Positions 1 through 64,000 of a DNA stretch of 64,000 nt are shown piece by piece. Origin of the DNA: Deltaproteobacteria bacterium (GTDB lineage Bacteria > Myxococcota_A > Polyangia > JAAYKL01); NCBI GenBank assembly GCA_028713995.1, contig JAQTNF010000007.1, positions 1,740-65,739 on the forward strand, given 5' to 3'. The notes below the pieces were generated by a model. It made no database searches, was not told the DNA's origin, and saw only the letters and a list, made by a program, of their open reading frames with translations. Position 1 is the stretch's first letter; each line of letters opens with the position of its first letter. The translations under genes and the position numbers were made by a program.

Positions 1-1
1 G

Positions 2-1033
2 GTGAAGGTGGTCACGTCCATGAGCGACGCGGCCGCGCGGCACTCGGCCGGGCTCGAGCTCGACTACGGGCTTAAGAGCTCCACCTTGTCCACGCGGCTC
101 GGCTACGCATACGGCGGGCTGGGGCCGGGCCTGCACTTCGGCGTATCGCGCTCCGTGGCCCCGCGCGGCACGGGCTACGAGGTGGCCGGGGAGCCGCGCG
201 ACTGGTGGCAGGAGACGGTCAGCGGCCGGGCCAGCCTGTCCGTTCCCATCCTGGGCACGGATCGAAGCCAGTCGTTGTCGATCGGCTACTCGGTCATCCG
301 CGCGCGGCCCTGGGACGAGCCCGAGATCGCGTACGACCCCGAGGGCGATACTCCGGTCGTGCCGCGCGAGTACTTCCGGACCGGGCTCGAGTTCGGCTGG
401 GCCCTCGACACCACCATCTCGTCGCCCTACGGCATCACATCCGAGGAGGGCCGCGAGGTGTCGGCTTCCGTGGATCTCTACCACCCGGCGCTCGGCGGGG
501 ACCAGACCCTCGCCACGTTCCGCTACGCGTGGACCGAGTACCTGCGCACCCCGTGGCTCGACCACCACGTGTTCGTCCTCAAGCTCTCGGGCGGCGTGCA
601 CGTCAGCGATCCGCCGGAGCAGGCCTCGTTCTCCGCCGGCGGCTACGCGCAACAGAACGTGGTCGACGCCATCATGGGCGAGTCCTCGGCCGGGACGGCC
701 AGCCTGCGCGGCTACCCGCCGGGCCGCTTCCAGGGCGACCAGATCCATTCCGCGCGGCTCGAGTACCGCTTCCCCATCTGGTTCCCGGAGGCGGCCTACA
801 ACACGGTCCCGGCCTTCTTCAGCTCCGTGCGCGGCGGCGTGTTCTCCGACAACGTGCTCATCACCTTCGACGGGCTGAACCGGGACGACTGGAAGTCGAG
901 CGTGGGCGCGGAGATCGCGTGCGGCTTCGCCGTGGGCTACTACGTGCCCATGAGCCTGCGCGTGAGCTACGCGCGCGGCCTGATGGACGGCGGCATCCAC
1001 GAGGTCGTGGTGCTCGTCGGCTCCGGGCTGTGA
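2..1033 (+). CDS. Omp85/BamA-family outer-membrane beta-barrel protein, C-terminal part (5' end lies upstream of the window)
   Basis: ORF open from the window edge. Alternating amphipathic beta-strand pattern. Motif LRGYPPGRFQG...ARLEYRFPIW resembles the conserved Omp85 barrel motif. Stop at 1031-1033. Confidence 0.5.
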   Translation: MKVVTSMSDAAARHSAGLELDYGLKSSTLSTRLGYAYGGLGPGLHFGVSRSVAPRGTGYEVAGEPRDWWQETVSGRASLSVPILGTDRSQSLSIGYSVIRARPWDEPEIAYDPEGDTPVVPREYFRTGLEFGWALDTTISSPYGITSEEGREVSASVDLYHPALGGDQTLATFRYAWTEYLRTPWLDHHVFVLKLSGGVHVSDPPEQASFSAGGYAQQNVVDAIMGESSAGTASLRGYPPGRFQGDQIHSARLEYRFPIWFPEAAYNTVPAFFSSVRGGVFSDNVLITFDGLNRDDWKSSVGAEIACGFAVGYYVPMSLRVSYARGLMDGGIHEVVVLVGSGL

Positions 1034-1057
1034 GACAGCTGTTCCGGTCGGTTCTCA

Positions 1058-1822
1058 TCAGATGAGCTCGAACGTGATGTGGACGATCGTGATGATGTCC
1101 TTCTCGAGGGAGGTGGTGTCGTTGTTGCCTTCCCACGACGTCTGCGTGGAGTTCACCGGGTTCACGTTGATGACGCCCATGTCCGCGGCGCGCAGGTCGC
1201 CCAGGCGCGCGTCGCCGCCGGCCTGGCGGACGATGTTCTCGGCCCGGTTGCGCGCATCTCGGGCGGCCTCGGCCAGCATCTCGATCTTGAGCTCGCCGAG
1301 CTTGGTGTAGAAGTAGGCCGGGGCGGACGACGAGATGGGCACCCCGCGCTCGAGAAGCTGCGTGACCTCTCGGGAGATGCGCTCCACGCGCGCAACGTCC
1401 GTCGAGCGCACGCTCACGGTCTCACTCGTGGCGTAACCGCGGAACGCCTGGCGCTCGACGCGCTCCTCTCCGATGCCCACGTACTCGGTCTCGTAGCGCT
1501 CCTCGACGGTGGCGGACGAGGCGCGGATCTCCTGTTCCTTGACGCCCTGCTCCTTCAGGTAGGCGAGCGTGGTCTGCACGTAGCCGTGCAGGTTTCGGTA
1601 GGCCGCGGTGCGGTCCATGTCCTGGGTGGCGATGCTCGCGCTCCACTCGATCTGATCGGACATGATCTGCTTCTTCGCCGAGCCCGTGACCTGGATCGAG
1701 CGATCCGGCGGCTTCATCTTGACGCGCTCCCAGGAGCTTGCGGCGAGATACGTGGAGATCACGATCGCGATGCCGATGGCGATGAAGCTCCACGGCACGC
1801 GGCTCGGGGTGTTGTCGGTCAT
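1058..1822 (-). CDS. SIMPL-domain protein (DUF541, YggE-like periplasmic protein)
   Basis: N-terminal TM/signal segment WSFIAIGIAIVISTYLAA, then the typical SIMPL layout. Start moved to the second ATG (MTDNTP), which has a GGAAAGGGAG RBS; the ORF-track start is 1846. Confidence 0.7.
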   Translation of the reverse strand: MTDNTPSRVPWSFIAIGIAIVISTYLAASSWERVKMKPPDRSIQVTGSAKKQIMSDQIEWSASIATQDMDRTAAYRNLHGYVQTTLAYLKEQGVKEQEIRASSATVEERYETEYVGIGEERVERQAFRGYATSETVSVRSTDVARVERISREVTQLLERGVPISSSAPAYFYTKLGELKIEMLAEAARDARNRAENIVRQAGGDARLGDLRAADMGVINVNPVNSTQTSWEGNNDTTSLEKDIITIVHITFELI

Positions 1823-1970
1823 GCTCGGCTCCCTTTCCTGTCCCAAGGCTCTTGAACGCGGCTCCTACCTTATCACATTTTCCCGAGGCGTCTTTCACGG
1901 CGTTATGCCAAAATGTGCTCGCCCGGACTTCGGGTCGGGTGGAAGCAACGAGAGAGGTTGGTGAAGCCGA

Positions 1971-3512
1971 ATGGAACATGTTGACGCAATCGTACGCGCC
2001 TTCATCCCGACGTGTCTCGCTCTCGGCCTGCTCGCAGGCGGCTGCTCGAAGGAGAGCTCCGGCGGGCCGGCCTCGGACGCGGGCGACACCGCCACCGGAA
2101 CAGGGGAGGACGCCGGGCCGTCCAGCACCGACGAGTCGGCATGCCCGGACGACCAGGTGTGCACGCAGGTCACGGAAGACGGCGGCATGGGCTGTCAGAT
2201 CGACGGCGTGTTCCCGTCCGACGCGATCACCGGGTGCGACAAGGACCCCGCCATCTGCACCGGCAACTCCGCGTGTGTTCCTGCGAACAAGGAACAGACG
2301 GAATACGTATGCAGCACCAATTGCGGCACGTGCCCCGAAAACCAGACCTGTTCGAACGTGACCGGCAAGGGTCACTTCGGGTGCATGATCGGCGAGGTCT
2401 ACATACCCTCCGGCGCGCAGACCGGGTGCCACACGACCGGGTGCAAGGGCAACGCCACCTGCTTCTTCACTGACCAGGCGAAGACCGAATCGGTCTGCAT
2501 AGAGAACTGCTCGCCGTGCTATCCGGGGACCTGTCCGCAAGGCCAGGTGTGCACGTCCGGCATGTGTCTGGACGAGCCATGCACCGAGGGCTCGTGTGCC
2601 GACGGCGAGGTCTGCATCGCCGGATCGTGCATCCCCGACCCGGGCGACGGGCCTGGGCAGAACCCGGGCGTCACCTGCAACCTGCCGCCGCTCGAATGCG
2701 AGGGCGACGAGGCGTACTGCGGCGAGCTGATTGGGTTCGATCCCCCCAACAACCCCGGCGACGCGGGCTACGACCCGCTGCTCGGCTACATCGACTACCC
2801 TGTGAACGGCGAGACCTGGGACAACCAGTACCGCAGCTGGGCGCGGCGGGACGTGGTGATGATGATTGAGTACGCCGCGGCAAAGACGGCGTGCATGGCC
2901 GGGGGCTGGGAATTCGGCAACGGCGGCCCGGTCGGCTTGATCGACATGAGCGAGGAGAACGGCGCGATCCCCGGCACTTCGGACGGCACCCCCCAGCACC
3001 CCGCCGGCACTCACACGAACGGCTTCGACATCGATGTCGCCTATTTCCAGGCGAACACCCCGGACAACGATGTACGGCCGATCTGCAACCACTACCAGGA
3101 CAACGTCGACGTCCAGCATTGCACCGATCCGCCGAACCTGCTCGATCCCTGGCGCCAGGCCATGTTCGTGGGCGCGATCTTCGAGCACCCGAACCTGCGG
3201 GTGATCGGGTGCGACGGCAAGGTCGGCCCGATTCTCATGCACTACATCCAAGCCCTCTGCGCCGGCGGCTGGCTGACCACATACGCGTGCGCCAGCCAGC
3301 TCCTGACCTACGAGGTCACCAACATGGGCTATGGCTGGTACCACTCCCATCATCATCACATCCACGTCAGCTACACACGGCCGAGCAAGCGCGGAGGGCC
3401 CGCGGACGACCCGACATGCCTGGTTCCCGGGTGCGATCCCCCGGCGTTGGAACAGAACGTGGAGAAGACGGACCTCGTCCGGCCGCTCGCTCCGGTGCGC
3501 CGGCTGGAGTGA
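1971..3512 (+). CDS. Cysteine-rich secreted lipoprotein (about 60 Cys; disulfide-rich repeats)
   Basis: Signal peptide ending in the lipobox LLAGGC|S. Many C-x-x-C / GxC spacings. C-terminal segment DNVDVQHCTDPPNLLDPWRQAMFVGA recurs at the start of the 5072..6367 gene. GC-rich codon usage. Confidence 0.65.
   Translation: MEHVDAIVRAFIPTCLALGLLAGGCSKESSGGPASDAGDTATGTGEDAGPSSTDESACPDDQVCTQVTEDGGMGCQIDGVFPSDAITGCDKDPAICTGNSACVPANKEQTEYVCSTNCGTCPENQTCSNVTGKGHFGCMIGEVYIPSGAQTGCHTTGCKGNATCFFTDQAKTESVCIENCSPCYPGTCPQGQVCTSGMCLDEPCTEGSCADGEVCIAGSCIPDPGDGPGQNPGVTCNLPPLECEGDEAYCGELIGFDPPNNPGDAGYDPLLGYIDYPVNGETWDNQYRSWARRDVVMMIEYAAAKTACMAGGWEFGNGGPVGLIDMSEENGAIPGTSDGTPQHPAGTHTNGFDIDVAYFQANTPDNDVRPICNHYQDNVDVQHCTDPPNLLDPWRQAMFVGAIFEHPNLRVIGCDGKVGPILMHYIQALCAGGWLTTYACASQLLTYEVTNMGYGWYHSHHHHIHVSYTRPSKRGGPADDPTCLVPGCDPPALEQNVEKTDLVRPLAPVRRLE
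3101..3175. repeat. Imperfect direct repeat, copy 1 (~85% identity to 5069..5146)
   Basis: caacgtcgacgtccagcattgcaccgatccgccgaacctgctcgatccctggcgccaggccatgttcgtgggcgc. Confidence 0.7.
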
Positions 3513-3544
3513 CAGCCCGGGAGCGAATGGGTAGCGAAGTGCCC

Positions 3545-5030
3545 ATATGATCTCATCAAACCCCAACAAATCAAAGTTATGCAATTGGAGCACCTTTCTT
3601 ATTGCGCTTATTGCAATATGGGTTGTGATAACATTAATACAGATATCTAAAATCCATGCTGGATACTCGCCCGTGCTGTCCGATGAATTTGGATATTACC
3701 TGAATTCACTCGGTTTTGTAGAAACAAACAGCATTTCAGCGGCATTTACCCTTGGCCCGGCGGGCTCGCCCCTTCTTGGATGCGATGCACATGGATGCAT
3801 GTATCCTCTGTTGCATTACGGCATTGCAAAGATTTTCGGATGGCATAGTCGGTCGTTCATATATTTGAATATGGCATATATTATCGCAATGGCATTTATG
3901 ATATGGAGAATCAGGTTTTTAGATACAACGAAGAAGCTTTTGCTCGCGGTCGGCATTCTCTATTTCCCATTCTACTATCTATATTCATTTTCATACATGC
4001 AGGAATGCATGCACGCATTTATTGCCTTCACGTTGGGCTACCTCTTGATTCTGTTTTCGAGAAACACCATCAATTTATCACCATTTTATGCCTACACCAT
4101 TATCCTGTTCTTTGTCGGCTTATTCCGTCCACTGTGGTACTTCTGGATATGTGGGTTTGTCCCGTTTGTGTCAATCGCCAAGGTGCGACATACCTTGTTT
4201 TACGTAGTACCGGCGTACATGGCTTTCATGTTGTTCGTGACCACCTCGTTCTTCGAGCCCATTCCCAATTTTTTTTCCACAGTTACTAACGCATTATGCG
4301 CAGGACATGTGCTCGAGGCCATGCGGCTGTTATCTCTACACACGATGTCCAACGTTGTTAGTTATTTCTCATTCGGATTCAGTCTTATTGTATCGTGGTC
4401 GATCATCTATCTGTTTATCAACTTCAGTATTGTATTTTTTCTTATCGTCTGGATATGGCAAGCGGCAAGGACGAGGCAAAGCATATACATATCTCTGGCG
4501 ATAATTAATTTCATAAATTTGGCGCTACTGTTCGTCATGTACGATGCATTCGACTGGAGAGACATAAGAACAATGTCGCCGCTCATGTATTTCAATATTG
4601 TATTCATAGTGACATCGTTGCCTCGTATAAGATATGCGTATGTCATGCTCCTGATACCCACATTCATCATTAGCTACGCAATGTCGAACGACAGGATAGC
4701 GGAGAGGGACAAACCGGAGGGAACGGTTCTGGAAATGGATGGTATCAAGAAGGAGCTTTCGGGAATACTCGAAAAACCGGTCGTCTACCTTGAATCTATT
4801 CCGCCCGATTTTACGCCATGGTTTCTCGCATTTCCTCTGAAGAACGACAGTGGAATGAAAATGCACTATATTGCTCCATACTATAAGGGCATTCCGATGG
4901 CCGGCGATATTCACTATATATTTACAACGAACAAGCACCCGCGAAAGAGATTGATATGGCAACGTGATAAATACAAACTGTACGAGAACCCAATTGGGAT
5001 TGGGAATCGAATGCTCCTTCAACCCTGAAG
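3545..5030. other. Low-GC (~40%) cassette in a ~70% GC context (putative horizontally acquired DNA)
   Basis: Abrupt composition switch at both ends. The segment equals one ORF (3547..5028). No integrase or transposase is visible. Confidence 0.7.
3547..5028 (+). CDS. Polytopic membrane GT-C-fold glycosyltransferase (PMT/ArnT-like), encoded in low-GC DNA
   Basis: About 40% GC against ~70% flanks. 10-12 predicted TM helices. First extracytoplasmic loop carries a DE motif (LSDEFGYY) right after TM1, as in GT39/GT83 enzymes. Soluble C-terminal ~110 aa. The ORF fills the AT-rich segment exactly. Confidence 0.6.
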   Translation: MISSNPNKSKLCNWSTFLIALIAIWVVITLIQISKIHAGYSPVLSDEFGYYLNSLGFVETNSISAAFTLGPAGSPLLGCDAHGCMYPLLHYGIAKIFGWHSRSFIYLNMAYIIAMAFMIWRIRFLDTTKKLLLAVGILYFPFYYLYSFSYMQECMHAFIAFTLGYLLILFSRNTINLSPFYAYTIILFFVGLFRPLWYFWICGFVPFVSIAKVRHTLFYVVPAYMAFMLFVTTSFFEPIPNFFSTVTNALCAGHVLEAMRLLSLHTMSNVVSYFSFGFSLIVSWSIIYLFINFSIVFFLIVWIWQAARTRQSIYISLAIINFINLALLFVMYDAFDWRDIRTMSPLMYFNIVFIVTSLPRIRYAYVMLLIPTFIISYAMSNDRIAERDKPEGTVLEMDGIKKELSGILEKPVVYLESIPPDFTPWFLAFPLKNDSGMKMHYIAPYYKGIPMAGDIHYIFTTNKHPRKRLIWQRDKYKLYENPIGIGNRMLLQP

Positions 5031-5068
5031 AGGAGCTGCGGCCGCTCCGCAGCCGCTACCAGGAGGGC

Positions 5069-5146
5069 AACGTGGACGTCCACCGGTATTGCACCAATCC
5101 GCCGAACCTGCCCGATCCCCGGCACCAGGCCGTTTTCGTGGGCGCC
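5069..5146. repeat. Imperfect direct repeat, copy 2, just downstream of the low-GC cassette
   Basis: caacgtggacgtccaccggtattgcaccaatccgccgaacctgcccgatccccggcaccaggccgttttcgtgggcgc. Confidence 0.7.
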
Positions 5147-6367
5147 GCATGCTGCGCGCTGGTCCTTTTTTCGTGCGAAAAGGATCCGGATGCGCCGATC
5201 CCCACGACGGCCCAGTACACCATCCCGTCCGGGACAACCGCGCTCTCGTCCGCCTCTGAAGAGGTGCTCGAAGGAATCTACACGGTGACGGACGGGAGCT
5301 TGGACCTCGGGGACCAGGTCGTCCTGAAGTTCAACAAGGAGGGACTCACCATCGATTCCGGCAACGGGAACTACTTCTGCCTCAAGGCCGGTGAGCGTGA
5401 TTCCGAGATCTTCTTCCAGGGCTACTGGCGGTATGCGTTCGCCTACGAGGGCGGTCTCGCCTCAGCTCGTATCAAGAAGGAGGAGGGCGGAAGCGACATC
5501 CTGGCGGGAAAGGCGCCCGGCAGGATCATCATCCGCGGCGCCTATGGCCAAGAGGCGGGCACCCAGGACCAGCTGATGACCCTGTCATTCTCGCGACGTT
5601 TCTCGGATGCCGTGAAGAACAGCAGGTTCATGATCCTGGCCAACTTCGGAGGCGGGCGAAACTCCGACGGTTTTCCCGTCTCGCAGAACAGCATCGAGAT
5701 GCTTCAGTTCGCTCAACGGTTCGGCCACATGGGGGTCGAGGTCGATATCCGCGTCAGCAAGGATGGCGTGCCTTTCCTTTATCATGACGCGACCATCGAC
5801 GACAAAGCGTGCCGGGACGGACCGTTGGACGGACCCATCGACGACTATACATGGGAAGAGATTTCCAGCTCCGTCAGGCTGATTCGCGGCGAGAAGATCC
5901 CAAGCCTCGAAGACGCGCTGAGCTTCATTGTCGACAGTACCGACATGGAGTTCGTCTGGCTGGACATGAAAGTCGGCGACAACGCCGCCGCCAGGGTCAT
6001 CCCCATCCAAATGAAAACGCTCGCCAGGGCAAAGGAGCTGGGCAGGAACCTGCGGATCGTCTTCGGCGTTCCTACGCAACAAGTCATGGATGACTTCACG
6101 TCGTATCCCGGGTATGCGGACATCCCCTCCTTGTGCGAAATGACCGTCGACGACGTGCTGGAGCTCAATGCGGCGGCGTGGGGACCGCAATCGACCAGGG
6201 GACTGCAGGTCGATGGCCTCAAGAAGATCCATGACAAGGGAAAGATCGGGATAACCTGGTCGCTCGACGACAGCCGCACGATCGAGAAATTCCTCAACGA
6301 GACGAACTTCGACGGATTCCTGACCGATTACCCGTGCCTCGTGGCTTACCATCATTACATAAGATAG
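5072..6367 (+). CDS. Lipoprotein with a glycerophosphodiester phosphodiesterase (GDPD) domain
   Basis: GDPD core QNSIEMLQFAQRFGHMGVEVDIRVSKDGVPFLYHDATID. Putative lipobox LVLFSC|EKD. Proposed start is an in-frame GTG preceded by AGGAGGG. The ORF-track start (4964) lies in the AT-rich cassette, in a different frame from the cassette gene, and is probably spurious. Confidence 0.55.
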   Translation: MDVHRYCTNPPNLPDPRHQAVFVGAACCALVLFSCEKDPDAPIPTTAQYTIPSGTTALSSASEEVLEGIYTVTDGSLDLGDQVVLKFNKEGLTIDSGNGNYFCLKAGERDSEIFFQGYWRYAFAYEGGLASARIKKEEGGSDILAGKAPGRIIIRGAYGQEAGTQDQLMTLSFSRRFSDAVKNSRFMILANFGGGRNSDGFPVSQNSIEMLQFAQRFGHMGVEVDIRVSKDGVPFLYHDATIDDKACRDGPLDGPIDDYTWEEISSSVRLIRGEKIPSLEDALSFIVDSTDMEFVWLDMKVGDNAAARVIPIQMKTLARAKELGRNLRIVFGVPTQQVMDDFTSYPGYADIPSLCEMTVDDVLELNAAAWGPQSTRGLQVDGLKKIHDKGKIGITWSLDDSRTIEKFLNETNFDGFLTDYPCLVAYHHYIR

Positions 6368-6382
6368 CCGCCTTCCGCGCGC

Positions 6383-6616
6383 TCACGGGCCGGCATCCCT
6401 TTGGGCGCACACGTGGGCGGTGTTCTCGCAATTGTCTACGACCACCTCGTGCCCGGTGTCGCAGTACCGGGTCTCGTCCCCTGCGTCGGCGCAGTCCGTG
6501 TCCCCGACGCAGATGAGCGGCCCGTCGAGAGAATTCGGCATGCACGCGTCGTTCTTCCCGCAGCCCATGACGGCCGCGGCGGCCACGATCCCCGCCGTCC
6601 ATGCGATCATGCCCAT
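6383..6616 (-). CDS. Small cysteine-rich lipoprotein (77 aa)
   Basis: Strong RBS GAAGGAGGG 4 nt before the ATG. Signal peptide with lipobox AVMGC|GKND. 8 Cys in the mature part. Confidence 0.5.
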   Translation of the reverse strand: MGMIAWTAGIVAAAAVMGCGKNDACMPNSLDGPLICVGDTDCADAGDETRYCDTGHEVVVDNCENTAHVCAQRDAGP

Positions 6617-6632
6617 CGCGCCCTCCTTCGGC

Positions 6633-7739
6633 CTATTCGAGCAGGTCCTTCAGCTTCTCGATGAACGTGCGCGGCCGCGTCTCGATCTCGGTGCCGAGCT
6701 CCTTGCCCAGCTCGGCCACGAGCTCCTTCTGGCGCGCCGTGAGCTTGCGCGGGATGTCCACCTCCACGCGCACGAGCTCGTCGCCACGTCCGCTCCCGCG
6801 GAGCATCGGAACGCCCTTGCCCTTCAAGCGGTAGGTCTGGCCGCTCTCGGTGCCCGGCTTGATCCGCATCTTGACCGGCCCGTCCACGGTCGGCACATCC
6901 ACCTCGGCGCCGAGGACCGCCTGCGGGAAGCCGACCTTGATGGCGCACAGGAGGTTCATGCCGCGTCGCATGAAGATGGGGTGATCCTGCACGTGGATGA
7001 CGATGTGCAGGTCCCCGTCCGGCGCGCCGCCCCGGCCCTGCTCGCCCGCGCCCGGAATGATCTTGACCGCGCCGTCGTCCGCACCCGCCGGGATGCCCAC
7101 CTCGAACTGCTGGTCCTTGACCGAAAGCCCGCGGCCGTCGCACCCCGGGCAGCGGTTGCGCACCACCTCGCCCGCGCCGCCGCACGACGGGCACGTGGCG
7201 CTCATGGCGAAGATCCCGCTTTCCAGCCTCACGGTCCCCGTCCCTGAGCAGCGGCCGCACTTGTCCGGCGCGGTGCCCGGCGCGGTGCCCGAGCCCTGGC
7301 ACGTGTCGCAGCGCACCGGGCGTGGGATGGTCACGCGTACGTCCGTGCCGGAAACGGCCTGCTCGAGCGTGATCGTAAGATCGTATTGGAGATCGCGGCC
7401 CGGGTGTCCTCCCCTTCGTCGCGCGCGCGGCGCGCCGCCGAAGACCGAGCCGAAGATGGAGTCGAAGAAGTCGGCCATGGAGCCGATGTCCACCGCCCCG
7501 GGGCCGCCGTGGATGCCCGGCGCGTCGTGGCCGAACCGGTCGTAGCGCATGCGCTTGTCCGGATCCGAGAGCACCTGGAAGGCTTCGGTCAGCTCCTTGA
7601 ACTTCTCGGCCGCGCTCACGTCGTCCGGGTTCTGGTCCGGGTGAAACTTCATGGCGAGCTTGCGGTAGGCCTTCTTGAGCGCGTCCGGCGCCGCGTCGCG
7701 GCCCACCCCCAGGACCTCGTAGTAGTCGCGCTTGGGCAT
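6633..7739 (-). CDS. dnaJ: Chaperone DnaJ (Hsp40)
   Basis: J-domain with HPD motif (KFHPDQNPDD). G/F-rich linker. Four CxxCxGxG zinc-finger repeats. C-terminal substrate-binding domain. Confidence 0.9.
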   Translation of the reverse strand: MPKRDYYEVLGVGRDAAPDALKKAYRKLAMKFHPDQNPDDVSAAEKFKELTEAFQVLSDPDKRMRYDRFGHDAPGIHGGPGAVDIGSMADFFDSIFGSVFGGAPRARRRGGHPGRDLQYDLTITLEQAVSGTDVRVTIPRPVRCDTCQGSGTAPGTAPDKCGRCSGTGTVRLESGIFAMSATCPSCGGAGEVVRNRCPGCDGRGLSVKDQQFEVGIPAGADDGAVKIIPGAGEQGRGGAPDGDLHIVIHVQDHPIFMRRGMNLLCAIKVGFPQAVLGAEVDVPTVDGPVKMRIKPGTESGQTYRLKGKGVPMLRGSGRGDELVRVEVDIPRKLTARQKELVAELGKELGTEIETRPRTFIEKLKDLLE

Positions 7740-7748
7740 CGGCTCGGC

Positions 7749-9593
7749 CTAGGCGGACTCGCCCTCGTCGGCGTCCTTGCCTACGCCCGCGTACATGATC
7801 TCGGCGATTCGGAAGGCCGACTGCTCGAGCTGGGCGCGGATGCGCTTGATGTGCTCGACGTCCTCGCTCAGCATGGCCTGCTTCAAGGCCACGATGTCCG
7901 CACGGATCACCTCGCGATCTCCGGGACCGAGCACGTCGCCGTACTCCTCGAGGGCGTGCTCCGATGTGTAAAGCAAGGAGTCGCCCGCCACGCGCGCTTC
8001 GGCCAGGAGCCTGCGGTGCTCGTCGTCCACCTTGAGCGCGTCCGCCTCGGCGATGATGCGGTCGATGTCGATCTTGGTGAGGCCCGACCCGGCCGTGACC
8101 CGGATGCTGTGCTCCTTGCCCGTGCCGAGGTCCCGCGCCGAGACCGACACGATTCCGTTGGCGTCGATGTCGAACTGCACCTGGATCTGCGGCACGCCGC
8201 GCGGCGCGGGTGGGATGCCCGCGAGCTCGAACTTTGCGAGCGTGATGTTGTCCTTGGCCATGGGGCGCTCGCCCTGCATCACGTGGACGGGCACGAAGTT
8301 CTGGTTGTCGAGGCTCGTGGTGAAGATCTGGCGCTTGCGGGTGGGGATGGTCGTGTTGCGCTCGATGAGCTTCGTGAACACGCCGCCGCCGGTCTCCACG
8401 CCCAGGCTGAGAGGCGTCACGTCGAGCAGCAGCACCTCGGCCATCTCGCCGGCCAGCACCGCGCCCTGGATGGCGGCGCCCACGGCCACCACCTCGTCCG
8501 GGTTCACGCCGCGCACCGGCTTCTTGCCGAAGAACTCGGCCACCGACTCCTGCACCAGGGGCATGCGCGTCATGCCGCCCACCAGGATGACCGTGTCGAT
8601 CTGGGAGACGCCCACCCCGGAGTCGGCGAGCGCCTGCTTGCACGGGCCGAAGGTCTTCTTCACCAGGTCCTCCACGATCCCCTCGAGCTCCTGGCGCGTG
8701 ATGGTCGTGATGAGGTGCTTGGGGCCGAGCGCGTCGGCCGCGATGAAGGGCAGGTTGATCTCGGTTTCGAGGGACGACGACAGCTCGTGCTTGGCCTTCT
8801 CGGCCGCCTCCTTGAGCCGCTGCAGCGCCATCTTGTCGCGCCGCAGGTCGATCTTGTGCTCCTCGTTGAACCGGTCGGCCAGGAAGTCGACGATGCGTTG
8901 GTCGAAGTCCTCGCCGCCGAGAAACGTGTCGCCGTTGGTCGACTTGACCGCGAAGACGTCGTTCTCCATCTCCAGGATCGAGATATCGAACGTCCCGCCT
9001 CCGAGATCGTAGACGGCCACCTTTTCCACGCCCCCGCCCTTCTTGTCGATGCCGTAGGCGAGCGCCGCGGCGGTCGGCTCGTTGATGATGCGCTCCACGG
9101 TCAACCCGGCGATGAGGCCCGCGTCCTTGGTGGCCTGCCGCTGGGCGTCGTTGAAGTACGCCGGGACCGTGATGACCGCCCGGTTCACCTTCTCGCCCAG
9201 GTAGTCCTCGGCCACGGAACGCATCTCGGAAAGGACGATGGCCGAGATCTCCGGAGGGCTCATGAGCTTGCCGCGGCACGTGACCCACGCGTCGCCGTTC
9301 TGCGACTTGGTGATCTCGTACGGGCACATCTTGCGCTGGCGCTCCACCTCGAGCGACTCGAACGGGCGGCCCATGAGCCTCTTCACCGCGTAGATCGTAT
9401 TCGTCGGGTTGGTGATGGCCTGGCGCTTGGATGACTGACCCACGAGGCGCTGGCCGCTCTCGGCGACGGCGACCATGGACGGCGTGGTGCGGCTGCCCTC
9501 CGAGTTGGGGATGACGATGACCTCCTTGCCCTCCATCACGGCCACGCACGAGTTCGTGGTTCCGAGGTCGATACCGATGATCCGATCAGGCAT
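7749..9593 (-). CDS. dnaK: Chaperone DnaK (Hsp70)
   Basis: [22 protein letters not shown] and [11 protein letters not shown] Hsp70 signatures. 614 aa. Confidence 0.95.
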
Positions 9594-10269
9594 GGGGTTC
9601 CTCGCCGTCCGCCGCGTCGCCTTCCTGCGGGGCCGGGATCTCTTCCTGCGGCGCCGGCGCGGCTTCGGGGGTCGCGGCCTTGGGCTTCGCCACGATGACC
9701 ATGGCCGCCCGCAGCAGCCGGTCGCCGAGCATGTATCCCTTGCGCAGGTCCTGCACCACGTGGCCCGGCGGCACCGTGTCGTGCTCGACCTGGGTGAGCG
9801 CCTCGTGCAGGTTGGGGTCGAAGGCCGCGCCCACGCTTTCGATGGGCTTCACGCCGAATTTCTCCATGGCTCCGAGGAACTGGCGTCTTACAATCTCCAC
9901 TCCGCGCAGGATGGACTCCGCCTGTCCGTCGGGCTTGGTTGCGGACAAGGCGAGATCGAGGCTGTCGATCGCGGGCAGGAGCTCGTGCAGCACCTCGACC
10001 CGGCCGCGCGCGCGGTGGTCCTCCAGGTCGCGGCGCATGCGCTTGCGCAGGTTGTCGAGATCCGCCGCGGTGCGCAGCAGGCGGTCGTGCTCGGTCGCGA
10101 GCCTGGCCTCAAGCTCGGTGACTTTGGCGGCCGGATCCTCCACGACCTCGTCGGCGGCTTCGGCTCCGTCTTCTGCGAGCACGATCTCGTCATCGGCGGG
10201 CAGAGGCTCCCCAGCTTCCTTTGTCTCGTCGGCCACCTTTCCCAAATCCTTTTCTTTCGCCTCGGTCAA
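9586..10269 (-). CDS. grpE: Nucleotide exchange factor GrpE
   Basis: Acidic N-terminus. Long coiled-coil ([26 protein letters not shown]). C-terminal GrpE beta-domain. 8-nt overlap with dnaK. The exact start is uncertain; the ORF track uses a TTG. Confidence 0.8.
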
Positions 10270-10338
10270 AGATTTAGATTATGCGTAACCACTGCTAAAA
10301 TCAACACCCGACGGCCTGTTGCGACGAGGCTTCCCCCG

Positions 10339-10366
10339 GGGAATAAAGCCTCGCGAGGGGCGTTTC
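10339..10366 (+). promoter_or_regulatory. Candidate ECF-type promoter GGAAT-N17-CGTTT upstream of the ECF sigma gene
   Basis: Matches the common ECF -35 GGAAC/T and -10 CGT motifs with 16-17 nt spacing. About 25 nt upstream of the RBS. Confidence 0.35.
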
Positions 10367-10391
10367 CCCCAAGCAAGGAGGAGGCCAACGC

Positions 10392-11054
10392 ATGATCTCG
10401 GCCCGTTCAACGAAGAAGGCCCGCCAGGAGTTCGAGGCCGCGTGCGTCGAGCACCTGGACGCTCTGTACGCCGCGGCCCTGCGCATGGCGCGCAACCCGG
10501 TCGAGGCCGAGGAGCTGGTGCAGGACACCTACGTGAAGGCGTTCAGGTTCGTGCACAAGTTCGAGTGGGGCACGAACTTGAAGGCGTGGCTCTTCCGCAT
10601 CCTGACCAACACGTTCATCAACAGCTACAGGCACAGGGGCCACGAGCGGAGGTACGCGGAGCGGGCGGCCGTGGAGCCCATCTACGACGAGGTCCTCGAC
10701 CAGGAGGCGCGGGCCTACGCGGCCGACCCCGAAGCGCACGCCTTCTCCGCGTTCTTCAAGGAGGATCTGGAACGGGCCCTCGACGACTTGCCCGAGGAGT
10801 TCCGCCTGGTGGTGGTGCTCTCGGACATGCAGGAGCTCTCCTACAAGGAGATCGCCGAGATGATCGGCTGCCCCATCGGCACGGTCATGTCGCGGCTCCA
10901 CAGGGGTCGCAGGCTTTTGCAGCGCGAGCTCACCGACTACGCGGTGGAGGCGGGGCTCAAGGCGGGGCGGGCGCCGGAAGAGGTCGCGCGCGACGGGCAA
11001 GGCGGGGCGGGTCCGGCGGACATTTCCGAGTTCAGGAAGCGAAAGGGAAGCTAG
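10392..11054 (+). CDS. ECF-family RNA polymerase sigma-70 factor (RpoE-like)
   Basis: Sigma-70 region 2 ([26 protein letters not shown]...ILTNTFIN) and region 4 ([26 protein letters not shown]). RBS AAGGAGGAGG. Confidence 0.85.
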
Positions 11055-11055
11055 G

Positions 11056-11808
11056 ATGAGGTGCGAGGAATCGAAGAAGTACCTGGACACCTACATCGAC
11101 GGCGAGCTCGAGGCCGGGCTCATGCTCGAGGTGGAGACCCACCTCTCCGAGTGCCGCGCGTGCTCGTCGCTCGTGCTGCTCGGAAGGCGCATGCGCAAGG
11201 AGCTGCGGAGCCTCGGCCGGGTCCAGGCCCCGGACCACCTGCGCAGGCGCGTGCTGACCCTTTCGGGCCGGGGACGCCGCGCCCGCCTCGTCGCCGCCGC
11301 GATCGCCGTGCCCCTGGCCGCCGCCGCGGCCCTGCTCATCGTGCTCGGACCGCCGCTGCGGGGCGGAAGCGACGACGGCCCGGTCGCCGGCCTCCTCGAC
11401 GACGTGGTGCAGCGCCACGCGAGGGATCTGCCCATGGAGGTGAAGGCCTCGGATCCGGCCGAGGTCTCGTCATGGTTCCGCGGCAAGGTCGACTTCCCGG
11501 TGGTCGCGCCCGCGCTCACGCTCGCCAACGCCAGCTTCGAGGGCGCCAGGCTCTCGAACGTGCAGTCGGATCAGGCCGCGCACATGACGTACAGCGTGGA
11601 CGGACACCGCGTGACGCTCATGATCTTCAACCCGCGGGCCGTCGCGCTGTCCGGCGGGCGGCGGGTCAAGGTGGACGGCAGGGACGTGCTGCTCGGCCAC
11701 CGCCACGGCTACAACGTGGCCGTGCTCCTCGACGGCGACCTGGCCTACGCCCTGTCCTCGGACCTTCCCGAGAGCCGGCTCGTCTCGCTCATCCGCAGCA
11801 TCCACTGA
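11056..11808 (+). CDS. Anti-sigma factor (zf-HC2/RseA-type, membrane-spanning)
   Basis: Starts 2 nt after the sigma-factor stop. HxxxCxxC zinc motif (HLSECRACSS). Single TM (LVAAAIAVPLAAAAALLIVL). Periplasmic C-domain. Confidence 0.7.
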   Translation: MRCEESKKYLDTYIDGELEAGLMLEVETHLSECRACSSLVLLGRRMRKELRSLGRVQAPDHLRRRVLTLSGRGRRARLVAAAIAVPLAAAAALLIVLGPPLRGGSDDGPVAGLLDDVVQRHARDLPMEVKASDPAEVSSWFRGKVDFPVVAPALTLANASFEGARLSNVQSDQAAHMTYSVDGHRVTLMIFNPRAVALSGGRRVKVDGRDVLLGHRHGYNVAVLLDGDLAYALSSDLPESRLVSLIRSIH

Positions 11809-13048
11809 CGCCATCCCCGCCCACACGCCGCAGGCGGTCGCGCAAGGTGGAGCGCGGCACACCGATCTCGCGCGCCGCGGAGGCCACGTTGCCCTTGTGA
11901 GAAGACACGATTTCGCTCACGCGCGTGTCCGAAAGCTCTTCGAGCCTGAAGATCCTGCGCGGCAAGGCGCGCGGCGCGGTCGCGAGAGCGAAGTCGGACG
12001 CCGTCAAGACGGGATGCGGGCTTAAGGCCGCGGCGCGGTACAGGGCCGCTCTCAGCTCGCGCGCGTTGCCGGGCCAGTCGTGTGCGGCGAGGCGTTCCAC
12101 GGCGCCCGCGTCGAGCGAGCGCCGGCCCACGTCGTCGGCCATGGTGGCGAGAAAGTGCCGGCACAGGTCCGCGATGTCCTCGGGGTGATCACGCAGGGGC
12201 GCGGTCGCGATGCAAAGGGTGGACACGCGGTGGAAGAGATCCGCCCGGAACGCCCCCTGCGCCGCCATCTCGGACAGATCCCGGTTGGTGGCGGCCACGA
12301 GGCGCACCGACACCTCGCCCACGCCCTCCTGCCCGATGCGGCGCACCCGGCCGTCGTCGAGCACGCGCAAGAGCGCAGCCTGTTGGGCCATGGGCAGCTC
12401 GCCCAGCTCGTCGAGGAAGAGGGTGCCGCCGTGGGCTTGCTCGAACAGCCCCCTGTGGGCGGTCTGTGCGCCGGTGAACGCGCCGCGCTCGTGGCCGAAC
12501 AAGGCGTCTTCCAGCAGGGACGACGTGAGCGAGCCGCAGTTGACGGCTACGAACGGCCCGCTCCTTCGCGCCGAGCACTCGTGCAGGCCGCGCGCCACGA
12601 GCTCCTTGCCCGTGCCGGTCTCGCCCGTGACGAGCACCGGAGCCTTGAGGCGGCCGAGCCGCGCCACCTGCGCGCGCAAGAGACGCATGCGGGGCGAATT
12701 CCCCACGATCCCGAGCCCGACCGCCTCGGGTCTCGCCTGTGCCGGGACTGCCGGCCGCGCCTCGTCCGCCACGGCCACGCCCGCCGCGGTGAGCGCGAGC
12801 GAGAACGGGCCCACCGAGACGCGATCCCCGGGCGCGAACGCAGTCTCGGGCGCCCCGGGATCGTCCGGGTTGGTGCGCGCGCGCCACAGGCCGTCAGGGC
12901 CGCGCAGCACGACGAGGTGCCGCTCGGCCACGCCGCCCGCGGCCAGCACCAGATCGTTGGTCGGGTGCGAGCCGATGGTGAGCCCCTCGCCGCAAAGGGC
13001 ATGGTGGGTGACCGGGACGCTGCCGTGGTACAGGGTGATTCGTTCCAT
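11789..13048 (-). CDS. Sigma-54-dependent transcriptional activator with N-terminal FHA domain
   Basis: FHA-like N-terminus (GSHPTNDLVL...). AAA+ sigma-54 interaction domain (GETGTGKELVARGLH, GAFTGA, ESELFGHE-like FGHERGAFTGA). C-terminal Fis-type HTH. Start set at MERITLYHG, which has an AAGGAGG RBS. Confidence 0.85.
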   Translation of the reverse strand: MERITLYHGSVPVTHHALCGEGLTIGSHPTNDLVLAAGGVAERHLVVLRGPDGLWRARTNPDDPGAPETAFAPGDRVSVGPFSLALTAAGVAVADEARPAVPAQARPEAVGLGIVGNSPRMRLLRAQVARLGRLKAPVLVTGETGTGKELVARGLHECSARRSGPFVAVNCGSLTSSLLEDALFGHERGAFTGAQTAHRGLFEQAHGGTLFLDELGELPMAQQAALLRVLDDGRVRRIGQEGVGEVSVRLVAATNRDLSEMAAQGAFRADLFHRVSTLCIATAPLRDHPEDIADLCRHFLATMADDVGRRSLDAGAVERLAAHDWPGNARELRAALYRAAALSPHPVLTASDFALATAPRALPRRIFRLEELSDTRVSEIVSSHKGNVASAAREIGVPRSTLRDRLRRVGGDGVSGCCG

Positions 13049-13138
13049 TCCGGGCCTCCTTGAGAGCGTTTCCCCCCTCTCATCGGCCGCCCGGGCACAA
13101 AAGTTTCCGAAAAAAAGCGGGTCCGTCCCCTGCAACCC

Positions 13139-14122
13139 TCACTCCGCGAATCCCGCAGGCTCGAAGCCGGCCGCCTTCAGCATTGCGAGGTCGGCCTCGT
13201 ACCCCTGCCCCGGAGACGTCAGGTAGCCGTTCGTGAACATCGAGTTGGCCGGGTAGAGCGCGAGCGCCTGCAACGGACCCAGGATCCGCTCGCGGCCGCC
13301 GGCGATGCGGATCTCCTTGTCCGGATGCACGAAGCGGAACATGGCGAGCGCGCGCAGGGCGCCCTCGGGCGTGATGCGCTCCTCCGCGGCGAGCCGCGTC
13401 CCGGGGCGCGGATCGAGGAGGTTGACCGGGATGGCGTCCGCGCCGAGGTCCTTGAGGGCGAAGGCCACGTCCACGCGGTCCTCGAGGGTCTCGCCCGTGC
13501 CGAGGAGCACGCCGCTGCACAGCTCCATGCCCGCCGCCTTGGCCGCGCGCGCCGTGGCGACCCGATCCGGGAACGCGTGCGTCCCGCAGAGCGCCGGGAA
13601 GTGCCGCTCCGAGGTCTCCAGGTTGTGGTTGTAGCGGCCGACGCCCGCAGCCTCGAGCCGCGCGGCCTGGGATGCCACGAGCGATCCCAGCGAGACGCAC
13701 AGGGCGAGGGGCAGCTCGGCCTTGATGCGGCGCGCGGACTCGCACACGACGTCCAGCTCTTCTTCGCCCGGGGCGCGGCCGCTCGTCACGATGCAGTAGC
13801 GCGCGGCACCCAAGGCGTGCGCGCGGCGTGCGCCGTCCACGATCTCCTCGACGGACTGCATGTCGTAGCGCGGGATCTCGCCGTCCGATGCGGCGGACTG
13901 GCTGCAGTAGGCGCAGTCCTCCTGGCATCGCCCGCTCTTGGCGTTGCGGATCACGTGCAGCACCACGCCCCGGCCGAAACGCGCGCGCCGCAGGAGGAAC
14001 GCGCCGTGGAGCAGCTCGAGCAGATCGTCGTCGGGCGAGCGGAGCACGCCGAGCGCCTCGCTTCGCCCCACGTCGTGGCCGCCGAGCACCTCCCGCGCCA
14101 GGTCTCCGTATCGTGGCGTCAT
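13139..14122 (-). CDS. bioB: Biotin synthase BioB (radical SAM)
   Basis: CQEDCAYCSQ radical-SAM cluster motif. YNHNLETS and CSGVLLGTGET BioB signatures. ATGA start/stop overlap with the upstream larE-like gene. Confidence 0.8.
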   Translation of the reverse strand: MTPRYGDLAREVLGGHDVGRSEALGVLRSPDDDLLELLHGAFLLRRARFGRGVVLHVIRNAKSGRCQEDCAYCSQSAASDGEIPRYDMQSVEEIVDGARRAHALGAARYCIVTSGRAPGEEELDVVCESARRIKAELPLALCVSLGSLVASQAARLEAAGVGRYNHNLETSERHFPALCGTHAFPDRVATARAAKAAGMELCSGVLLGTGETLEDRVDVAFALKDLGADAIPVNLLDPRPGTRLAAEERITPEGALRALAMFRFVHPDKEIRIAGGRERILGPLQALALYPANSMFTNGYLTSPGQGYEADLAMLKAAGFEPAGFAE

Positions 14123-14931
14123 CGCACCGTCTTCGGCAGCGCCTCGTTCATGGAGCCGGTCCGGTATCCCTCGAGGTCGAGGCACACGTAGCGGTACCCG
14201 GCGTCCTTGCACGCGGCCACCACGCGCTCGCGTACGCCAGCGCCGACCGTCTCCGCGAGCCGCCCTGGCTCGACCTCCAAGCGGGCCACCTCGCCGTGGT
14301 CGCGCACGCGCAGGAGCGCAAGACCCAAAGAGCGCAGGGCCCGCTCGGCCTTGCCGATGCGCTCGAGCCGCGCGGCGGTGATCTCCACGCCGTATGGGAC
14401 GCGCGACGCCAGGCAGGCGTTGGCCGGCAGATCCGCGTTCGGCAGGCCGCGCTCCCTCGCGAGGCGCCGCACGTCGGCCTTGCCGAGCCCCATCTCAACG
14501 AACGGCGAGCGCACCTTGGCCTCGGCCGCCGCCGCGCGCCCGGGGCGGAAGTCGGAGAGGTCGTCCGCGTTGGTGCCGTCCACCACGACCTCGAAGCCCT
14601 CGCGCGTCGCGATGCGGCGCAGCTCGGCGAAGAGCTCGCGCTTGCAGTAGAAGCAGCGGTCGGGCGGGTTGGCGCGGTACTCGGGCGTGTCGAGCTCGTG
14701 CGTCTCGACGACCTCGTGGCGCACGCCGATGAGCCTCGCGAGCTGCCTCGCCCGCTCGAGCTCTTCCACGGAGTAGGTGTGGGACGTGGCGGTGACCGCG
14801 AGCGCGCGCCCTCCCAGGGCGTCGTGCGCCGCCGCCGTAAGCAGCGTGCTGTCCACGCCGCCCGAGTAGGCGACCACGGCCCCGCCCGTGTCCGCAAGGA
14901 GAGCCACGAGCGCCTCGTATCCGGGTTCCAT
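14119..14931 (-). CDS. LarE-family PP-loop ATP pyrophosphatase (sulfur transferase, TIGR00268-like)
   Basis: PP-loop SGGVDS. LarE active-site motif ACLASR. An additional CFYC pair suggests the [4Fe-4S]-binding, catalytic LarE subtype. RBS AAGGGAG. The ORF-track entry (14119..16095) is N-terminally over-extended. Confidence 0.75.
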   Translation of the reverse strand: MEPGYEALVALLADTGGAVVAYSGGVDSTLLTAAAHDALGGRALAVTATSHTYSVEELERARQLARLIGVRHEVVETHELDTPEYRANPPDRCFYCKRELFAELRRIATREGFEVVVDGTNADDLSDFRPGRAAAAEAKVRSPFVEMGLGKADVRRLARERGLPNADLPANACLASRVPYGVEITAARLERIGKAERALRSLGLALLRVRDHGEVARLEVEPGRLAETVGAGVRERVVAACKDAGYRYVCLDLEGYRTGSMNEALPKTVR

Positions 14932-14951
14932 CCGCAATGCTCCCTTCGTGG

Positions 14952-15908
14952 CTATTCGAACAGCGCGGTGCTCAGGTAGCGCTCGCCGGCGTCCGGCAGC
15001 ACGGTCACGATGAGCTTGCCCTCGTTCTCGGGCAGGGCCGCGAGCCGGCACGCGACCGCCGCGGCCGCGCCGCTCGAGATGCCGCAGGTGATGCCCTCCT
15101 CCAGGTGCAGGCGCCGCGCGTACGCGAACGCCTCCTCGTTGGAGACCGTGGCGATATCGTCGATGAGCGAGAGATCGAGCACGTCCGGCTTGAAGCCCGC
15201 GCCGATGCCCTGGATCTTGTGGGGTCCGGGTTTGGGCTCCTCGCCGGCGCGGATCGCGGTCAGCACGGGCGAGTGGATCGGCTCGACCGCCACGGAGCGG
15301 ACGGCCTTGTGCCTGGCCTGCTTCAGGTAGCGGCTCACGCCGGTGATGGTTCCGCCGGTGCCCACGCCCGCGACGAAGATGTCGACCTTGCCGTCCGTGT
15401 CGTCCCAGATCTCGGGCCCGGTGGTCTGGAAGTGGATGTCCGGGTTGGCCGGGTTCTTGAATTGCTGCGGTATGAAGAACCGCGCAGGATCCGACGCCTG
15501 CATCTCCTCGGCCTTGGCCACCGCGCCCTTCATGCCCTTGGCGCCCTCGGTGAGGAGCAGCCCGGCGCCGAACGCGGCGAGCATCTTGCGCCGCTCGATC
15601 GACATGGTGTCGGGCATGGTGAGGAGCAGCGGGTAGCCGCGGGACGCGCACACGAACGCGAGCGAGATACCCGTGTTGCCGCTCGTGGGCTCGATCACCG
15701 TGACCTCGCGCGAGCCCGGCTTCAGGATGCCGTCCCGCTCGGCCGCCCAGATCATGGCCGCGCCGATGCGACACTTGACCGAGTAGGCCGGGTTGCGGCC
15801 CTCGATCTTGGCGACCACCGTGGCGGGCAGCCCGCTCGTGATCCTGTTCAGCCGCACGAGCGGCGTGTTGCCGATGCTCATGGCGTTGTCCTCGAAAATC
15901 TTCGTCAT
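14952..15908 (-). CDS. cysK: Cysteine synthase A (O-acetylserine sulfhydrylase)
   Basis: PLP-lysine motif region ([15 protein letters not shown]), glycine loop GTGGTITG, 316 aa. RBS GGAGAGAG. Start at MTKIFEDN. Confidence 0.9.
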
Positions 15909-15934
15909 CGAACTCTCTCCTTTCCCGATCTTCT

Positions 15935-16375
15935 TCAGATCTGGTAGCTCGTCGGTCCGTCGTTCTTGACCCGCTGCCGGGTCGCCAGCTCGGCCAGGGT
16001 GACCTTCTCCAGCACACCGTCCATGGCCTCGGCCAGATCGCCCCACAAATCGCGCGCGGCGCAGTGATCGGCCCTCGTGCAACTGCCGCGGTCATTCACG
16101 CACGCGACCGGCGACACCTTGCCCTCGAGCGCCTCGAACACCTGGCGAATCGTGATATCCTTGGGATCATGCGCCAGCACGTAGCCGCCGCTCGGGCCGC
16201 GCACCGTGCGCACCAGCCCGGCCGACTTCAGGCCCGCCACCAGGTTGTGGATGTACTTGCCCGAGATCTCCTGGTTCCTGGCGATCGTGTCGACCAGCAC
16301 CGGGCCTTGCCCGTGCTGCAGCGCCAGCTCCAGCATGACCCGCAGCCCGTACCGGCCTTTCGTGGAAACCTTCAT
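15935..16375 (-). CDS. Rrf2-family transcriptional regulator (CymR/IscR-like)
   Basis: N-terminal wHTH ([13 protein letters not shown]). A C-x6-C-x5-C cluster-ligand-like segment. Start at [10 protein letters not shown]. Confidence 0.8.
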
Positions 16376-16563
16376 CCGTTCGACTCCGTGGACCTCATGA
16401 CCGGTCTCTAGCACGCAAATTCCTATTGTCAATCGGTTAAGTTGACTATTGATCGCAAGACGACCGGATCGCAATGCGACGAGGTGGACATTTGCCCGGA
16501 TTCCCTTGACTTTTCCTAGGGTATCACTACTTTTTGCGAGTACCTTCCGCGAAAGGGGCTCCC
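16376..16563. promoter_or_regulatory. AT-rich divergent intergenic region (Rrf2 regulator / GNAT) with repeated TTGTCAA / TTGACTA motifs
   Basis: ctATTGTCAATCGgttaagGTTGACTATTGATCG, and a TTGACT -35-like hexamer before the GNAT gene. Confidence 0.35.
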
Positions 16564-17169
16564 ATGAGCGACAACGGCGCGACCCACAGAATCAAGGACG
16601 GGCGGCAGATCGTGATCCGTGAGCCGCGGTTGGACAAGGATCTCGACAGGCTGGTGGCCTTCCTCTGCGGCCTGCCGGACGACATCCGCAACTACATGCG
16701 GTACGACGTGCACGACAGGGGCATCTGCGCCGAGCGCTTGAAGCAGCTCGACGGCAAGAACCACTGGCGCCTCATCGCCGAGCTCGAAGGAAAAATCGTG
16801 GCCGACGGCACGCTGGATCGGGAGCCGTTCGGGTGGACGCGGCACGTGGCCGACCTGCGCGCCATCGTGGATCCGGACCACTACCACATGGGCATCAGCA
16901 CCATCCTGTGCAGGGCGCTCATCGCGCTGGGCTCCCAGGCCGGCGTCGAGAAGCTGTACACCGAGGTGGTTGCCGAGCAGGCCGACATCATCAAGGTGGT
17001 GAAGCGCGTGGGGTTTGTGCACGAGGTGACGCGCAAGCAGTACGCCAAGGGCCAGGACGGCCGGCTGCACGATCTCCTCATCTTCTCGAACGATCTCGAC
17101 GCGGTGTGGAGGAAGCTCGAGGATCAACTGAACGAGCTCGACGTGCCCCCCTACTACTCCGGCGGCTGA
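16564..17169 (+). CDS. GNAT-family N-acetyltransferase
   Basis: Acetyl-CoA-binding motif A-like segment (VGFVHEVTRKQYAKGQDG). 201 aa. RBS AAAGGGG. Confidence 0.7.
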   Translation: MSDNGATHRIKDGRQIVIREPRLDKDLDRLVAFLCGLPDDIRNYMRYDVHDRGICAERLKQLDGKNHWRLIAELEGKIVADGTLDREPFGWTRHVADLRAIVDPDHYHMGISTILCRALIALGSQAGVEKLYTEVVAEQADIIKVVKRVGFVHEVTRKQYAKGQDGRLHDLLIFSNDLDAVWRKLEDQLNELDVPPYYSGG

Positions 17170-17433
17170 CGCGCCGGGCCTTTTCCGCCGTAGTGAGTCG
17201 CTCGAAGGGCAGGAATGGGGGTAGGAATGGGAGCCTCATGTCACCGAAAGACCTGCACCTCGCCGGCATGGTGTACGATCCCCCCAGATGGGGAGGTCGC
17301 ACATGAAGAACCTGATGTGGACACTCGTAGCCGGCTCCCTCTCCCCGCCCAAACGGATCAACGCGAATCAACTGATGAATCTGCGGAAGTTGCAGTCCTT
17401 GTCCGGATCTCCACGCTTCTATATGATCGCAGC

Positions 17434-17961
17434 ATGACCGACGACCCGAGCGTCACCTACCTCGAAGATCTCCTGCGAGCGCTCACGAGCGGAGGCGTTC
17501 GCTTCGTCATCGCAGGCGGAGTGGCTGTGGTTCTGCACGGCATCGAACGCACGACGATGGACCTCGACATCGCGCTCGAGCTGTCGCCCGGGAACGTGAG
17601 GAGGTTCCGTGACGCCATGGATTCCCTGGGCCTGCGGCCGCTCGTGCCGGTGCCCGTCGAGGCACTGTCCGATCCGGAGCTGGTCCGGGTGATGGTCGAG
17701 GAGAAGCATGCCATCGTGTTCATGCTCGCTGACCCTCGAATGCCCTTGCGCAAGGTCGATGTCTTCCTCACCGAGCAGCTCAGCTACGAGAACCTCGCGG
17801 CGGACTCGGTCCCGGTCGAGATCCCCGGAATTTCGCTGCGGATCGTTTCGCTCGAGCGTCTGCTCGAGTTGAAGCGAGCCGTCGACCCGCCGCGGGAAAA
17901 GGACATCTTCGACATCCGGGCCATCGAGCGCCTCTTGCGCAAAGGACAATCAGATGTCTGA
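17434..17961 (+). CDS. Nucleotidyltransferase-fold protein (Pol-beta superfamily)
   Basis: G-x13-D-x-D motif (GGVAVVLHGIERTTMDLDIAL). C-terminal helical segment LLELKRAVDPPREKDIFDI, typical of NTase partners. The ORF-track start (17215) includes an unlikely leader; M74 was chosen. Confidence 0.45.
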   Translation: MTDDPSVTYLEDLLRALTSGGVRFVIAGGVAVVLHGIERTTMDLDIALELSPGNVRRFRDAMDSLGLRPLVPVPVEALSDPELVRVMVEEKHAIVFMLADPRMPLRKVDVFLTEQLSYENLAADSVPVEIPGISLRIVSLERLLELKRAVDPPREKDIFDIRAIERLLRKGQSDV

Positions 17962-18160
17962 CAACCTTGCGGACATCATCCGCGCCATCCCGGAGGAGGC
18001 CTTCCGCGAGCCGCGAAACCCGCTTGAGAGCCTGACCAGCCTGGAGCGGCTCCGGTGGCTGCAACAGACCGCCTACTTCATCTGGAGGCACAAAGGCGCA
18101 GCCTATCACGATACCGCGTCGTCCGTTCCGGACCGAGGAAAGGGCGCATCGGAGGGGTAG
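17954..18160 (+). CDS. Small hypothetical protein (68 aa) abutting the NTase gene
   Basis: ATG 5 nt before the upstream TGA stop. Contains RHKGAAYH (Rx6H, HEPN-like spacing). Confidence 0.3.
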   Translation: MSDNLADIIRAIPEEAFREPRNPLESLTSLERLRWLQQTAYFIWRHKGAAYHDTASSVPDRGKGASEG

Positions 18161-18230
18161 GGGCCGCCCGTTCTCGTCAGAGACGCGTCCCGCTTGCCGT
18201 ACCCGCGCGGGCCGGGTAACGTGTGCGGCC

Positions 18231-20444
18231 ATGCTCGACCTCGTCCGTGATCTCAATGAACGTCAGCTCGAAGCCGCGAGGCACGTGGACGGGCCGCTGC
18301 TCGTCATCGCGGGCGCGGGCTCCGGAAAGACGCGCGTCATCACCTACCGCATCGCGAACCTGGTCATGAACCACGGCGTGCCGCCGCGCCGGATCATGGC
18401 CGTGACCTTCACCAACAAGGCCGCGGGCGAGATGAAGGAGCGCGTGGCGCGCCTGCTCGGGCAGGACGCCATCGATTGCTGGGTGTCCACGTTCCACGCG
18501 TCGTGCGCGCGGCTCCTGCGCATCCACGGCGAGCGCGTCGGCGTCAATCCGCGCTTCACCATCTACGACGACCAGGACCAGAAGGCCATGGTCGCGCGGT
18601 GCTTGAAGGAGCTCGACTTCGGCGACAAGATCTTCCCGCCGCGCGCCGTGCAGTCCGAGATCAACAAGGCGCGCCAGGAGCTCAAGGGACCGCAGGAGTA
18701 CGAGGCGCACGATTTCTACCGCGAGAAGGTGAGGCGCGCCTACGAGCTCTACGAGAAGCGCATGCGCGAGGCCTGCGCCCTCGACTTCGGCGACCTGCTT
18801 TACAGGCCCGTGCGCGCCATGCGCGACGATCCGGAGCTCGCCGCTGAGATTGCGGGCCGCTTCTCGTTCGTGCTCGTGGACGAGTTCCAGGACACGAACC
18901 TGGCCCAGCTCGAGCTCGTGCGCCTCCTCGGGCGGCCGCACCGCAACGTGTGCGTGGTGGGCGACGACGACCAGTCCATCTACAGCTGGCGCGGCGCGGA
19001 CGTGGGCAACATCCTCGACTTCGAGAAGCACTTCCCGGGCGCGCGCGTGGTCACCCTCGATCGCAACTACCGCTCCACCTCGCGCATTCTCAAGGCCGCG
19101 CACGGCGTGGTGAGCAAGCTCGCGGATCGCCGTCCCAAGGAGCTGTGGACGAAGAACCCCGACGGCGAACCGGTCACGCTGGTGGAGGCGCCGGACGAGC
19201 GCGAGGAGGCGCGGCTCGTGGCGCGGGCCGTGCAGGAGCTCGTCTCGGAGGGCACGCCGCTTTCGGAGCAGGCCGTGTTCTACCGCGTCAACGCCCAGTC
19301 GCGCGTGTTCGAGGAGGTCCTTCGCACCTACGACATCCCGCACCGCGTGGTGGGCGGAATGCGCTTCTACGAGCGCGCCGAGGTGAAGGACGTGCTCGCC
19401 TACCTGCGCCTCGTCCAGAACCCGGCCGACGCGGCCTCCTTCCTGCGCGTGGTCAACACGCCCTCGCGCGGCATCGGCAAGACCACCATCGACAGGCTCA
19501 TGGCCCTCGCGGCCGGCCGCGGGGTCTCGCCCGTGGACGCCATCGAGCTCGCGGCGGGTACGGACATCGGCTCGGCCCAGGTGAAGCGTCTCACCGAATG
19601 GAAGGGCCTCCTCGATGCGTGGCGGCTCGAGATCGATGCGGGCCCCGCGGCCCTCGCGCGCCGCATCCTCGAGGAGACGGGCTATGTGGAGGGCCTCACG
19701 CGTGAGAACAACGCCGAAGCGGACGCGCGCCTCGAAAACCTCGAGGAGCTCGTGGGCTCCATCGCGGACTTCGAGCGCGAGGCCGAGTCTCCCACGCTCG
19801 ATGCGTTCCTCGAGCTCGTCACCTTGCGCTCGGACGTGGACGAGACGCGCTTCGACGGCGAGGAGCTGACCCTCATGACCGTGCATTCGGCCAAGGGCCT
19901 CGAATTTGACGCGGTGTTCGTGACCGGGCTGGAGGAGGGCATGTTCCCGTACAGGTCCGCGGCCGATCGCGGGCTCGGCTCTGATCCGAAAGAGACGGCC
20001 GAGGAGCGCAGGCTCTGCTACGTGGCCATGACCCGCGCCCGCAAGAGGCTGTTCCTCACCCTGGCGAGCCGCCGCCAGATCTTCGGCAACACGCGCTGCG
20101 AGCCGCCGTCGAGGTTCCTCTCGGACATTCCGGCCGACATCCTGCTCGACGTGACGCCTCGCCCCAAGGTTGTTCCGGTGAGGGCCCCGGTGACGGGACG
20201 CGCACCGGGACAGGTGCCGGGACGCGTCGCGGCGGTCCCGCGGCATCGCGAGACGTGGGTCGACCGCAGCTTCGACCAGACCGCCGAATCCATGCCGGCG
20301 CTCGAGGGTCGCACGGTCCGTCACGCGCGTTTCGGCGTCGGAAAGGTCCTCGCCGTGCACGAGGGCGCCGTGCCCAAGGTCGACGTTTCGTTCCCCGGCT
20401 TCGGGAAGAAGACGATCCTCTTGAGCTACCTCGAGCTGGACTGA
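18231..20444 (+). CDS. uvrD: UvrD/PcrA-family ATP-dependent DNA helicase (superfamily 1)
   Basis: Walker A AGAGSGKT. Motif II DEFQDTN. Motif III VGDDDQSIYSWRGA. Motif V/VI (TVHSAKGLEFD, VAMTRAR). 737 aa. Confidence 0.9.
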   Translation: MLDLVRDLNERQLEAARHVDGPLLVIAGAGSGKTRVITYRIANLVMNHGVPPRRIMAVTFTNKAAGEMKERVARLLGQDAIDCWVSTFHASCARLLRIHGERVGVNPRFTIYDDQDQKAMVARCLKELDFGDKIFPPRAVQSEINKARQELKGPQEYEAHDFYREKVRRAYELYEKRMREACALDFGDLLYRPVRAMRDDPELAAEIAGRFSFVLVDEFQDTNLAQLELVRLLGRPHRNVCVVGDDDQSIYSWRGADVGNILDFEKHFPGARVVTLDRNYRSTSRILKAAHGVVSKLADRRPKELWTKNPDGEPVTLVEAPDEREEARLVARAVQELVSEGTPLSEQAVFYRVNAQSRVFEEVLRTYDIPHRVVGGMRFYERAEVKDVLAYLRLVQNPADAASFLRVVNTPSRGIGKTTIDRLMALAAGRGVSPVDAIELAAGTDIGSAQVKRLTEWKGLLDAWRLEIDAGPAALARRILEETGYVEGLTRENNAEADARLENLEELVGSIADFEREAESPTLDAFLELVTLRSDVDETRFDGEELTLMTVHSAKGLEFDAVFVTGLEEGMFPYRSAADRGLGSDPKETAEERRLCYVAMTRARKRLFLTLASRRQIFGNTRCEPPSRFLSDIPADILLDVTPRPKVVPVRAPVTGRAPGQVPGRVAAVPRHRETWVDRSFDQTAESMPALEGRTVRHARFGVGKVLAVHEGAVPKVDVSFPGFGKKTILLSYLELD

Positions 20445-22057
20445 GCCTTGACCCTGTCGAGCTCGCGCAGGATGGCCTCGCGGTCCGCGGGATCGGCCGA
20501 GTCGAGGAGCTCCTTCTCCATCTCGTCCGCCTTGTCGAACTCGTTGGCGCGCGCCATGATCACGATTGCGGCGATCCGAAGGGCGTCGCCCGACGTGCCT
20601 TCGAGGCGGGACGCGAACGCCAGGCAGGCGTTGGCCGCGCCGGCCGGCCACCTGTAGGTGTGGGCCGGCAGGTACAAGGTGAAGTACGCGTCTATCTGGT
20701 GCTGTCGCCAACCGGGCACGTAGGGCCTCGCGCCGAGGAGCATGACGGCGACCTGTTGGTGCTGGAGGGGATCCTCGGAGTCGGCCTTGAGATCCGCCAC
20801 CGACCGCACCTTGCGGGTGGGGGAGAGGTATCGCTGTGCGCCGGCAAATCGCGTGCGGTAGGCGCCGAGGGGGCGCACGTGATCGAAGAGCACCACCGTG
20901 TCCGCGGAGGTCATCTGCTCGATGGCCCGCGCGGCCGCCGCCCAGTCCGCTCGGGTCGTCGTGGTCAGGTTGTGCGCGAGGTCCGTCCCAGATGAGACCA
21001 AGAAGACCGCAATCGCGACGCCCGCGGCAACGGGAAGGATCCTCCCGCCCGACGCCCACAGATCGCCGGCCCGCCGGCCGGCGAGCCCGATGACGAACGC
21101 GAGCGGAGGGAGGAAGAAGAACGAGTAGCGCGGGTAGTAGGGCTGATCGGCCGGGGTGCTGAGGAAGAAGAGGGTCGCGAAGCCGAGCGGACAAGCGAAG
21201 AGCGCCCACCACCACCAGGGCGCGGTCGGGTCGCGTCCCGGGCCTTTGCGGGCGAGGACGAACGCGAGCGCGGCGAGCGCGACCGGCCAGCAGGGGATCG
21301 ATTGCCCGAGGATCGGCGCGAGCTCGGTCGCGAACCGGCCGAGACCGCGGAACTGGATGAATCCTTCGGCGGCGTACCGCGACAGCTGGTGTCGCGCGAT
21401 GACGGCGAACGGCAGGCTGACGAGGAGGATGCCCGCCGCGGCCGTCCCGATCGGGATGGCGGATCGGCTCCTCGCCCAGCGAGCCCATTCGGAACGGGCT
21501 TTCGGAACCAGGATCAGGATGGCCGCGGCGAGGAAGATGGGGGGCTCGAGAGCGCGAGAGAACGGGAGCGCGAGACCCGACGCAACGGACAGCGCGGCGG
21601 CCGTGCGCTTTTGGTCGCGCAGCCAGACGTCGGTCGAGGCCGCGAACGCCAGCATGAGGAACATGGGCAACGCGTACGGGCGTGCGTAGGCCGTGTACTC
21701 GGCGAAGGTCGGCGATACGGCGAGCACGAGGACCGGGAGAAAGGCCATGTGTCCGAGCCCCGCGCGCAGGCAGAGCAGGCCCATAAGGATGAGGCTTCCG
21801 ACGCCGAACGCCGCGGACAGGGCGCGTTGCCTCGCGTCGCCTTGTCCGACCACGCGCTCGAACAGGGCATTCAAGAGCGGATCCAAAGGTGGTTGCTGTT
21901 GGACGAGCGACGTGTAGGACGTGCGGTGAAGATGACGGCTGTAAGAGCTCACCTGCAAGAGCTCGTCTATATGGTACGGCTCGTCGAAGACGGCCGCGAC
22001 GATCACGATCGTCCCCAGGATCACGGCCGCCGCCACAAGCCAGACTTCCTTTCTCAC
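20426..22057 (-). CDS. PMT/ArnT-like GT-C membrane glycosyltransferase (GT39-like) with soluble C-terminal domain
   Basis: VFDEPYHIDEL matches the PMT loop-1 FDEVHF motif. About 11 TM helices. GTG start overlapping (GTGA) the stop of the upstream oxidoreductase, with an AGGGAG RBS. The ORF track over-extends the 5' end to 22669. Confidence 0.6.
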   Translation of the reverse strand: MRKEVWLVAAAVILGTIVIVAAVFDEPYHIDELLQVSSYSRHLHRTSYTSLVQQQPPLDPLLNALFERVVGQGDARQRALSAAFGVGSLILMGLLCLRAGLGHMAFLPVLVLAVSPTFAEYTAYARPYALPMFLMLAFAASTDVWLRDQKRTAAALSVASGLALPFSRALEPPIFLAAAILILVPKARSEWARWARSRSAIPIGTAAAGILLVSLPFAVIARHQLSRYAAEGFIQFRGLGRFATELAPILGQSIPCWPVALAALAFVLARKGPGRDPTAPWWWWALFACPLGFATLFFLSTPADQPYYPRYSFFFLPPLAFVIGLAGRRAGDLWASGGRILPVAAGVAIAVFLVSSGTDLAHNLTTTTRADWAAAARAIEQMTSADTVVLFDHVRPLGAYRTRFAGAQRYLSPTRKVRSVADLKADSEDPLQHQQVAVMLLGARPYVPGWRQHQIDAYFTLYLPAHTYRWPAGAANACLAFASRLEGTSGDALRIAAIVIMARANEFDKADEMEKELLDSADPADREAILRELDRVKAQSSSR

Positions 22058-23271
22058 GCCGGCTCCCTGCCGATTCTCTCGAGCACGGCGGACGCGACGG
22101 TCCGTCCGATGCTGATCGATGCGGTGGCGGCCGGCGACGGAGCGTTCAAGACATGGACCATGCGGTCGGCGTGGACGATGCGGAAGTCGTCGCTGAGCGC
22201 TCCGTTGCGCTCCAGCGCCTGGGCGCGCACGCCCGCGCCACCTTGCCGCACGTCGCGGACGTCGAGCTCGGGCACGAGCCTTTGCAGCGCCCGCACGAAC
22301 GCCCGCTTCGACAGTGAGCGCAGCGCCTCGCCGAGCCCCATGCGCCAGTGGCGCGCGGCCATGCGCCAGAAGCCGGGGTAGAGCACGAATTCGAGAACGT
22401 CCCCGGCCGAGAAGCTCCACTTGCGGTAGCCGTGGCGCTTCAAGGCGAGCACCGCGTTCGGCCCCGCCTCGAGCCCGCCGCGGATCATGCGCGTGAAATG
22501 AACCCCGAGGAACGGGAAGGCCGGATCCGGAACCGGGTAGACCAGGTTCCGCACCAGTTGCGCCCGCTCCGGCACGACCTCGTAGTACTCGCCGCGGAAC
22601 GGCACGATGCGAAGCCCCGGATCGACGCCCGCGAGCCTCGCCACGCGATCGGACTGAAGGCCCGCGCAATTGACCAGGAACCCGCAGCGCACCTCGCCCC
22701 TCGAGGTCTCAAGCACCATGCCGCCCTCTTCCCGGACGACGCCCTTGAGCCGGGTCGACAGGCGCACCTCCCCGCCGGCCTCGCGCACGCGCTTCGCGAA
22801 CGCCTCCGTGACCGAGCAATAATCGACGATGCCGGTCTCGGGCACGTGCAGGCCCGCGATCCCGGACACGTGCGGCTCGAGCTCGCGGATCTCCTCGGGC
22901 CCGATCCGGCGCAGGCCGGAAAGGCCGTTGAGGCGGCCGCGCTGCTCGAGCTGGTCGAGGGCCGTGAGCTCGGAGGGGCTGGTCGCGACCACGAGCTTGC
23001 CGCAGCGCTCGAAAGCGATGCCGTGCTCCGCGCAGAAGCGGTAGAGGCTATCGCGCCCCTCGGCGCAGTTCTTCGCCTTGAGCGAGCCCGGCTTGTAGTA
23101 GAGCCCGGAGTGGATCACGCCGCTGTTGTTGCCGGTCTGGTGGGCCGCGAGGCGATCCTCGGCCTCGAGGACGACGACCGAGAGCCCGGGGCTTCGCACG
23201 AGCGCCATGGCCGTGGCCACGCCCACGATTCCGCCGCCGATCACCGCCACGTCGAAAGTGTTGCTTTCCAT
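22054..23271 (-). CDS. FAD-dependent oxidoreductase, L-2-hydroxyglutarate oxidase (LhgO)-like
   Basis: N-terminal dinucleotide-binding fold (DVAVIGGGIVG). Roughly 400 aa, the DAO/LhgO family size. Start set at MESNTFD. Confidence 0.7.
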   Translation of the reverse strand: MESNTFDVAVIGGGIVGVATAMALVRSPGLSVVVLEAEDRLAAHQTGNNSGVIHSGLYYKPGSLKAKNCAEGRDSLYRFCAEHGIAFERCGKLVVATSPSELTALDQLEQRGRLNGLSGLRRIGPEEIRELEPHVSGIAGLHVPETGIVDYCSVTEAFAKRVREAGGEVRLSTRLKGVVREEGGMVLETSRGEVRCGFLVNCAGLQSDRVARLAGVDPGLRIVPFRGEYYEVVPERAQLVRNLVYPVPDPAFPFLGVHFTRMIRGGLEAGPNAVLALKRHGYRKWSFSAGDVLEFVLYPGFWRMAARHWRMGLGEALRSLSKRAFVRALQRLVPELDVRDVRQGGAGVRAQALERNGALSDDFRIVHADRMVHVLNAPSPAATASISIGRTVASAVLERIGREPA

Positions 23272-23395
23272 CCTTCCGGAAGGGGATCCTGCCATGGCGA
23301 CATTATTCGACATCGGGGTGGGCAAGGTCAATCGGGCAGCAGGGATCGGGGCAGTCTATGTGGCGGGGCTTGACCCCATCTCCCGTCGGACAGCA

Positions 23396-24715
23396 TTACC
23401 CGTCCATCCCGACCTTGCGCCTGCGCTCGCGCATGTGGGGATCGGACGTGTCCGGCTCGAGCTTCAGGACGACCTCGTCGCCCTTGAGCGGCCTGTAGAA
23501 CTCGCGCCACAGGGTGCAAAACATGGCCTCGAGCTCCTCGGGGGAGAGGCGCAAGGGGCGGGCGACCACGTGCGCGCCGTTGTACTTCGCCCAGCGACGG
23601 TGCAGGAGCCGGCCCTGGCGCGCGAGCCTGTCGAAGTGCAAAGAGCCCGGGTAGGGCGTGAAGATGAAGAACTCGGCCGTGCGGATGCGCGCCTCGCGGC
23701 ACAGCTCGAGGATGGAGTCCGTAAGCGCGGGATCATCCCAGTCGCGGCCGATGCCGAACGACGCGAAGAACCCGATGCCGCGGTCCTCGAGCATGCGCAC
23801 CAGATCCGCCACCTCTCGGCGCAGATCCTCATCGCCCCCAAGAGCGCGGATGGACTTGGGGTCCACGTTGAGCGTGCAATAGAAGGTGGTCGCGCCGGCG
23901 CGCGCGAGGAGGTCGAGGAACGAAGGGTCCGTGTTGAGCGCCATGGTGGACGACACGAAGAGCTTCTTGCGCAGCGGCGCGAGCGCCTCGAGCAGCTCCT
24001 TCGACCACGCCTCGAGCCGGCGGCTCGGGAAGAACAGCATGTCGTCGGCCAGGTACACGTTCTCGTGGCGCAGGCCCCGGATCTCCTCGACGATCCTGTC
24101 GATGGGGCGCAGCCGGATGCGGTGCCCCATGTGCGTCGGGATGGCGCACATCCCGCAGTTGTAGGTGCAGCCCCGCGAGAGCTGGACCAGATCCTCGTGC
24201 CAGTCGTAGCCCTGCTTGTTGTAAAAGATCTCGCGCCGCGGGATCGGCATCTTCGCCAGATCGAGGCTCGTGCCGCCATGGTAAGTCGGCTTCAACGCTC
24301 CGCGGCGTGCATCGTCGAGGATGGCCGCCCACGTGGGCTCTCCTTCGCCGACGTTCACCGCATCCGCGTGCACGAGGCACTCGTCCGGCATCGTCGACGG
24401 GAAGAAGCCGCCCATCACGACCTTCTTCCCGGCGGCCCGGTAGCCGTCCGCGAGCTCGAAGGCGCGCGTGGCCTGGGGCGTGAAGCAGTTGACGGCCACG
24501 AGGTCGGTCTTCGCCCCGAAGTCGACCGGGTCGCCGCGGTTGTCGTCGACGAGCTCCACCTCCACGTCCTTCGGCGTGAGCGCGGCCAGGATGGGGATGC
24601 CGAGAGAGGGCGGCGTGGTGAAGTTGCCGAGGAAGTGGTCGACGAGCTCGCGATCGAGATCCGGAATGCTCTCCAGGAACTTTTTGAACCTGGGGTAGAC
24701 GAACGTGACCTTCAT
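23396..24715 (-). CDS. B12-binding-domain radical SAM protein
   Basis: N-terminal cobalamin-binding Rossmann region. CTYNCGMC (CxxxCxxC) radical-SAM motif. Confidence 0.8.
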   Translation of the reverse strand: MKVTFVYPRFKKFLESIPDLDRELVDHFLGNFTTPPSLGIPILAALTPKDVEVELVDDNRGDPVDFGAKTDLVAVNCFTPQATRAFELADGYRAAGKKVVMGGFFPSTMPDECLVHADAVNVGEGEPTWAAILDDARRGALKPTYHGGTSLDLAKMPIPRREIFYNKQGYDWHEDLVQLSRGCTYNCGMCAIPTHMGHRIRLRPIDRIVEEIRGLRHENVYLADDMLFFPSRRLEAWSKELLEALAPLRKKLFVSSTMALNTDPSFLDLLARAGATTFYCTLNVDPKSIRALGGDEDLRREVADLVRMLEDRGIGFFASFGIGRDWDDPALTDSILELCREARIRTAEFFIFTPYPGSLHFDRLARQGRLLHRRWAKYNGAHVVARPLRLSPEELEAMFCTLWREFYRPLKGDEVVLKLEPDTSDPHMRERRRKVGMDG

Positions 24716-24716
24716 G

Positions 24717-26672
24717 CTAGCCGCCGCGGTTCTCCTCGTCGAGGCGGCGCAGGCCCTCGAGCAGCAGCATCTCGGCGGTCATATTGATGACCCGATCGCC
24801 GGCCTTGAAGTCGGGCGCGAGCCTGAACGTGCCGTCGCGGAACTTGAGCATGGCGAAGAAGGCCTCCTCGCCGCACAGGTTCTCGAAGAACGCGTTGTAG
24901 ATGTCGCCGTTCACGAAATGGATCTCGCCGCGCTTGTTCTCCATGACGAGCTTGAGCTGGCCGGTCTTGCGGCCGTGGGCCAGGATCTGCACCAGATCGG
25001 GCAGCGACATCTCGCGCAGGGATCCGGCCACGCCGCCCGCGGCGGTCGCGGTCTGCGCCTGCTCCAGGATGCGGTTGATCTTGCCCACCACGATGTCGAC
25101 CGGGGAGGGCTTGACGACGTAGTCGAGCGCGCCCAGGCCGAAGCCCTTGTCCACGTCGCCCGCGGCGGTGCGCGCCGTGAAGTAGATGAACGGGATGCCC
25201 TTGGTCTTGGGATCGGCGTCCAGCTTCTTCTTGAGCTCGAAGCCGTCCACGGGTTGCAGCTCCACCTCGGACAGGATGAGGTGCACCGGCGACTCGTAGA
25301 TGGCCTTGATGGCCGCGTCGGACGTGGTCGCGGTGCGCACCTTGAACCCGCGCGAGGTGAGCTGCAGGTCGAGGATCGCGCACTGCTCCGGATCCGCGTC
25401 GACCACGAGCACGGTCTGGGCGCCGGTCAGGAGCTGGCGCTTCAGGTCCTCGCCGGCCACCACGGCGCCGAACAGGTCGACCAGGTTCTCGTCGAAGATC
25501 TTTCCCCTTGCGGCCTTGAGCACGTTCATGGCGTCGGTCGTGGTGAGGATGCGCCGGTAGGGATTGCGCGCGTTCATGGTGAGGTCGCTGAACGTGTCGG
25601 CCATGGCCAGGATGCGCGCCCCGAGCGGGATCTCCTTGCCGCGTAAGCCCTCGGGGAAGCCCTGTCCGTCGGCGCGCTCGTACATGTGGCGCAGCGCGGC
25701 GAGCGTCTCGGTCGGCAGGGAGACCGACTCGAACAGCCGGACCGGCGTCTCGAAGCGCTTCTCGGCCGTGGTGCGGTGTCCATCCCACTCTGCCACGTTG
25801 AAGGGCGTCAGGTGGTAGGGGCTGCCCTTGCCGATGTCGTGCAGCAGCGCCGCCATGGTGTTGGCCGCGGTCTCGCGCGCCGACAGACCGATGCGCTGGC
25901 ACATCTTCTCCGCATGGCGTCCGGTCAGCACCGAATGGCCGGCCAGATCGCCGCGGCTCGTCTCGAGCAGGGAGACCATGACCTTGAGCACCTCGACGAT
26001 GGTCGCGCCTCCGGCCGCGGCCCCTGCGGCCGTGGTGCCCGTGGGCTGGCGCGTCGAGTTCTTCTCCATTTCCTCGGCCGAGATGTAGCGCTCCGCGCTG
26101 CTGGTGGTGACCAGGGCCGCGGCCATCTGCGCTTCGTCGAGCAGGTTGCGCTCGTAGACGTCCATCATGGTGTGGAACTGCAGGAAGCTGTCCTTGTCGA
26201 GCCCCGCGAAGGCGTGGATGTCGCCCTTGTAGAACTTCTGGATGGCCGCCTTGATCGCGGCCGGGCGCGCCACGTAGAAGCGGACCTTCGCCACCTTGCC
26301 CGCGATGCAGATCTCGCGTTCGATTTCCAGGTTGGCCGGGTCCGCGGTCACGACCGACAGCATGTTCTCACGCTCGTCGAAGAGGATCGGGAAGACCTGG
26401 TGCTTCACCGCGAGGTTGAGCGGTATGCGATCCAGGATCTGCTTGCCGATGTCGGCCTTGCGCAGCTTGTCCGCGGTCACGAAGCGGGTCCGGCTCCATT
26501 GGGCGATCTGCTTGAGCAGGGTGGCCTCGTCGATGGCCAGGGACTCGATGAGCGCCTCTTCGATCGAGCCGCCGTAGTTCTGCAGGTGGTGCAAGGCGGC
26601 CTGGTACTTCTCCCGGGTGATGACGCCCGCGGCGAGAAGCTTGTCGGCCAGCTCTGTCAGAGATTTCGGCAT
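24717..26672 (-). CDS. Composite signalling protein: MshEN (T2SS-E N-terminal) domain - HD-GYP phosphodiesterase - receiver (REC) - DUF4388
   Basis: N-terminal GSPII_E-N-like helices. HD-GYP segment (HDIGK ... GQGFPEGLRGKEIPLGARILAMADTFSDLT). REC with the conserved acidic pocket (LVVDAD ... D ... K). C-terminal DUF4388 (LPDLVQILAHGRKTGQLKL ... GEIHFVNGDI). Confidence 0.7.
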   Translation of the reverse strand: MPKSLTELADKLLAAGVITREKYQAALHHLQNYGGSIEEALIESLAIDEATLLKQIAQWSRTRFVTADKLRKADIGKQILDRIPLNLAVKHQVFPILFDERENMLSVVTADPANLEIEREICIAGKVAKVRFYVARPAAIKAAIQKFYKGDIHAFAGLDKDSFLQFHTMMDVYERNLLDEAQMAAALVTTSSAERYISAEEMEKNSTRQPTGTTAAGAAAGGATIVEVLKVMVSLLETSRGDLAGHSVLTGRHAEKMCQRIGLSARETAANTMAALLHDIGKGSPYHLTPFNVAEWDGHRTTAEKRFETPVRLFESVSLPTETLAALRHMYERADGQGFPEGLRGKEIPLGARILAMADTFSDLTMNARNPYRRILTTTDAMNVLKAARGKIFDENLVDLFGAVVAGEDLKRQLLTGAQTVLVVDADPEQCAILDLQLTSRGFKVRTATTSDAAIKAIYESPVHLILSEVELQPVDGFELKKKLDADPKTKGIPFIYFTARTAAGDVDKGFGLGALDYVVKPSPVDIVVGKINRILEQAQTATAAGGVAGSLREMSLPDLVQILAHGRKTGQLKLVMENKRGEIHFVNGDIYNAFFENLCGEEAFFAMLKFRDGTFRLAPDFKAGDRVINMTAEMLLLEGLRRLDEENRGG

Positions 26673-26762
26673 CCCACCTGTTCCCGCGGACCCTCGGACG
26701 GTTCCTTCCCAATGGTTAAAAACCTATTTTAGCCGAACGACGACGAAAAGCAAAAGCCGGCT

Positions 26763-27689
26763 TCAAAGGATGGGGCGTAGCGGCACGGGCATGAAGACGA
26801 GCGCGAAGAGGAGCACGCACGTCCAGCCGATCGCCCTGTGCCGCGGCGAGAGCACCTCGTCGTCCGTGGGCGGATGCGAAAGGCCCCGCTTGCTCACCGC
26901 GCCGAAGACGAGCAGGAGCGCCCCCATCACGAGCCAGTTCGAGCCGGGCAGCACGTACATCCACGCGTCGGCGCGCGGGGACGCCGCGTGCAGGTAGTCC
27001 CAGGCGCCCCTGCCCGCGGTGCAAAGCCCCAGCAGCACGAGCCCCGCGTGGGCGAGGCGCGAGATGCGGGCGTGGGACTTGCCCCACAGGGCGTACGCGA
27101 TGTGGCCGCCGTCGAGCTGGCCGACCGGAATCAGGTTGACCATGGTCACGAGCAGGCCGATCCAGCCGGCCCAGGCGAGCGGGTGCAGCACCACGTCGTG
27201 GCCCGCGGGGATGGGACCGACCGCGACGCGCTTGAGGAACATGTAGAGCAGCGACTGACCTTCCATCATGCCGCCGGCCTGCATCGGCTCGACCGGCGAG
27301 AGGCGAAGCCCCGCGAGCAGCACCGGCAGGGCCACGGCCACACCCGCCAGCGGTCCGGCCGCTCCGATCTCCATGAGCGCGTCGCGCGAGCGGATGCGGC
27401 CGCGCATGACGATGACCGCGCCCAGGGTGCCGAACAGGGAAACGGGGAATGGAATGAAGTACGGCAACGACACGTCGACCCGGTTGCGCCGCGCCATCAC
27501 GTAGTGGCCGGCTTCGTGGCAGGCCAGGATGGCCATGAGCGCACCCATGTGCATGAGACCATTGCGGACGGCCTCGCCCCACGTCGACGCGGCGGAGTAC
27601 GCGCCGCCCGCGAAGAACGTGGAGAGAAGCGTGAGCGCGAACAGGACCGCGTGGAGCGCGGGGTTGCGCCTCCGTACGGGCTCAGCCAC
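26763..27689 (-). CDS. Site-2 protease family (M50) membrane metalloprotease
   Basis: HEAGHYVMA (HExxH) inside a TM helix. Multiple TM helices. LDGG motif (GQLDGGH). Confidence 0.8.
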   Translation of the reverse strand: MAEPVRRRNPALHAVLFALTLLSTFFAGGAYSAASTWGEAVRNGLMHMGALMAILACHEAGHYVMARRNRVDVSLPYFIPFPVSLFGTLGAVIVMRGRIRSRDALMEIGAAGPLAGVAVALPVLLAGLRLSPVEPMQAGGMMEGQSLLYMFLKRVAVGPIPAGHDVVLHPLAWAGWIGLLVTMVNLIPVGQLDGGHIAYALWGKSHARISRLAHAGLVLLGLCTAGRGAWDYLHAASPRADAWMYVLPGSNWLVMGALLLVFGAVSKRGLSHPPTDDEVLSPRHRAIGWTCVLLFALVFMPVPLRPIL

Positions 27690-28149
27690 GGTCGCCGCCC
27701 ATCATGGCCTTGCGAAGCGCCGCGAGCGCGCCGTCGAGGGTGGCTCGCACCTCCACGCTCCCCACCGTCACCTTGCAGCCGGCCGGCCCCACGGACGGAT
27801 CCTCGGCCACGCGCACGCCGCGCGCGGCGGCCATGGCGTCGACGTCCGAGCGCGCCCGGTCCCCGGGGTGCACGTGGATGACGAGGGATCCCGCGTCGCC
27901 CGCGGCAGCGAGCGCCTGCCCGTAGATGCCGTCTAGCGTTGATGGGTCGAGCTCCACCGCTTGCCCCACGATGCGCCGCGCGCACAAGAGAGCCAGATCC
28001 ACCACATCGCCGCGCAGCTCGTCCTCGATCCGGGCGCGCATACGGATGAGCGACGCGGAATGTGCGAGGGCGTCCGCGGCCGGATCGCCGCCCTCGAGCG
28101 CCGTTTTGCCCGAAGCTGTCTCAGGGGTTTTCTTGATCACCCGGCCCAT
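27682..28149 (-). CDS. FliH/SctL-family-like protein (stator-type protein of T3SS / rotary ATPases), orphan
   Basis: C-terminal pattern LDPSTLDGIYGQAL ... LVIHVHPGDRARSDVD ... DPSVGPAGCKVTVGSVEVRATLDGAL matches the FliH/SctL C-domain consensus. RBS GAGGAGG. Overlaps both neighbouring genes. Confidence 0.45.
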   Translation of the reverse strand: MGRVIKKTPETASGKTALEGGDPAADALAHSASLIRMRARIEDELRGDVVDLALLCARRIVGQAVELDPSTLDGIYGQALAAAGDAGSLVIHVHPGDRARSDVDAMAAARGVRVAEDPSVGPAGCKVTVGSVEVRATLDGALAALRKAMMGGDRG

Positions 28150-28693
28150 GCGGTGCCTCCTCAAGGATCCTGCGGATGCGGGCGCGCATGCGGCTCGGCT
28201 CGCCCGGCCCCACAACGGCTCCGGCCAGGCAGGCCATGCGGGCAAGCGCATCCCCGTCGCTCGCGGCAATCCGCTCGGCCACGGCTGCCGCCGCGTCCGG
28301 GCTGCGAGAGAGGGCCACGGCCAGCGCGGCCAGGGCCTTGCGCCGCGCGGACGGAGCATGGTCAGTGGGCGACAGGGCGGCCGCCACGTCTGACCGATCG
28401 AGCGCCTCGCCGAGCCTTTCGAGCGCATCCGGATTCTCCCACGCCCGGGCGGCGAAGGACGGTGCCGCCGTGGCGGCCTGCGGGCCCATGGCCGCGCGCA
28501 CGGCCCGCGTGAGGCTTTCGGGATCCGGTCCGGCCTCGATCACGGCCAGCACCTCCTCGACCGCAGCTGCGGTCTCGGCCGGGAGCACGTGCCAAGGCCC
28601 CTCACCCGCCCTGCGTCCCCGCGCGTGCGCCAGCGCGGCCAGACCCAGGATCCGCCCTCCGCGACGCAGCAGCCTCGCCTCGCCCGTGCTCAT
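28121..28693 (-). CDS. Ala/Arg-rich hypothetical protein (helical repeat-like)
   Basis: Sits upstream in the same operon. Start placed at MSTGEARLL after a GGGAGG RBS. No recognisable domain. Confidence 0.35.
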   Translation of the reverse strand: MSTGEARLLRRGGRILGLAALAHARGRRAGEGPWHVLPAETAAAVEEVLAVIEAGPDPESLTRAVRAAMGPQAATAAPSFAARAWENPDALERLGEALDRSDVAAALSPTDHAPSARRKALAALAVALSRSPDAAAAVAERIAASDGDALARMACLAGAVVGPGEPSRMRARIRRILEEAPHGPGDQENP

Positions 28694-28773
28694 CGCCATC
28701 GCCTCCCGGCACATCGGCTTCGGCTGCCATATCACGACCACGCTCCGGCAGGAACCCGCCATGACCGTGGATC

Positions 28774-28793
28774 GTAATCGAAAATTCGATTAC
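28774..28793. promoter_or_regulatory. Perfect inverted repeat GTAATCGAA-AA-TTCGATTAC in a divergent intergenic region (candidate operator)
   Basis: 9-bp arms and a 2-bp spacer. AT-rich in a GC-rich genome. 44 bp upstream of the 28837 ATG and adjacent to the minus-strand operon start. Confidence 0.5.
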
Positions 28794-28836
28794 TATCTAA
28801 CTGTGTAGGGTCAAGCACCATGAAGGAGAAACGCTG

Positions 28837-30150
28837 ATGCATAAGATAGACGGGATACTGTGGCTCGGAGCGTTCCTCGGCGTGCTCGTGCTCGCGGGCT
28901 GCGGGGACGAGAGCACCACGGGTGGCAACATCGGCGATGATACGAGCGGGGACTCGGACGCGGACACGGATGGTGACACGGACAGCGACGCGGACACGGA
29001 TGGTGACACGGACGGCGACACGGACACGGATGGTGACACGGACGGCGACAGCGACGCGGATTCCGATGCGGACACAGACACCGACACCGAGACGCAATGC
29101 GTGGACAACGACAACGACGGATGGTGCTCCAGCCTCGACTGCTCGGACACGGACTCCGCGGTCAACCCGGACGCCGACGAGATCCCGAACAACGGGATCG
29201 ACGAAGACTGCGACGGCGTGACAGACGAGGTCGACACCGGACCGATTGAGGACACCGACACCGAGACCGGGCCCATCGAGCAGGACTGCTCGGGGTGCGT
29301 GGGCGTGGGCAACACGCTCGACAACATGCTGTGCGCCATCGACCTGTGCGACTCGAGCACCGTGCTCGGCAACACCTACGCCTCGCCGACCGGCTCGAAC
29401 ACGACGGGAACCTATGCCGCGGTGGCCCGGTTCGGCGACGCCACCAACGATCTGGCGCCCAAGCTCAACGGATCGTACGCGCTCATGGCGAGCGGCACGG
29501 CCACGGGCACAATCCACACCATGCCCATGGGCGGCAACTCAAAGACCGATCCGTTTTCCAAGAACAAGTTCCAGGAGATCTACGACGTGATGGAGTGGAA
29601 GCTGCGGCTCAAGGCGCCCCCGGGCGCCGCCGGATTCAAGGTCAACTACGTGTTCTTCTCCGAGGAATACGACGAGTATGTGGGGTCGCAGTACAATGAT
29701 AAATTCTACATCTTCATCGAGGCGCCGAGCACCAACAACGGCAAGCGCACGGTGATCAACTTCACCAATTGCCGCAACCCGGCCAAGTACAAGGACTTCG
29801 TGTGCGACGGGGCCACGATGGACTACTGCGTGGACGGCCAGTACTACTGCTACATCGCCATCAACACGGCGCTCTCGGAGTGCTGCTGGTACGGCGGATG
29901 CCCCAAGGGCAAGTGGACCACGGACGTCGCCGGGACGGGCTATTCGTGCGCCGCGAACCAGATGATGGACAGCTCGAACACGGGATCGTCCACGGGCTGG
30001 CTCGCGACCGAGTGGGCCGTGCAGCCGGGCGAGGAGTTCAATCTCATCTTCCACGTCCACGACACGTCGGATGAGATCCTGGATTCCGAGGTCATCCTCG
30101 ACTCCTTCCAGTTCATGGGCAAGGTCACGCCCGGCACGCATCCGGATTGA
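28837..30150 (+). CDS. Secreted lipoprotein: poly-acidic DTD repeat linker, MopE-like putative metal-binding cysteine motif, C-terminal choice-of-anchor-L-like domain
   Basis: RBS AAGGAG. Lipobox VLAGC|GDE. About 60 aa of D-T/S/G/A-D repeats. DNDNDGWCSSLDCSDTD...EDCDGVTDE motif. The C-domain segment FKVNYVFFSEEYDEYVGSQYNDKFYIF resembles choice-of-anchor L. Confidence 0.7.
   Translation: MHKIDGILWLGAFLGVLVLAGCGDESTTGGNIGDDTSGDSDADTDGDTDSDADTDGDTDGDTDTDGDTDGDSDADSDADTDTDTETQCVDNDNDGWCSSLDCSDTDSAVNPDADEIPNNGIDEDCDGVTDEVDTGPIEDTDTETGPIEQDCSGCVGVGNTLDNMLCAIDLCDSSTVLGNTYASPTGSNTTGTYAAVARFGDATNDLAPKLNGSYALMASGTATGTIHTMPMGGNSKTDPFSKNKFQEIYDVMEWKLRLKAPPGAAGFKVNYVFFSEEYDEYVGSQYNDKFYIFIEAPSTNNGKRTVINFTNCRNPAKYKDFVCDGATMDYCVDGQYYCYIAINTALSECCWYGGCPKGKWTTDVAGTGYSCAANQMMDSSNTGSSTGWLATEWAVQPGEEFNLIFHVHDTSDEILDSEVILDSFQFMGKVTPGTHPD
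28945..29098. repeat. Tandem GAC-ACG-GAY(-GGY) codon repeat encoding a poly-acidic linker
   Basis: Unit gacacggatggtgacacggacggc is repeated. Confidence 0.8.
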
Positions 30151-30151
30151 C

Positions 30152-30937
30152 ATGACCGAGGCACGCAGAGCGCAAAGCGTCCACTGCGGCGACTGCGGAG
30201 GAGCGCTTGAGAAGGGGCGGCCCAACTGCCCGTACTGCGGCGCGCTCATCGATCTCGTCGATGCGCGGCTGACCGCCTACTGTGGCGAGTGCCTGGCCAT
30301 GTCGCCCGACGGCGCCATGTTCTGCTGCGAGTGCGGGCGAAAGCTCGGCGCACAGGACGCGGGCGTGGAGGAGACGGACTCCACGTGCCCGCGCTGCCAG
30401 GTGCGCCTGCGCAGGCGCGAGGTCGGGCGGCACCGCGCGTTCGAATGCGCCATGTGCTACGGGCTGTTCGTGGGCGTGGACGATCTCGAGCTCATCGTCC
30501 GCGAGCAGGAGGAGCGCGTCAGCGATCCCGGAGCCGCGGGCGGTCCGCAAAGGGCCACTCTCCCGGGCGATCCGGTCGCGTACCTCAAGTGTCCCGTGTG
30601 CGGGACGTCCATGAACCGGCTCAACTACGGCCGGTTCTCCGGCGTGATCATCGACTTCTGCCGCAGGCACGGCTACTGGCTCGACGCGGGCGAGCTCGAG
30701 AAGATCGCCAGGTTCGTGGCCACGGGCGGGCTCGCCAGGAAGTACGAGCGCGAGGTGGAGGAGCTCAAGATGGAGAAGGAGCGCCTCTCGAGCCTGCCCA
30801 CGTTCGGCGAAGCCCCGGGCGCCAAGTACGATCTGCGCGACGACTCGGTCTTCACCGGCCGCGGCCGCGGCATCGGCAGCTTCGGAGACGACATCACGCA
30901 GATCGTGGACATGATCTCGAGCCTGTTCCGGCGCTGA
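30152..30937 (+). CDS. Zinc-ribbon domain protein with C-terminal zf-TFIIB-like finger
   Basis: ATG 1 nt after the upstream stop. Four CxxC pairs (CGDCGG, CPYCGA, CGEC..CCECG, CPRC). C-terminal CPVCGTSM...IDFCRRHGYWLDAGELEKI matches the transcription-factor zinc-finger (PF13453-type). Confidence 0.65.
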   Translation: MTEARRAQSVHCGDCGGALEKGRPNCPYCGALIDLVDARLTAYCGECLAMSPDGAMFCCECGRKLGAQDAGVEETDSTCPRCQVRLRRREVGRHRAFECAMCYGLFVGVDDLELIVREQEERVSDPGAAGGPQRATLPGDPVAYLKCPVCGTSMNRLNYGRFSGVIIDFCRRHGYWLDAGELEKIARFVATGGLARKYEREVEELKMEKERLSSLPTFGEAPGAKYDLRDDSVFTGRGRGIGSFGDDITQIVDMISSLFRR

Positions 30938-30989
30938 GTCCTACGCCGGAAATTTCGGGCGACGCGCACGAGGGTGCTAACTTCGTGTC

Positions 30990-31751
30990 ATGGTGCGGAT
31001 TCCAAAGCGCAGATCCGCGCTCTTCACGGTCGCCGCGGCAACGGCGCTCGCGCTCGCATGCGGGTGCGGGGCGCCGGCCAAGAAGCACACGACGAGCCCG
31101 TCCGGCCACGCGGCCCACAGAGAGCCGGTGCGCGGCAAGGCGCCGTCCGCGAGCGAGGACACGCGCGCGGCCACGCTCGGCCGGCAGGGGGGCTGGGGCC
31201 TCACGTCGGACAAGGTGCGCGAGGTCTCGCCGCTCGTCGTGAGGGCCGCTCGGGAAAACCGTCTGCCCGAGGATCTCGTCTACGGCATCATCTGGGTGGA
31301 GTCGCGGTTCAATCCCAAGGCCGTCTCGCCGGTGGGCGCGCGCGGGCTCATGCAGCTCATGCCAAAGACGGCCGGTTATCTGGCGGGGCTCATCGACTGG
31401 CGCGGGACACACCAGGAGTTCGATCCGGAGTTCAACATCGCGGCGGGCAGCTACTACATCGCGAGGCTCATCGACGAGTTCAACGGCGACGTGGATCTCG
31501 CGCTTGCGGCCTACAACGCGGGTCCCACCAATGTGCGGCGCTGGATGCGGGGCACGGGCCTGCCGCCGGTCTCGGTCGAATACTTCACGATGGTGCAGAC
31601 CGCGCGGTCGTTCTTCAAGGGACGCACGCCGGACGGACGGCCCGGCGTGACCGACGGGGATCTCGACCGCCTGGGCCTCGCGATTCTGATCGCCGGCCTG
31701 TCGACAAAGGACGTGGGCCTCGACCGGCCCGACGATCCTCACCCGTTCTGA
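30990..31751 (+). CDS. Lytic transglycosylase (SLT domain) with signal peptide/lipoprotein-like N-terminus
   Basis: Catalytic ES motif IIWVESRFNPKAVSPVGARGLMQLMP. AYNAG motif. N-terminal KRR + hydrophobic + CGC. Confidence 0.8.
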   Translation: MVRIPKRRSALFTVAAATALALACGCGAPAKKHTTSPSGHAAHREPVRGKAPSASEDTRAATLGRQGGWGLTSDKVREVSPLVVRAARENRLPEDLVYGIIWVESRFNPKAVSPVGARGLMQLMPKTAGYLAGLIDWRGTHQEFDPEFNIAAGSYYIARLIDEFNGDVDLALAAYNAGPTNVRRWMRGTGLPPVSVEYFTMVQTARSFFKGRTPDGRPGVTDGDLDRLGLAILIAGLSTKDVGLDRPDDPHPF

Positions 31752-31776
31752 AGGTCCGAGCCGTTTCGCGGAAGGA

Positions 31777-32184
31777 TCATTCGCCGTCCGTGTCGGGGAG
31801 GCAGATGAGGCAGGGCCACATCTTGGCATAGACGCCGGTCTCGCAGCAGACACGGTTGCCGTTGCACATCATGTCGTCGTGCACGGTTCCCTTCTGCTGG
31901 TCGCAGGCGGGTTGCGACATGCACTCGAATTGGCACTCGGCGGGCCCGGTGTCGCTGTCGCCGTCGGAGTCCGAATCGCCGTCCGAGTCCGAGTCGCCGT
32001 CCGAGTCCGAATCACCGTCGGAGTCCGAACCGCTGTCGGCAGCTGTTTCCGTGCCGGTATCTGTCTCTTCCCCGGTGTCCGTTCCCCCGGCATCCGTGTT
32101 CAATGAGGGGGGGTTGCTGTTGCAAGCAACGATCAGGATTCCCAGAAAACTAACCAGAGCGCAAAAGAACATACCGTGCTTCAT
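31777..32184 (-). CDS. Small secreted lipoprotein with SDSDGD repeat linker and C-terminal Cys-rich knot
   Basis: RBS AAGGAG. Lipobox LIVAC|NS. (SDSDGD)x5. 10 Cys in the last 50 aa. Confidence 0.7.
   Translation of the reverse strand: MKHGMFFCALVSFLGILIVACNSNPPSLNTDAGGTDTGEETDTGTETAADSGSDSDGDSDSDGDSDSDGDSDSDGDSDTGPAECQFECMSQPACDQQKGTVHDDMMCNGNRVCCETGVYAKMWPCLICLPDTDGE
31951..32040. repeat. Tandem 18-nt repeat (gtcgccgtccgagtccga)n encoding (SDSDGD)n
   Basis: Five near-identical units. Confidence 0.8.
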
Positions 32185-32329
32185 GTCGGTGCTCCTTAAG
32201 CTTCGCCGCGGCCATGCATGCCGGACGACGACTCCGCTATCGGTTTTGGAGTGGTCCCATCCGCTTCGCTCGGCTCACGAAAATGCCGTTCGCGGCATGA
32301 CGAGGCGCGGGTGATGCCGCGGGACCGCC

Positions 32330-32521
32330 CTACTGTTGCCTGGGGGGCCCCGCGGTGGTTCCGGCCGAAGGGGGCTCCGATTCAAGAGTCGGCTTCCGGA
32401 CGTCCTCTTCAAGGGGGGCATTCTGCTGTTTTTGCGCCTTGCGTTGCTGCTTCTCGTCTCTCTTTCGCTGCTTCGCCATATCCTTCTGGCGTTTCTCAAA
32501 CTTGTAGTTGACCTTCGCCAT
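32330..32521 (-). CDS. Small highly basic Lys/Arg/Gln-rich protein (63 aa)
   Basis: RBS GAAGGGAAGG. MAKVNYKFEKRQKDMAKQRKRDEKQQRKAQKQQ. Divergent from the RRM protein gene. Confidence 0.4.
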   Translation of the reverse strand: MAKVNYKFEKRQKDMAKQRKRDEKQQRKAQKQQNAPLEEDVRKPTLESEPPSAGTTAGPPRQQ

Positions 32522-32734
32522 GCGCCTTCCCTTCTGTTCGGTTGTTCCACGCAGGAACGTATCACGGGGATGGAGCGGAAAGAAAAAACCCTTTCTTGTG
32601 GCTAATCTTCGCAAAGAGGTCTATTCTTTTCCAGAATTCGCCCGGGTGTTCCAGGCGGAACGAAGAACCGGCGCGATCCTTTCCGAGCATTCGCTGCGGT
32701 TCCACTCCACGCTCGGAAGAGGAAACGAAACACA

Positions 32735-33031
32735 ATGAAAATCTACGTCGGCAACATCCCATTCAGCATGGATGAAGGCGGGCTTCGCAAGCTCTTCGCG
32801 GAATTCGGCGAGGTCGACACGGTCAACGTGGTCACGGATCGCGAGAGCGGACGTCCTCGCGGATTCGCCTTCGTCGAGATGCAGGACGGGGATGCGCGCA
32901 AGGCCATCGGCGGGCTCAACGAGCGCGAGGTGGACGGTCGTCGGCTGAACGTGAACGAGGCCCGTCCCCGCGAAAATCGTGGTGGTGGTGGTGGCGGCGG
33001 CGGCGGCGGCGGCCGGCGCGGCGGTTGGTGA
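32735..33031 (+). CDS. RNA-binding protein, single RRM with glycine-rich tail
   Basis: RNP-2 IYVGNI and RNP-1 RGFAFVEM. C-terminal GGGGGGGGGGGRRGGW. Confidence 0.85.
   Translation: MKIYVGNIPFSMDEGGLRKLFAEFGEVDTVNVVTDRESGRPRGFAFVEMQDGDARKAIGGLNEREVDGRRLNVNEARPRENRGGGGGGGGGGGRRGGW
32978..33030. repeat. GGY trinucleotide microsatellite (ggtggt...ggcggc...) encoding the poly-Gly tail
   Basis: cgtggtggtggtggtggcggcggcggcggcggcggc. Confidence 0.8.
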
Positions 33032-33286
33032 GCCTCCCTTCACCCGCGGCGGAAGGAATCGGCATCGAAGCGAAGACGCCGGACGCACCGTCCCGCCACA
33101 AGCGGCCGGAGCCTCACCCGGCGCGTTCGGGAACGGTTCGATGCCTCGGTTGCGGCGGATCTTTCCTGTCGTGGGATCGCACTCGCAACCGCCTGTGCGC
33201 GTCCTGCGCGAAACGTAGATAAGAACGATATCCGATCGCCCGTTCGGCCTGTGGATCGGCCGGCATCGAAGTGTTATGGCAGGTCC

Positions 33287-33940
33287 ATGAGGCATTGGGT
33301 CGTGATCCTCGCGGCATCCGTCGCCCTGCATGGGCTTCTCTTTATCGCGCTCTTCCCGCCCGCGCCCCGGACCTCGAACGAAGCGCGGCCGCACGCCGAG
33401 GCCGAGCTCCTCATCGCCCCGAAAGCGACGCCAGGTCCGGCTTTGCCCGCGGCCGCCCCGCTTCGCGCGACATCGGCGAGACCGCGTCCGAAGCGCGTCA
33501 CGTCCGCGCAGTCGGCCATTTCGGAGATCGCAGTGGAGACCGGCCCGATCGCGGGCCCGACTCAGTCCGCTTCCAGGGCGATCGAGCTCGCAGGCGCCCT
33601 GGGCCCGGCAGTACCGGACTCATCCGCCGCGGTTTCCGATCCCGTGCCGCCCGCGGCCGTTCCTGCTCCCGACTACAGGCGCATCGCTTCCGACTGCTCG
33701 AGGCGCATCGAGAGCGTGCTGCGCTATCCGGCGCTCGCGAGGCGCGGCCGCATCGAGGGCACGGCCACGGTGCGCTTCCTGGTCGACGGGAGCGGGACCC
33801 CGCGGCGTCCCGACCTGGTGTCATCTTCGGGCCACCGCCTTCTCGACGAGGAGGCGCTCGCCGCGGTCGTGCGCGCCGCGCCTTTCCCCTCCTGCGACAG
33901 ACCCCTGGTCGTGCCCGTGGTGTTCGCGCTGAAACGGTAG
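33287..33940 (+). CDS. TonB-family energy transducer (C-terminal TonB domain)
   Basis: N-terminal TM (WVVILAASVALHGLLFIALF). Pro/Ala-rich spacer. C-terminal YPALARRGRIEGTATVRFLVDGSG TonB-C motif. Confidence 0.7.
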   Translation: MRHWVVILAASVALHGLLFIALFPPAPRTSNEARPHAEAELLIAPKATPGPALPAAAPLRATSARPRPKRVTSAQSAISEIAVETGPIAGPTQSASRAIELAGALGPAVPDSSAAVSDPVPPAAVPAPDYRRIASDCSRRIESVLRYPALARRGRIEGTATVRFLVDGSGTPRRPDLVSSSGHRLLDEEALAAVVRAAPFPSCDRPLVVPVVFALKR

Positions 33941-34052
33941 GCGCGCAAGGGTGCGTCCCTTTGCCCGAACCGGCCGAGAAAATCGTGGCGTATTCGGGCG
34001 CCGTGCGTAAGAATCGACTCGTAATGCCATGAGACACCGTTGGGAGGCGCCC

Positions 34053-37000
34053 ATGTGCCAGGTTCGCGTCATGCTCGGATTGTCCGGTCCGCTGCTTTCG
34101 CTCTCGCTCCTCGGCCTCGCCGGATGCGACCGCGGCCGTGACGGGCACGCGCCCCGCGCCTCGGCGCCCAAACCCGTGCCAGCGACGACCCGCCAGACGC
34201 CGAAGAACTCGAACCGGTGGCTCAACGACGTGCAGGAGCGCATCGCGAACGAGGAGTATCGCGTCGCGCGGCAGGACGATTGGAGCTTCGCCGCCGCGAA
34301 CCGGGCGCACAATCTGCGCGCGCGGTTCCGGGACGGCGCTGCGCGCATCGAGCCGCGCGAGAGCGTGGCCGGCCAGGGACACTGGGCTGCGACGCTCGCG
34401 GTGACCGGGTTCGGCCGCGAGGGCGCCGTGCTGGACGTGGATCGCGGCGAGGCGCGCTCCGGGGCGTGCGACGACAAGGCAGGGCCGGGCGCCACGGATG
34501 AGTGTTTGAAGCGGTTGGAGATCGTTCGGGACGGGCTCGTCGAGTGGTGGGGCAACTGGGTCGACGGGATGGAACAGGGGTTCGACGTGGCCGAGCGGCC
34601 CGAGGGCGTGGGCGAGCTCGCGATCCGCGTGGAGGTCGAGGGGCTCGAGGCCAAGCAGGACGGCCCGACCGGCGCGCTGCTGCGCCAGAACGGCGAGCTG
34701 CGCTTGGCTTACTCGGGCCTGTCTGCCAAGGACTCGGCCGGCAAGGCGCTGCCCGCGCGCATGGCCGTCGGGGCGGACTCGATCCTGTTCTTTGTCGACG
34801 ACGATGACGCAACATACCCCGTCGTCATCGATCCGCTCCTCACCTCGCCCGCCTGGACCGCGGAGAGCGACCAGGCAGGCGCCCAGTTCGGGTATTCGGT
34901 CGCGTCCGCGGGTGACGTGAACGGCGATGGGTTCAGCGATGTCATCATCGGGGCGCCATACTACGACGGCCTGACAGACGAGGGCGCAGCATTCGTGTTC
35001 CATGGATCATCATCTGGCCTTTCGACCTCGGCCAACTGGACCGTGAAGGGCGGACAGGCGAGTGCGCTTTTCGGCAACTCCGTCGCTTCGGCAGGAGATG
35101 TGAACGGCGACGGGTACGAAGACGTCATTGTTGGCGCTTATGCTTTTGACAACGGCCAGACCGACGAGGGCCGCGTCTTCGTCTACCACGGCTCGTCCAC
35201 CGGCCTCTCGACCACTCCAGCGTGGACCGCGGAGAGCGACCAGGCGAGCGCGGAATTCGGAATCTCGGTGTCGTCGGCCGGCGACGTGAATAGCGATGGA
35301 TATGCGGATGTCATCGTAGGCGCACACAAGTTCGCCAACGGCCAGGCCGCCGAAGGCCGAGCGTACGTGTATCACGGCTCGGCTTCCGGGCGGTCAGCGA
35401 CAGCCAACTGGACAGCGGAGGGTGATCAGATCGGCGCACACTTCGGCACCGCCGTCGCGTCGGCAGGAGACGTGAACGGCGACGGGTACACGGACGTCAT
35501 CATCGGCGCTCCTGACTATGACAAAGGAATCACGGATGAAGGCGCGGCATTCGTTTTCCACGGCTCGGCCTCGGGTCTTTCTTCCACATACTGGATCGCC
35601 GGAAGCATGCAGGCGAACTCCAACTACGGCGGCTCCGTCTCGTCCGCCGGAGATGCGAATGGCGACGGGTACGCGGATGTCATCGTCGGCGCTCGAAACT
35701 ACGACAACGGCCAGACCGACGAAGGCCGCGTCTTCTTCTACAAGGGTGGTCCGGACGGCCTCTCGCCGTCCGCGGATTGGACGAACGAGAGCAACCAGGC
35801 GAATTCCGGGTACGGGAAATCGGTCGCCGGGGCAGGGGATGTGAACGGAGACGGATACTCCGACTTCATCGTCAGCGCTCACCGATATGACAACGGCCAA
35901 ACGGACGAAGGTCGGGTTTTCGTGTACTACGGCTCCGCCAGCTCCTTCTCCTCCACCGGTGCCTGGACGGTGGAGAGCGACCAGGCGGAGGCGCTCTTGG
36001 GCAACTCGGTGTCTTCTGCCGGTGATGTCAACGGCGACGGCTACTACGACATCATCATCGGCTCATCCTACTACGACAACGGCCAGACCGACGAAGGCCG
36101 CGCCTACGTCTACTACGGTTCCGCCGCCGGCCTTGCGACGTCTTCCGGTTGGACCGCTGAGAGCAATCAGGCGAACGCGGTGTTCGGATATTCCGTCTCC
36201 TCGGCCGGTGACGTGAACGGCGACGGGTACGCCGACGTCATCGTCGGCGCCGACTATTACTCCAACGGCCAAACCGGTGAGGGGCGCGCCTACATCTATC
36301 ACGGCGCGGCGTCCGGTCTCTCCACCACCGCGGCCTGGAGCGACGAAGGCAACGAGGCCAACGCGCTCTTCGGAAAATCCGTATCCGCTGCCGGGGACGT
36401 GAATGGCGACGGCTACGGCGATGTCATCGTGGGTGCGCCTTCGTACGGCAACGGTCAATCCGGTGAAGGAAGAGCGTTCGTCTACCATGGATCGACCTCC
36501 GGTCTGTCGGCCACACCCGACTGGACAGCGGAGGGCGACCAAGTCAACGCATGGTTCGGCTTCTCCGTTGCCGCTGCAGGGGATGTGAATGGCGATGGGT
36601 ACGGCGATATCATCGTAGGCGCCAATCAATACGACAATGACCAAACCAACGAGGGCCGGGCGTTCGTGTTCCACGGTTCTGTTTCGGGACTATCGGCCGC
36701 TGCCGACTGGACCGCTGAGAGCGATCAGGCGGACGCGGAATTCGGTCGCTCCGTGGCGTCTGCCGGGGATGTGAACGGCGACGGCTACGGTGATGTCGTT
36801 GTAGGAGCACCCTACTACGACAACGGCCAGACCGACGAGGGCCGCGCATACGTCTATTATGGCTCCGCCACCGGGCTCGCGGCGACCGCGAACTGGATCA
36901 AGGAGAGCGATCAGCCGAACTACGCGTTGGGGTATTCCGTTTCCTCCGCCGGCGACGTGAACGGCGACGGATATGGGGATGTCATCGTCGGCGCCCCAAA

Positions 37001-40000
37001 TCCAACGGGGAATGGTAACAATAACGGCTTCGCATATGTTTTCTACGGCTCGGCCTCGGGGCTCGGAGTTGCGGCTGATTGGACCGCCAGTGTGAATCCT
37101 GTCAATTTCGGCATGTCGGTCGCTACTGCAGGAGATGTCAACGGCGACGGGTACAGCGATGTTGTCATCGGCTCGCCCCGTTACGGAAACGGCCAGACCC
37201 TCGAGGGCCGAGCGTACGTGTACCATGGCTCTGCCAGCGGATTGGCGACAACCGCCGGTTGGGGTGCCGAGAGCAACCAGGCGAGCGCCTCCTACGGCTG
37301 GTCCGTTGCATCCGCCGGGGACGTGAACGGGGACGGTTACTCGGATATCGTTATTGGTTCCTATATGTACGACAACGGCCAGTCGAACGAAGGCCGCGCG
37401 TTCCTCTACTACGGCAACGGCGGTGCGGGCCTCTCCGTTCGCCCCCGGCAGTTCAACGCCGACGGCGACCCGCAGATGCAGGCGTTCGCCAAGGCCGAGA
37501 CGGGCAACATCCAGATCCAGATACCGGCGCGCTCCGATCGCGGCCGCACCAAGGTCAAGCTCGAGTACGAGATCCAGCCGCACACGACGCCGTTCGATGG
37601 AACGGGGCTGCGGCGGTCGGCGAGTTGGACCGACACGGGCAACCCCGCGGACGGCGTGAACGATCTCACCGAGACCGTGAGCGGGCTTTCGGGAGGCGAC
37701 TACCACTGGCGCGCGCGGCTCGTCTACCACCCTTCCTCACCGGGCGGTGGCGAGCACTCGCGATGGATCGTGTACGACAGGATCGGCTCGTGGCAGCCGG
37801 ACTTCCGCATCTCGGTCGAGAAGAAGCCCGACGGCGAGACCTGCGGCGGCGCCGGCGAGTGCCTGAGCGGCAACTGCGTGGCGGGCACGTGCTGCTTCGA
37901 CCCGTGCGCGACGCCGCCGGATTGCAAGGTCCCGCCGGCCACCTGCCCGGGCGGCACGGCCTGCTCCTACGAGAACGCCGCGGACGCCACCCAATGCCTC
38001 GGCGGAGGCGGCCTGTGCAAGGGCGGCGAGTGCGTGACGAACGAGTGCTATCTCGGCGCGTGGTACGCGAGCGGCCAGCCCACGGAAGGCTGCAAGTTCT
38101 GCGACCCGGCCACGAGCCGGACCGCGTGGACCGACCGTCCCAACACGTACCCGGACTCCTGCGGCACGGCCGCCTGCCCGGCCGACGCCTGCTCCGGCGG
38201 AGCGTGGCTCGACTACGGCGCGTCCTGCCAGCTCACGTGCAACGGCTTCGGGATCTGCGGCTCGTCGTGCGCGTGCACGCCGGCCACGACCGCCTGCTCG
38301 GCCGCAGGCTGCTGCCAGTCCGCTTGCGCTCCGGCCACGGGCTGCTACACCACCGCCGGCTCGTGCGGCGGGACCGACACGTGCAACGCCAACGTGCTCA
38401 CGGTGGGAAACTCGTGCACCGGCTGCGCGCTGAACGGCGCCATCGGCGCATGCGCGGGCGGCGCGACCTACACATGCAACTCGAGCGTGCACCCCACGTG
38501 CGAGAGCCGCTCGTGCAATGGGGCCACGTACTATTGCACGAACGGGGGCGGCATCTGGCAGTGGCGCACGGGCACGGGCTGCGACGACGGGGCCCTGTGC
38601 ACGTACGGGGACGCGTGCGGCGGCGGGACGTGCAGCGGCACGGCGGTGAGCTGCACGGACACGGCGTGCGTGGACCGGACGTGCAACGGGACGAGCGCCT
38701 GCGCCGAGAGCTACATGAGCGGGTCGACCTCGTGCGGCGCCACGGCTTGTCCCGCGGACTCGTGCACCGGGCTGACGTGGCACAACTACGCAGCGACCTG
38801 CACGCGCTATTGCAACGGGTCGGGGAACTGCAACACCTGCTCCTGCGCGCCCGTCGACGTGACGTGCACGGCCGGCGGGTGCTGCCAGGCCGCATGCGAT
38901 GCCGCGACCGGGTGCTCGAGCGCAGCCGGATCCTGCGCGGACGTATGCGGCGCGACGACGCTCGAGGTGGCGCGCACCTGCTCGGGGTGCGGGGCGAACG
39001 GCGCCTCGGGCACATGTGCCGGCACGACGCACGCCTGCAGCGCGGGGAAGGCCTGCGCGCAGGTGACCTGCGGCGGAACGGCGTACACCTGCACGAACGA
39101 CGGCGGCACGTGGCAGTGGCGCGCGTCGGCCGCCTGCAACGACGGGAACGCCTGCACTTACAACGACACCTGCTCCGGGGGCGCGTGCCAGGGGCAGCCC
39201 ATCACGTGCACGTCGGACACGTGCATGACGCGGACGTGCAACGGCACCTCCACGTGCACCGAGAATGCGGCCATCCTCGGCACCCCCTGCGGGACCTCGG
39301 CATGCCAGGCGGACGCGTGCGACGGGCTTGTGTTCGAGAACTACCCGGCGACGTGCAACCGAACCTGCGATGGCGACGGCACGTGCCAGACGTGCACGTG
39401 TACGGCGACAACGACGAGCTGCGCGGCGGGGTCGGGCTGCTGCACGGCGATCTGCAACCCGACGACCGGGTGTGCAACCCAGCCGGGGACTTGTGGCGGG
39501 GGAGGGGACACGTGCGGCGCCGAGGTCCTGACCGTCGGACAGGTCTGCAACGGGTGCGGCTCAAATGGCGCGGAAGGGACTTGCGTCGCGGGCGGGACGT
39601 TCACGTGCAGCGACGCGGTGCACGACGAGTGCGAGCTCGCGAGCTGCGGCGGGAACCCGCTCTACTGCGTGGAGGACCTCATTGACGGCTGGGGCTGGAA
39701 CACGGATCCGGCCTGCGACGACGGCGACGCGTGCACCCACGACGACGCATGCGCGGGTGGCGCCTGTGCCGGGACGCCCATGGAGTGCGTGTCGGACGCC
39801 TGTAAAACGCGGGCCTGCAACGGCACATCCGAGTGCGACGAGCAGGACGTGGACGCGGGCACGCCGTGCGGCGCGGAAGACTGCCCCGCAGACTCGTGCG
39901 GCGGGACGACATGGAGCGACTACCCGGCCGCGTGCGAGCGGGCCTGCGACGGCGCTGGTGCGTGCGCGGGTTGCGAATGCCAGCCGATGACCGACGCGTG

Positions 40001-41777
40001 CTCGGCCTCGGGCTGCTGCCAACCCGTGTGCGTGAACGCGACCGGCTGCGCCACGGTTGCCGGGACCTGCGCGGACGCGTGCGGCGGCCCGGTGATGACC
40101 GTCGCGCGCACGTGCTCGGGGTGCGGCGCCGACGGCGCGGCCGGAGCGTGCTCGGGCGCGGACCACGCCTGCGACGCTCTCGTGGAGTGCGAGGCGCGCA
40201 GCTGCGGCGGGCACATGTATTATTGTACCAACGTCGGTGGAATCTGGTCGTGGCGCCAGGGCCTCGAGTGTGACGACGGCGAGCCGTGCACATACGGCGA
40301 CCGGTGCTCGGGCGACGTGTGCCAGGGGACGTCGATCACGTGTCAGTCGGACGCGTGCATGGCGCGCTCGTGCGACGGCACGGCCTCCTGCGCCGAGACT
40401 CCCAAGCCGGACACGACCTCGTGCGGGGAGCAGCCGTGCCCGACAGGCGGGTGCAGCAGCGGAAGCTGGGCCGCATACGACAAGACCTGCGACGTCAAGT
40501 GCGACGGGGCGGGATCGTGCGAGGCCACCTGCGACTGCGAGCCGGTCGAGGAGCAGACCTGCACGGCGTCCGGCTGCTGCGACGCCGCGTGCTCGAACGC
40601 GCTCGGGTGCTACACGGTGGCCGGCACGTGCTCCGGCACTGACACCTGCGCGGCAAACCTGCTCGTCATCGATCCGTCGTGCGCGGGCTGCGGCCCGAAC
40701 GGCGCGAACGGAACGTGCGGCCCGAGCGGCTCGTACGCGTGCACGGACGCGGATCACGCGGAGTGCGACGCCCGGACCTGCGGCGGCACTCTCTACTACT
40801 GCACCAACGCGGGAGGGACGTGGGCTTGGCGCGCCTCGGCAGCCTGCGTGGACGGCGACGATTGCACCTACGGCGACTCCTGCGGTGCCGGGGCCTGCGC
40901 CGGCGTCGCCCTGACCTGCGACGACGGCAACTGCCTCGACCGCTACTGCGACGGCTCGAGCACCTGCGGCGAGTCCGTGCTCGAAAACGGCGAGCCCTGC
41001 GACGACGGCAACCCCTTGACCGACGGCGACGAATGCATTGCGGGGGGCGTCTGCGCCGGCCTCGAGGCCGGAGGCTGCGATCTGCCGATCGAGGCGGCTT
41101 TGCTGCCGTTCGCGGAGAACGGCTCCACCACGGGTCGCTCAAGCCACGTGAACGACTACGGCGAGCTGTGCGGCGGCTACGTACAGCCGGCGTCCGACGT
41201 GGTGTACGAGGTTGACCTGCACGCTGGCGACGAGCTGCGGGTGACCGTCACTCCTGACGCCGGCTTCAATACCGCCATCCGTCTCATCGCGGCGTGCGCC
41301 GATGGTCTCGACTGCCTCGGGTCGCGCAACGCGGCGGGCGCTGGCGGGGAGGAGGTCCTCGACTACACGACCACCGGGGACGGGGCCGTGACGGTCGTCG
41401 TCGAGGGCGTAGGCACGGGCGCGAACGGCGACTACCACGTCGATATCCGGCTCCTCAACGAACCGATCGACGCGGGCGGAGACGGCGGCGACGCGGCGAC
41501 CGACACGGACACGGATTCCGATTCCGATTCCGATGCCGACGCGGATTCCGATGTCGATTCCGACACGGATGCGGACACGGACGCCGATTCCGACACGGAC
41601 GCGGACGCCGATACCGACGGCGATGCCGATACCGATACCGATACCGACACAGGCACCGACACTCACGTGGACACGGGCACCGGCACGGACGGGGACGGGG
41701 GCGGCGAAGGCACGGACTCACGCATGGGCGGGTCGACAGGGAGCCACGGTTGCGGCTGCTCCGTGATCGGGGCATAG
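34053..41777 (+). CDS. Giant (~2570 aa) secreted lipoprotein: 14 FG-GAP/integrin-alpha-type repeats, beta-sandwich domain, 5-6 tandem ~185-aa Myxococcus-type cysteine-rich repeats, poly-acidic DTD stretch, GCGC C-terminus
   Basis: RBS GGGAGG before MCQVRV. Lipobox LGLAGC|DRG. Repeats SAGDVNGDGYxDVIVGA...NGQTDEGRAYVYHGS with ~61 aa period. Repeats YYCTNxGGxWQWR..CDDGxxCTYxDxCxGGxC..RxCNGTSxC. Ends ...HGCGCSVIGA, like a MYXO-CTERM GCGC motif but without the following TM helix. Confidence 0.85.
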   Translation: MCQVRVMLGLSGPLLSLSLLGLAGCDRGRDGHAPRASAPKPVPATTRQTPKNSNRWLNDVQERIANEEYRVARQDDWSFAAANRAHNLRARFRDGAARIEPRESVAGQGHWAATLAVTGFGREGAVLDVDRGEARSGACDDKAGPGATDECLKRLEIVRDGLVEWWGNWVDGMEQGFDVAERPEGVGELAIRVEVEGLEAKQDGPTGALLRQNGELRLAYSGLSAKDSAGKALPARMAVGADSILFFVDDDDATYPVVIDPLLTSPAWTAESDQAGAQFGYSVASAGDVNGDGFSDVIIGAPYYDGLTDEGAAFVFHGSSSGLSTSANWTVKGGQASALFGNSVASAGDVNGDGYEDVIVGAYAFDNGQTDEGRVFVYHGSSTGLSTTPAWTAESDQASAEFGISVSSAGDVNSDGYADVIVGAHKFANGQAAEGRAYVYHGSASGRSATANWTAEGDQIGAHFGTAVASAGDVNGDGYTDVIIGAPDYDKGITDEGAAFVFHGSASGLSSTYWIAGSMQANSNYGGSVSSAGDANGDGYADVIVGARNYDNGQTDEGRVFFYKGGPDGLSPSADWTNESNQANSGYGKSVAGAGDVNGDGYSDFIVSAHRYDNGQTDEGRVFVYYGSASSFSSTGAWTVESDQAEALLGNSVSSAGDVNGDGYYDIIIGSSYYDNGQTDEGRAYVYYGSAAGLATSSGWTAESNQANAVFGYSVSSAGDVNGDGYADVIVGADYYSNGQTGEGRAYIYHGAASGLSTTAAWSDEGNEANALFGKSVSAAGDVNGDGYGDVIVGAPSYGNGQSGEGRAFVYHGSTSGLSATPDWTAEGDQVNAWFGFSVAAAGDVNGDGYGDIIVGANQYDNDQTNEGRAFVFHGSVSGLSAAADWTAESDQADAEFGRSVASAGDVNGDGYGDVVVGAPYYDNGQTDEGRAYVYYGSATGLAATANWIKESDQPNYALGYSVSSAGDVNGDGYGDVIVGAPNPTGNGNNNGFAYVFYGSASGLGVAADWTASVNPVNFGMSVATAGDVNGDGYSDVVIGSPRYGNGQTLEGRAYVYHGSASGLATTAGWGAESNQASASYGWSVASAGDVNGDGYSDIVIGSYMYDNGQSNEGRAFLYYGNGGAGLSVRPRQFNADGDPQMQAFAKAETGNIQIQIPARSDRGRTKVKLEYEIQPHTTPFDGTGLRRSASWTDTGNPADGVNDLTETVSGLSGGDYHWRARLVYHPSSPGGGEHSRWIVYDRIGSWQPDFRISVEKKPDGETCGGAGECLSGNCVAGTCCFDPCATPPDCKVPPATCPGGTACSYENAADATQCLGGGGLCKGGECVTNECYLGAWYASGQPTEGCKFCDPATSRTAWTDRPNTYPDSCGTAACPADACSGGAWLDYGASCQLTCNGFGICGSSCACTPATTACSAAGCCQSACAPATGCYTTAGSCGGTDTCNANVLTVGNSCTGCALNGAIGACAGGATYTCNSSVHPTCESRSCNGATYYCTNGGGIWQWRTGTGCDDGALCTYGDACGGGTCSGTAVSCTDTACVDRTCNGTSACAESYMSGSTSCGATACPADSCTGLTWHNYAATCTRYCNGSGNCNTCSCAPVDVTCTAGGCCQAACDAATGCSSAAGSCADVCGATTLEVARTCSGCGANGASGTCAGTTHACSAGKACAQVTCGGTAYTCTNDGGTWQWRASAACNDGNACTYNDTCSGGACQGQPITCTSDTCMTRTCNGTSTCTENAAILGTPCGTSACQADACDGLVFENYPATCNRTCDGDGTCQTCTCTATTTSCAAGSGCCTAICNPTTGCATQPGTCGGGGDTCGAEVLTVGQVCNGCGSNGAEGTCVAGGTFTCSDAVHDECELASCGGNPLYCVEDLIDGWGWNTDPACDDGDACTHDDACAGGACAGTPMECVSDACKTRACNGTSECDEQDVDAGTPCGAEDCPADSCGGTTWSDYPAACERACDGAGACAGCECQPMTDACSASGCCQPVCVNATGCATVAGTCADACGGPVMTVARTCSGCGADGAAGACSGADHACDALVECEARSCGGHMYYCTNVGGIWSWRQGLECDDGEPCTYGDRCSGDVCQGTSITCQSDACMARSCDGTASCAETPKPDTTSCGEQPCPTGGCSSGSWAAYDKTCDVKCDGAGSCEATCDCEPVEEQTCTASGCCDAACSNALGCYTVAGTCSGTDTCAANLLVIDPSCAGCGPNGANGTCGPSGSYACTDADHAECDARTCGGTLYYCTNAGGTWAWRASAACVDGDDCTYGDSCGAGACAGVALTCDDGNCLDRYCDGSSTCGESVLENGEPCDDGNPLTDGDECIAGGVCAGLEAGGCDLPIEAALLPFAENGSTTGRSSHVNDYGELCGGYVQPASDVVYEVDLHAGDELRVTVTPDAGFNTAIRLIAACADGLDCLGSRNAAGAGGEEVLDYTTTGDGAVTVVVEGVGTGANGDYHVDIRLLNEPIDAGGDGGDAATDTDTDSDSDSDADADSDVDSDTDADTDADSDTDADADTDGDADTDTDTDTGTDTHVDTGTGTDGDGGGEGTDSRMGGSTGSHGCGCSVIGA
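34850..37430. repeat. Array of 14 diverged ~183-bp tandem repeats (FG-GAP units) inside the giant CDS
   Basis: Recurring ...gccggngacgtgaacggcgacgggtac... every ~183 nt. Confidence 0.8.
38040..41000. repeat. Array of 5-6 diverged ~560-bp tandem repeats (Cys-rich module) inside the giant CDS
   Basis: The YYCTNxGGxWQWR anchor recurs at ~38530, 39085, 39665, 40225 and 40795. Confidence 0.75.
41497..41665. repeat. Tandem GAY-NCS-GAY repeat encoding a poly-acidic DTD/DSD stretch near the end of the giant gene
   Basis: gacacggacacggattccgattccgattccgatgccgac... Confidence 0.8.
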
Positions 41778-41793
41778 GAGAGGAGTGGGACGC

Positions 41794-42756
41794 ATGAGAA
41801 GCCAGCCAACCGTTGCCATCCTCGTCGCGGCCTGCCTCGCCCTATGGGCCGAGTCCGCGCGCGCCGGGACCGACGACGAGGCCAAGGCCCTGTTCCGGAG
41901 CGGAGTGGCCCTCTTCAAAGATGGCGACTACCGGGCCTCGGCCGAGGCGTTCGAAAAGGCTTACGCGCTCAAGCCCACGTACAAGCTGCTCTACAACATC
42001 GGGCAGGCCCGGGCCGCGGCGCACGAGTACGACCTGGCCATCTCGGCCTTCGAGCGCTATCTGGTGGACGGCGGCGACGAGCTCGACTCGGCGCGGCGCG
42101 ACGAGGTGCTCGCGGAGATCGCCAAGATGCGCCCGCTCGTGGGCTTCCTGGAGATCCGCGGGCCGGATGGGCTCACCCTCCTCGTGGACGGCCGCGAGCG
42201 CGGTCGGACGCCGTTGCAGGGCAAGCTCATGCTGACCGTGGGCAAGGCGCACCGCGTGGAGGTGCGCGACGGCGGCAAGCCCCTCATCATCAAGGACGTG
42301 CAGGTTTACGGCGGCACGATCGAGGTGGTGGAGGCGGCGCGGGAGGCCGGGCCGGAGCCGGAGTCCGCCCCCTTCGCGCAGCCTGCGAAGGAGCCCACCT
42401 CGCCTCCCACCAAGGCGCCCGAGCCGGCCGTCAACGACACACTGTGGGTCGCCGGATGGATCACTCTCGGGACCGGGGCCGCCGCGCTCGTCGCGGGCGG
42501 GGTCCTGGGCGGTCTGGCCCTGTCGCAGTCGGGTACGCTCGACGAGGTGTGCCCCGGCGGCGGCTGCTCGCCGAACCGGGAGGCCGAGGTGAAGGCCCTC
42601 GACTCCATGGCTCTCGGGGCCGACATCCTGCTCGGAGTCGGGGCGGCGGCGGCCGCGGCCGGGGTGGTGATGCTCCTGTGGCCGGCAAAGGAAGGCGAGA
42701 GCGCCGCGGCGGTGGTCCCCATGCCGGGAGGCGCGGCGGCCATGGTCGCCTTCTAG
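41794..42756 (+). CDS. TPR-like + PEGA-domain protein with C-terminal TM segments
   Basis: RBS GAGAGGAG. Signal peptide VAILVAACLALWAESARA. TPR-like helices. PEGA segment (GFLEIRGPDGLTLLVDGRERGRTPL). Gly/Ala-rich TM helices. Confidence 0.65.
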   Translation: MRSQPTVAILVAACLALWAESARAGTDDEAKALFRSGVALFKDGDYRASAEAFEKAYALKPTYKLLYNIGQARAAAHEYDLAISAFERYLVDGGDELDSARRDEVLAEIAKMRPLVGFLEIRGPDGLTLLVDGRERGRTPLQGKLMLTVGKAHRVEVRDGGKPLIIKDVQVYGGTIEVVEAAREAGPEPESAPFAQPAKEPTSPPTKAPEPAVNDTLWVAGWITLGTGAAALVAGGVLGGLALSQSGTLDEVCPGGGCSPNREAEVKALDSMALGADILLGVGAAAAAAGVVMLLWPAKEGESAAAVVPMPGGAAAMVAF

Positions 42757-42770
42757 CGAGGAACGAGGCG

Positions 42771-43058
42771 ATGCATCGCGTCAATCTCAAGGTGCTGTGT
42801 GCATTCGCAGCCCTGCTCGCGGGCCCGGTCGCGGCCTGCGAGGCCGTGATCGAGGACTACGAGGTGAAGACCTGCGATCCGGATCCGCCCGCGAGCTGCG
42901 CGGACCTCGGCGACACGGACGCGGAGCGCGTCGGGTGCTGCACGGACGGAGCCAAGGCCGTGTGGTGGTGCGAGGGCGGCGCGCTCAAGAGCCTCGACTG
43001 CGGCGAGCTCACCTGCGACTACGACACCAAGCTCAAGACCATGGCCTGCGTCGACTGA
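42771..43058 (+). CDS. Small cysteine-rich lipoprotein (95 aa)
   Basis: RBS GAGGAACGAGG. Lipobox PVAAC|EA. 10 Cys. Lies in-frame at the end of a longer spurious ORF-track entry (41844..43058). Confidence 0.55.
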   Translation: MHRVNLKVLCAFAALLAGPVAACEAVIEDYEVKTCDPDPPASCADLGDTDAERVGCCTDGAKAVWWCEGGALKSLDCGELTCDYDTKLKTMACVD

Positions 43059-43135
43059 CCGGGAATGCGCGCCCGAAGGAACGGTGGTAGAGTGGTCAAA
43101 TCCAGGCCCTTTAGGGCTCCTCAAGGAGGTTCCTC

Positions 43136-45706
43136 ATGATCCGCAAAGCCGCGCCGCTGCCCGTGGCGGCCTTCCTCATTGCCCTCGCGGCGCTTCCCGG
43201 TGGGGCGGGCGCGCAGAGCTACGTCAAACCCACCTCGGGCGTGCTGCTCCCCTCGCCGTCGCTGACCGAGGCGAACGACGCGACGGCCATCGCGGTCAAC
43301 CCGGCCAACCTGGGCTTCCTCGATGCGTGGAGCTTCGTCTATGCGGGTGCGTTTCTCAAGGACGACCCACCCTTCCACCAGGTCGGCGAGGGTCACGGGC
43401 TGTTCCTGGCCGTTCCGATCGGGCCGCTGGGCTTCGGCATCGCCACGGAGTTCATGACCCCGCCCTCGACCACGCGCTCCTGGCAGGGCCTCGACGAGCG
43501 CACCCGGCTGTCGCTCTCCGTTGCCGTCAACTTCAACCGGGCCGTGGGTCTCGGCCTCGCGTACCGCCACTTCTTTTCGAGCAACGCCTGGTACGGGCTC
43601 GACGGGCTCGACCTGGTGGACATCGGCCTGTCCGTGCGCCCGGTCAATCAGCTGGCCCTGTCCGTGTTCGTGGCCGACATGAACACGCCCACCGTCCGCA
43701 CCGATCCCAGCGGCGCGGGATTCGGCGGCCTGCGCGTCAAGACGCCCCTTCGCGTGAACGTGGGCCTGACCGTGCGCCCGTTCGGCAACGATCGCATGGG
43801 CCTGGGAGGCGAGCTTGCCTACCTGCACGCCACCGACGACTTCCAGCGCACGGACGCCTCCGGGCTGCTGACGCTCATGATCGTGGACGGCCTCACCTTG
43901 CGCGGACGCTTCGGCGTGGAGGGCCTGAGCGGAGACCAGCCGGATCCGACCTATTTCGTGGACGGATCCCTCCTCGTCGATTTCGAGAACTTCGGCATCG
44001 GGATGGGCATGTACTCCCAGGTCGGCCCCAAGAACAGCCGCGATTCGGTCGAGGCCGTGGCCTGGTCCGTGCGCTTCTCGGGAGATGCGGCGCCGGCCCT
44101 GTGGGTGCCCTGCCGCGTGCCGGTCGTCACCCTCACGGAGCAGCCCGACACCTACGGATTCACCGAGCTCGTGGCCCTGTTCGAGCGCATGCAGCGCGAC
44201 CGCGGCGTGGAGGTGGTCCTCCTGCGCCCGGATCCGGGCACGCTCTCTCTTGCGCAGGCCGAGGAGGTGCGAAGGCGCATCCTCAGCCTGCAGGAGGACG
44301 GCAAGAAGGTGGCCTGCTACCTGACCGAGGCAACGGGCCCCGTGTACCTGGCGTGCGCCGCGGCCGACCATGTCTGGCTCAACCCGGCGGGAGGCGTGCG
44401 CCTCGCGGGCCTGTCGACCAGCGCCATCTTCGTCAAGAACCTGCTCGACAAGATCGGCGTCAAGGCCGACATCCTGCGCGTGGGCGAATACAAGAGCGCG
44501 CCCGAGTCGCTCACCCGCACGGGCCCGAGCGAGGCCTCCGACGAGGCCATGAACGCGTTCCTCGACTCGGTCTACGACCGGCTGCTCACGGATCTCGCAG
44601 CGGATCGCGGCTTCGGCACCGTGGACGCGACCCGCGCCATCGTGGAGCAGGGCCCATACGTGGCCCACGAGGCGCTCGGCGTGAGGCTCGTCGACAAGCT
44701 CGTCACCGGCGACGCGATCGAGGACGAGCTGCGCGAGCTGGTCGGCGGCCCGCTCCTCATCGACGACGAGTACGGCAAGGTCGAGCTGCGCCACCGCCGC
44801 TACCTCGACGCGCCGGCCGTGGCGGTCGTGCACGTGCGCGGCGACATCGTCGACGGCGACAGCGTGGACGTGCCGTTCCTCGACATCCACATGACGGGCG
44901 CGCGCACCCTCACAAAGGTCCTTCGGGACCTGCGCGAGGACAGCCGCGTCGCGGCCGTGGTGCTGCGCATCGACAGCCCCGGCGGTTCGGCATTGGGATC
45001 GGATCTCGTCTGGCGCGAGGTCATGAAGCTACGCGCGACGAAGCCCGTGGTGGCGTCGCTCGGCGCGGTGGCCGCCTCGGGCGCGTACTACATCGCGTCC
45101 GCGGCGCACGAGATCTACGCGGAGCCCACCACGCTCACCGGGTCCATCGGCATCTTCTACGGCAAGGCCGACCTCTCGGGCCTCCTGTCCAAGATCGGCG
45201 TCAACGTCACGACGTACAAGCGCGGCGCGCACGCGGACATGGAGTCGTGGGTGCGGGAATACACGCCCGAGGAGCGCCAACGCCTGTCGGGGCAGATCAA
45301 GGAGTACTACCAGATGTTCCTCGACCGGGTGGTCGAGGGACGGGGCCGCGGGTTCACGCGCGAGATCGCGAACAAGGTCGGCCGCGGGCGCATCTGGTCC
45401 GGAGAGGACGCGCGCTACTACCTGCTCGTGGACGAGATCGGCGGCTACGCAGAGGCGCTCGAGCGGGCGCGCGCGCTCGGCAACGTGCACCCCGACACGG
45501 TCGTCTTCGAGTATCCGGAGCCCCAGCACGGGCTGTTGCAGATCGCGGCGAGGATGCTCGGCGTCGGCCAGCGCGAGCCGTCGGTCGTGGACGCCCTGCT
45601 CATGAACGCAGCGCTCAAGAAGACGCTCTCCGCCGCGTTCCCCTTCAGCCTGATCGATCCCGGCGCGCCCCAGGCGCGGCTGCCCTACGCCTTCATCGAG
45701 CCGTAG
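43136..45706 (+). CDS. sppA: Signal peptide peptidase SppA (protease IV, 67K two-domain type) with ~300-aa N-terminal beta-rich extension
   Basis: RBS AAGGAGG. Signal peptide. Two S49 ClpP/crotonase-fold domains (VVLRPDPGT ... and VVLRIDSPGGSALGSDLVWREV ... with the catalytic Ser/Lys region). Confidence 0.8.
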   Translation: MIRKAAPLPVAAFLIALAALPGGAGAQSYVKPTSGVLLPSPSLTEANDATAIAVNPANLGFLDAWSFVYAGAFLKDDPPFHQVGEGHGLFLAVPIGPLGFGIATEFMTPPSTTRSWQGLDERTRLSLSVAVNFNRAVGLGLAYRHFFSSNAWYGLDGLDLVDIGLSVRPVNQLALSVFVADMNTPTVRTDPSGAGFGGLRVKTPLRVNVGLTVRPFGNDRMGLGGELAYLHATDDFQRTDASGLLTLMIVDGLTLRGRFGVEGLSGDQPDPTYFVDGSLLVDFENFGIGMGMYSQVGPKNSRDSVEAVAWSVRFSGDAAPALWVPCRVPVVTLTEQPDTYGFTELVALFERMQRDRGVEVVLLRPDPGTLSLAQAEEVRRRILSLQEDGKKVACYLTEATGPVYLACAAADHVWLNPAGGVRLAGLSTSAIFVKNLLDKIGVKADILRVGEYKSAPESLTRTGPSEASDEAMNAFLDSVYDRLLTDLAADRGFGTVDATRAIVEQGPYVAHEALGVRLVDKLVTGDAIEDELRELVGGPLLIDDEYGKVELRHRRYLDAPAVAVVHVRGDIVDGDSVDVPFLDIHMTGARTLTKVLRDLREDSRVAAVVLRIDSPGGSALGSDLVWREVMKLRATKPVVASLGAVAASGAYYIASAAHEIYAEPTTLTGSIGIFYGKADLSGLLSKIGVNVTTYKRGAHADMESWVREYTPEERQRLSGQIKEYYQMFLDRVVEGRGRGFTREIANKVGRGRIWSGEDARYYLLVDEIGGYAEALERARALGNVHPDTVVFEYPEPQHGLLQIAARMLGVGQREPSVVDALLMNAALKKTLSAAFPFSLIDPGAPQARLPYAFIEP

Positions 45707-45758
45707 AAACCGGATGAGGTTCGCGGACTTTCTGGCCGAGGAGCGGAGGCTGAGTCGC

Positions 45759-46820
45759 TCAACCGGCGTCGCCGGCGTCGAACCCCGCGTCGAACCCTCC
45801 GTCGAACCCCCCATCGATATCCGAATCCGAATCCGAGTCCGAGTCGGTGTCGGTGTCGGCATCCGTGTCCGTGTCGCCGCCGCCAGGCAGGCAATAGTCC
45901 ACTGATTTCGGCGCGGTCGCGCTTGTTGCGAGCCCCGCCTCCGTGAACGTCTCGCAGGCGTATCCGTCGGCGCCGCGGCAGTCGGCTGCGCCCCCGCATT
46001 TCCTGAAGCACCCTCCATAGTACGATGCTCCGATGACGCCTATGCAGCTTCCGTTGTCTCCGCATCCCGTCCACGTGGCGGTGTCGAAGCAGCTCCTGGA
46101 GCAGTAGCCGTTGGGGAAGGTGACGGATTTGGTGCCGAATGTCGCGGAGGTGATGCACGCGGTCGCGCCGGAGGCGCCGCCGCAGTCGGCGGTCGCCGTG
46201 GCGGTCTTGCATGGCGCGCCGAGCTTGCTCGTGGGCAGGCAGAACTTGGCGGTCGTGGTGCTGAGGCCCGGATCGATGCCCGAGTCGGCGAACGTCACGC
46301 AGGAGTACCCGTCTTCGGCGCGGCACTCGGCGTCCGACGCGCACTTCTCGACGCACCTGCCGACGAACAGGTTGGGCGCGATCCCGACGCACTTCGCGTT
46401 GGATCCGCACCCCGTCCCGTACGTCGGATCCGAGCAGCTCTTGGAGCAGTAGCCGCCCAGCCAGACGACGCTCACTCCGGTGACCGATGTCGTCTCCATG
46501 CAGGTGGGCATGACCGAACCGCCGCAATCCGTCGTCGCGGTGGCCGCGGTGCATGCGGCGCCGTAGTCGATCTCCCCGGCGTCGGGCGCGGTGTCGCTCT
46601 CCGTGTCCGATCCCCCGTCCGCGTCCGAGTCCGTGTCGCTGTCCGAATCCGTGTCGCTGTCCGAGTCCGAGTCGCTGTCCGAGTCCGAGTCCACGTCCGT
46701 GTCAGACGCGTCGATCCCCGCGTCGGAGGATCCGTCTGCCTGCGAGACCACGCACCCCGGCGCAAGCCACACGACCGCGAGAACAGCGAGAACGATCCAC
46801 ATTCCGAAAGACGCGCGCAT
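45759..46820 (-). CDS. Secreted lipoprotein with N- and C-terminal poly-acidic (DSD/DTD) stretches and two ~110-aa Cys-rich repeats
   Basis: RBS AAGGGAGG. Signal peptide with LAPGC. (DSDSDSD) runs at both ends. Duplicated TAT(A)TDCGG...GYCS(K/R)SC...GCG(S/D)N..C(V/I)G module. Confidence 0.7.
   Translation of the reverse strand: MRASFGMWIVLAVLAVVWLAPGCVVSQADGSSDAGIDASDTDVDSDSDSDSDSDSDTDSDSDTDSDADGGSDTESDTAPDAGEIDYGAACTAATATTDCGGSVMPTCMETTSVTGVSVVWLGGYCSKSCSDPTYGTGCGSNAKCVGIAPNLFVGRCVEKCASDAECRAEDGYSCVTFADSGIDPGLSTTTAKFCLPTSKLGAPCKTATATADCGGASGATACITSATFGTKSVTFPNGYCSRSCFDTATWTGCGDNGSCIGVIGASYYGGCFRKCGGAADCRGADGYACETFTEAGLATSATAPKSVDYCLPGGGDTDTDADTDTDSDSDSDSDIDGGFDGGFDAGFDAGDAG
46600..46745. 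repeat. Tandem (gtccga/gtcgct) repeats encoding DSDSD
   Basis: A second, shorter run lies at 45800..45880 in the same gene. Confidence 0.75.
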
Positions 46821-46926
46821 GGAGACCTCCCTTTATTGCGGGCAATACGGCCCGCTCCCGGTCAAGAAAGACCTATTATAGCGCCTGACGGCCCGGACCG
46901 GGATGGGATAGTTCGTCGCCACGGTG

Positions 46927-48648
46927 TCAGTATCGACGGGGCCCGTTTCGCACGGTTTGGGCGGGCCTCATAACGAGCATGGCCTTCTGGCGCGCGCGCT
47001 CCCTCGGGTCGGCCACGAACAGGGGGCTGCCGTCCTCGTCGACGCGCGCCGCGTACAAGGCCGCGGCCAGGGTGCCCGGCAGCGGGATGAAGCCTTGAAC
47101 CTGCCGCAGGCGCTGGCCGCGTCGTGCGAGCCAGGCGCCCGTGAGATCCGCGTCCGCGGCCGCGCAGCCCGGGAAGCCGTAGATGAAGTAGGGGACCAGG
47201 TACTGCTGCTTGCCCGCGCGCCTACTGGCCTCGAGGAAGCGGCGCTCAAACTCCTCGAACAGACCGATCTCGGGCTTGCGCATGCGGCGAAGGACGTCCG
47301 ACGCCACGTGCTCGGGCGCGACCTTGAGGTGGCCGCCCGTGTGGCGCGCCGCAATCGCCTCGACGAAGCGCGGATCGCGCAGGGCGAGGTCGTGCCGGAT
47401 GCCGCTCGCGAGCAGCACGCGACGCACGCCAGAAAGGCGCGAGGCGTCGTCGAGCACGGCGAGGAGCGGACCGTGGTCCGCGGACAGGTGGCGGCAGATG
47501 GCCGGATGGAGGCACGAGGATCTTCGGCACGCGCGGCAGCGCTCCCTGGCGCTGGTGACCGCCGAAAAGGCGTTGGCCGTGGGCCCGCCCACGTCGGAGA
47601 TCGTGCCCTTGAAGCCCGCGAAGCGCGCGAGCGCATGGATCTCGTCGAGGATCGAGGCGGCCGAGCGGAAAGAGACGACCCGTCCCTGGTGCACGGCGAG
47701 CCCGCAGAACGAGCATCCTCCGGGACAGCCGCGGTGAGAGATGACGGACCAGCGCACGGTCTCGAGGGCCGGCACGGGCTCCCGGTACGAGGGGTGCGAG
47801 GTGCGCGAGAACGGCAGCGCGAAGATCCGATCCAGCTCATCGAGGTCGACGTCGGGCCTCGGCTCGGCCACCACCCACCCCTCGGCGTGGCGCTGCCGCA
47901 CCCGGCCCGCGAAGAACGGCCTCGAGGTCGCTTCGAGGGCCTCGGTCGCGGATACGAGGAGCCTCAGATCCGCGGCCACGTCCTCGTATCCGGGAAGCTC
48001 CACGTCGACGCCGGGAACGGGCACAGGAGGATCCCGCGTGAGACGCGCCGTGCCTGGGATGCCGGCGAGGTCCCGGCCGGCCGAGAGCCGCGCCGCGATC
48101 TTGAGCACCGGCGCCTCGCCCGCGCCGTAGACGAGCAGATCCGCGCGCGAGTCCACGAGGACCGAGCGCCGCACCGCGGCCTTGCGGGGATCGAAGTAGA
48201 CGAAGCGTCGCAGGCTCGCCTCGATGCCGCCGAGCACCACGGGCAGGCCCGGGAAGGCCTCGCGCACGCGGTTCGCGTACACGATGGTCGCGTTGTCGGG
48301 ACGGTCGCCGCCCCGGCCGCCCGGCGCGTACGCGTCGTCGCGGCGCCTGCGCATGTCCGCGGTCCAGTTGTTGACGATCGAGTCCACGGCCCCGGCCGTG
48401 ACCCCCGCGAACAGGGCCGGCCGCCCGAGCCGCGCGAAGTCGGCCGTGGAGCGCGCGTCGGGCCTCGCCACGATGCCCACCTTGTACCCCGCGGCCTCGA
48501 GCACGCGGCCGATGACCGCGGCGCCGTGGCTCGGGTGGTCGAAGTAGGCGTCGCCCGTGACGAGCAGCACGTCGAGCTCGCGCCATCCCCGCGCGTCCAT
48601 CTCGTCGCGGGTCATGGGCAGGAGGGGGCTTGCGCGCCGCTCCGTCAC
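46927..48648 (-). CDS. ygiQ: YgiQ-family radical SAM protein (UPF0313)
   Basis: N-terminal YgiQ domain (MTRDEMDARGWRELDVLLVTGDAYFDHPS aligns with the E. coli YgiQ start). CPGGCSFC radical-SAM motif. ATGA overlap with the upstream gene. Confidence 0.8.
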   Translation of the reverse strand: MTERRASPLLPMTRDEMDARGWRELDVLLVTGDAYFDHPSHGAAVIGRVLEAAGYKVGIVARPDARSTADFARLGRPALFAGVTAGAVDSIVNNWTADMRRRRDDAYAPGGRGGDRPDNATIVYANRVREAFPGLPVVLGGIEASLRRFVYFDPRKAAVRRSVLVDSRADLLVYGAGEAPVLKIAARLSAGRDLAGIPGTARLTRDPPVPVPGVDVELPGYEDVAADLRLLVSATEALEATSRPFFAGRVRQRHAEGWVVAEPRPDVDLDELDRIFALPFSRTSHPSYREPVPALETVRWSVISHRGCPGGCSFCGLAVHQGRVVSFRSAASILDEIHALARFAGFKGTISDVGGPTANAFSAVTSARERCRACRRSSCLHPAICRHLSADHGPLLAVLDDASRLSGVRRVLLASGIRHDLALRDPRFVEAIAARHTGGHLKVAPEHVASDVLRRMRKPEIGLFEEFERRFLEASRRAGKQQYLVPYFIYGFPGCAAADADLTGAWLARRGQRLRQVQGFIPLPGTLAAALYAARVDEDGSPLFVADPRERARQKAMLVMRPAQTVRNGPRRY

Positions 48649-50102
48649 GCGAGCCTCCTTCCCTGGCGCCTGGGATAGCGCGCCTTGCGCGGGGTGCGGG
48701 CGCGTTTCAGATCCTCATCGACGGCCTTCCGGGCGAGCGCGGGATCGAGGCCGCGCGCGTTCTCGAGATAGAGCCGCAGGGTCGAGGCAAGGAGCTTCTG
48801 CGACGGCGCGTGGGTCCCGCGCATCTTTTGCCACAGGAAGTCGGCGAGCTCCATGTAGCGCGCGAACGGTGAACCGCCTTCGCGCACGAGCGCGTCGGAT
48901 GTCGGGAAGCCGCCGTTGTTGTGCACGAGATCGAGGGAGCGCGCGGTGCGCTTCACGCGCTGCATGGCGTCGAAGCCGATGGTCGAGGTCTCCAGGATCT
49001 CGTACGGCGCGGACGGGCTGTAGACCATGCGGAACGGCCCGTCGTGCCGCGCGATGGGCGCGCCGCGAAGGCGTTTCAGGATGCCGAGCTGGATCTCGTG
49101 GGGCCCCGCGTCGAACAGGCGATCGAACCCCGCGGCCAGGCTCTCGAGCGTCTCGCCGGGCAGGCCGGCCACGAGGTCCGCGTGCACGTGGGCGTTCGTC
49201 TCCTTCGCGAGCAGGCGCACCGTCGCGAGGGCCTTGTCGGGATCCTGCCTGCGACCCACGCGCGCCGCGACCTCCGGGTCGAGCGTCTGGATCCCGGCCT
49301 CGAGCTGCAGCGTGCCGGGCAAGAAGGCCGCGATGAGCGGGAGCAGGGGCTCAGGCAGATGGTCGGGCACGAGCTCGAAGTGCACGTGGGCGCCCGGCTC
49401 GAAGCGCTCGAGGAAGAAGCGCAGGATGGCCGGAGTGACGGCCAGGTGCAGGGCGCGGTCCACGAACTTGAAGCGCCGCGCGCCGCGGGACCACAACCCT
49501 TCCAGCGCGCCAAGGAGCTTCGCCTCGGGGACCCTGCGCACCTTGTCGTCGAGCGCCGAGAGGCAGAACTCGCAGGCATACGGGCACCCGCGCGACGCCT
49601 CCACGTAGACGTTGCGGTGCGCGAGATCCTCGGCGTCGTACAGGTCGTAGGGCAAGGCGAGGCTCCCGAGATCGGGCGGCGGGGCCTGAACGACGCGCGA
49701 AGCGGGCCGCTCGCCCTTGAGCAGCTGCTCGCACAGGACCGCGAACGCGAGCTCGCCCTCGCCCTTGATCGTGTCGTCCGCGAGCGACACGATGCGCTGC
49801 CCTTCGGTCTCGTGGCTCACCTCGGGTCCGCCCAGGACCACGGCCACGTCCGGGCGCAGGGCCTTCAGCCGGGCAACGAGATCGAGCGCCGCGTCCGCGT
49901 TCCACACGTACACGCCCAGGCCCACCACGCGCGGGCGCTCGCTGAGGATGCGCTCGAGCATGTCCGAAGGGCGATCCGCGAGGGTGAATTCCAGGATGCG
50001 CGCGCGCCCGGCGAGCGGGCCCAGGTTGGCGAGCAGCAGGCGCGAGGCGAGGCTCGCGTGGCTGTACCTGGCGTTCACCGCGGCGATGACGATGTCGCTC
50101 AT
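48645..50102 (-). CDS. B12-binding-domain radical SAM protein
   Basis: N-terminal MSDIVIAAVNARYSHASLA, typical of the B12-rSAM class. CPYACEFC motif. Start overlaps the tatD stop. Confidence 0.8.
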   Translation of the reverse strand: MSDIVIAAVNARYSHASLASRLLLANLGPLAGRARILEFTLADRPSDMLERILSERPRVVGLGVYVWNADAALDLVARLKALRPDVAVVLGGPEVSHETEGQRIVSLADDTIKGEGELAFAVLCEQLLKGERPASRVVQAPPPDLGSLALPYDLYDAEDLAHRNVYVEASRGCPYACEFCLSALDDKVRRVPEAKLLGALEGLWSRGARRFKFVDRALHLAVTPAILRFFLERFEPGAHVHFELVPDHLPEPLLPLIAAFLPGTLQLEAGIQTLDPEVAARVGRRQDPDKALATVRLLAKETNAHVHADLVAGLPGETLESLAAGFDRLFDAGPHEIQLGILKRLRGAPIARHDGPFRMVYSPSAPYEILETSTIGFDAMQRVKRTARSLDLVHNNGGFPTSDALVREGGSPFARYMELADFLWQKMRGTHAPSQKLLASTLRLYLENARGLDPALARKAVDEDLKRARTPRKARYPRRQGRRLA

Positions 50103-50884
50103 GAAAGGCCGAACAGGCGCCTCGCGTTGGCTGTCGTGAGAAGCGCCGCGTCCTCGAAAGAGAGCCCGCGCAAGGAGGCGAGGGCGCGCACCACGAAAGC
50201 CGCGTGCCTCGGCTCCACGTCGTTCGCCTCAACGCCTTCGAGCCCGATGGACGGGGCATCGGTCTCCACGAGCACCCGATCCACAGGGGCCGCGGCCGCG
50301 CTCGAACGCGCCCTGTCCGCGCCCGGTCGCGTGATCGCGCCGCCGAACGCCACGTGCAGCCCGAGAGCGAGGAAGCGCCGCATGAGCTCCGGGCCGCGCG
50401 AGAACGCGTGGACCACGCCTTTTACCGGCGCCGGTCGGCGCTTCAGGATCGCGAGCATCTCCTCGAACGCGCTCCGGCAGTGGAGCAGGACCGGAAGCCC
50501 GAGCGCCGCGGCCACGTCGAGCTGGCTTTCGAAGGCGCGCACCTGTCGCTCGCGGTCGCAGCCCTCGATCTTGAAGTCGAGGCCGATCTCGCCCACGGCC
50601 ACGGCGTTGTGCCCGCGCAGGAGCCGCTCGAGGCGCCCGAGGTCGAGCTCCTCGGATGAGACCCACGGGTGGAGCCCGAATGCCACAAAGACCCCGTTCC
50701 GGCCGGACAGGGCCGCGAGCGGATCCCACGATGCGGTGTCGTAGGCCGCGGCGACGACGCGGGTCACACCGGCCTCGGAAGCGCGCGCGAGAACGCCGTC
50801 CACGTCCGCGGACAAGGGCGCGATCGTCAGATGGCAGTGCGTGTCCACGATCCCGGCCGCCGGCGCTGTGTCCCGCGATTGCAT
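50099..50884 (-). CDS. tatD: TatD-family metal-dependent hydrolase (DNase)
   Basis: VDTHCHL start motif. Conserved His/Glu/Asp ligands (GEIGLD, HCR, VHAF, ETDAP). Confidence 0.8.
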   Translation of the reverse strand: MQSRDTAPAAGIVDTHCHLTIAPLSADVDGVLARASEAGVTRVVAAAYDTASWDPLAALSGRNGVFVAFGLHPWVSSEELDLGRLERLLRGHNAVAVGEIGLDFKIEGCDRERQVRAFESQLDVAAALGLPVLLHCRSAFEEMLAILKRRPAPVKGVVHAFSRGPELMRRFLALGLHVAFGGAITRPGADRARSSAAAAPVDRVLVETDAPSIGLEGVEANDVEPRHAAFVVRALASLRGLSFEDAALLTTANARRLFGLS

Positions 50885-50982
50885 CGGACGAGGCGTACGG
50901 CCCGTTGCCGGGCAGTGTCAAGCGACCGGGAGACGGGTTTGTTGGCGCCAGGGCCGCGCTCCGGTGCTAAGCTCGCGAGGTC

Positions 50983-51753
50983 ATGCTCATGCTCCCTCTC
51001 CAGTCCGGAAGCTCGGGGAACTGCGTCTTCGTGGAGGCCGCGGGAGTGCGCCTTCTCGTCGACGCGGGGGTGAGCGGCGTGCAGGCCGAACGGCGGCTCG
51101 CGGCGGCCGGCGTCGACATCCGGACCGTGGACGCGCTCCTCGTGTCGCACGACCACTCGGATCACGTGCGCTGCGCCGGGGTCTTCCAGCGCAAGTACAA
51201 GATCCCCATCCTCGCCACGGAGAAGACGCTCGACGCGGCCGAGCGCTGGTCGCCTCTCGGGAGGCTCTTCGACGTGCGCCCCTTCACCTCGGGCGACACG
51301 GTGCGCCTGGGGCCCTTGTCGATCGAGACGGTGCGCACCCCGCACGACGCCGCGGACGGCGTGGGCTTCGTGGTGGACGACGGGAGGCGCAGGCTCGGCG
51401 TCCTCACCGATCTGGGCCACGTGTTCGACGGGCTCGCGCAGCTCGTCTCGTCGCTCGACGCGGTGCTCCTCGAGAGCAACCACGACGTCGCCATGCTCGA
51501 GGGCGGACCTTACCCCGCGTTCCTGAAGAGCCGCATCCGCGGTCCGGCCGGGCACATCTCGAACGACGAGGCGGCCGCGCTCCTGCGAGGCGCCGCGCCG
51601 CGGCGGATGGCGTGGGCGTGCCTCGCGCACCTGTCCCACGAGAACAACACGCCGAGGCTCGCGCTCGAGACGCACCGCGCCCTGGGCGCGAAGGGCCTGC
51701 AACTGCACGTGGCGAGCCGCAGCGCGGCCGGACCCGCGCTCGAGGTGGGGTAG
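50983..51753 (+). CDS. MBL-fold metallo-hydrolase (YycJ/beta-lactamase-like)
   Basis: HxHxDH motif (SHDHSDH). Downstream D/H metal ligands. Confidence 0.8.
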   Translation: MLMLPLQSGSSGNCVFVEAAGVRLLVDAGVSGVQAERRLAAAGVDIRTVDALLVSHDHSDHVRCAGVFQRKYKIPILATEKTLDAAERWSPLGRLFDVRPFTSGDTVRLGPLSIETVRTPHDAADGVGFVVDDGRRRLGVLTDLGHVFDGLAQLVSSLDAVLLESNHDVAMLEGGPYPAFLKSRIRGPAGHISNDEAAALLRGAAPRRMAWACLAHLSHENNTPRLALETHRALGAKGLQLHVASRSAAGPALEVG

Positions 51754-51759
51754 GGGAGA

Positions 51760-53994
51760 CTATTTCGTTTTCCCGAATTTCGCCCGATACGCCCAGGTGA
51801 GGATCGTGTCGCGGTACGCGGTCAGGTCGTCGACGACGTCGGGCCGCGAGGCGGACAGGTCCTTTCGCTCCAGGGGATCCGCGCGGAAATCGAAGAGCTG
51901 CTGCAGGCCGCTCCAGCCCATCTGATGGAGCACGAAGTCCCCCTTGCGCACGGACACCCGCGCGAGGGGCTCCTTGTCCTTCGCCACGTACTCGGGCAGG
52001 AAGAACTGCTGCATGATCGGCCGGCCGTCGTCGCGCCTGCCCTGGATCTGGGGCAGGAGGCTGTTGCCCGCGAGCTGGGGAGTCCTCAAACCGACCATGT
52101 TGAGCAGCGTCGGCATGACGTCGATGTCGCTCGCGACCTGCCGGATGCGACGCCCGCCCGAGTAAGGGCTCCAGAAGGCCATCGGGATCCACGTGACCGC
52201 CGTGGACAGATCGTAGTCCTGGTGGAACTTGCGGTGCGGCGGATCAAAGGCCTGCCCATGATCGGCCGTGAGCGCGACGACGTATGGGCGGTCGCCGAGG
52301 CGCTGCGCGACGGCCGCGAGCAGCTTGTCGACGTACTTGTCGACGGTCCTCACCTCCGCGTCGTAGATGTCCGACTCGGTCCCGCCGGGGAACGGCTCGA
52401 CGCCGGGCGCGAGCCTGTGGGGATAGTGCGCGTCCGTGTAGTGGACCCAGAGGAAGAACCTGTCCTTGGCCGCGAGCTTGTCGAGCCAGCCGATGGCCGC
52501 CGTCGTCACGCCCTCCCCGCTCTTGTGGCGCTCGTCCTTGTTCACCGCCGAGGAGTCCACGGTGCCGAACCCCCGGTAGAGCCACCTGATCTTCTTCGCG
52601 AAGTAGTCGTCCGGCGCCACGGCCACGGTCTCGTAGCCGGCCTTGCCGAACACGTCGGCCATCGTCTTCTGGGTCCCGCGCCAGCCCGACGTGGGGCGGC
52701 GCGACGGCGTCCGCGCGATCTGGCTGGCGTGCAGCGAGGTCATGATCGACGGGAAGCTGAGCCGCGTGGAAGGACCCTCGCTGAACGCGGCATCGAACAC
52801 GGCCGCCGACCTGGACCGCTCGACGAGGAGCGGCGTCGTGGGGCGCTTGTAGCCGTAGAGGCTCATGTGCATGGCCGAGAACGCGTCGACCGTGACGAGG
52901 ATGACCGGCATGGCCCGCGGTGTCGGGGTGGCCGGATAGTCGTGACGGCCGGGCCTCGCCAGGGGCGACTTGATGAGCGCGCCGTCGCGGCCGTTGCAGT
53001 CCTGATCCACGCCGTCGCCCGGGATCTCCACCGCGCCGGGGTGCACCGCCGGGTTCAAGGGGGCGCAGTCGCCCTGGCCGAACCAGACCGAATAGCCGTC
53101 CCGATCGATGTCGAACAGGGCCATGGAGGCGCGGGAGATCGGGGTCAGGGGGCCCGAGGCGGAGGCGACGAGGATGTCGGCCCCGACGAACGAGCGGGGC
53201 AGGACCGCGGACGTGAGGAGGCCGGCCGCGAACACGAGGGCCCAGGCCGCGCCCGCGATCCTGCGTCCGATCCTTCCCAGGGGGAAGCGCCGTCGCAGGA
53301 AGACGAAGAGCGCGAAGAGCGTGAGCCCGCCCGCCGAGACGAGCGGCGCCCGCCAGGGCACGAGCGAACCGACGTTTCGCCACAGGACGGCCGTCGCGAT
53401 CGCCGCAGCGAGCGCGACCATTCCGACGAGCGCCGCGATGACCACGGCAGGGGCGGGCGGCTTGCGGACGAGGCCGGCGAGGAGGGTGCCCGTGCGGCTC
53501 CACGCGGGCCACAGGAGCCCGGTCGCGAGGAACGCGCCGACAGAAGCGGCGAACGCGAGCACGGCCATGAAGAACGGCGTTTGTACCGCGACCACGATCT
53601 CGTCGAGGACCGCGAGCGCCGCAAGGGAGGCCGCCGCGAACCAGAGCGCGAGGGCGGCGAGGCGCGCGATGAAACGCCCGCGCACGTGCGGGTCGGCGGA
53701 CCACAACCAGCCGCGCGCCGAGAGCCACTTGAGGGAGATGAGCTCCTGCGCCGGAGCGCGGCCGCAAAGGTACGTCGCGAGCAGGCCCGCGGGAATGATC
53801 GCGCAGAGCGCCGCCGCCCCGTACAGAAATGCCGAGATGAGCACCGCGCAGGCGATGATCGCCGGGCGGGCGCCGTCCTGCACGCCGTCGACGACGAGGG
53901 CCACGAGCTCGGCGACGAAGAAGGCCGAAAAAAGGCGCAGGCTCCACGCGGTCGCGAATCGCAGGTTCCGGATCACGGCGGCATCATTCCTCAT
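51760..53994 (-). CDS. Sulfatase/alkaline-phosphatase-superfamily membrane protein (LtaS/EptA-like transferase) with a MopE-like metal-binding motif
   Basis: N-terminal 5+ TM helices. Periplasmic sulfatase-fold domain (VILVTVDAFSAMHMS ... TADHGQ). Motif GDGVDQDCNGRDG. Start set at MRNDAAV; the ORF-track start is 54243. Confidence 0.65.
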   Translation of the reverse strand: MRNDAAVIRNLRFATAWSLRLFSAFFVAELVALVVDGVQDGARPAIIACAVLISAFLYGAAALCAIIPAGLLATYLCGRAPAQELISLKWLSARGWLWSADPHVRGRFIARLAALALWFAAASLAALAVLDEIVVAVQTPFFMAVLAFAASVGAFLATGLLWPAWSRTGTLLAGLVRKPPAPAVVIAALVGMVALAAAIATAVLWRNVGSLVPWRAPLVSAGGLTLFALFVFLRRRFPLGRIGRRIAGAAWALVFAAGLLTSAVLPRSFVGADILVASASGPLTPISRASMALFDIDRDGYSVWFGQGDCAPLNPAVHPGAVEIPGDGVDQDCNGRDGALIKSPLARPGRHDYPATPTPRAMPVILVTVDAFSAMHMSLYGYKRPTTPLLVERSRSAAVFDAAFSEGPSTRLSFPSIMTSLHASQIARTPSRRPTSGWRGTQKTMADVFGKAGYETVAVAPDDYFAKKIRWLYRGFGTVDSSAVNKDERHKSGEGVTTAAIGWLDKLAAKDRFFLWVHYTDAHYPHRLAPGVEPFPGGTESDIYDAEVRTVDKYVDKLLAAVAQRLGDRPYVVALTADHGQAFDPPHRKFHQDYDLSTAVTWIPMAFWSPYSGGRRIRQVASDIDVMPTLLNMVGLRTPQLAGNSLLPQIQGRRDDGRPIMQQFFLPEYVAKDKEPLARVSVRKGDFVLHQMGWSGLQQLFDFRADPLERKDLSASRPDVVDDLTAYRDTILTWAYRAKFGKTK

Positions 53995-54088
53995 TTTCCC
54001 GGTGGGCACAACAAGCCCAGGAACAATCCCTGACCGACGGTCCGCGATAAGATAGAATGAGATGTACGCGCAAAAGGAGGGACGACGC

Positions 54089-54844
54089 ATGAGGAGGCTC
54101 GTTTCGGTTCTGGTCGCGTTCGCGGCTCTGTCGGGAGCGGCGTTCGGGTGCGACGGCGGCAAGGGGGACGGCGCGCTCGCGTCATTCTCGGGCAGCGAGT
54201 GCAAGAAGGACGGGTACGAGGGACTGTTGATGCCCCTGCTCACTTTGCCGAGCAGCGGCGGCTACGACGGGTTGCAGTGCATCTCGTGGAAGCGCGCGGC
54301 GGACGGGACGCTCGAGGTCGACCTCGTCAACTTCCCTGGAGCGTGTGGGGCCCGGTACGAGGGCGAGGCCGCGCTCGAGAACGCCCACACGCTGCGGCTC
54401 GCGGCGCTGAACCCGAGCTGCGAGATCGCGTCGTGCGGATCGTGCATCTACGACTGGTCGTACGAGGTCGAGGGCGTGGCCGCGGACGCGGACTTGAAGC
54501 TCGTCATGGAGGAGAACGCGTGCCCCGACGGCGAGGAAGGCGCCAGGGTGGACGAGGCGACCATCCCCAAGGCGCGCCTGTCCGCGGGCATCATGTGCCG
54601 CTACGTGGACAGCGGGGTCATGGAATGGGTCGCGGGCTGCGGCGCGCTGCACCTGCCGTGCGGGACGGGCAGCGGCATGTGCCCGGAGGAGCCCGTGCCC
54701 TGCCAGGGCGACCTCGTGTGCAACGCCACGGGCGTGGGGAGCGACGAGGTGTGCATGCAGCCGTGCTCCACGTCGTCGCAATGCCCCCTGCCCGACGTGC
54801 TCACGTGCGACGGCGAGGTCTGCCGCCTCACCGAGACCTGGTAG
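54089..54844 (+). CDS. Cysteine-rich lipoprotein
   Basis: RBS AAAGGAGGG. Lipobox AAFGC|DGG. 24 Cys. Confidence 0.6.
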   Translation: MRRLVSVLVAFAALSGAAFGCDGGKGDGALASFSGSECKKDGYEGLLMPLLTLPSSGGYDGLQCISWKRAADGTLEVDLVNFPGACGARYEGEAALENAHTLRLAALNPSCEIASCGSCIYDWSYEVEGVAADADLKLVMEENACPDGEEGARVDEATIPKARLSAGIMCRYVDSGVMEWVAGCGALHLPCGTGSGMCPEEPVPCQGDLVCNATGVGSDEVCMQPCSTSSQCPLPDVLTCDGEVCRLTETW

Positions 54845-54845
54845 A

Positions 54846-57587
54846 TCAGGGCGTCCGGATCGCGACCAGCTCCAGGCAGGCGACGGCCGGCTCGCCCGAG
54901 GAGCCCGACAGCACGAGCGTGACCGAACCTTCGCCGGGGCGCACCGCGACCTCGAACGGCGAGCCCGACTTCCCGGGCTGTGAGATGTTCGTCGCGGCCG
55001 AGCTTCCGATCGCGAGCGAGGCGCGGACGCCGGAGCCGGAGCGCATGTACAGCCGGCCCTTGACGGAGGTCGCGGCCGACGGGAGGTCGAAAACCGCCTC
55101 GGTCCTGCCATGGCCCGGCACGCCGATGGCGAGGCAGGATCTGAGCTTGCCTCCCACGTCGCCGGCCGTGACGAGCCGGGGCGCGAGGTCGTGCTCGGCG
55201 CAGCCCGGGGACGGATCGCGGGTGAGGGGACGAACGCACGCGCATTTCGGGCTCATGGACACGCGCCATGGCCCTTCGCGGTGCGGCACCGAGAGCACCG
55301 AAGGGCCGGAGCGCTCGCCCGCGAGCCAGTCCCGGTCCACGGCCGCCTGGCCCGCCGCGACCGCGGCGCCGAAGCCGAGCACGACCACGGACACAAAGGC
55401 GATCGCGAGCCCCTTGTACACGGTCGCCATGCGCGCCTCGCCGAGCAGGCGGGGCAGGGGGCGGGCCTTCAGGAACAGACCCGCCACGGCCGCGAGGAGC
55501 ACGAGCATTCCCGCGACGGTGATGAGGTTCTCGACGGCCGTGTCGCGATACGCGAGCACGACGTCGCCGTCGCTCACGTCCCCCACGGACGACAGGGTCA
55601 TGCCGAACGCGCCGCGCGCGGCGATTGGCAGGGCCCGCCCGCCCTCGGTCGCGTGCCACTTGCGGTACGGCGGCTGGCCCACGAGGAGCCGCGAGCGCGA
55701 GGTGGCCCCGGACACGCGGATGACGCGGCGCTCGTCGCTCCACGAGACGACCTGCGCGCTGCCGCCGCCTTCGAGCGACACCGGGTACGCGACCGGCCCC
55801 TTCACCCGGTAGACGTGCTCCTCGCCCGCGGCTTGAAGCTCCTCGAGGCGCGGGCTCTTGAGGGGCCACCGCGACACCACGACCGACGCGCCGAGGGCGG
55901 CCATGGCGTCCGGGCTCGTGGTGTGGTTCACCCACTTGAAGTTGTTGGCCGGGATGATCTTGGTGGGCAGAAGGCCGAAGCCCGCGTCCGCGAAGGCGAA
56001 CATGGGGTAGCGGCCGCCGTATCCCGCCTTCTCGAAGTACACGGCCCTGCGCAGCCCGTTCTTGCGCCGCCTGCCCTCGTCGTCGAGCGCGCGCCGGATC
56101 GCGGACACGTGCGCGGCCTCGCCCGAATTGGCGAGCGTGAGCGGACGGGCCACGGGGCTCTTCACGAAGCCCGGCAACGACGACGCGAGCGCGAACATCA
56201 CGGGGGAAAGAACGACGGCCGCGGCCACGGTGAGCCAGGGCGTGTCGGCGACCTTGCGGACCTTCGTCGCGAGCGCGGCGAGGAGCCCTTGTCCGACGGT
56301 GGAGAGCCCGGCGCCGGCCATGGCGTACCACAGGGGCTTCATGGGGATGGAGAACCTGCGGTACTGCATGTTCGCGAACGTCTCGCCCATGAGGCCCAGG
56401 TCGAGGCCCATGACGAGATCCATGGAGCCCACCACCAGGAACGCCGCGAAGAGCAGGAGCACGAGCCAGCGGAACCGGCCGCCGAGCGCGATGAGCCGCA
56501 CCGCGCCCATGAGCGCCAGCACCGACACGAGCGCCATCTGGTTGTCGAAGAGACGGCCCTGTGCGGCGCGGCCCATGAGATCCTCGAGCGGGCCCCACAG
56601 GGCGCCGTAGGCGGTGTAGGCGTCCTTGGCGAGCATCATGCGCGCGACCCACACGAGGCCCACGATCCCGGCCGCGAAGAGCGCCACGATGATGCGGATC
56701 GCGCCGCGCTCGGCCCCGGGGGAGGAGTCCCGCCCCGCGCCGAACAGGCGCACCGCGAAAATCAGCACGCCCGCCGCCAGGATGGTCATGGAGTTCATGG
56801 GGTGCATCCACAAGGACACCCCGGACAGGAGCACGGCAACGGCCAGGCGGCGCGTGGTGCCCTTCTCGGCGAGGCGCCACAGGGCGAGCACCGCGAAGAG
56901 CCATACGCCCATGCCGAGCGTCTGCGGCCACACGCCGTGGAACATGGCGTACACCCAGCCGCCCTCCCGGTCGCCGCCCGCGTCGAGCGCGAGGGCGAGG
57001 CCCGCAAACGCAGCGCCCCACGGACCTGCCACGCGCCGCGCCACGGCCGTGGCCGCGAGCGCCGGGATGAGCCACACGAGCACGATGCCGAACGCGTAGC
57101 TCGCGGGCAGCGGCACGAGCCCGAACGTGACGAGGTGCGCGAGGCCGGTGACCAGGTACGCGGGCGTGGAGTACAGGTCGCCGAACGGGTAGCCCGTGCC
57201 GATGCGGTCGGTCCAGCCGAAGAAGCGCGCCGAAGGGATGAGGTCGTGCACCAGGATATCCGTGGCCAGGTAGTGGTTGGCGTGGTCCTGGCTGATGGGC
57301 GGCTGGCCGAGCGCCACGGGGCCCATGGCGATGAGCGTACCGGCCGTCACGATCAGGTACGGCCAGGCCTCGCGCGCGAGCTCCCGCCACGACGGGCGCA
57401 CGCGCTCAAAGAGCCGTCTTGCCTGCGGGGTCGCGGCGCGCCACAGGACGGGCGCGGCCAGCATGAACAGCGCGGTCGCGGTCCATCGGGCGGGCAGGCC
57501 CGCCGGGATCAGGAACGAGGCGAGGGCCAGGGCCGCGGCGAGCGCCGTGCCTGTCAGGTGTCCGTATCGTGTGAGCCAAGCGCGCAT
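54846..57587 (-). CDS. Large polytopic membrane protein (GT-C/YfhO-like topology) with C-terminal extracytoplasmic domain
   Basis: Twenty or more hydrophobic helices over the first ~640 aa, then a ~270-aa soluble domain. Family not assigned from sequence alone. Confidence 0.55.
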   Translation of the reverse strand: MRAWLTRYGHLTGTALAAALALASFLIPAGLPARWTATALFMLAAPVLWRAATPQARRLFERVRPSWRELAREAWPYLIVTAGTLIAMGPVALGQPPISQDHANHYLATDILVHDLIPSARFFGWTDRIGTGYPFGDLYSTPAYLVTGLAHLVTFGLVPLPASYAFGIVLVWLIPALAATAVARRVAGPWGAAFAGLALALDAGGDREGGWVYAMFHGVWPQTLGMGVWLFAVLALWRLAEKGTTRRLAVAVLLSGVSLWMHPMNSMTILAAGVLIFAVRLFGAGRDSSPGAERGAIRIIVALFAAGIVGLVWVARMMLAKDAYTAYGALWGPLEDLMGRAAQGRLFDNQMALVSVLALMGAVRLIALGGRFRWLVLLLFAAFLVVGSMDLVMGLDLGLMGETFANMQYRRFSIPMKPLWYAMAGAGLSTVGQGLLAALATKVRKVADTPWLTVAAAVVLSPVMFALASSLPGFVKSPVARPLTLANSGEAAHVSAIRRALDDEGRRRKNGLRRAVYFEKAGYGGRYPMFAFADAGFGLLPTKIIPANNFKWVNHTTSPDAMAALGASVVVSRWPLKSPRLEELQAAGEEHVYRVKGPVAYPVSLEGGGSAQVVSWSDERRVIRVSGATSRSRLLVGQPPYRKWHATEGGRALPIAARGAFGMTLSSVGDVSDGDVVLAYRDTAVENLITVAGMLVLLAAVAGLFLKARPLPRLLGEARMATVYKGLAIAFVSVVVLGFGAAVAAGQAAVDRDWLAGERSGPSVLSVPHREGPWRVSMSPKCACVRPLTRDPSPGCAEHDLAPRLVTAGDVGGKLRSCLAIGVPGHGRTEAVFDLPSAATSVKGRLYMRSGSGVRASLAIGSSAATNISQPGKSGSPFEVAVRPGEGSVTLVLSGSSGEPAVACLELVAIRTP

Positions 57588-57663
57588 GGGCGACCCGAAA
57601 CTAACCCGAATCCGCGGGGATGGGGAGGCCTATCCGCAGGCAGTGCCAGATCCCTTCTATGAC

Positions 57664-59289
57664 CTACTTGCGCCACACCTCGATGATGTGCGTGGGGGGG
57701 CCTGACGGGACGGTGACCGACGCGACGCGGCCCTTCCAGGACACCGTTTTCGGCGCGGCCGGCATCCCGTCCACCGTGATCGTGGAACCGGCCGGGAAAT
57801 GGCGGGCCGGGATGTACATCTCGCACGGCCCGGACGACCCGTTTTCGGTGAACGAAACCGTGAACATCCCCAGGGTCTGGTTGAAGTTTGTGACGAGCGG
57901 CGCGCCGGGGATGGCGCGCGCATACGGCCGGTCCACCCCGGCGACAAGCCAGGTGAGCGAGCCGTCGTCGTCGAGCAGGCTGTGGCTCTTCTCATCGTCA
58001 CGACCGTACGACCAGTACATGCCGCTCGCGAACCAACCGTCGAGCGCCTCGTACTGATCCCCCAGGAACGTCTTGCCGAGCACCGTGTCCCGGGGCACGC
58101 CGAACTCGCCGAGCCAGAGTGGCATCTTGAGGCGCAAGGTGTCTTCAATCATCGACTCGAACGCGTTGAAAACGTTGTCCACGTCGATCTCATAGACATG
58201 CGTGGCCTCGACGCCGGTCCCATAGTAGTGCGGAGCATAGACGAGGCCGTCGACCGCGAAGTTGGGCAGGGCCGTCGCTTTGCCGGAGTTGCGCATGCTG
58301 TTGGGCTCGACGAACATCAGCTTCCTGGGTGAAATCCCGCGCAGGCGGGTGATGATATCCTCATAGAACGGCGCCAGGTGCTGTTGATCGAAATGGGCGA
58401 GTGCAGCCGAGCCCCAGGACGGCTCGTTGTACAGATCGAAGCCGATGACGGCCGGACGGTCCTTCACGGCCTCGGCCAGACGCGCAAACGATTCGATGTA
58501 GTGGTCGCGCAACTCGGGCATGGCGAAAAATCGATCATAACAGGCCATCACTTCCTTCGCGAAGTAGTTGAGGGCCCATGGCTCCTTGGGAACGTAGGTC
58601 GCGTAGTATTCCTCCAGGCAGGCCCAGCGCGGCGCGCCGTCCCCCCAGAAGCCCCGGCCGAAGAGATCCTGGTGCATGTCCAGCACCACCCACAGGCCCG
58701 CGGCGGCCAGCCGATCGACCCACTCGACCACACCGGAAATGTACTGGTCGTTGAATTTCCCTTCCTCGGGCTCGATGGCCTCCCAGAAGACCAGGAAACG
58801 AACGGTATTGAAGCCCCAGGCCACCATGTTCTGGATATCGGCGTCGCTGGCCGCCGGAAGGAAATCGGGCGTGTACTTGGCGTCGCCGCTGAAGTTGACA
58901 CCGCGCAGGATGACGGTGCGGCCCTGCATGTCCTGGAGCCAAATGTCGGCGGTCCAAAGCAGTTCGTCGTTCCCGTCGCCGCCATCCGCCCCGCCATCGT
59001 CTACGCCGCCCGTGTCCGTGTCCGTGTCCGCATCGCCATCCGTGTCGGCGTCCGTGTCGGCGTCCGTGTCGGCGTCCGTGTCGGTGTCTGTGTCCGAATC
59101 CGCGTCCCCGCTGGTGGTGTCCGTGTCGTCGCCGGTGTCCTCGCTGGTGGTGTCCGTGTCGTCGCCGGTGTCCCCGCTGGTGGTGTCCGTGTCGTCGCCG
59201 ACGGTTTTAATCCCCCCCTCGCAGCCGAGCAGCCCCACGGTCAATACCGCGAGACCTGTCCTCGACAACCGATGATTTTTCATCCGCAT
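57664..59289 (-). CDS. Glycoside hydrolase family 5 lipoprotein with poly-acidic DTD linker
   Basis: Lipobox LLGC|EGG. About 70 aa of DTD/TSGD repeats. GH5 catalytic acid/base in DLYNEPS and nucleophile in LWLGEFG. Confidence 0.8.
   Translation of the reverse strand: MRMKNHRLSRTGLAVLTVGLLGCEGGIKTVGDDTDTTSGDTGDDTDTTSEDTGDDTDTTSGDADSDTDTDTDADTDADTDADTDGDADTDTDTGGVDDGGADGGDGNDELLWTADIWLQDMQGRTVILRGVNFSGDAKYTPDFLPAASDADIQNMVAWGFNTVRFLVFWEAIEPEEGKFNDQYISGVVEWVDRLAAAGLWVVLDMHQDLFGRGFWGDGAPRWACLEEYYATYVPKEPWALNYFAKEVMACYDRFFAMPELRDHYIESFARLAEAVKDRPAVIGFDLYNEPSWGSAALAHFDQQHLAPFYEDIITRLRGISPRKLMFVEPNSMRNSGKATALPNFAVDGLVYAPHYYGTGVEATHVYEIDVDNVFNAFESMIEDTLRLKMPLWLGEFGVPRDTVLGKTFLGDQYEALDGWFASGMYWSYGRDDEKSHSLLDDDGSLTWLVAGVDRPYARAIPGAPLVTNFNQTLGMFTVSFTENGSSGPCEMYIPARHFPAGSTITVDGMPAAPKTVSWKGRVASVTVPSGPPTHIIEVWRK
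58995..59205. repeat. Tandem repeats (12-nt gtccgtgtcggc x3; 30-nt gctggtggtgtccgtgtcgtcgccggtgtcc x3) encoding the acidic linker of the GH5 lipoprotein
   Basis: Perfect and near-perfect units read directly from the sequence. Confidence 0.85.
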
Positions 59290-59462
59290 GATTTATTATA
59301 ACATATCGTTTCCTTTGGTGCGACCGATTGATGCCAAGGCAGCGCGGTAGCGGCGGACGCTCAAGGAGGGGAGCTCGCCCCGAGCCGGCACCGCCCGCCC
59401 GTCCCTCCCGCCGTCTGCGCCCGCGGCTGACGTGCCTCGAGGTCCCGTGTATGATGCCGTCC

Positions 59463-60029
59463 ATGGAGCGGCTTTTGATCGCGGGAATCCTCGGCGGCAC
59501 GTTCGATCCGCCCCACGTCGGGCACCTCGCCCTGGCGCGCATCGCGCTCGCCTCGGGGCTCGTGGACCGCGCGTGGCTCGTGCCGTGCCTGAGACACCCG
59601 CTCGGCAAGGAGCCCGCGCCGTTCGAGGACCGCGTGGCCATGTGCCGCCTGCTCGTGCAAGGCGAGCCGGCCATGGATGTGCTCGAGATCGAGCGCGAGA
59701 TCGACGGCCCCGGCCGCACCCTCGACCTCGTCAACGCGCTGCGCGCGGCCCATCCGAACGTCGCGCTGCGGCTGCTCGCCGGCTCGGACATCTGGCACGA
59801 GCGCCACCTGTGGCACCGCTACGACGAGGTGGCCCGGCTCGCGCCGCCGATCTTCGTGCGCCGCGAGGGCGCGCCGCCCATCGCTGAGCCGTGCCTCGAC
59901 GCGCCGCCTCTGGTGAGCTCGAGCGAGCTGCGCGCGATCCTGGCGCGCGGGGAACGGCCCGCGGGGCTTGCGCCGGAGCCGGTGCTGGCCTACATCGAGG
60001 CGCACGGCCTCTACGGGTGCAAACCATGA
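59463..60029 (+). CDS. nadD: Nicotinate-nucleotide adenylyltransferase
   Basis: GGTFDPPHVGH (HxGH) motif. SxxxxR motif (SSSELRA). Start chosen at MERLLIAGILGG; alternative ATGs lie at 59451/59454. Confidence 0.8.
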   Translation: MERLLIAGILGGTFDPPHVGHLALARIALASGLVDRAWLVPCLRHPLGKEPAPFEDRVAMCRLLVQGEPAMDVLEIEREIDGPGRTLDLVNALRAAHPNVALRLLAGSDIWHERHLWHRYDEVARLAPPIFVRREGAPPIAEPCLDAPPLVSSSELRAILARGERPAGLAPEPVLAYIEAHGLYGCKP

Positions 60030-60892
60030 GCCACACGATCTTCATCCTGGGCGCGGGCAGCGTGGGCGGCTCCCTGGGGCTGTCGCTCTCGTTCGCGGGC
60101 AGGCGGGTCACGGGCGTGTACTCGCGCAGCGCGGATCGGGCGCGCGGCGCGGCCGAGGCGATCGGCACCGTGCCGTACCACGGCGACCTGTCGCGGGCCC
60201 TCATCGAGGCGGAGGTCGTCATCGTCGCGGTCCCGGATCCGTCCATCGAGGAGGTGGCGCATGAGGTGACGCGGCGCGAGCTGTGCGCCGCCGGCCAGGT
60301 CTGGCTGCACTGCTCGGGTCTGCTCGGACGTGCGGCCCTGGCCCCACTCGCGGGGCTCGTGGCGGGCATCGGCGCGTTCCACCCGGCCATGGTCTTCCCG
60401 CCCGGCCGCCTCACGATCGTCCCGGCCGGGGTGCGCTTTTCCGTGGAGGGCGACGAACCGGCGCTCGTGGCCGCGACGCGCCTGGCCCACGACCTCCACG
60501 GCGTTGCCGTGCCCGTCCCTCGCGAAGCGCGCCCCGCCTACCACGCGGCCATGGTGCTCGCGAGCAACGCACTGCTCGCGCTCCTATCCGAGGGGGGCGC
60601 CGTTCTGCGTGCGGCCGGGGTGGACGAGAGCCAGATCGAGCCCATGATCCTGTCGCTCGCCTCCGGTACGCTCGAGCGGGCGAACGAGTCGGGCGTGGAC
60701 GCGGCGCTGACCGGGCCCGTGCGAAGGGGCGACGCCGCGGCCGTGGCGAGGCACCTTGGGGCCCTCGCCGCCTTCCCCGAGACCCGCGAGCTTTACCGAC
60801 AGGCCCAACTCGCCTGCTTGCGCCTCGCGCGCCGCCTCGCGGAGCTCGACGACAAGACCCTCGCGGCCCTCACCGAGGCGCTTCGCCCGTGA
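60026..60892 (+). CDS. Rossmann-fold NAD(P)-binding protein (DUF2520/ProC-like)
   Basis: ATGA overlap with nadD. GxGxxG (ILGAGSVGG). Confidence 0.6.
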   Translation: MSHTIFILGAGSVGGSLGLSLSFAGRRVTGVYSRSADRARGAAEAIGTVPYHGDLSRALIEAEVVIVAVPDPSIEEVAHEVTRRELCAAGQVWLHCSGLLGRAALAPLAGLVAGIGAFHPAMVFPPGRLTIVPAGVRFSVEGDEPALVAATRLAHDLHGVAVPVPREARPAYHAAMVLASNALLALLSEGGAVLRAAGVDESQIEPMILSLASGTLERANESGVDAALTGPVRRGDAAAVARHLGALAAFPETRELYRQAQLACLRLARRLAELDDKTLAALTEALRP

Positions 60893-62124
60893 CGCGCGTG
60901 CTCCTCGCGCCGGTCGGATCCTGGGGCGACGTGCGGCCCATGCTGGCGCTGGGCAGGGCGCTTGCCGCGTCGGGCCACGCGGTCTCGCTCGCGGCGCCTC
61001 CCGACTTCGAGGCCGAGGCGGGCCGTCTCGGCTTCGCCTTCCACGCCGTGGGGCGTTCAGCCGAGGCCTTCTTGCACAACGAGTCCGCGGCCGTGGTCGC
61101 GCGGCCGATCGAGCGGCTCAAGGTGACGAGCCGCTACCTGGTCGAGGAGCTCTCCGTGCAGTTCGAGGGGCTCGCGCGCGCCGCGAAAGGAGCGGAGCTC
61201 GTCGTGGGCGCTTCCTTGCAGTTCGCCGCGCGGTCCGTGGCCGAGGCGCTTGGGCTGCCGTGCCGCTTCGTGGTTTTCTGCCCGCAGGCCCTGCGCTCGG
61301 CGAGCCACCCGCCGGTGATCGTTCCGTGGCAATCGATGCCGGGATCTGCGAACCTGTTTCTGTGGCGCGCGTCGGACCTGTTCTACGACCGGCTGCTCAC
61401 GAAAGCGCTCAACCGCTGCCGCGCCGATCTTGGGCTCGCATCTGTGCGGCGCTACACGGGTCACATGAACGCCGTGCCGATGATCGTGGCTTCGGACGAA
61501 GCGCTCGCGCCCGTCCCCGACGACGTGCGGCCGCGACCGGTGCAGAGCAGCGCATGGCACCTCGATGACGACGAAGCTCTCTCGCCGGACCTGGAGGCGT
61601 TCCTCGCCGTGGGCGAGGCGCCCCTGTACATGGGCTTCGGCAGCATGACCGATCCTGAGCCGGAGAGAACGACCGCGATCCTGGCCGAGGCCTCGCGGAT
61701 CTCGGGAACGCGTATGGTGCTCGCGCGAGGATGGGCCGGGTTGGGGAGGGATCCGCTGCCGGACGAGATCCTTGCGATCGATCGCGCCCCGCACGCGACG
61801 CTCTTTCCCCGCGTCGCGGCGGCCGTGCACCACGGCGGTGCGGGCACGACGGCTGCAGCGGCGCGCGCCGGCATCCCTCAGCTCATCGTTCCGCACCTGC
61901 TCGACCAGTTCTTCTGGGGCGCGCGCATCTATCGCCTGGGGCTCGGCCCGAGGCCGATCCCGCGATCGAAGCTCACGGTCGAGCGACTCGCCGGCGCATT
62001 CGCGGCTCTGCGCTCCGATCCGGAATACGCGCAGCGCGCGAGGATCATGGGCGAGACCATCCGCGGCGCGGACCGCCTGGCCGAGACCGCGAGTCGGCTC
62101 ACGTCGGGGACTCTTCGCCCTTGA
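60889..62124 (+). CDS. GT1-family glycosyltransferase (MGT/UDP-glycosyltransferase type)
   Basis: GTG start overlapping the upstream TGA (GTGA). N-terminal acceptor domain with PxGSxGDVxP-like motif (APVGSWGDVRPM). C-terminal UDP-sugar motif HHGGAGT...PQL..P...DQ. Confidence 0.75.
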   Translation: MTRVLLAPVGSWGDVRPMLALGRALAASGHAVSLAAPPDFEAEAGRLGFAFHAVGRSAEAFLHNESAAVVARPIERLKVTSRYLVEELSVQFEGLARAAKGAELVVGASLQFAARSVAEALGLPCRFVVFCPQALRSASHPPVIVPWQSMPGSANLFLWRASDLFYDRLLTKALNRCRADLGLASVRRYTGHMNAVPMIVASDEALAPVPDDVRPRPVQSSAWHLDDDEALSPDLEAFLAVGEAPLYMGFGSMTDPEPERTTAILAEASRISGTRMVLARGWAGLGRDPLPDEILAIDRAPHATLFPRVAAAVHHGGAGTTAAAARAGIPQLIVPHLLDQFFWGARIYRLGLGPRPIPRSKLTVERLAGAFAALRSDPEYAQRARIMGETIRGADRLAETASRLTSGTLRP

Positions 62125-63508
62125 ACGCGGAGCATGCCGCCGAAAGCACGGCCACAACTGCGGCGACGAGGATCGCGATCTCGAAGGCGCGGTAGTCGGA
62201 CGCGCTCCACGGGTGCCCGCTCGTGCCGCCCGCGGCGCGGAACACGGCAGTGGCCGCGGCCACCCCCATCATCATGCCCAGGTTGCGCGAGAGCGCGACG
62301 AGGCTCCCGGCGATGCCCTGCCGGCTTTGGGGCGCGGCGCCCATGAGCGCGCTCGAGTTGGGCGAGATGAAGATGCCGGTGCCGAGGCCCACCACGCCGG
62401 AGCACGCGGCGATGACCTGGATGGCCGTGCCCGGCCCGGTGAGGGAGAGGCCGGCGAGCCCCGCGGCCACGAGCAGCATGCCGAAGGTCGACAGCCCGCG
62501 GCTCCCGAGCCTGTCCGACGCCCAGCCCGACGGCGTGGCGACGAGGGCCATGGCCACGGGCTGCGCCGAGAGCACGAGCCCGGCCGTGGCCGGAGGGAGC
62601 CCGCGTCCTTCCACGAGCAGGAAGGGCAAAAGGATGTTGGGCACGAACAGCGCCAAATAATTGCCGAGCGCGGCCAGCGCGGCCAGCGAGAACACGCGCG
62701 AGCGGAACAGGCCGAGGTCGACGAGCGGGTAGGAGCGGCGCGACTCGATGCGGACGAACAGGGCCAGGATTGCCGCGCCCGCGCCCGCACCGCCCAGCGT
62801 CTGCCACGACGTCCATCCGAAGCGCTGGCCCTCGGCGACCGAGAGGAGGAGGAGCGGCAGGCCGAGGAGCATGGCCACGGCGCCGCCCACGTCGAAACCG
62901 GCGCGCTCGGCGCGCTTGGGCGGGGGCGGCAGGCAGGCGAGCCCGATTGCGAAGATGACCACCGAGAGCGGCACGTTGACGAGAAACGTCGATCGCCAAC
63001 CCCACGCGGAGATGATGAGCCCGCCCACCAGCGGACCGCTCGACAGTCCGATGTACGTGCACGTGGCGAGCATCCCGAGGGCGCGGCCGCGCTCCTTGCC
63101 CGGGAAGCTCGTCGTAAGGAGCGCCGGGCCGGCCACCATGACCATGGCGCCCGCCACCCCTTGCAGCACGCGGCCCGCCACGAGGAGCGCGAAGCTCGGC
63201 GCGAGGCCGCACAGGAGCGAGGCGAGCCCGAGCAGAACGTAGCCGGACCGGAAGATCGTCCGGTGCGAGAGCATGTCGCCGGCCCGGCCGGCCACGGGCA
63301 GAAGCGCCGTGACGATCACCAGGAAGGCGAGCATGACCCAGCGCGAGAGCTCGAGGGTGACGCCCAGATCGCGCCCCACGGCCGGCAGCGCCAGCGAGAC
63401 CGTCGAGCTGGTCACGGACGTGAACAGGGTGCCGGCGCCCACGGCGAAGAGCACACGGCCCGGCCGGACGGCGGCCATATCGGGCGGACGGACAGGCTGC
63501 GGTCTCAC
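62099..63508 (-). CDS. MFS transporter (DHA2-like, 14 TM)
   Basis: Hydropathy of a 14-helix MFS. Motif A-like G(R/K) loops. Alternative ATG start at 63478. Confidence 0.75.
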   Translation of the reverse strand: MRPQPVRPPDMAAVRPGRVLFAVGAGTLFTSVTSSTVSLALPAVGRDLGVTLELSRWVMLAFLVIVTALLPVAGRAGDMLSHRTIFRSGYVLLGLASLLCGLAPSFALLVAGRVLQGVAGAMVMVAGPALLTTSFPGKERGRALGMLATCTYIGLSSGPLVGGLIISAWGWRSTFLVNVPLSVVIFAIGLACLPPPPKRAERAGFDVGGAVAMLLGLPLLLLSVAEGQRFGWTSWQTLGGAGAGAAILALFVRIESRRSYPLVDLGLFRSRVFSLAALAALGNYLALFVPNILLPFLLVEGRGLPPATAGLVLSAQPVAMALVATPSGWASDRLGSRGLSTFGMLLVAAGLAGLSLTGPGTAIQVIAACSGVVGLGTGIFISPNSSALMGAAPQSRQGIAGSLVALSRNLGMMMGVAAATAVFRAAGGTSGHPWSASDYRAFEIAILVAAVVAVLSAACSAFKGEESPT

Positions 63509-63519
63509 GGGGAAGCCCG

Positions 63520-63993
63520 CTACGGCCCTTCGCTACCCGGTCCGAACGACCGCGCGAAGAGATCGCGGATCGCGGCGCGGCCCTCGGGCGTGAGCGAGCG
63601 CGTGCCCGTGCCGCAGAAGCGCAGGTGGGTCACCACGGGCGGCGGCACCGCGACCCAGTCGGATCCGCGCCACGCGAACCAGCCCCTTCGCTCCTGATCG
63701 AAGACCTGCAAAGGTTTTCTCCAGCGGCGGGCCAGCTCCGCGGCCCAGCCCGTGCCGCCCTTGAAGGTCTTGTCGGGCTGGATGACGCCCACGGCGAAGA
63801 CCTCGCCGGCCGAGCTGACCTGGTGCCAGATGGATTGCATGATCTTGCGGAAGTCCGCCGTGCGCGGATAGTTGCGGTGCATGTGCGCCGACAGGTACGT
63901 GAAGCTCACGTCCCCCTGCCGCAGCTCCTCGTCGTCGAGCACGACGAGCCCGCGGCTTCGGGCCACCGCGCGGCCCACGAACGTGTAGTTCAC
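63520..63993 (-). CDS. Hypothetical protein (5' end may extend past the window edge)
   Basis: The ORF reaches within 7 nt of the window end, and the ORF track starts it on a GTG. No assignable domain. Confidence 0.35.
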   Translation of the reverse strand: MNYTFVGRAVARSRGLVVLDDEELRQGDVSFTYLSAHMHRNYPRTADFRKIMQSIWHQVSSAGEVFAVGVIQPDKTFKGGTGWAAELARRWRKPLQVFDQERRGWFAWRGSDWVAVPPPVVTHLRFCGTGTRSLTPEGRAAIRDLFARSFGPGSEGP

Positions 63994-64000
63994 CTCGGCC

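Follow-up and report, generated by a model that had tools for sequence, protein, structure and literature searches.

A giant FG-GAP lipoprotein with a tandem cysteine-rich array apparently ends in a conserved short cysteine tag in place of MYXO-CTERM

The gene at 34053..41777 of the window (the whole 64-kb stretch of DNA that was analysed) is intact, and its product is an exported giant adhesin-like lipoprotein. Its last residues, GSHGCGCSVIGA-stop (…GCGCSVIGA), apparently form a conserved, undescribed short Cys tag that replaces the MYXO-CTERM signal in related surface proteins. By sequence comparison, it has not arisen through a frameshift or a recent truncation. The whole explanation, in which an intact exported adhesin-like protein carries a conserved helix-less variant of the MYXO-CTERM tail whose Cys is a modification site, is given a probability of about 0.6. 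The features of the locus are as follows:

34053..41777, + strand: whole gene, 2574 codons and then a TAG stop
34053..34127, + strand: lipoprotein signal peptide, up to the lipobox L-A-G-C with Cys25 (read from the sequence)
34200..34847, + strand: N-terminal domain (N-domain), aa ~50-265, common to P0247 and P0268
34848..37442, + strand: fourteen FG-GAP repeats with DxNxDGxxD calcium-loop motifs (Pfam, motif count)
37443..38024, + strand: post-propeller region (aa ~1131-1255), then a first Cys-rich knot (aa ~1256-1324)
38025..40844, + strand: five Cys-rich units in tandem (185-193 aa each), all-β modules without family annotation and with 30 conserved Cys (borders 38025-38579, 38580-39134, 39135-39713, 39714-40268 and 40269-40844)
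40845..41069, + strand: partial sixth unit, formed by two CDDG-type sub-units of ~45 aa, with a sub-threshold TIGR02232 match
41070..41486, + strand: C-terminal β-sandwich (C-domain) with predicted PPC/collagenase collagen-binding-domain fold (model, Foldseek)
41487..41747, + strand: acidic D/T/S-rich low-complexity spacer (composition)
41748..41777, + strand: short Cys tail G-C-G-C-S-V-I-G-A with the TAG stop (MYXO-CTERM signature only)
41777..42756, + strand: ribosome-binding site GGAGAGGAG and downstream TPR/TM gene (ATG 41794), syntenic with L011

The reading frame lies mid-contig and is uninterrupted from both possible starts (34029/34053..41777, + strand) to the TAG stop at 41775-41777. 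A GGGAGG Shine-Dalgarno sequence lies 5 nt before the ATG at 34053, and the alternative upstream ATG 34029 is the NCBI call (2582 aa, P0001). The lipobox (LAG/C, aa 22-25) is preceded by a hydrophobic h-region and closes the signal peptide as in the bacterial lipoprotein pattern [LVI][ASTVI][GAS]C, with predicted processing at Cys25. No promoter or terminator was found by a scan upstream of the gene, and the whole window gave no Rfam match. The next gene, which encodes its own signal peptide and TPR repeats, starts about 16-17 nt past the stop and its ATG is preceded by GGAGAGGAG, in agreement with an earlier note that had placed it 17 nt downstream with its own ribosome-binding site. That note, made from the sequence alone, had also described a giant lipoprotein in which 14 FG-GAP repeats precede a tandem array of Cys-rich units and an acidic tract; the lipobox, the Pfam matches, the Cys units and the tract bear this out, and a PPC-like domain, located between array and tract, has to be added.

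MYXO-CTERM (TIGR03901), taken here as defined in PMC11980579, has MrtX, MrtC and MrtP as cognate myxosortases; cleavage by MrtX needs the Cys of the signal, for which lipidation is predicted (Guo, Haft & Wall 2025, PMC11980579). The CPBP/Rce1 family, of which MrtX is a member, acts on the short CaaX signal as well (PMC11980579). One Cys of the signal is invariant and a second one is frequent (Haft preprint 10.1101/2023.06.07.544157). The tail of the gene product shares with MYXO-CTERM the G-C-G-C signature (aa 2566-2569) and the C-terminal position behind a low-complexity spacer, and both occur on large surface adhesin-like proteins with an N-terminal signal peptide, which is here of the lipoprotein type. 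It resembles the first ~9 residues of canonical tails, such as P0211 GCDCSVASSG…. Unlike MYXO-CTERM, the tail has no TM helix, no Arg-rich terminal cluster and no TIGR03901 score, and only the five residues S-V-I-G-A follow its last Cys, as had been noticed before. The TIGR03901 search (20-bit cutoff) gave no match to the tail at E<=10; in controls, full tails score 17-31 bits and the same tails cut ~7 aa after CxC give no score. According to the model for MYXO-CTERM, the Cys is kept at the inner membrane by the TM helix; a tail of 4-5 residues is too short to span a membrane, and the short form therefore cannot simply work in this way.

The same ending is found in L011, a syntenic ortholog on an independent metagenome contig (GC 0.69), which is 52% identical to the gene product over the C-domain, has a (DT)n spacer and ends in GEYGCSCAVVGAR-stop (…GCSCAVVGAR-stop). 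The tail is regarded as conserved because L011 keeps it while the adjoining spacers cannot be aligned. At least 22 further proteins with a PPC-like domain and an acidic spacer end in G-C-[GS]-C-x-Φ-Φ-(x)-Φ, and with the gene product and L011 they make a short-tail class of 24 sequences, all found via the common C-domain, so that the tail is known only within the C-domain cassette. In the class, G-C-[GS]-C (or G-C alone) precedes one small or polar and two aliphatic residues, and the protein ends 4-6 residues after the last Cys; G-C-G-C-S-V-I-G-A of the gene product has this motif, behind the same cassette of β-sandwich and acidic spacer. The large hydrophobic or aromatic last residue of the class (Phe at +4 in 13/24) is replaced by G-A in the gene product, and Gly at +4 is found otherwise only in L011 (G-A-R) and P0282 (G-F), with Gly and Ala together only in L011. 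A single Cys is present in 4/24 members, which is in line with the MYXO-CTERM rule of one invariant Cys.

Among the 150 best C-domain relatives, 15 end in G-C-[GS]-C-[STGAN]-[VLIM]-[VLI]-[F>G,I,W,L](x0-1), and the same pattern closes all 9 reference-genome loci. The short-tail ORFs stop at TAA in 8 of 10 cases and otherwise at TAG or TGA, and the sequence beyond is stop-rich in all frames. The motif is absent from 119 other FG-GAP proteins and from 102 Cys-family proteins. Unlike MYXO-CTERM, the short form is found in MAGs labelled outside Myxococcota as well (Spirochaetales, Sumerlaeota or unclassified, by the depositors' own labels). Within proteins that share N-domain, FG-GAP repeats, C-domain and spacer, P0247 and P0276 have the short tail, and P0268, P0331 and P0250 have a full MYXO-CTERM at the same position. 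The earlier note had considered a novel, a degraded or a frameshifted tag, and had treated homologs with a full MYXO-CTERM as a sign of frameshift; such homologs are mixed, the ortholog L011 being short and the distant P0268 and P0250 full. The short ending of L011 and at least 22 other proteins, together with the absence of a TM helix plus Arg cluster from every downstream frame, points to a conserved short tag and favours the novel form. No NCBIfam model recognises the short tails of the other proteins, a profile search with alignment A2 against a 5.8-billion protein set gave no match at E<=1e-8, and no description of a Cys tail without TM helix was found in an incomplete coverage of the literature. 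The class is missed entirely by current HMM-based annotation pipelines.

In the proposed mechanism, the product would be a cell-surface protein of ~2550 residues with an N-terminal lipid anchor, a ligand-binding head made of the N-domain and the 14 calcium-loop FG-GAP blades, and a long, rigid stalk made of the five all-β disulfide-rich modules. It would end in a cassette of PPC/collagen-binding-type β-sandwich, disordered acidic spacer and short Cys tail. The tail would be a MYXO-CTERM variant that keeps the motif (one invariant Cys, usually G-C-x-C) and drops the helix and the Arg cluster, for which 4-5 mostly aliphatic residues stand in. We infer that the invariant Cys is a site of post-translational modification or attachment, most likely lipidation, and the residues after it may be trimmed as CaaX is by Rce1 and MYXO-CTERM by an Rce1-like myxosortase. 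In this way, the protein would gain another anchor point, or a mark for sorting to the surface, at the tip of its flexible acidic tether.

An alternative, which is unlikely but the best placed of the competing explanations, is that the tail is a functionless stump of an ancestral MYXO-CTERM, whose helix and Arg cluster were lost and whose loss is tolerated since the N-terminal lipobox already anchors the protein. The match to the start of canonical tails (P0211), the full signal in P0268, which has the same architecture, the lipobox of the gene product and the 'intermediate' tails of P0254, P0289 and P0291, which have a hydrophobic stretch without Arg cluster and suggest a decay series, are consistent with such a stump. 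However, an unselected stump should not keep G-C-x-C-x-V-Φ-G-A in the 52%-identical L011, where the spacer is unalignable, nor should 24 proteins of several lineages have arrived at a single six-position pattern; moreover, many short-tail proteins have ordinary, non-lipoprotein signal peptides.

It is rather improbable that the terminal C-x-C, instead of being a sorting signal, acts as a tethered motif for redox reactions or metal binding or forms an intermolecular disulfide with a partner. CXC motifs are known as redox-active mimics of protein disulfide isomerase, and the two tail Cys are 'extra' to an even set of 174 Cys, counted without those of signal peptide and lipobox. In addition, C-x4-C-x-C(x0-2) forms the very end of 26 lipoproteins from the Cys-repeat family. 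The GCGC might be the displaced terminus of the domain with this ending, an idea on which a custom HMM of that domain speaks neither way: it aligns aa 2366-2467 of the gene product to model positions 57-164 of 174; the alignment stops before the C-x4-C-x-C motif, and the GCGC lies ~95 aa further on, past the spacer. A redox or metal role is at odds with the single Cys of 4/24 class members and with the position of the motif, which is where homologs carry MYXO-CTERM, and it explains neither why aliphatic residues behind the Cys are conserved nor why the distance to the C-terminus is fixed. A frameshift, premature stop or misjoin that cut off a normal MYXO-CTERM, conceivable in a metagenome-assembled genome, is effectively refuted because L011, on an independent contig, shares both the short ending and the gene behind it (its TPR protein is 56% identical). 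The gene lies away from contig ends, the frame-extension and indel scan of 41735-41780 found no TM helix, Arg cluster and stop in any downstream frame, and a 1-nt deletion would only run the ORF into the next gene, with its signal peptide and TPR body.

To our knowledge, all described prokaryotic C-terminal sorting signals are tripartite, a motif being followed by a TM helix and a basic cluster. Four of them contain a Cys and are handled by Rce1-like myxosortases, and the helix is believed to retain the motif at the membrane, where it can be processed. As far as we know, the modification step of the MYXO-CTERM Cys has yet to be identified. A conserved helix-less Cys tail in homologs would bear on what recognises this Cys, and it would link signals as long as those of the MYXO-CTERM type with one as short as CaaX, a contrast taken as a sign that much is left to discover (Haft preprint 10.1101/2023.06.07.544157). 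The eukaryotic CaaX box resembles the short tail in that the protein terminates in a Cys and the few, mainly aliphatic residues behind it, and CaaX and MYXO-CTERM share the CPBP/Rce1 family of processing proteases. In contrast to a CaaX protein, which is cytosolic and has its Cys exactly four residues from the C-terminus, the gene product is exported by its signal peptide and has five residues after the Cys (CaaX three, short-tail class usually four), and no prenyltransferase context is known for the short tail, whose modification is putative.

A broader idea, which is tentative, is that G-C-[GS]-C-x-Φ-Φ-(x)-Φ-COOH could be a helix-free extracytoplasmic signal class of several lineages and the bacterial counterpart of CaaX, in which the Cys would be lipidated or attached, a CPBP/Rce1-type protease would trim the end, and the tail would be interchangeable with MYXO-CTERM. 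If true, this gene would be the first recognised example of the class in a high-GC, Myxococcota-like genome. The proteins scanned in part of the 64-kb window gave no CPBP match, and no CPBP protease or recurrent partner adjoins the gene in the window or in L001-L010 (neighbours scanned including L002, L003 and L006). No second short-tail gene lies within ±10 kb of P0306 (L001).

The design logic is the same as that of TraA of Myxococcus xanthus, which has a receptor head (PA14), a rigid stalk of disulfide-rich repeats (TIGR04201), a disordered linker and a C-terminal Cys tag, MYXO-CTERM (PMC3325183). The two proteins differ in the head, made of FG-GAP propellers in the gene product, in its stalk, an unannotated 185-aa module that matches neither TIGR04201 nor TIGR02232, and in its additional PPC-like domain. 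The signal peptide of TraA is of type I and its tag is tripartite, while those of the gene product are of the lipoprotein type and short, respectively.

The FG-GAP region matches Pfam PF01839 in 14 stretches (E 2.7e-120, 391 bits, cutoff 22.1), and 14 D-[VA]-N-[GS]-D-G-[FY]-x-D loops with a period of ~62 aa form predicted calcium-type metal sites of the DxDxDG-like kind, as expected from the 14 integrin-alpha-like repeats first noticed. Two 7-bladed propellers are presumed because 14 = 2 x 7. Neither the N-domain nor the post-propeller region matches a family in Pfam or NCBIfam. Bacterial FG-GAP/integrin-alpha-like proteins likewise have calcium-loop blades, of which the gene product has fourteen, and the 4207 relatives at E<=1e-10 have other C-terminal modules, such as T9SS, PKD and MYXO-CTERM. 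Among the best 120 other proteins of the database searched, none covers more than 50% of the gene product, whose fusion of FG-GAP repeats with the five-unit Cys array appears unique there.

The model of the C-domain (aa 2340-2478, pLDDT 90.6) has a PPC/collagen-binding-type β-sandwich fold. Its best Foldseek matches, 5sv5, 2o8o and 1nqj, lead to collagenase PPC and ColG collagen-binding domains (5sv5, E 4.2e-6 and TMt 0.75; ColG domain TMt 0.72-0.79, normalised to the target). The eight-stranded β-sandwich of the PPC/clostridial collagenase collagen-binding domain is shared, while sequence identity is 11-15% and Pfam, with its PPC HMM, gives no match at E<=10. Unlike those domains, it sits in a fixed cassette with the acidic spacer and the Cys tail. 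The spacer agrees with the poly-acidic DTD tract reported before, with 42% D+E at aa ~2479-2550.

The five full Cys-rich units (aa 1325-2264) and the partial unit (aa 2265-2339) fit the five to six ~185-aa repeats with CDDG cores of the earlier note, and five CDDG-type cores are located at aa 1510, 1695, 1888, 2073 and 2265. Its assignment to Myxococcus-type modules (TIGR02232, cutoff 20.8 bits) fails, since neither the whole protein nor the full 185-aa unit matches and the best score, 18.7 bits, is only at aa ~2303-2329 in the partial unit. The full unit has no Pfam or NCBIfam match at E<=10, NCBIfam scans of whole protein and units gave no match to TIGR04201, the TraA-type Cys-rich repeat, and profile searches with the Cys unit and the C-domain against PDB sequences found nothing below E 0.2. 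The units belong to an unannotated family of about 100 proteins. The locus had also been called recombination-prone; it is not notably so because the DNA repeats are only 58-65% identical, and their longest common exact word is 16 nt. The structure prediction proposed for one module yielded an all-β model of high confidence (pLDDT 95.3). In the unit, 30 Cys are invariant or nearly so, each of units 2-5 has 30 Cys, and Foldseek found no neighbour of the model in the PDB. The 185-aa unit is a confident new all-β module, with neither family annotation nor a neighbour of solved structure.

The giant gene is intact and was read from the sequence as a single open reading frame, which is followed on the same strand by a TPR gene:

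34029/34053 to TAG 41775-41777, forward strand: giant FG-GAP lipoprotein gene
from 41794, forward strand: downstream gene, with the RBS GGAGAGGAG, its own signal peptide and TPR repeats

A Shine-Dalgarno sequence (GGGAGG) is found 5 nt upstream of the ATG at 34053, from which residues are numbered here, while the NCBI record of the identical protein P0001, "MAG: integrin alpha [Deltaproteobacteria bacterium]", uses the start at 34029 (2582 aa, 77-kb contig). The earlier note described this gene accurately, including its ORF, lipobox, 14 FG-GAP repeats, Cys array, acidic tract, tail and the next gene with its RBS. After a partial Cys-rich unit the protein has a domain of ~140 aa (the C-domain), an acidic, low-complexity D/T/S tract and the ending …GSHGCGCSVIGA-stop. 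The C-domain (aa 2340-2478) matches no Pfam HMM. Its model (pLDDT 90.6) is a β-sandwich of PPC (pre-peptidase C-terminal) type; the Foldseek matches are this domain in a Bacillus collagenase and the collagen-binding domain of ColG, with E 4e-6 to 1e-4 and a TM score of 0.72-0.79 normalised to the target. An exhaustive phmmer search of 1.84 billion representatives gave 545 hits to the C-domain, and the closest single-domain relatives (39-46% identity) share the same layout of CDDG-type unit, domain, acidic spacer and Cys tail.

Three parts define the MYXO-CTERM sorting signal: a signature motif that contains one invariant Cys (in generic form GCGC), followed by a TM helix and then an Arg cluster (PMC11980579). 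The window tail is clearly related to this signal; it has the signature motif but neither the TM helix nor the Arg cluster. TIGR03901, the MYXO-CTERM model, does not match the tail at E<=10. Five genuine full MYXO-CTERM tails score 17-31 bits and have no score when cut ~7 residues after CxC, so this negative result only restates the missing helix and Arg parts. No downstream frame encodes a helix and Arg cluster, as a frameshifted MYXO-CTERM would require, and a 1-nt deletion at the tail only makes the ORF run on into the signal peptide and the TPR body (320 aa) of the next gene. Tests found two of these three parts to be missing, so the window protein falls outside the MYXO-CTERM definition. 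No model of NCBIfam release 20 recognises the short tails, the Cys signals of both myxosortase papers (MYXO-, JDVT-, Synerg- and CGP-CTERM) are all tripartite (PMC11980579; 10.1101/2023.06.07.544157), and literature text searches, which had incomplete coverage, found no description of a Cys tail lacking a TM helix. Given also its relation to MYXO-CTERM, the short Cys tail is rated as a variant of a known signal type, apparently undescribed.

A metagenome scan with the C-terminal region of the window protein found an ortholog, L011 (Ga0180429_10104467, GC 0.69), which is 52% identical in the C-domain (E 6e-55), has a (DT)n spacer and ends in …GEYGCSCAVVGAR-TGA. After 28 nt with GGAGG comes an ortholog of the window TPR gene (56% identity, E 1e-75), so the short tail has been retained between orthologs whose spacers cannot be aligned. 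The earlier note had left the tail as novel, degraded or frameshifted; L011 and a pattern common to 24 proteins support a conserved short tag, and L011 and the frame scan speak against a frameshift, so that a sequencing or assembly artefact is excluded for practical purposes.

Every further example of the short tail was reached through the shared C-domain, whose relatives have tails of three groups: full MYXO-CTERM (such as P0250, P0268, P0271 and P0331), a Cys motif with a hydrophobic stretch and no Arg (such as P0254 and P0289), and short tails, which stop 4-5 residues beyond the last Cys in 15 of the 150 best relatives (e.g. …GCGCTVVF, …GCGCSLLF, …GCSCSVVGF, …GCSCSMVSI). The short tail and the full MYXO-CTERM appear from sequence to be interchangeable on one architecture, since P0247 (lipobox, FG-GAP-type repeats, C-domain, spacer) ends in …ACGCTVLW and the high-GC P0268, which has a lipobox, FG-GAP repeats, C-domain and spacer, ends in a full MYXO-CTERM. 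This matches an attribute of sorting signals formulated by Haft, that homologs in other lineages have another signal, or no signal, in its place (10.1101/2023.06.07.544157). The N-terminal domains of these proteins are also homologous to that of the window protein (P0247, 36% identity, E 1e-29; P0268, 40%, E 6e-36).

One short-tail subgroup, used to scan reference genomes, recovered nine loci of GC 0.41-0.46, all nine with the short ending, in records titled by their depositors uncultured Spirochaetales, Ca. Sumerlaeota, Bacteroidales or "bacterium"; two of these genomes have two paralogs each. The stop is TAA in 8 of the 10 short-tail loci L001-L010, and the sequence after it is stop-rich in every frame, which excludes hidden extensions or recoding there. 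The consensus of 24 examples is G(-3) C(-2) [GS](-1) C(0) [STGAN](+1) [VLIM](+2) [VLI](+3) [F>G,I,W,L](+4), then the end or one residue, and four of the 24 have a single Cys. The window tail fits through +3, and shares Gly at +4 with L011 and P0282 and Ala at +5 with L011. The pattern is absent from the 119 other FG-GAP proteins and 102 Cys-family proteins retrieved. Upstream of the C-domain, spacer and tail, short-tail proteins vary widely (MBG, cadherin, HYR and LTD domains), and their signal peptides are of lipoprotein or ordinary type. In L003 (6759-7631, reverse), L004 (4311-5186, reverse) and L008 (3000-3869, reverse), loci from low-GC MAGs of which two are labelled Spirochaetales, a convergent gene for a ~290-aa secreted protein abuts the short-tail stop; the L003 copy matches PF01832 glucosaminidase, and next come an HflX-like GTPase and another conserved ORF of ~282 aa, a case of conserved synteny.

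The tail is thus read as conserved and functional, neither a truncation nor an artefact, with a probability of about 0.8. A vestigial stump of MYXO-CTERM, which its resemblance to that signal and the existence of intermediate tails would suggest, is unlikely, as the short form is conserved in L011 and 24 proteins converge on one pattern. These intermediate tails have a Cys motif and a 10-20-residue partly hydrophobic stretch with no Arg cluster, follow the C-domain and spacer in P0254, P0256, P0265, P0289, P0291, P0304, P0318, P0319 and P0332, and may represent stages of decay or yet another variant. Still less probable is a redox, disulfide or metal site at the C-x-C. The Cys count of the repeat array is even, the tail pair is extra, and 26 Cys-family lipoproteins end in C-x4-C-x-C; the single-Cys members and the conserved aliphatic residues argue against such a site.

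The window protein may be an adhesin or receptor anchored to the cell envelope. Ligand binding would fall to the propellers formed by its FG-GAP blades and to the PPC-like module, and the Cys array would serve as a rigid stalk of the kind proposed for the Cys-rich repeats of TraA (PMC3325183). The invariant tail Cys would be a site of modification or attachment. MrtX cleavage depends on the Cys of MYXO-CTERM, for which lipidation is predicted (PMC11980579), and the short CaaX signal is likewise processed by members of the MrtX family. Because the tail copies the MYXO-CTERM signature, the most economical mechanism would be lipidation of its Cys, possibly accompanied by removal of the last residues. 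This CaaX-like mechanism is tentative, and a difficulty is that the tail lacks the TM helix, whose supposed role is to display the Cys at the membrane. In neighbour scans of the window and related loci, neither a CPBP protease nor any other recurring partner was linked to short-tail genes.

The FG-GAP head is ordinary. It follows a lipobox (L-A-G-C, Cys at position 25) and has 14 Pfam FG-GAP matches (E 2.7e-120), 14 D-[VA]-N-[GS]-D-G-[FY]-x-D loops of calcium-binding type (regex) with a period of ~62 aa, and a 186-nt period in TRF (66% match). Its fusion to the 185-aa Cys unit appears unique among the best matches, all others of which cover <=50% of the protein.

The Cys-rich array is made up of five tandem units (185-193 aa each, residues 1325-2264) and one partial unit after them (aa 2265-2339). 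The label "Myxococcus-type" does not hold for them, as TIGR02232 reaches only 18.7 bits (cutoff 20.8) and only at aa ~2303-2329 of the partial unit. The full unit has no match in Pfam or NCBIfam at E<=10, nor does TIGR04201 (TraA repeat) match in NCBIfam scans. Three units used as query retrieved about 100 proteins, mostly from MAGs labelled by depositors Polyangia, Myxococcota or "Deltaproteobacteria"; in none of these proteins does a Pfam domain cover the repeat. In an alignment of 34 units 30 Cys are invariant or near-invariant, and the structure prediction recommended in the earlier note, made with AlphaFold from the Cys-unit alignment, gave a confident all-β model (mean pLDDT 95.3) with no PDB match in Foldseek at E<=0.001; the profile found no solved relative by sequence. 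The unit is an unannotated family. The view of the locus as recombination-prone is weakly founded, because the five units are only 58-65% identical in DNA and their longest common exact word is 16 nt. The first unit has no CDDG sub-unit and begins (aa 1325-1366, window 38025-38150) with C-x-L-G-A-W-Y…C-x-x-C-D-P…W-T, which recurs as a separate small Cys module in P0147, P0177, P0186 and P0268.

The 26 lipoproteins of the Cys-repeat family (P0134, P0136-P0138, P0142, P0143, P0146, P0149, P0150, P0154-P0157, P0161-P0166, P0168-P0170, P0172-P0174 and P0176) have at the end a PPC-like domain and then C-x4-C-x-C with 0-2 residues (GCEC, SCGC, NCGCL…), a third and even shorter form, a terminal G-C-x-C with no spacer. 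In this family (P0122-P0140) an acidic D[TS] spacer directly follows the N-terminal lipobox, the mirror image of the window protein, whose D[TS] spacer (aa 2479-2560) directly precedes the C-terminal Cys tail.

Directly upstream of the giant gene is an ORF-poor gap of 2.3 kb (31752-34028, GC ~0.65) with no promoter or terminator consensus. Its ORFs 32621-33394 (reverse) and 33271-34032 (forward) have no Pfam match, and a one-phase GC3 signal over 33250-33850 suggests that coding sequence may have escaped annotation there. Two more secreted Cys-rich proteins are encoded at 28837-30150 and 54056-54844, both forward; one has a MopE-like putative metal-binding motif (PF11617), and one has no Pfam match and the C-terminus …CDGEVCRLTETW. 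A gene at 3547-5028 (forward) for an I/F/Y-rich polytopic membrane protein of 493 aa, which lies in an island of ~0.40 GC within the 0.68-GC window, was probably acquired horizontally.
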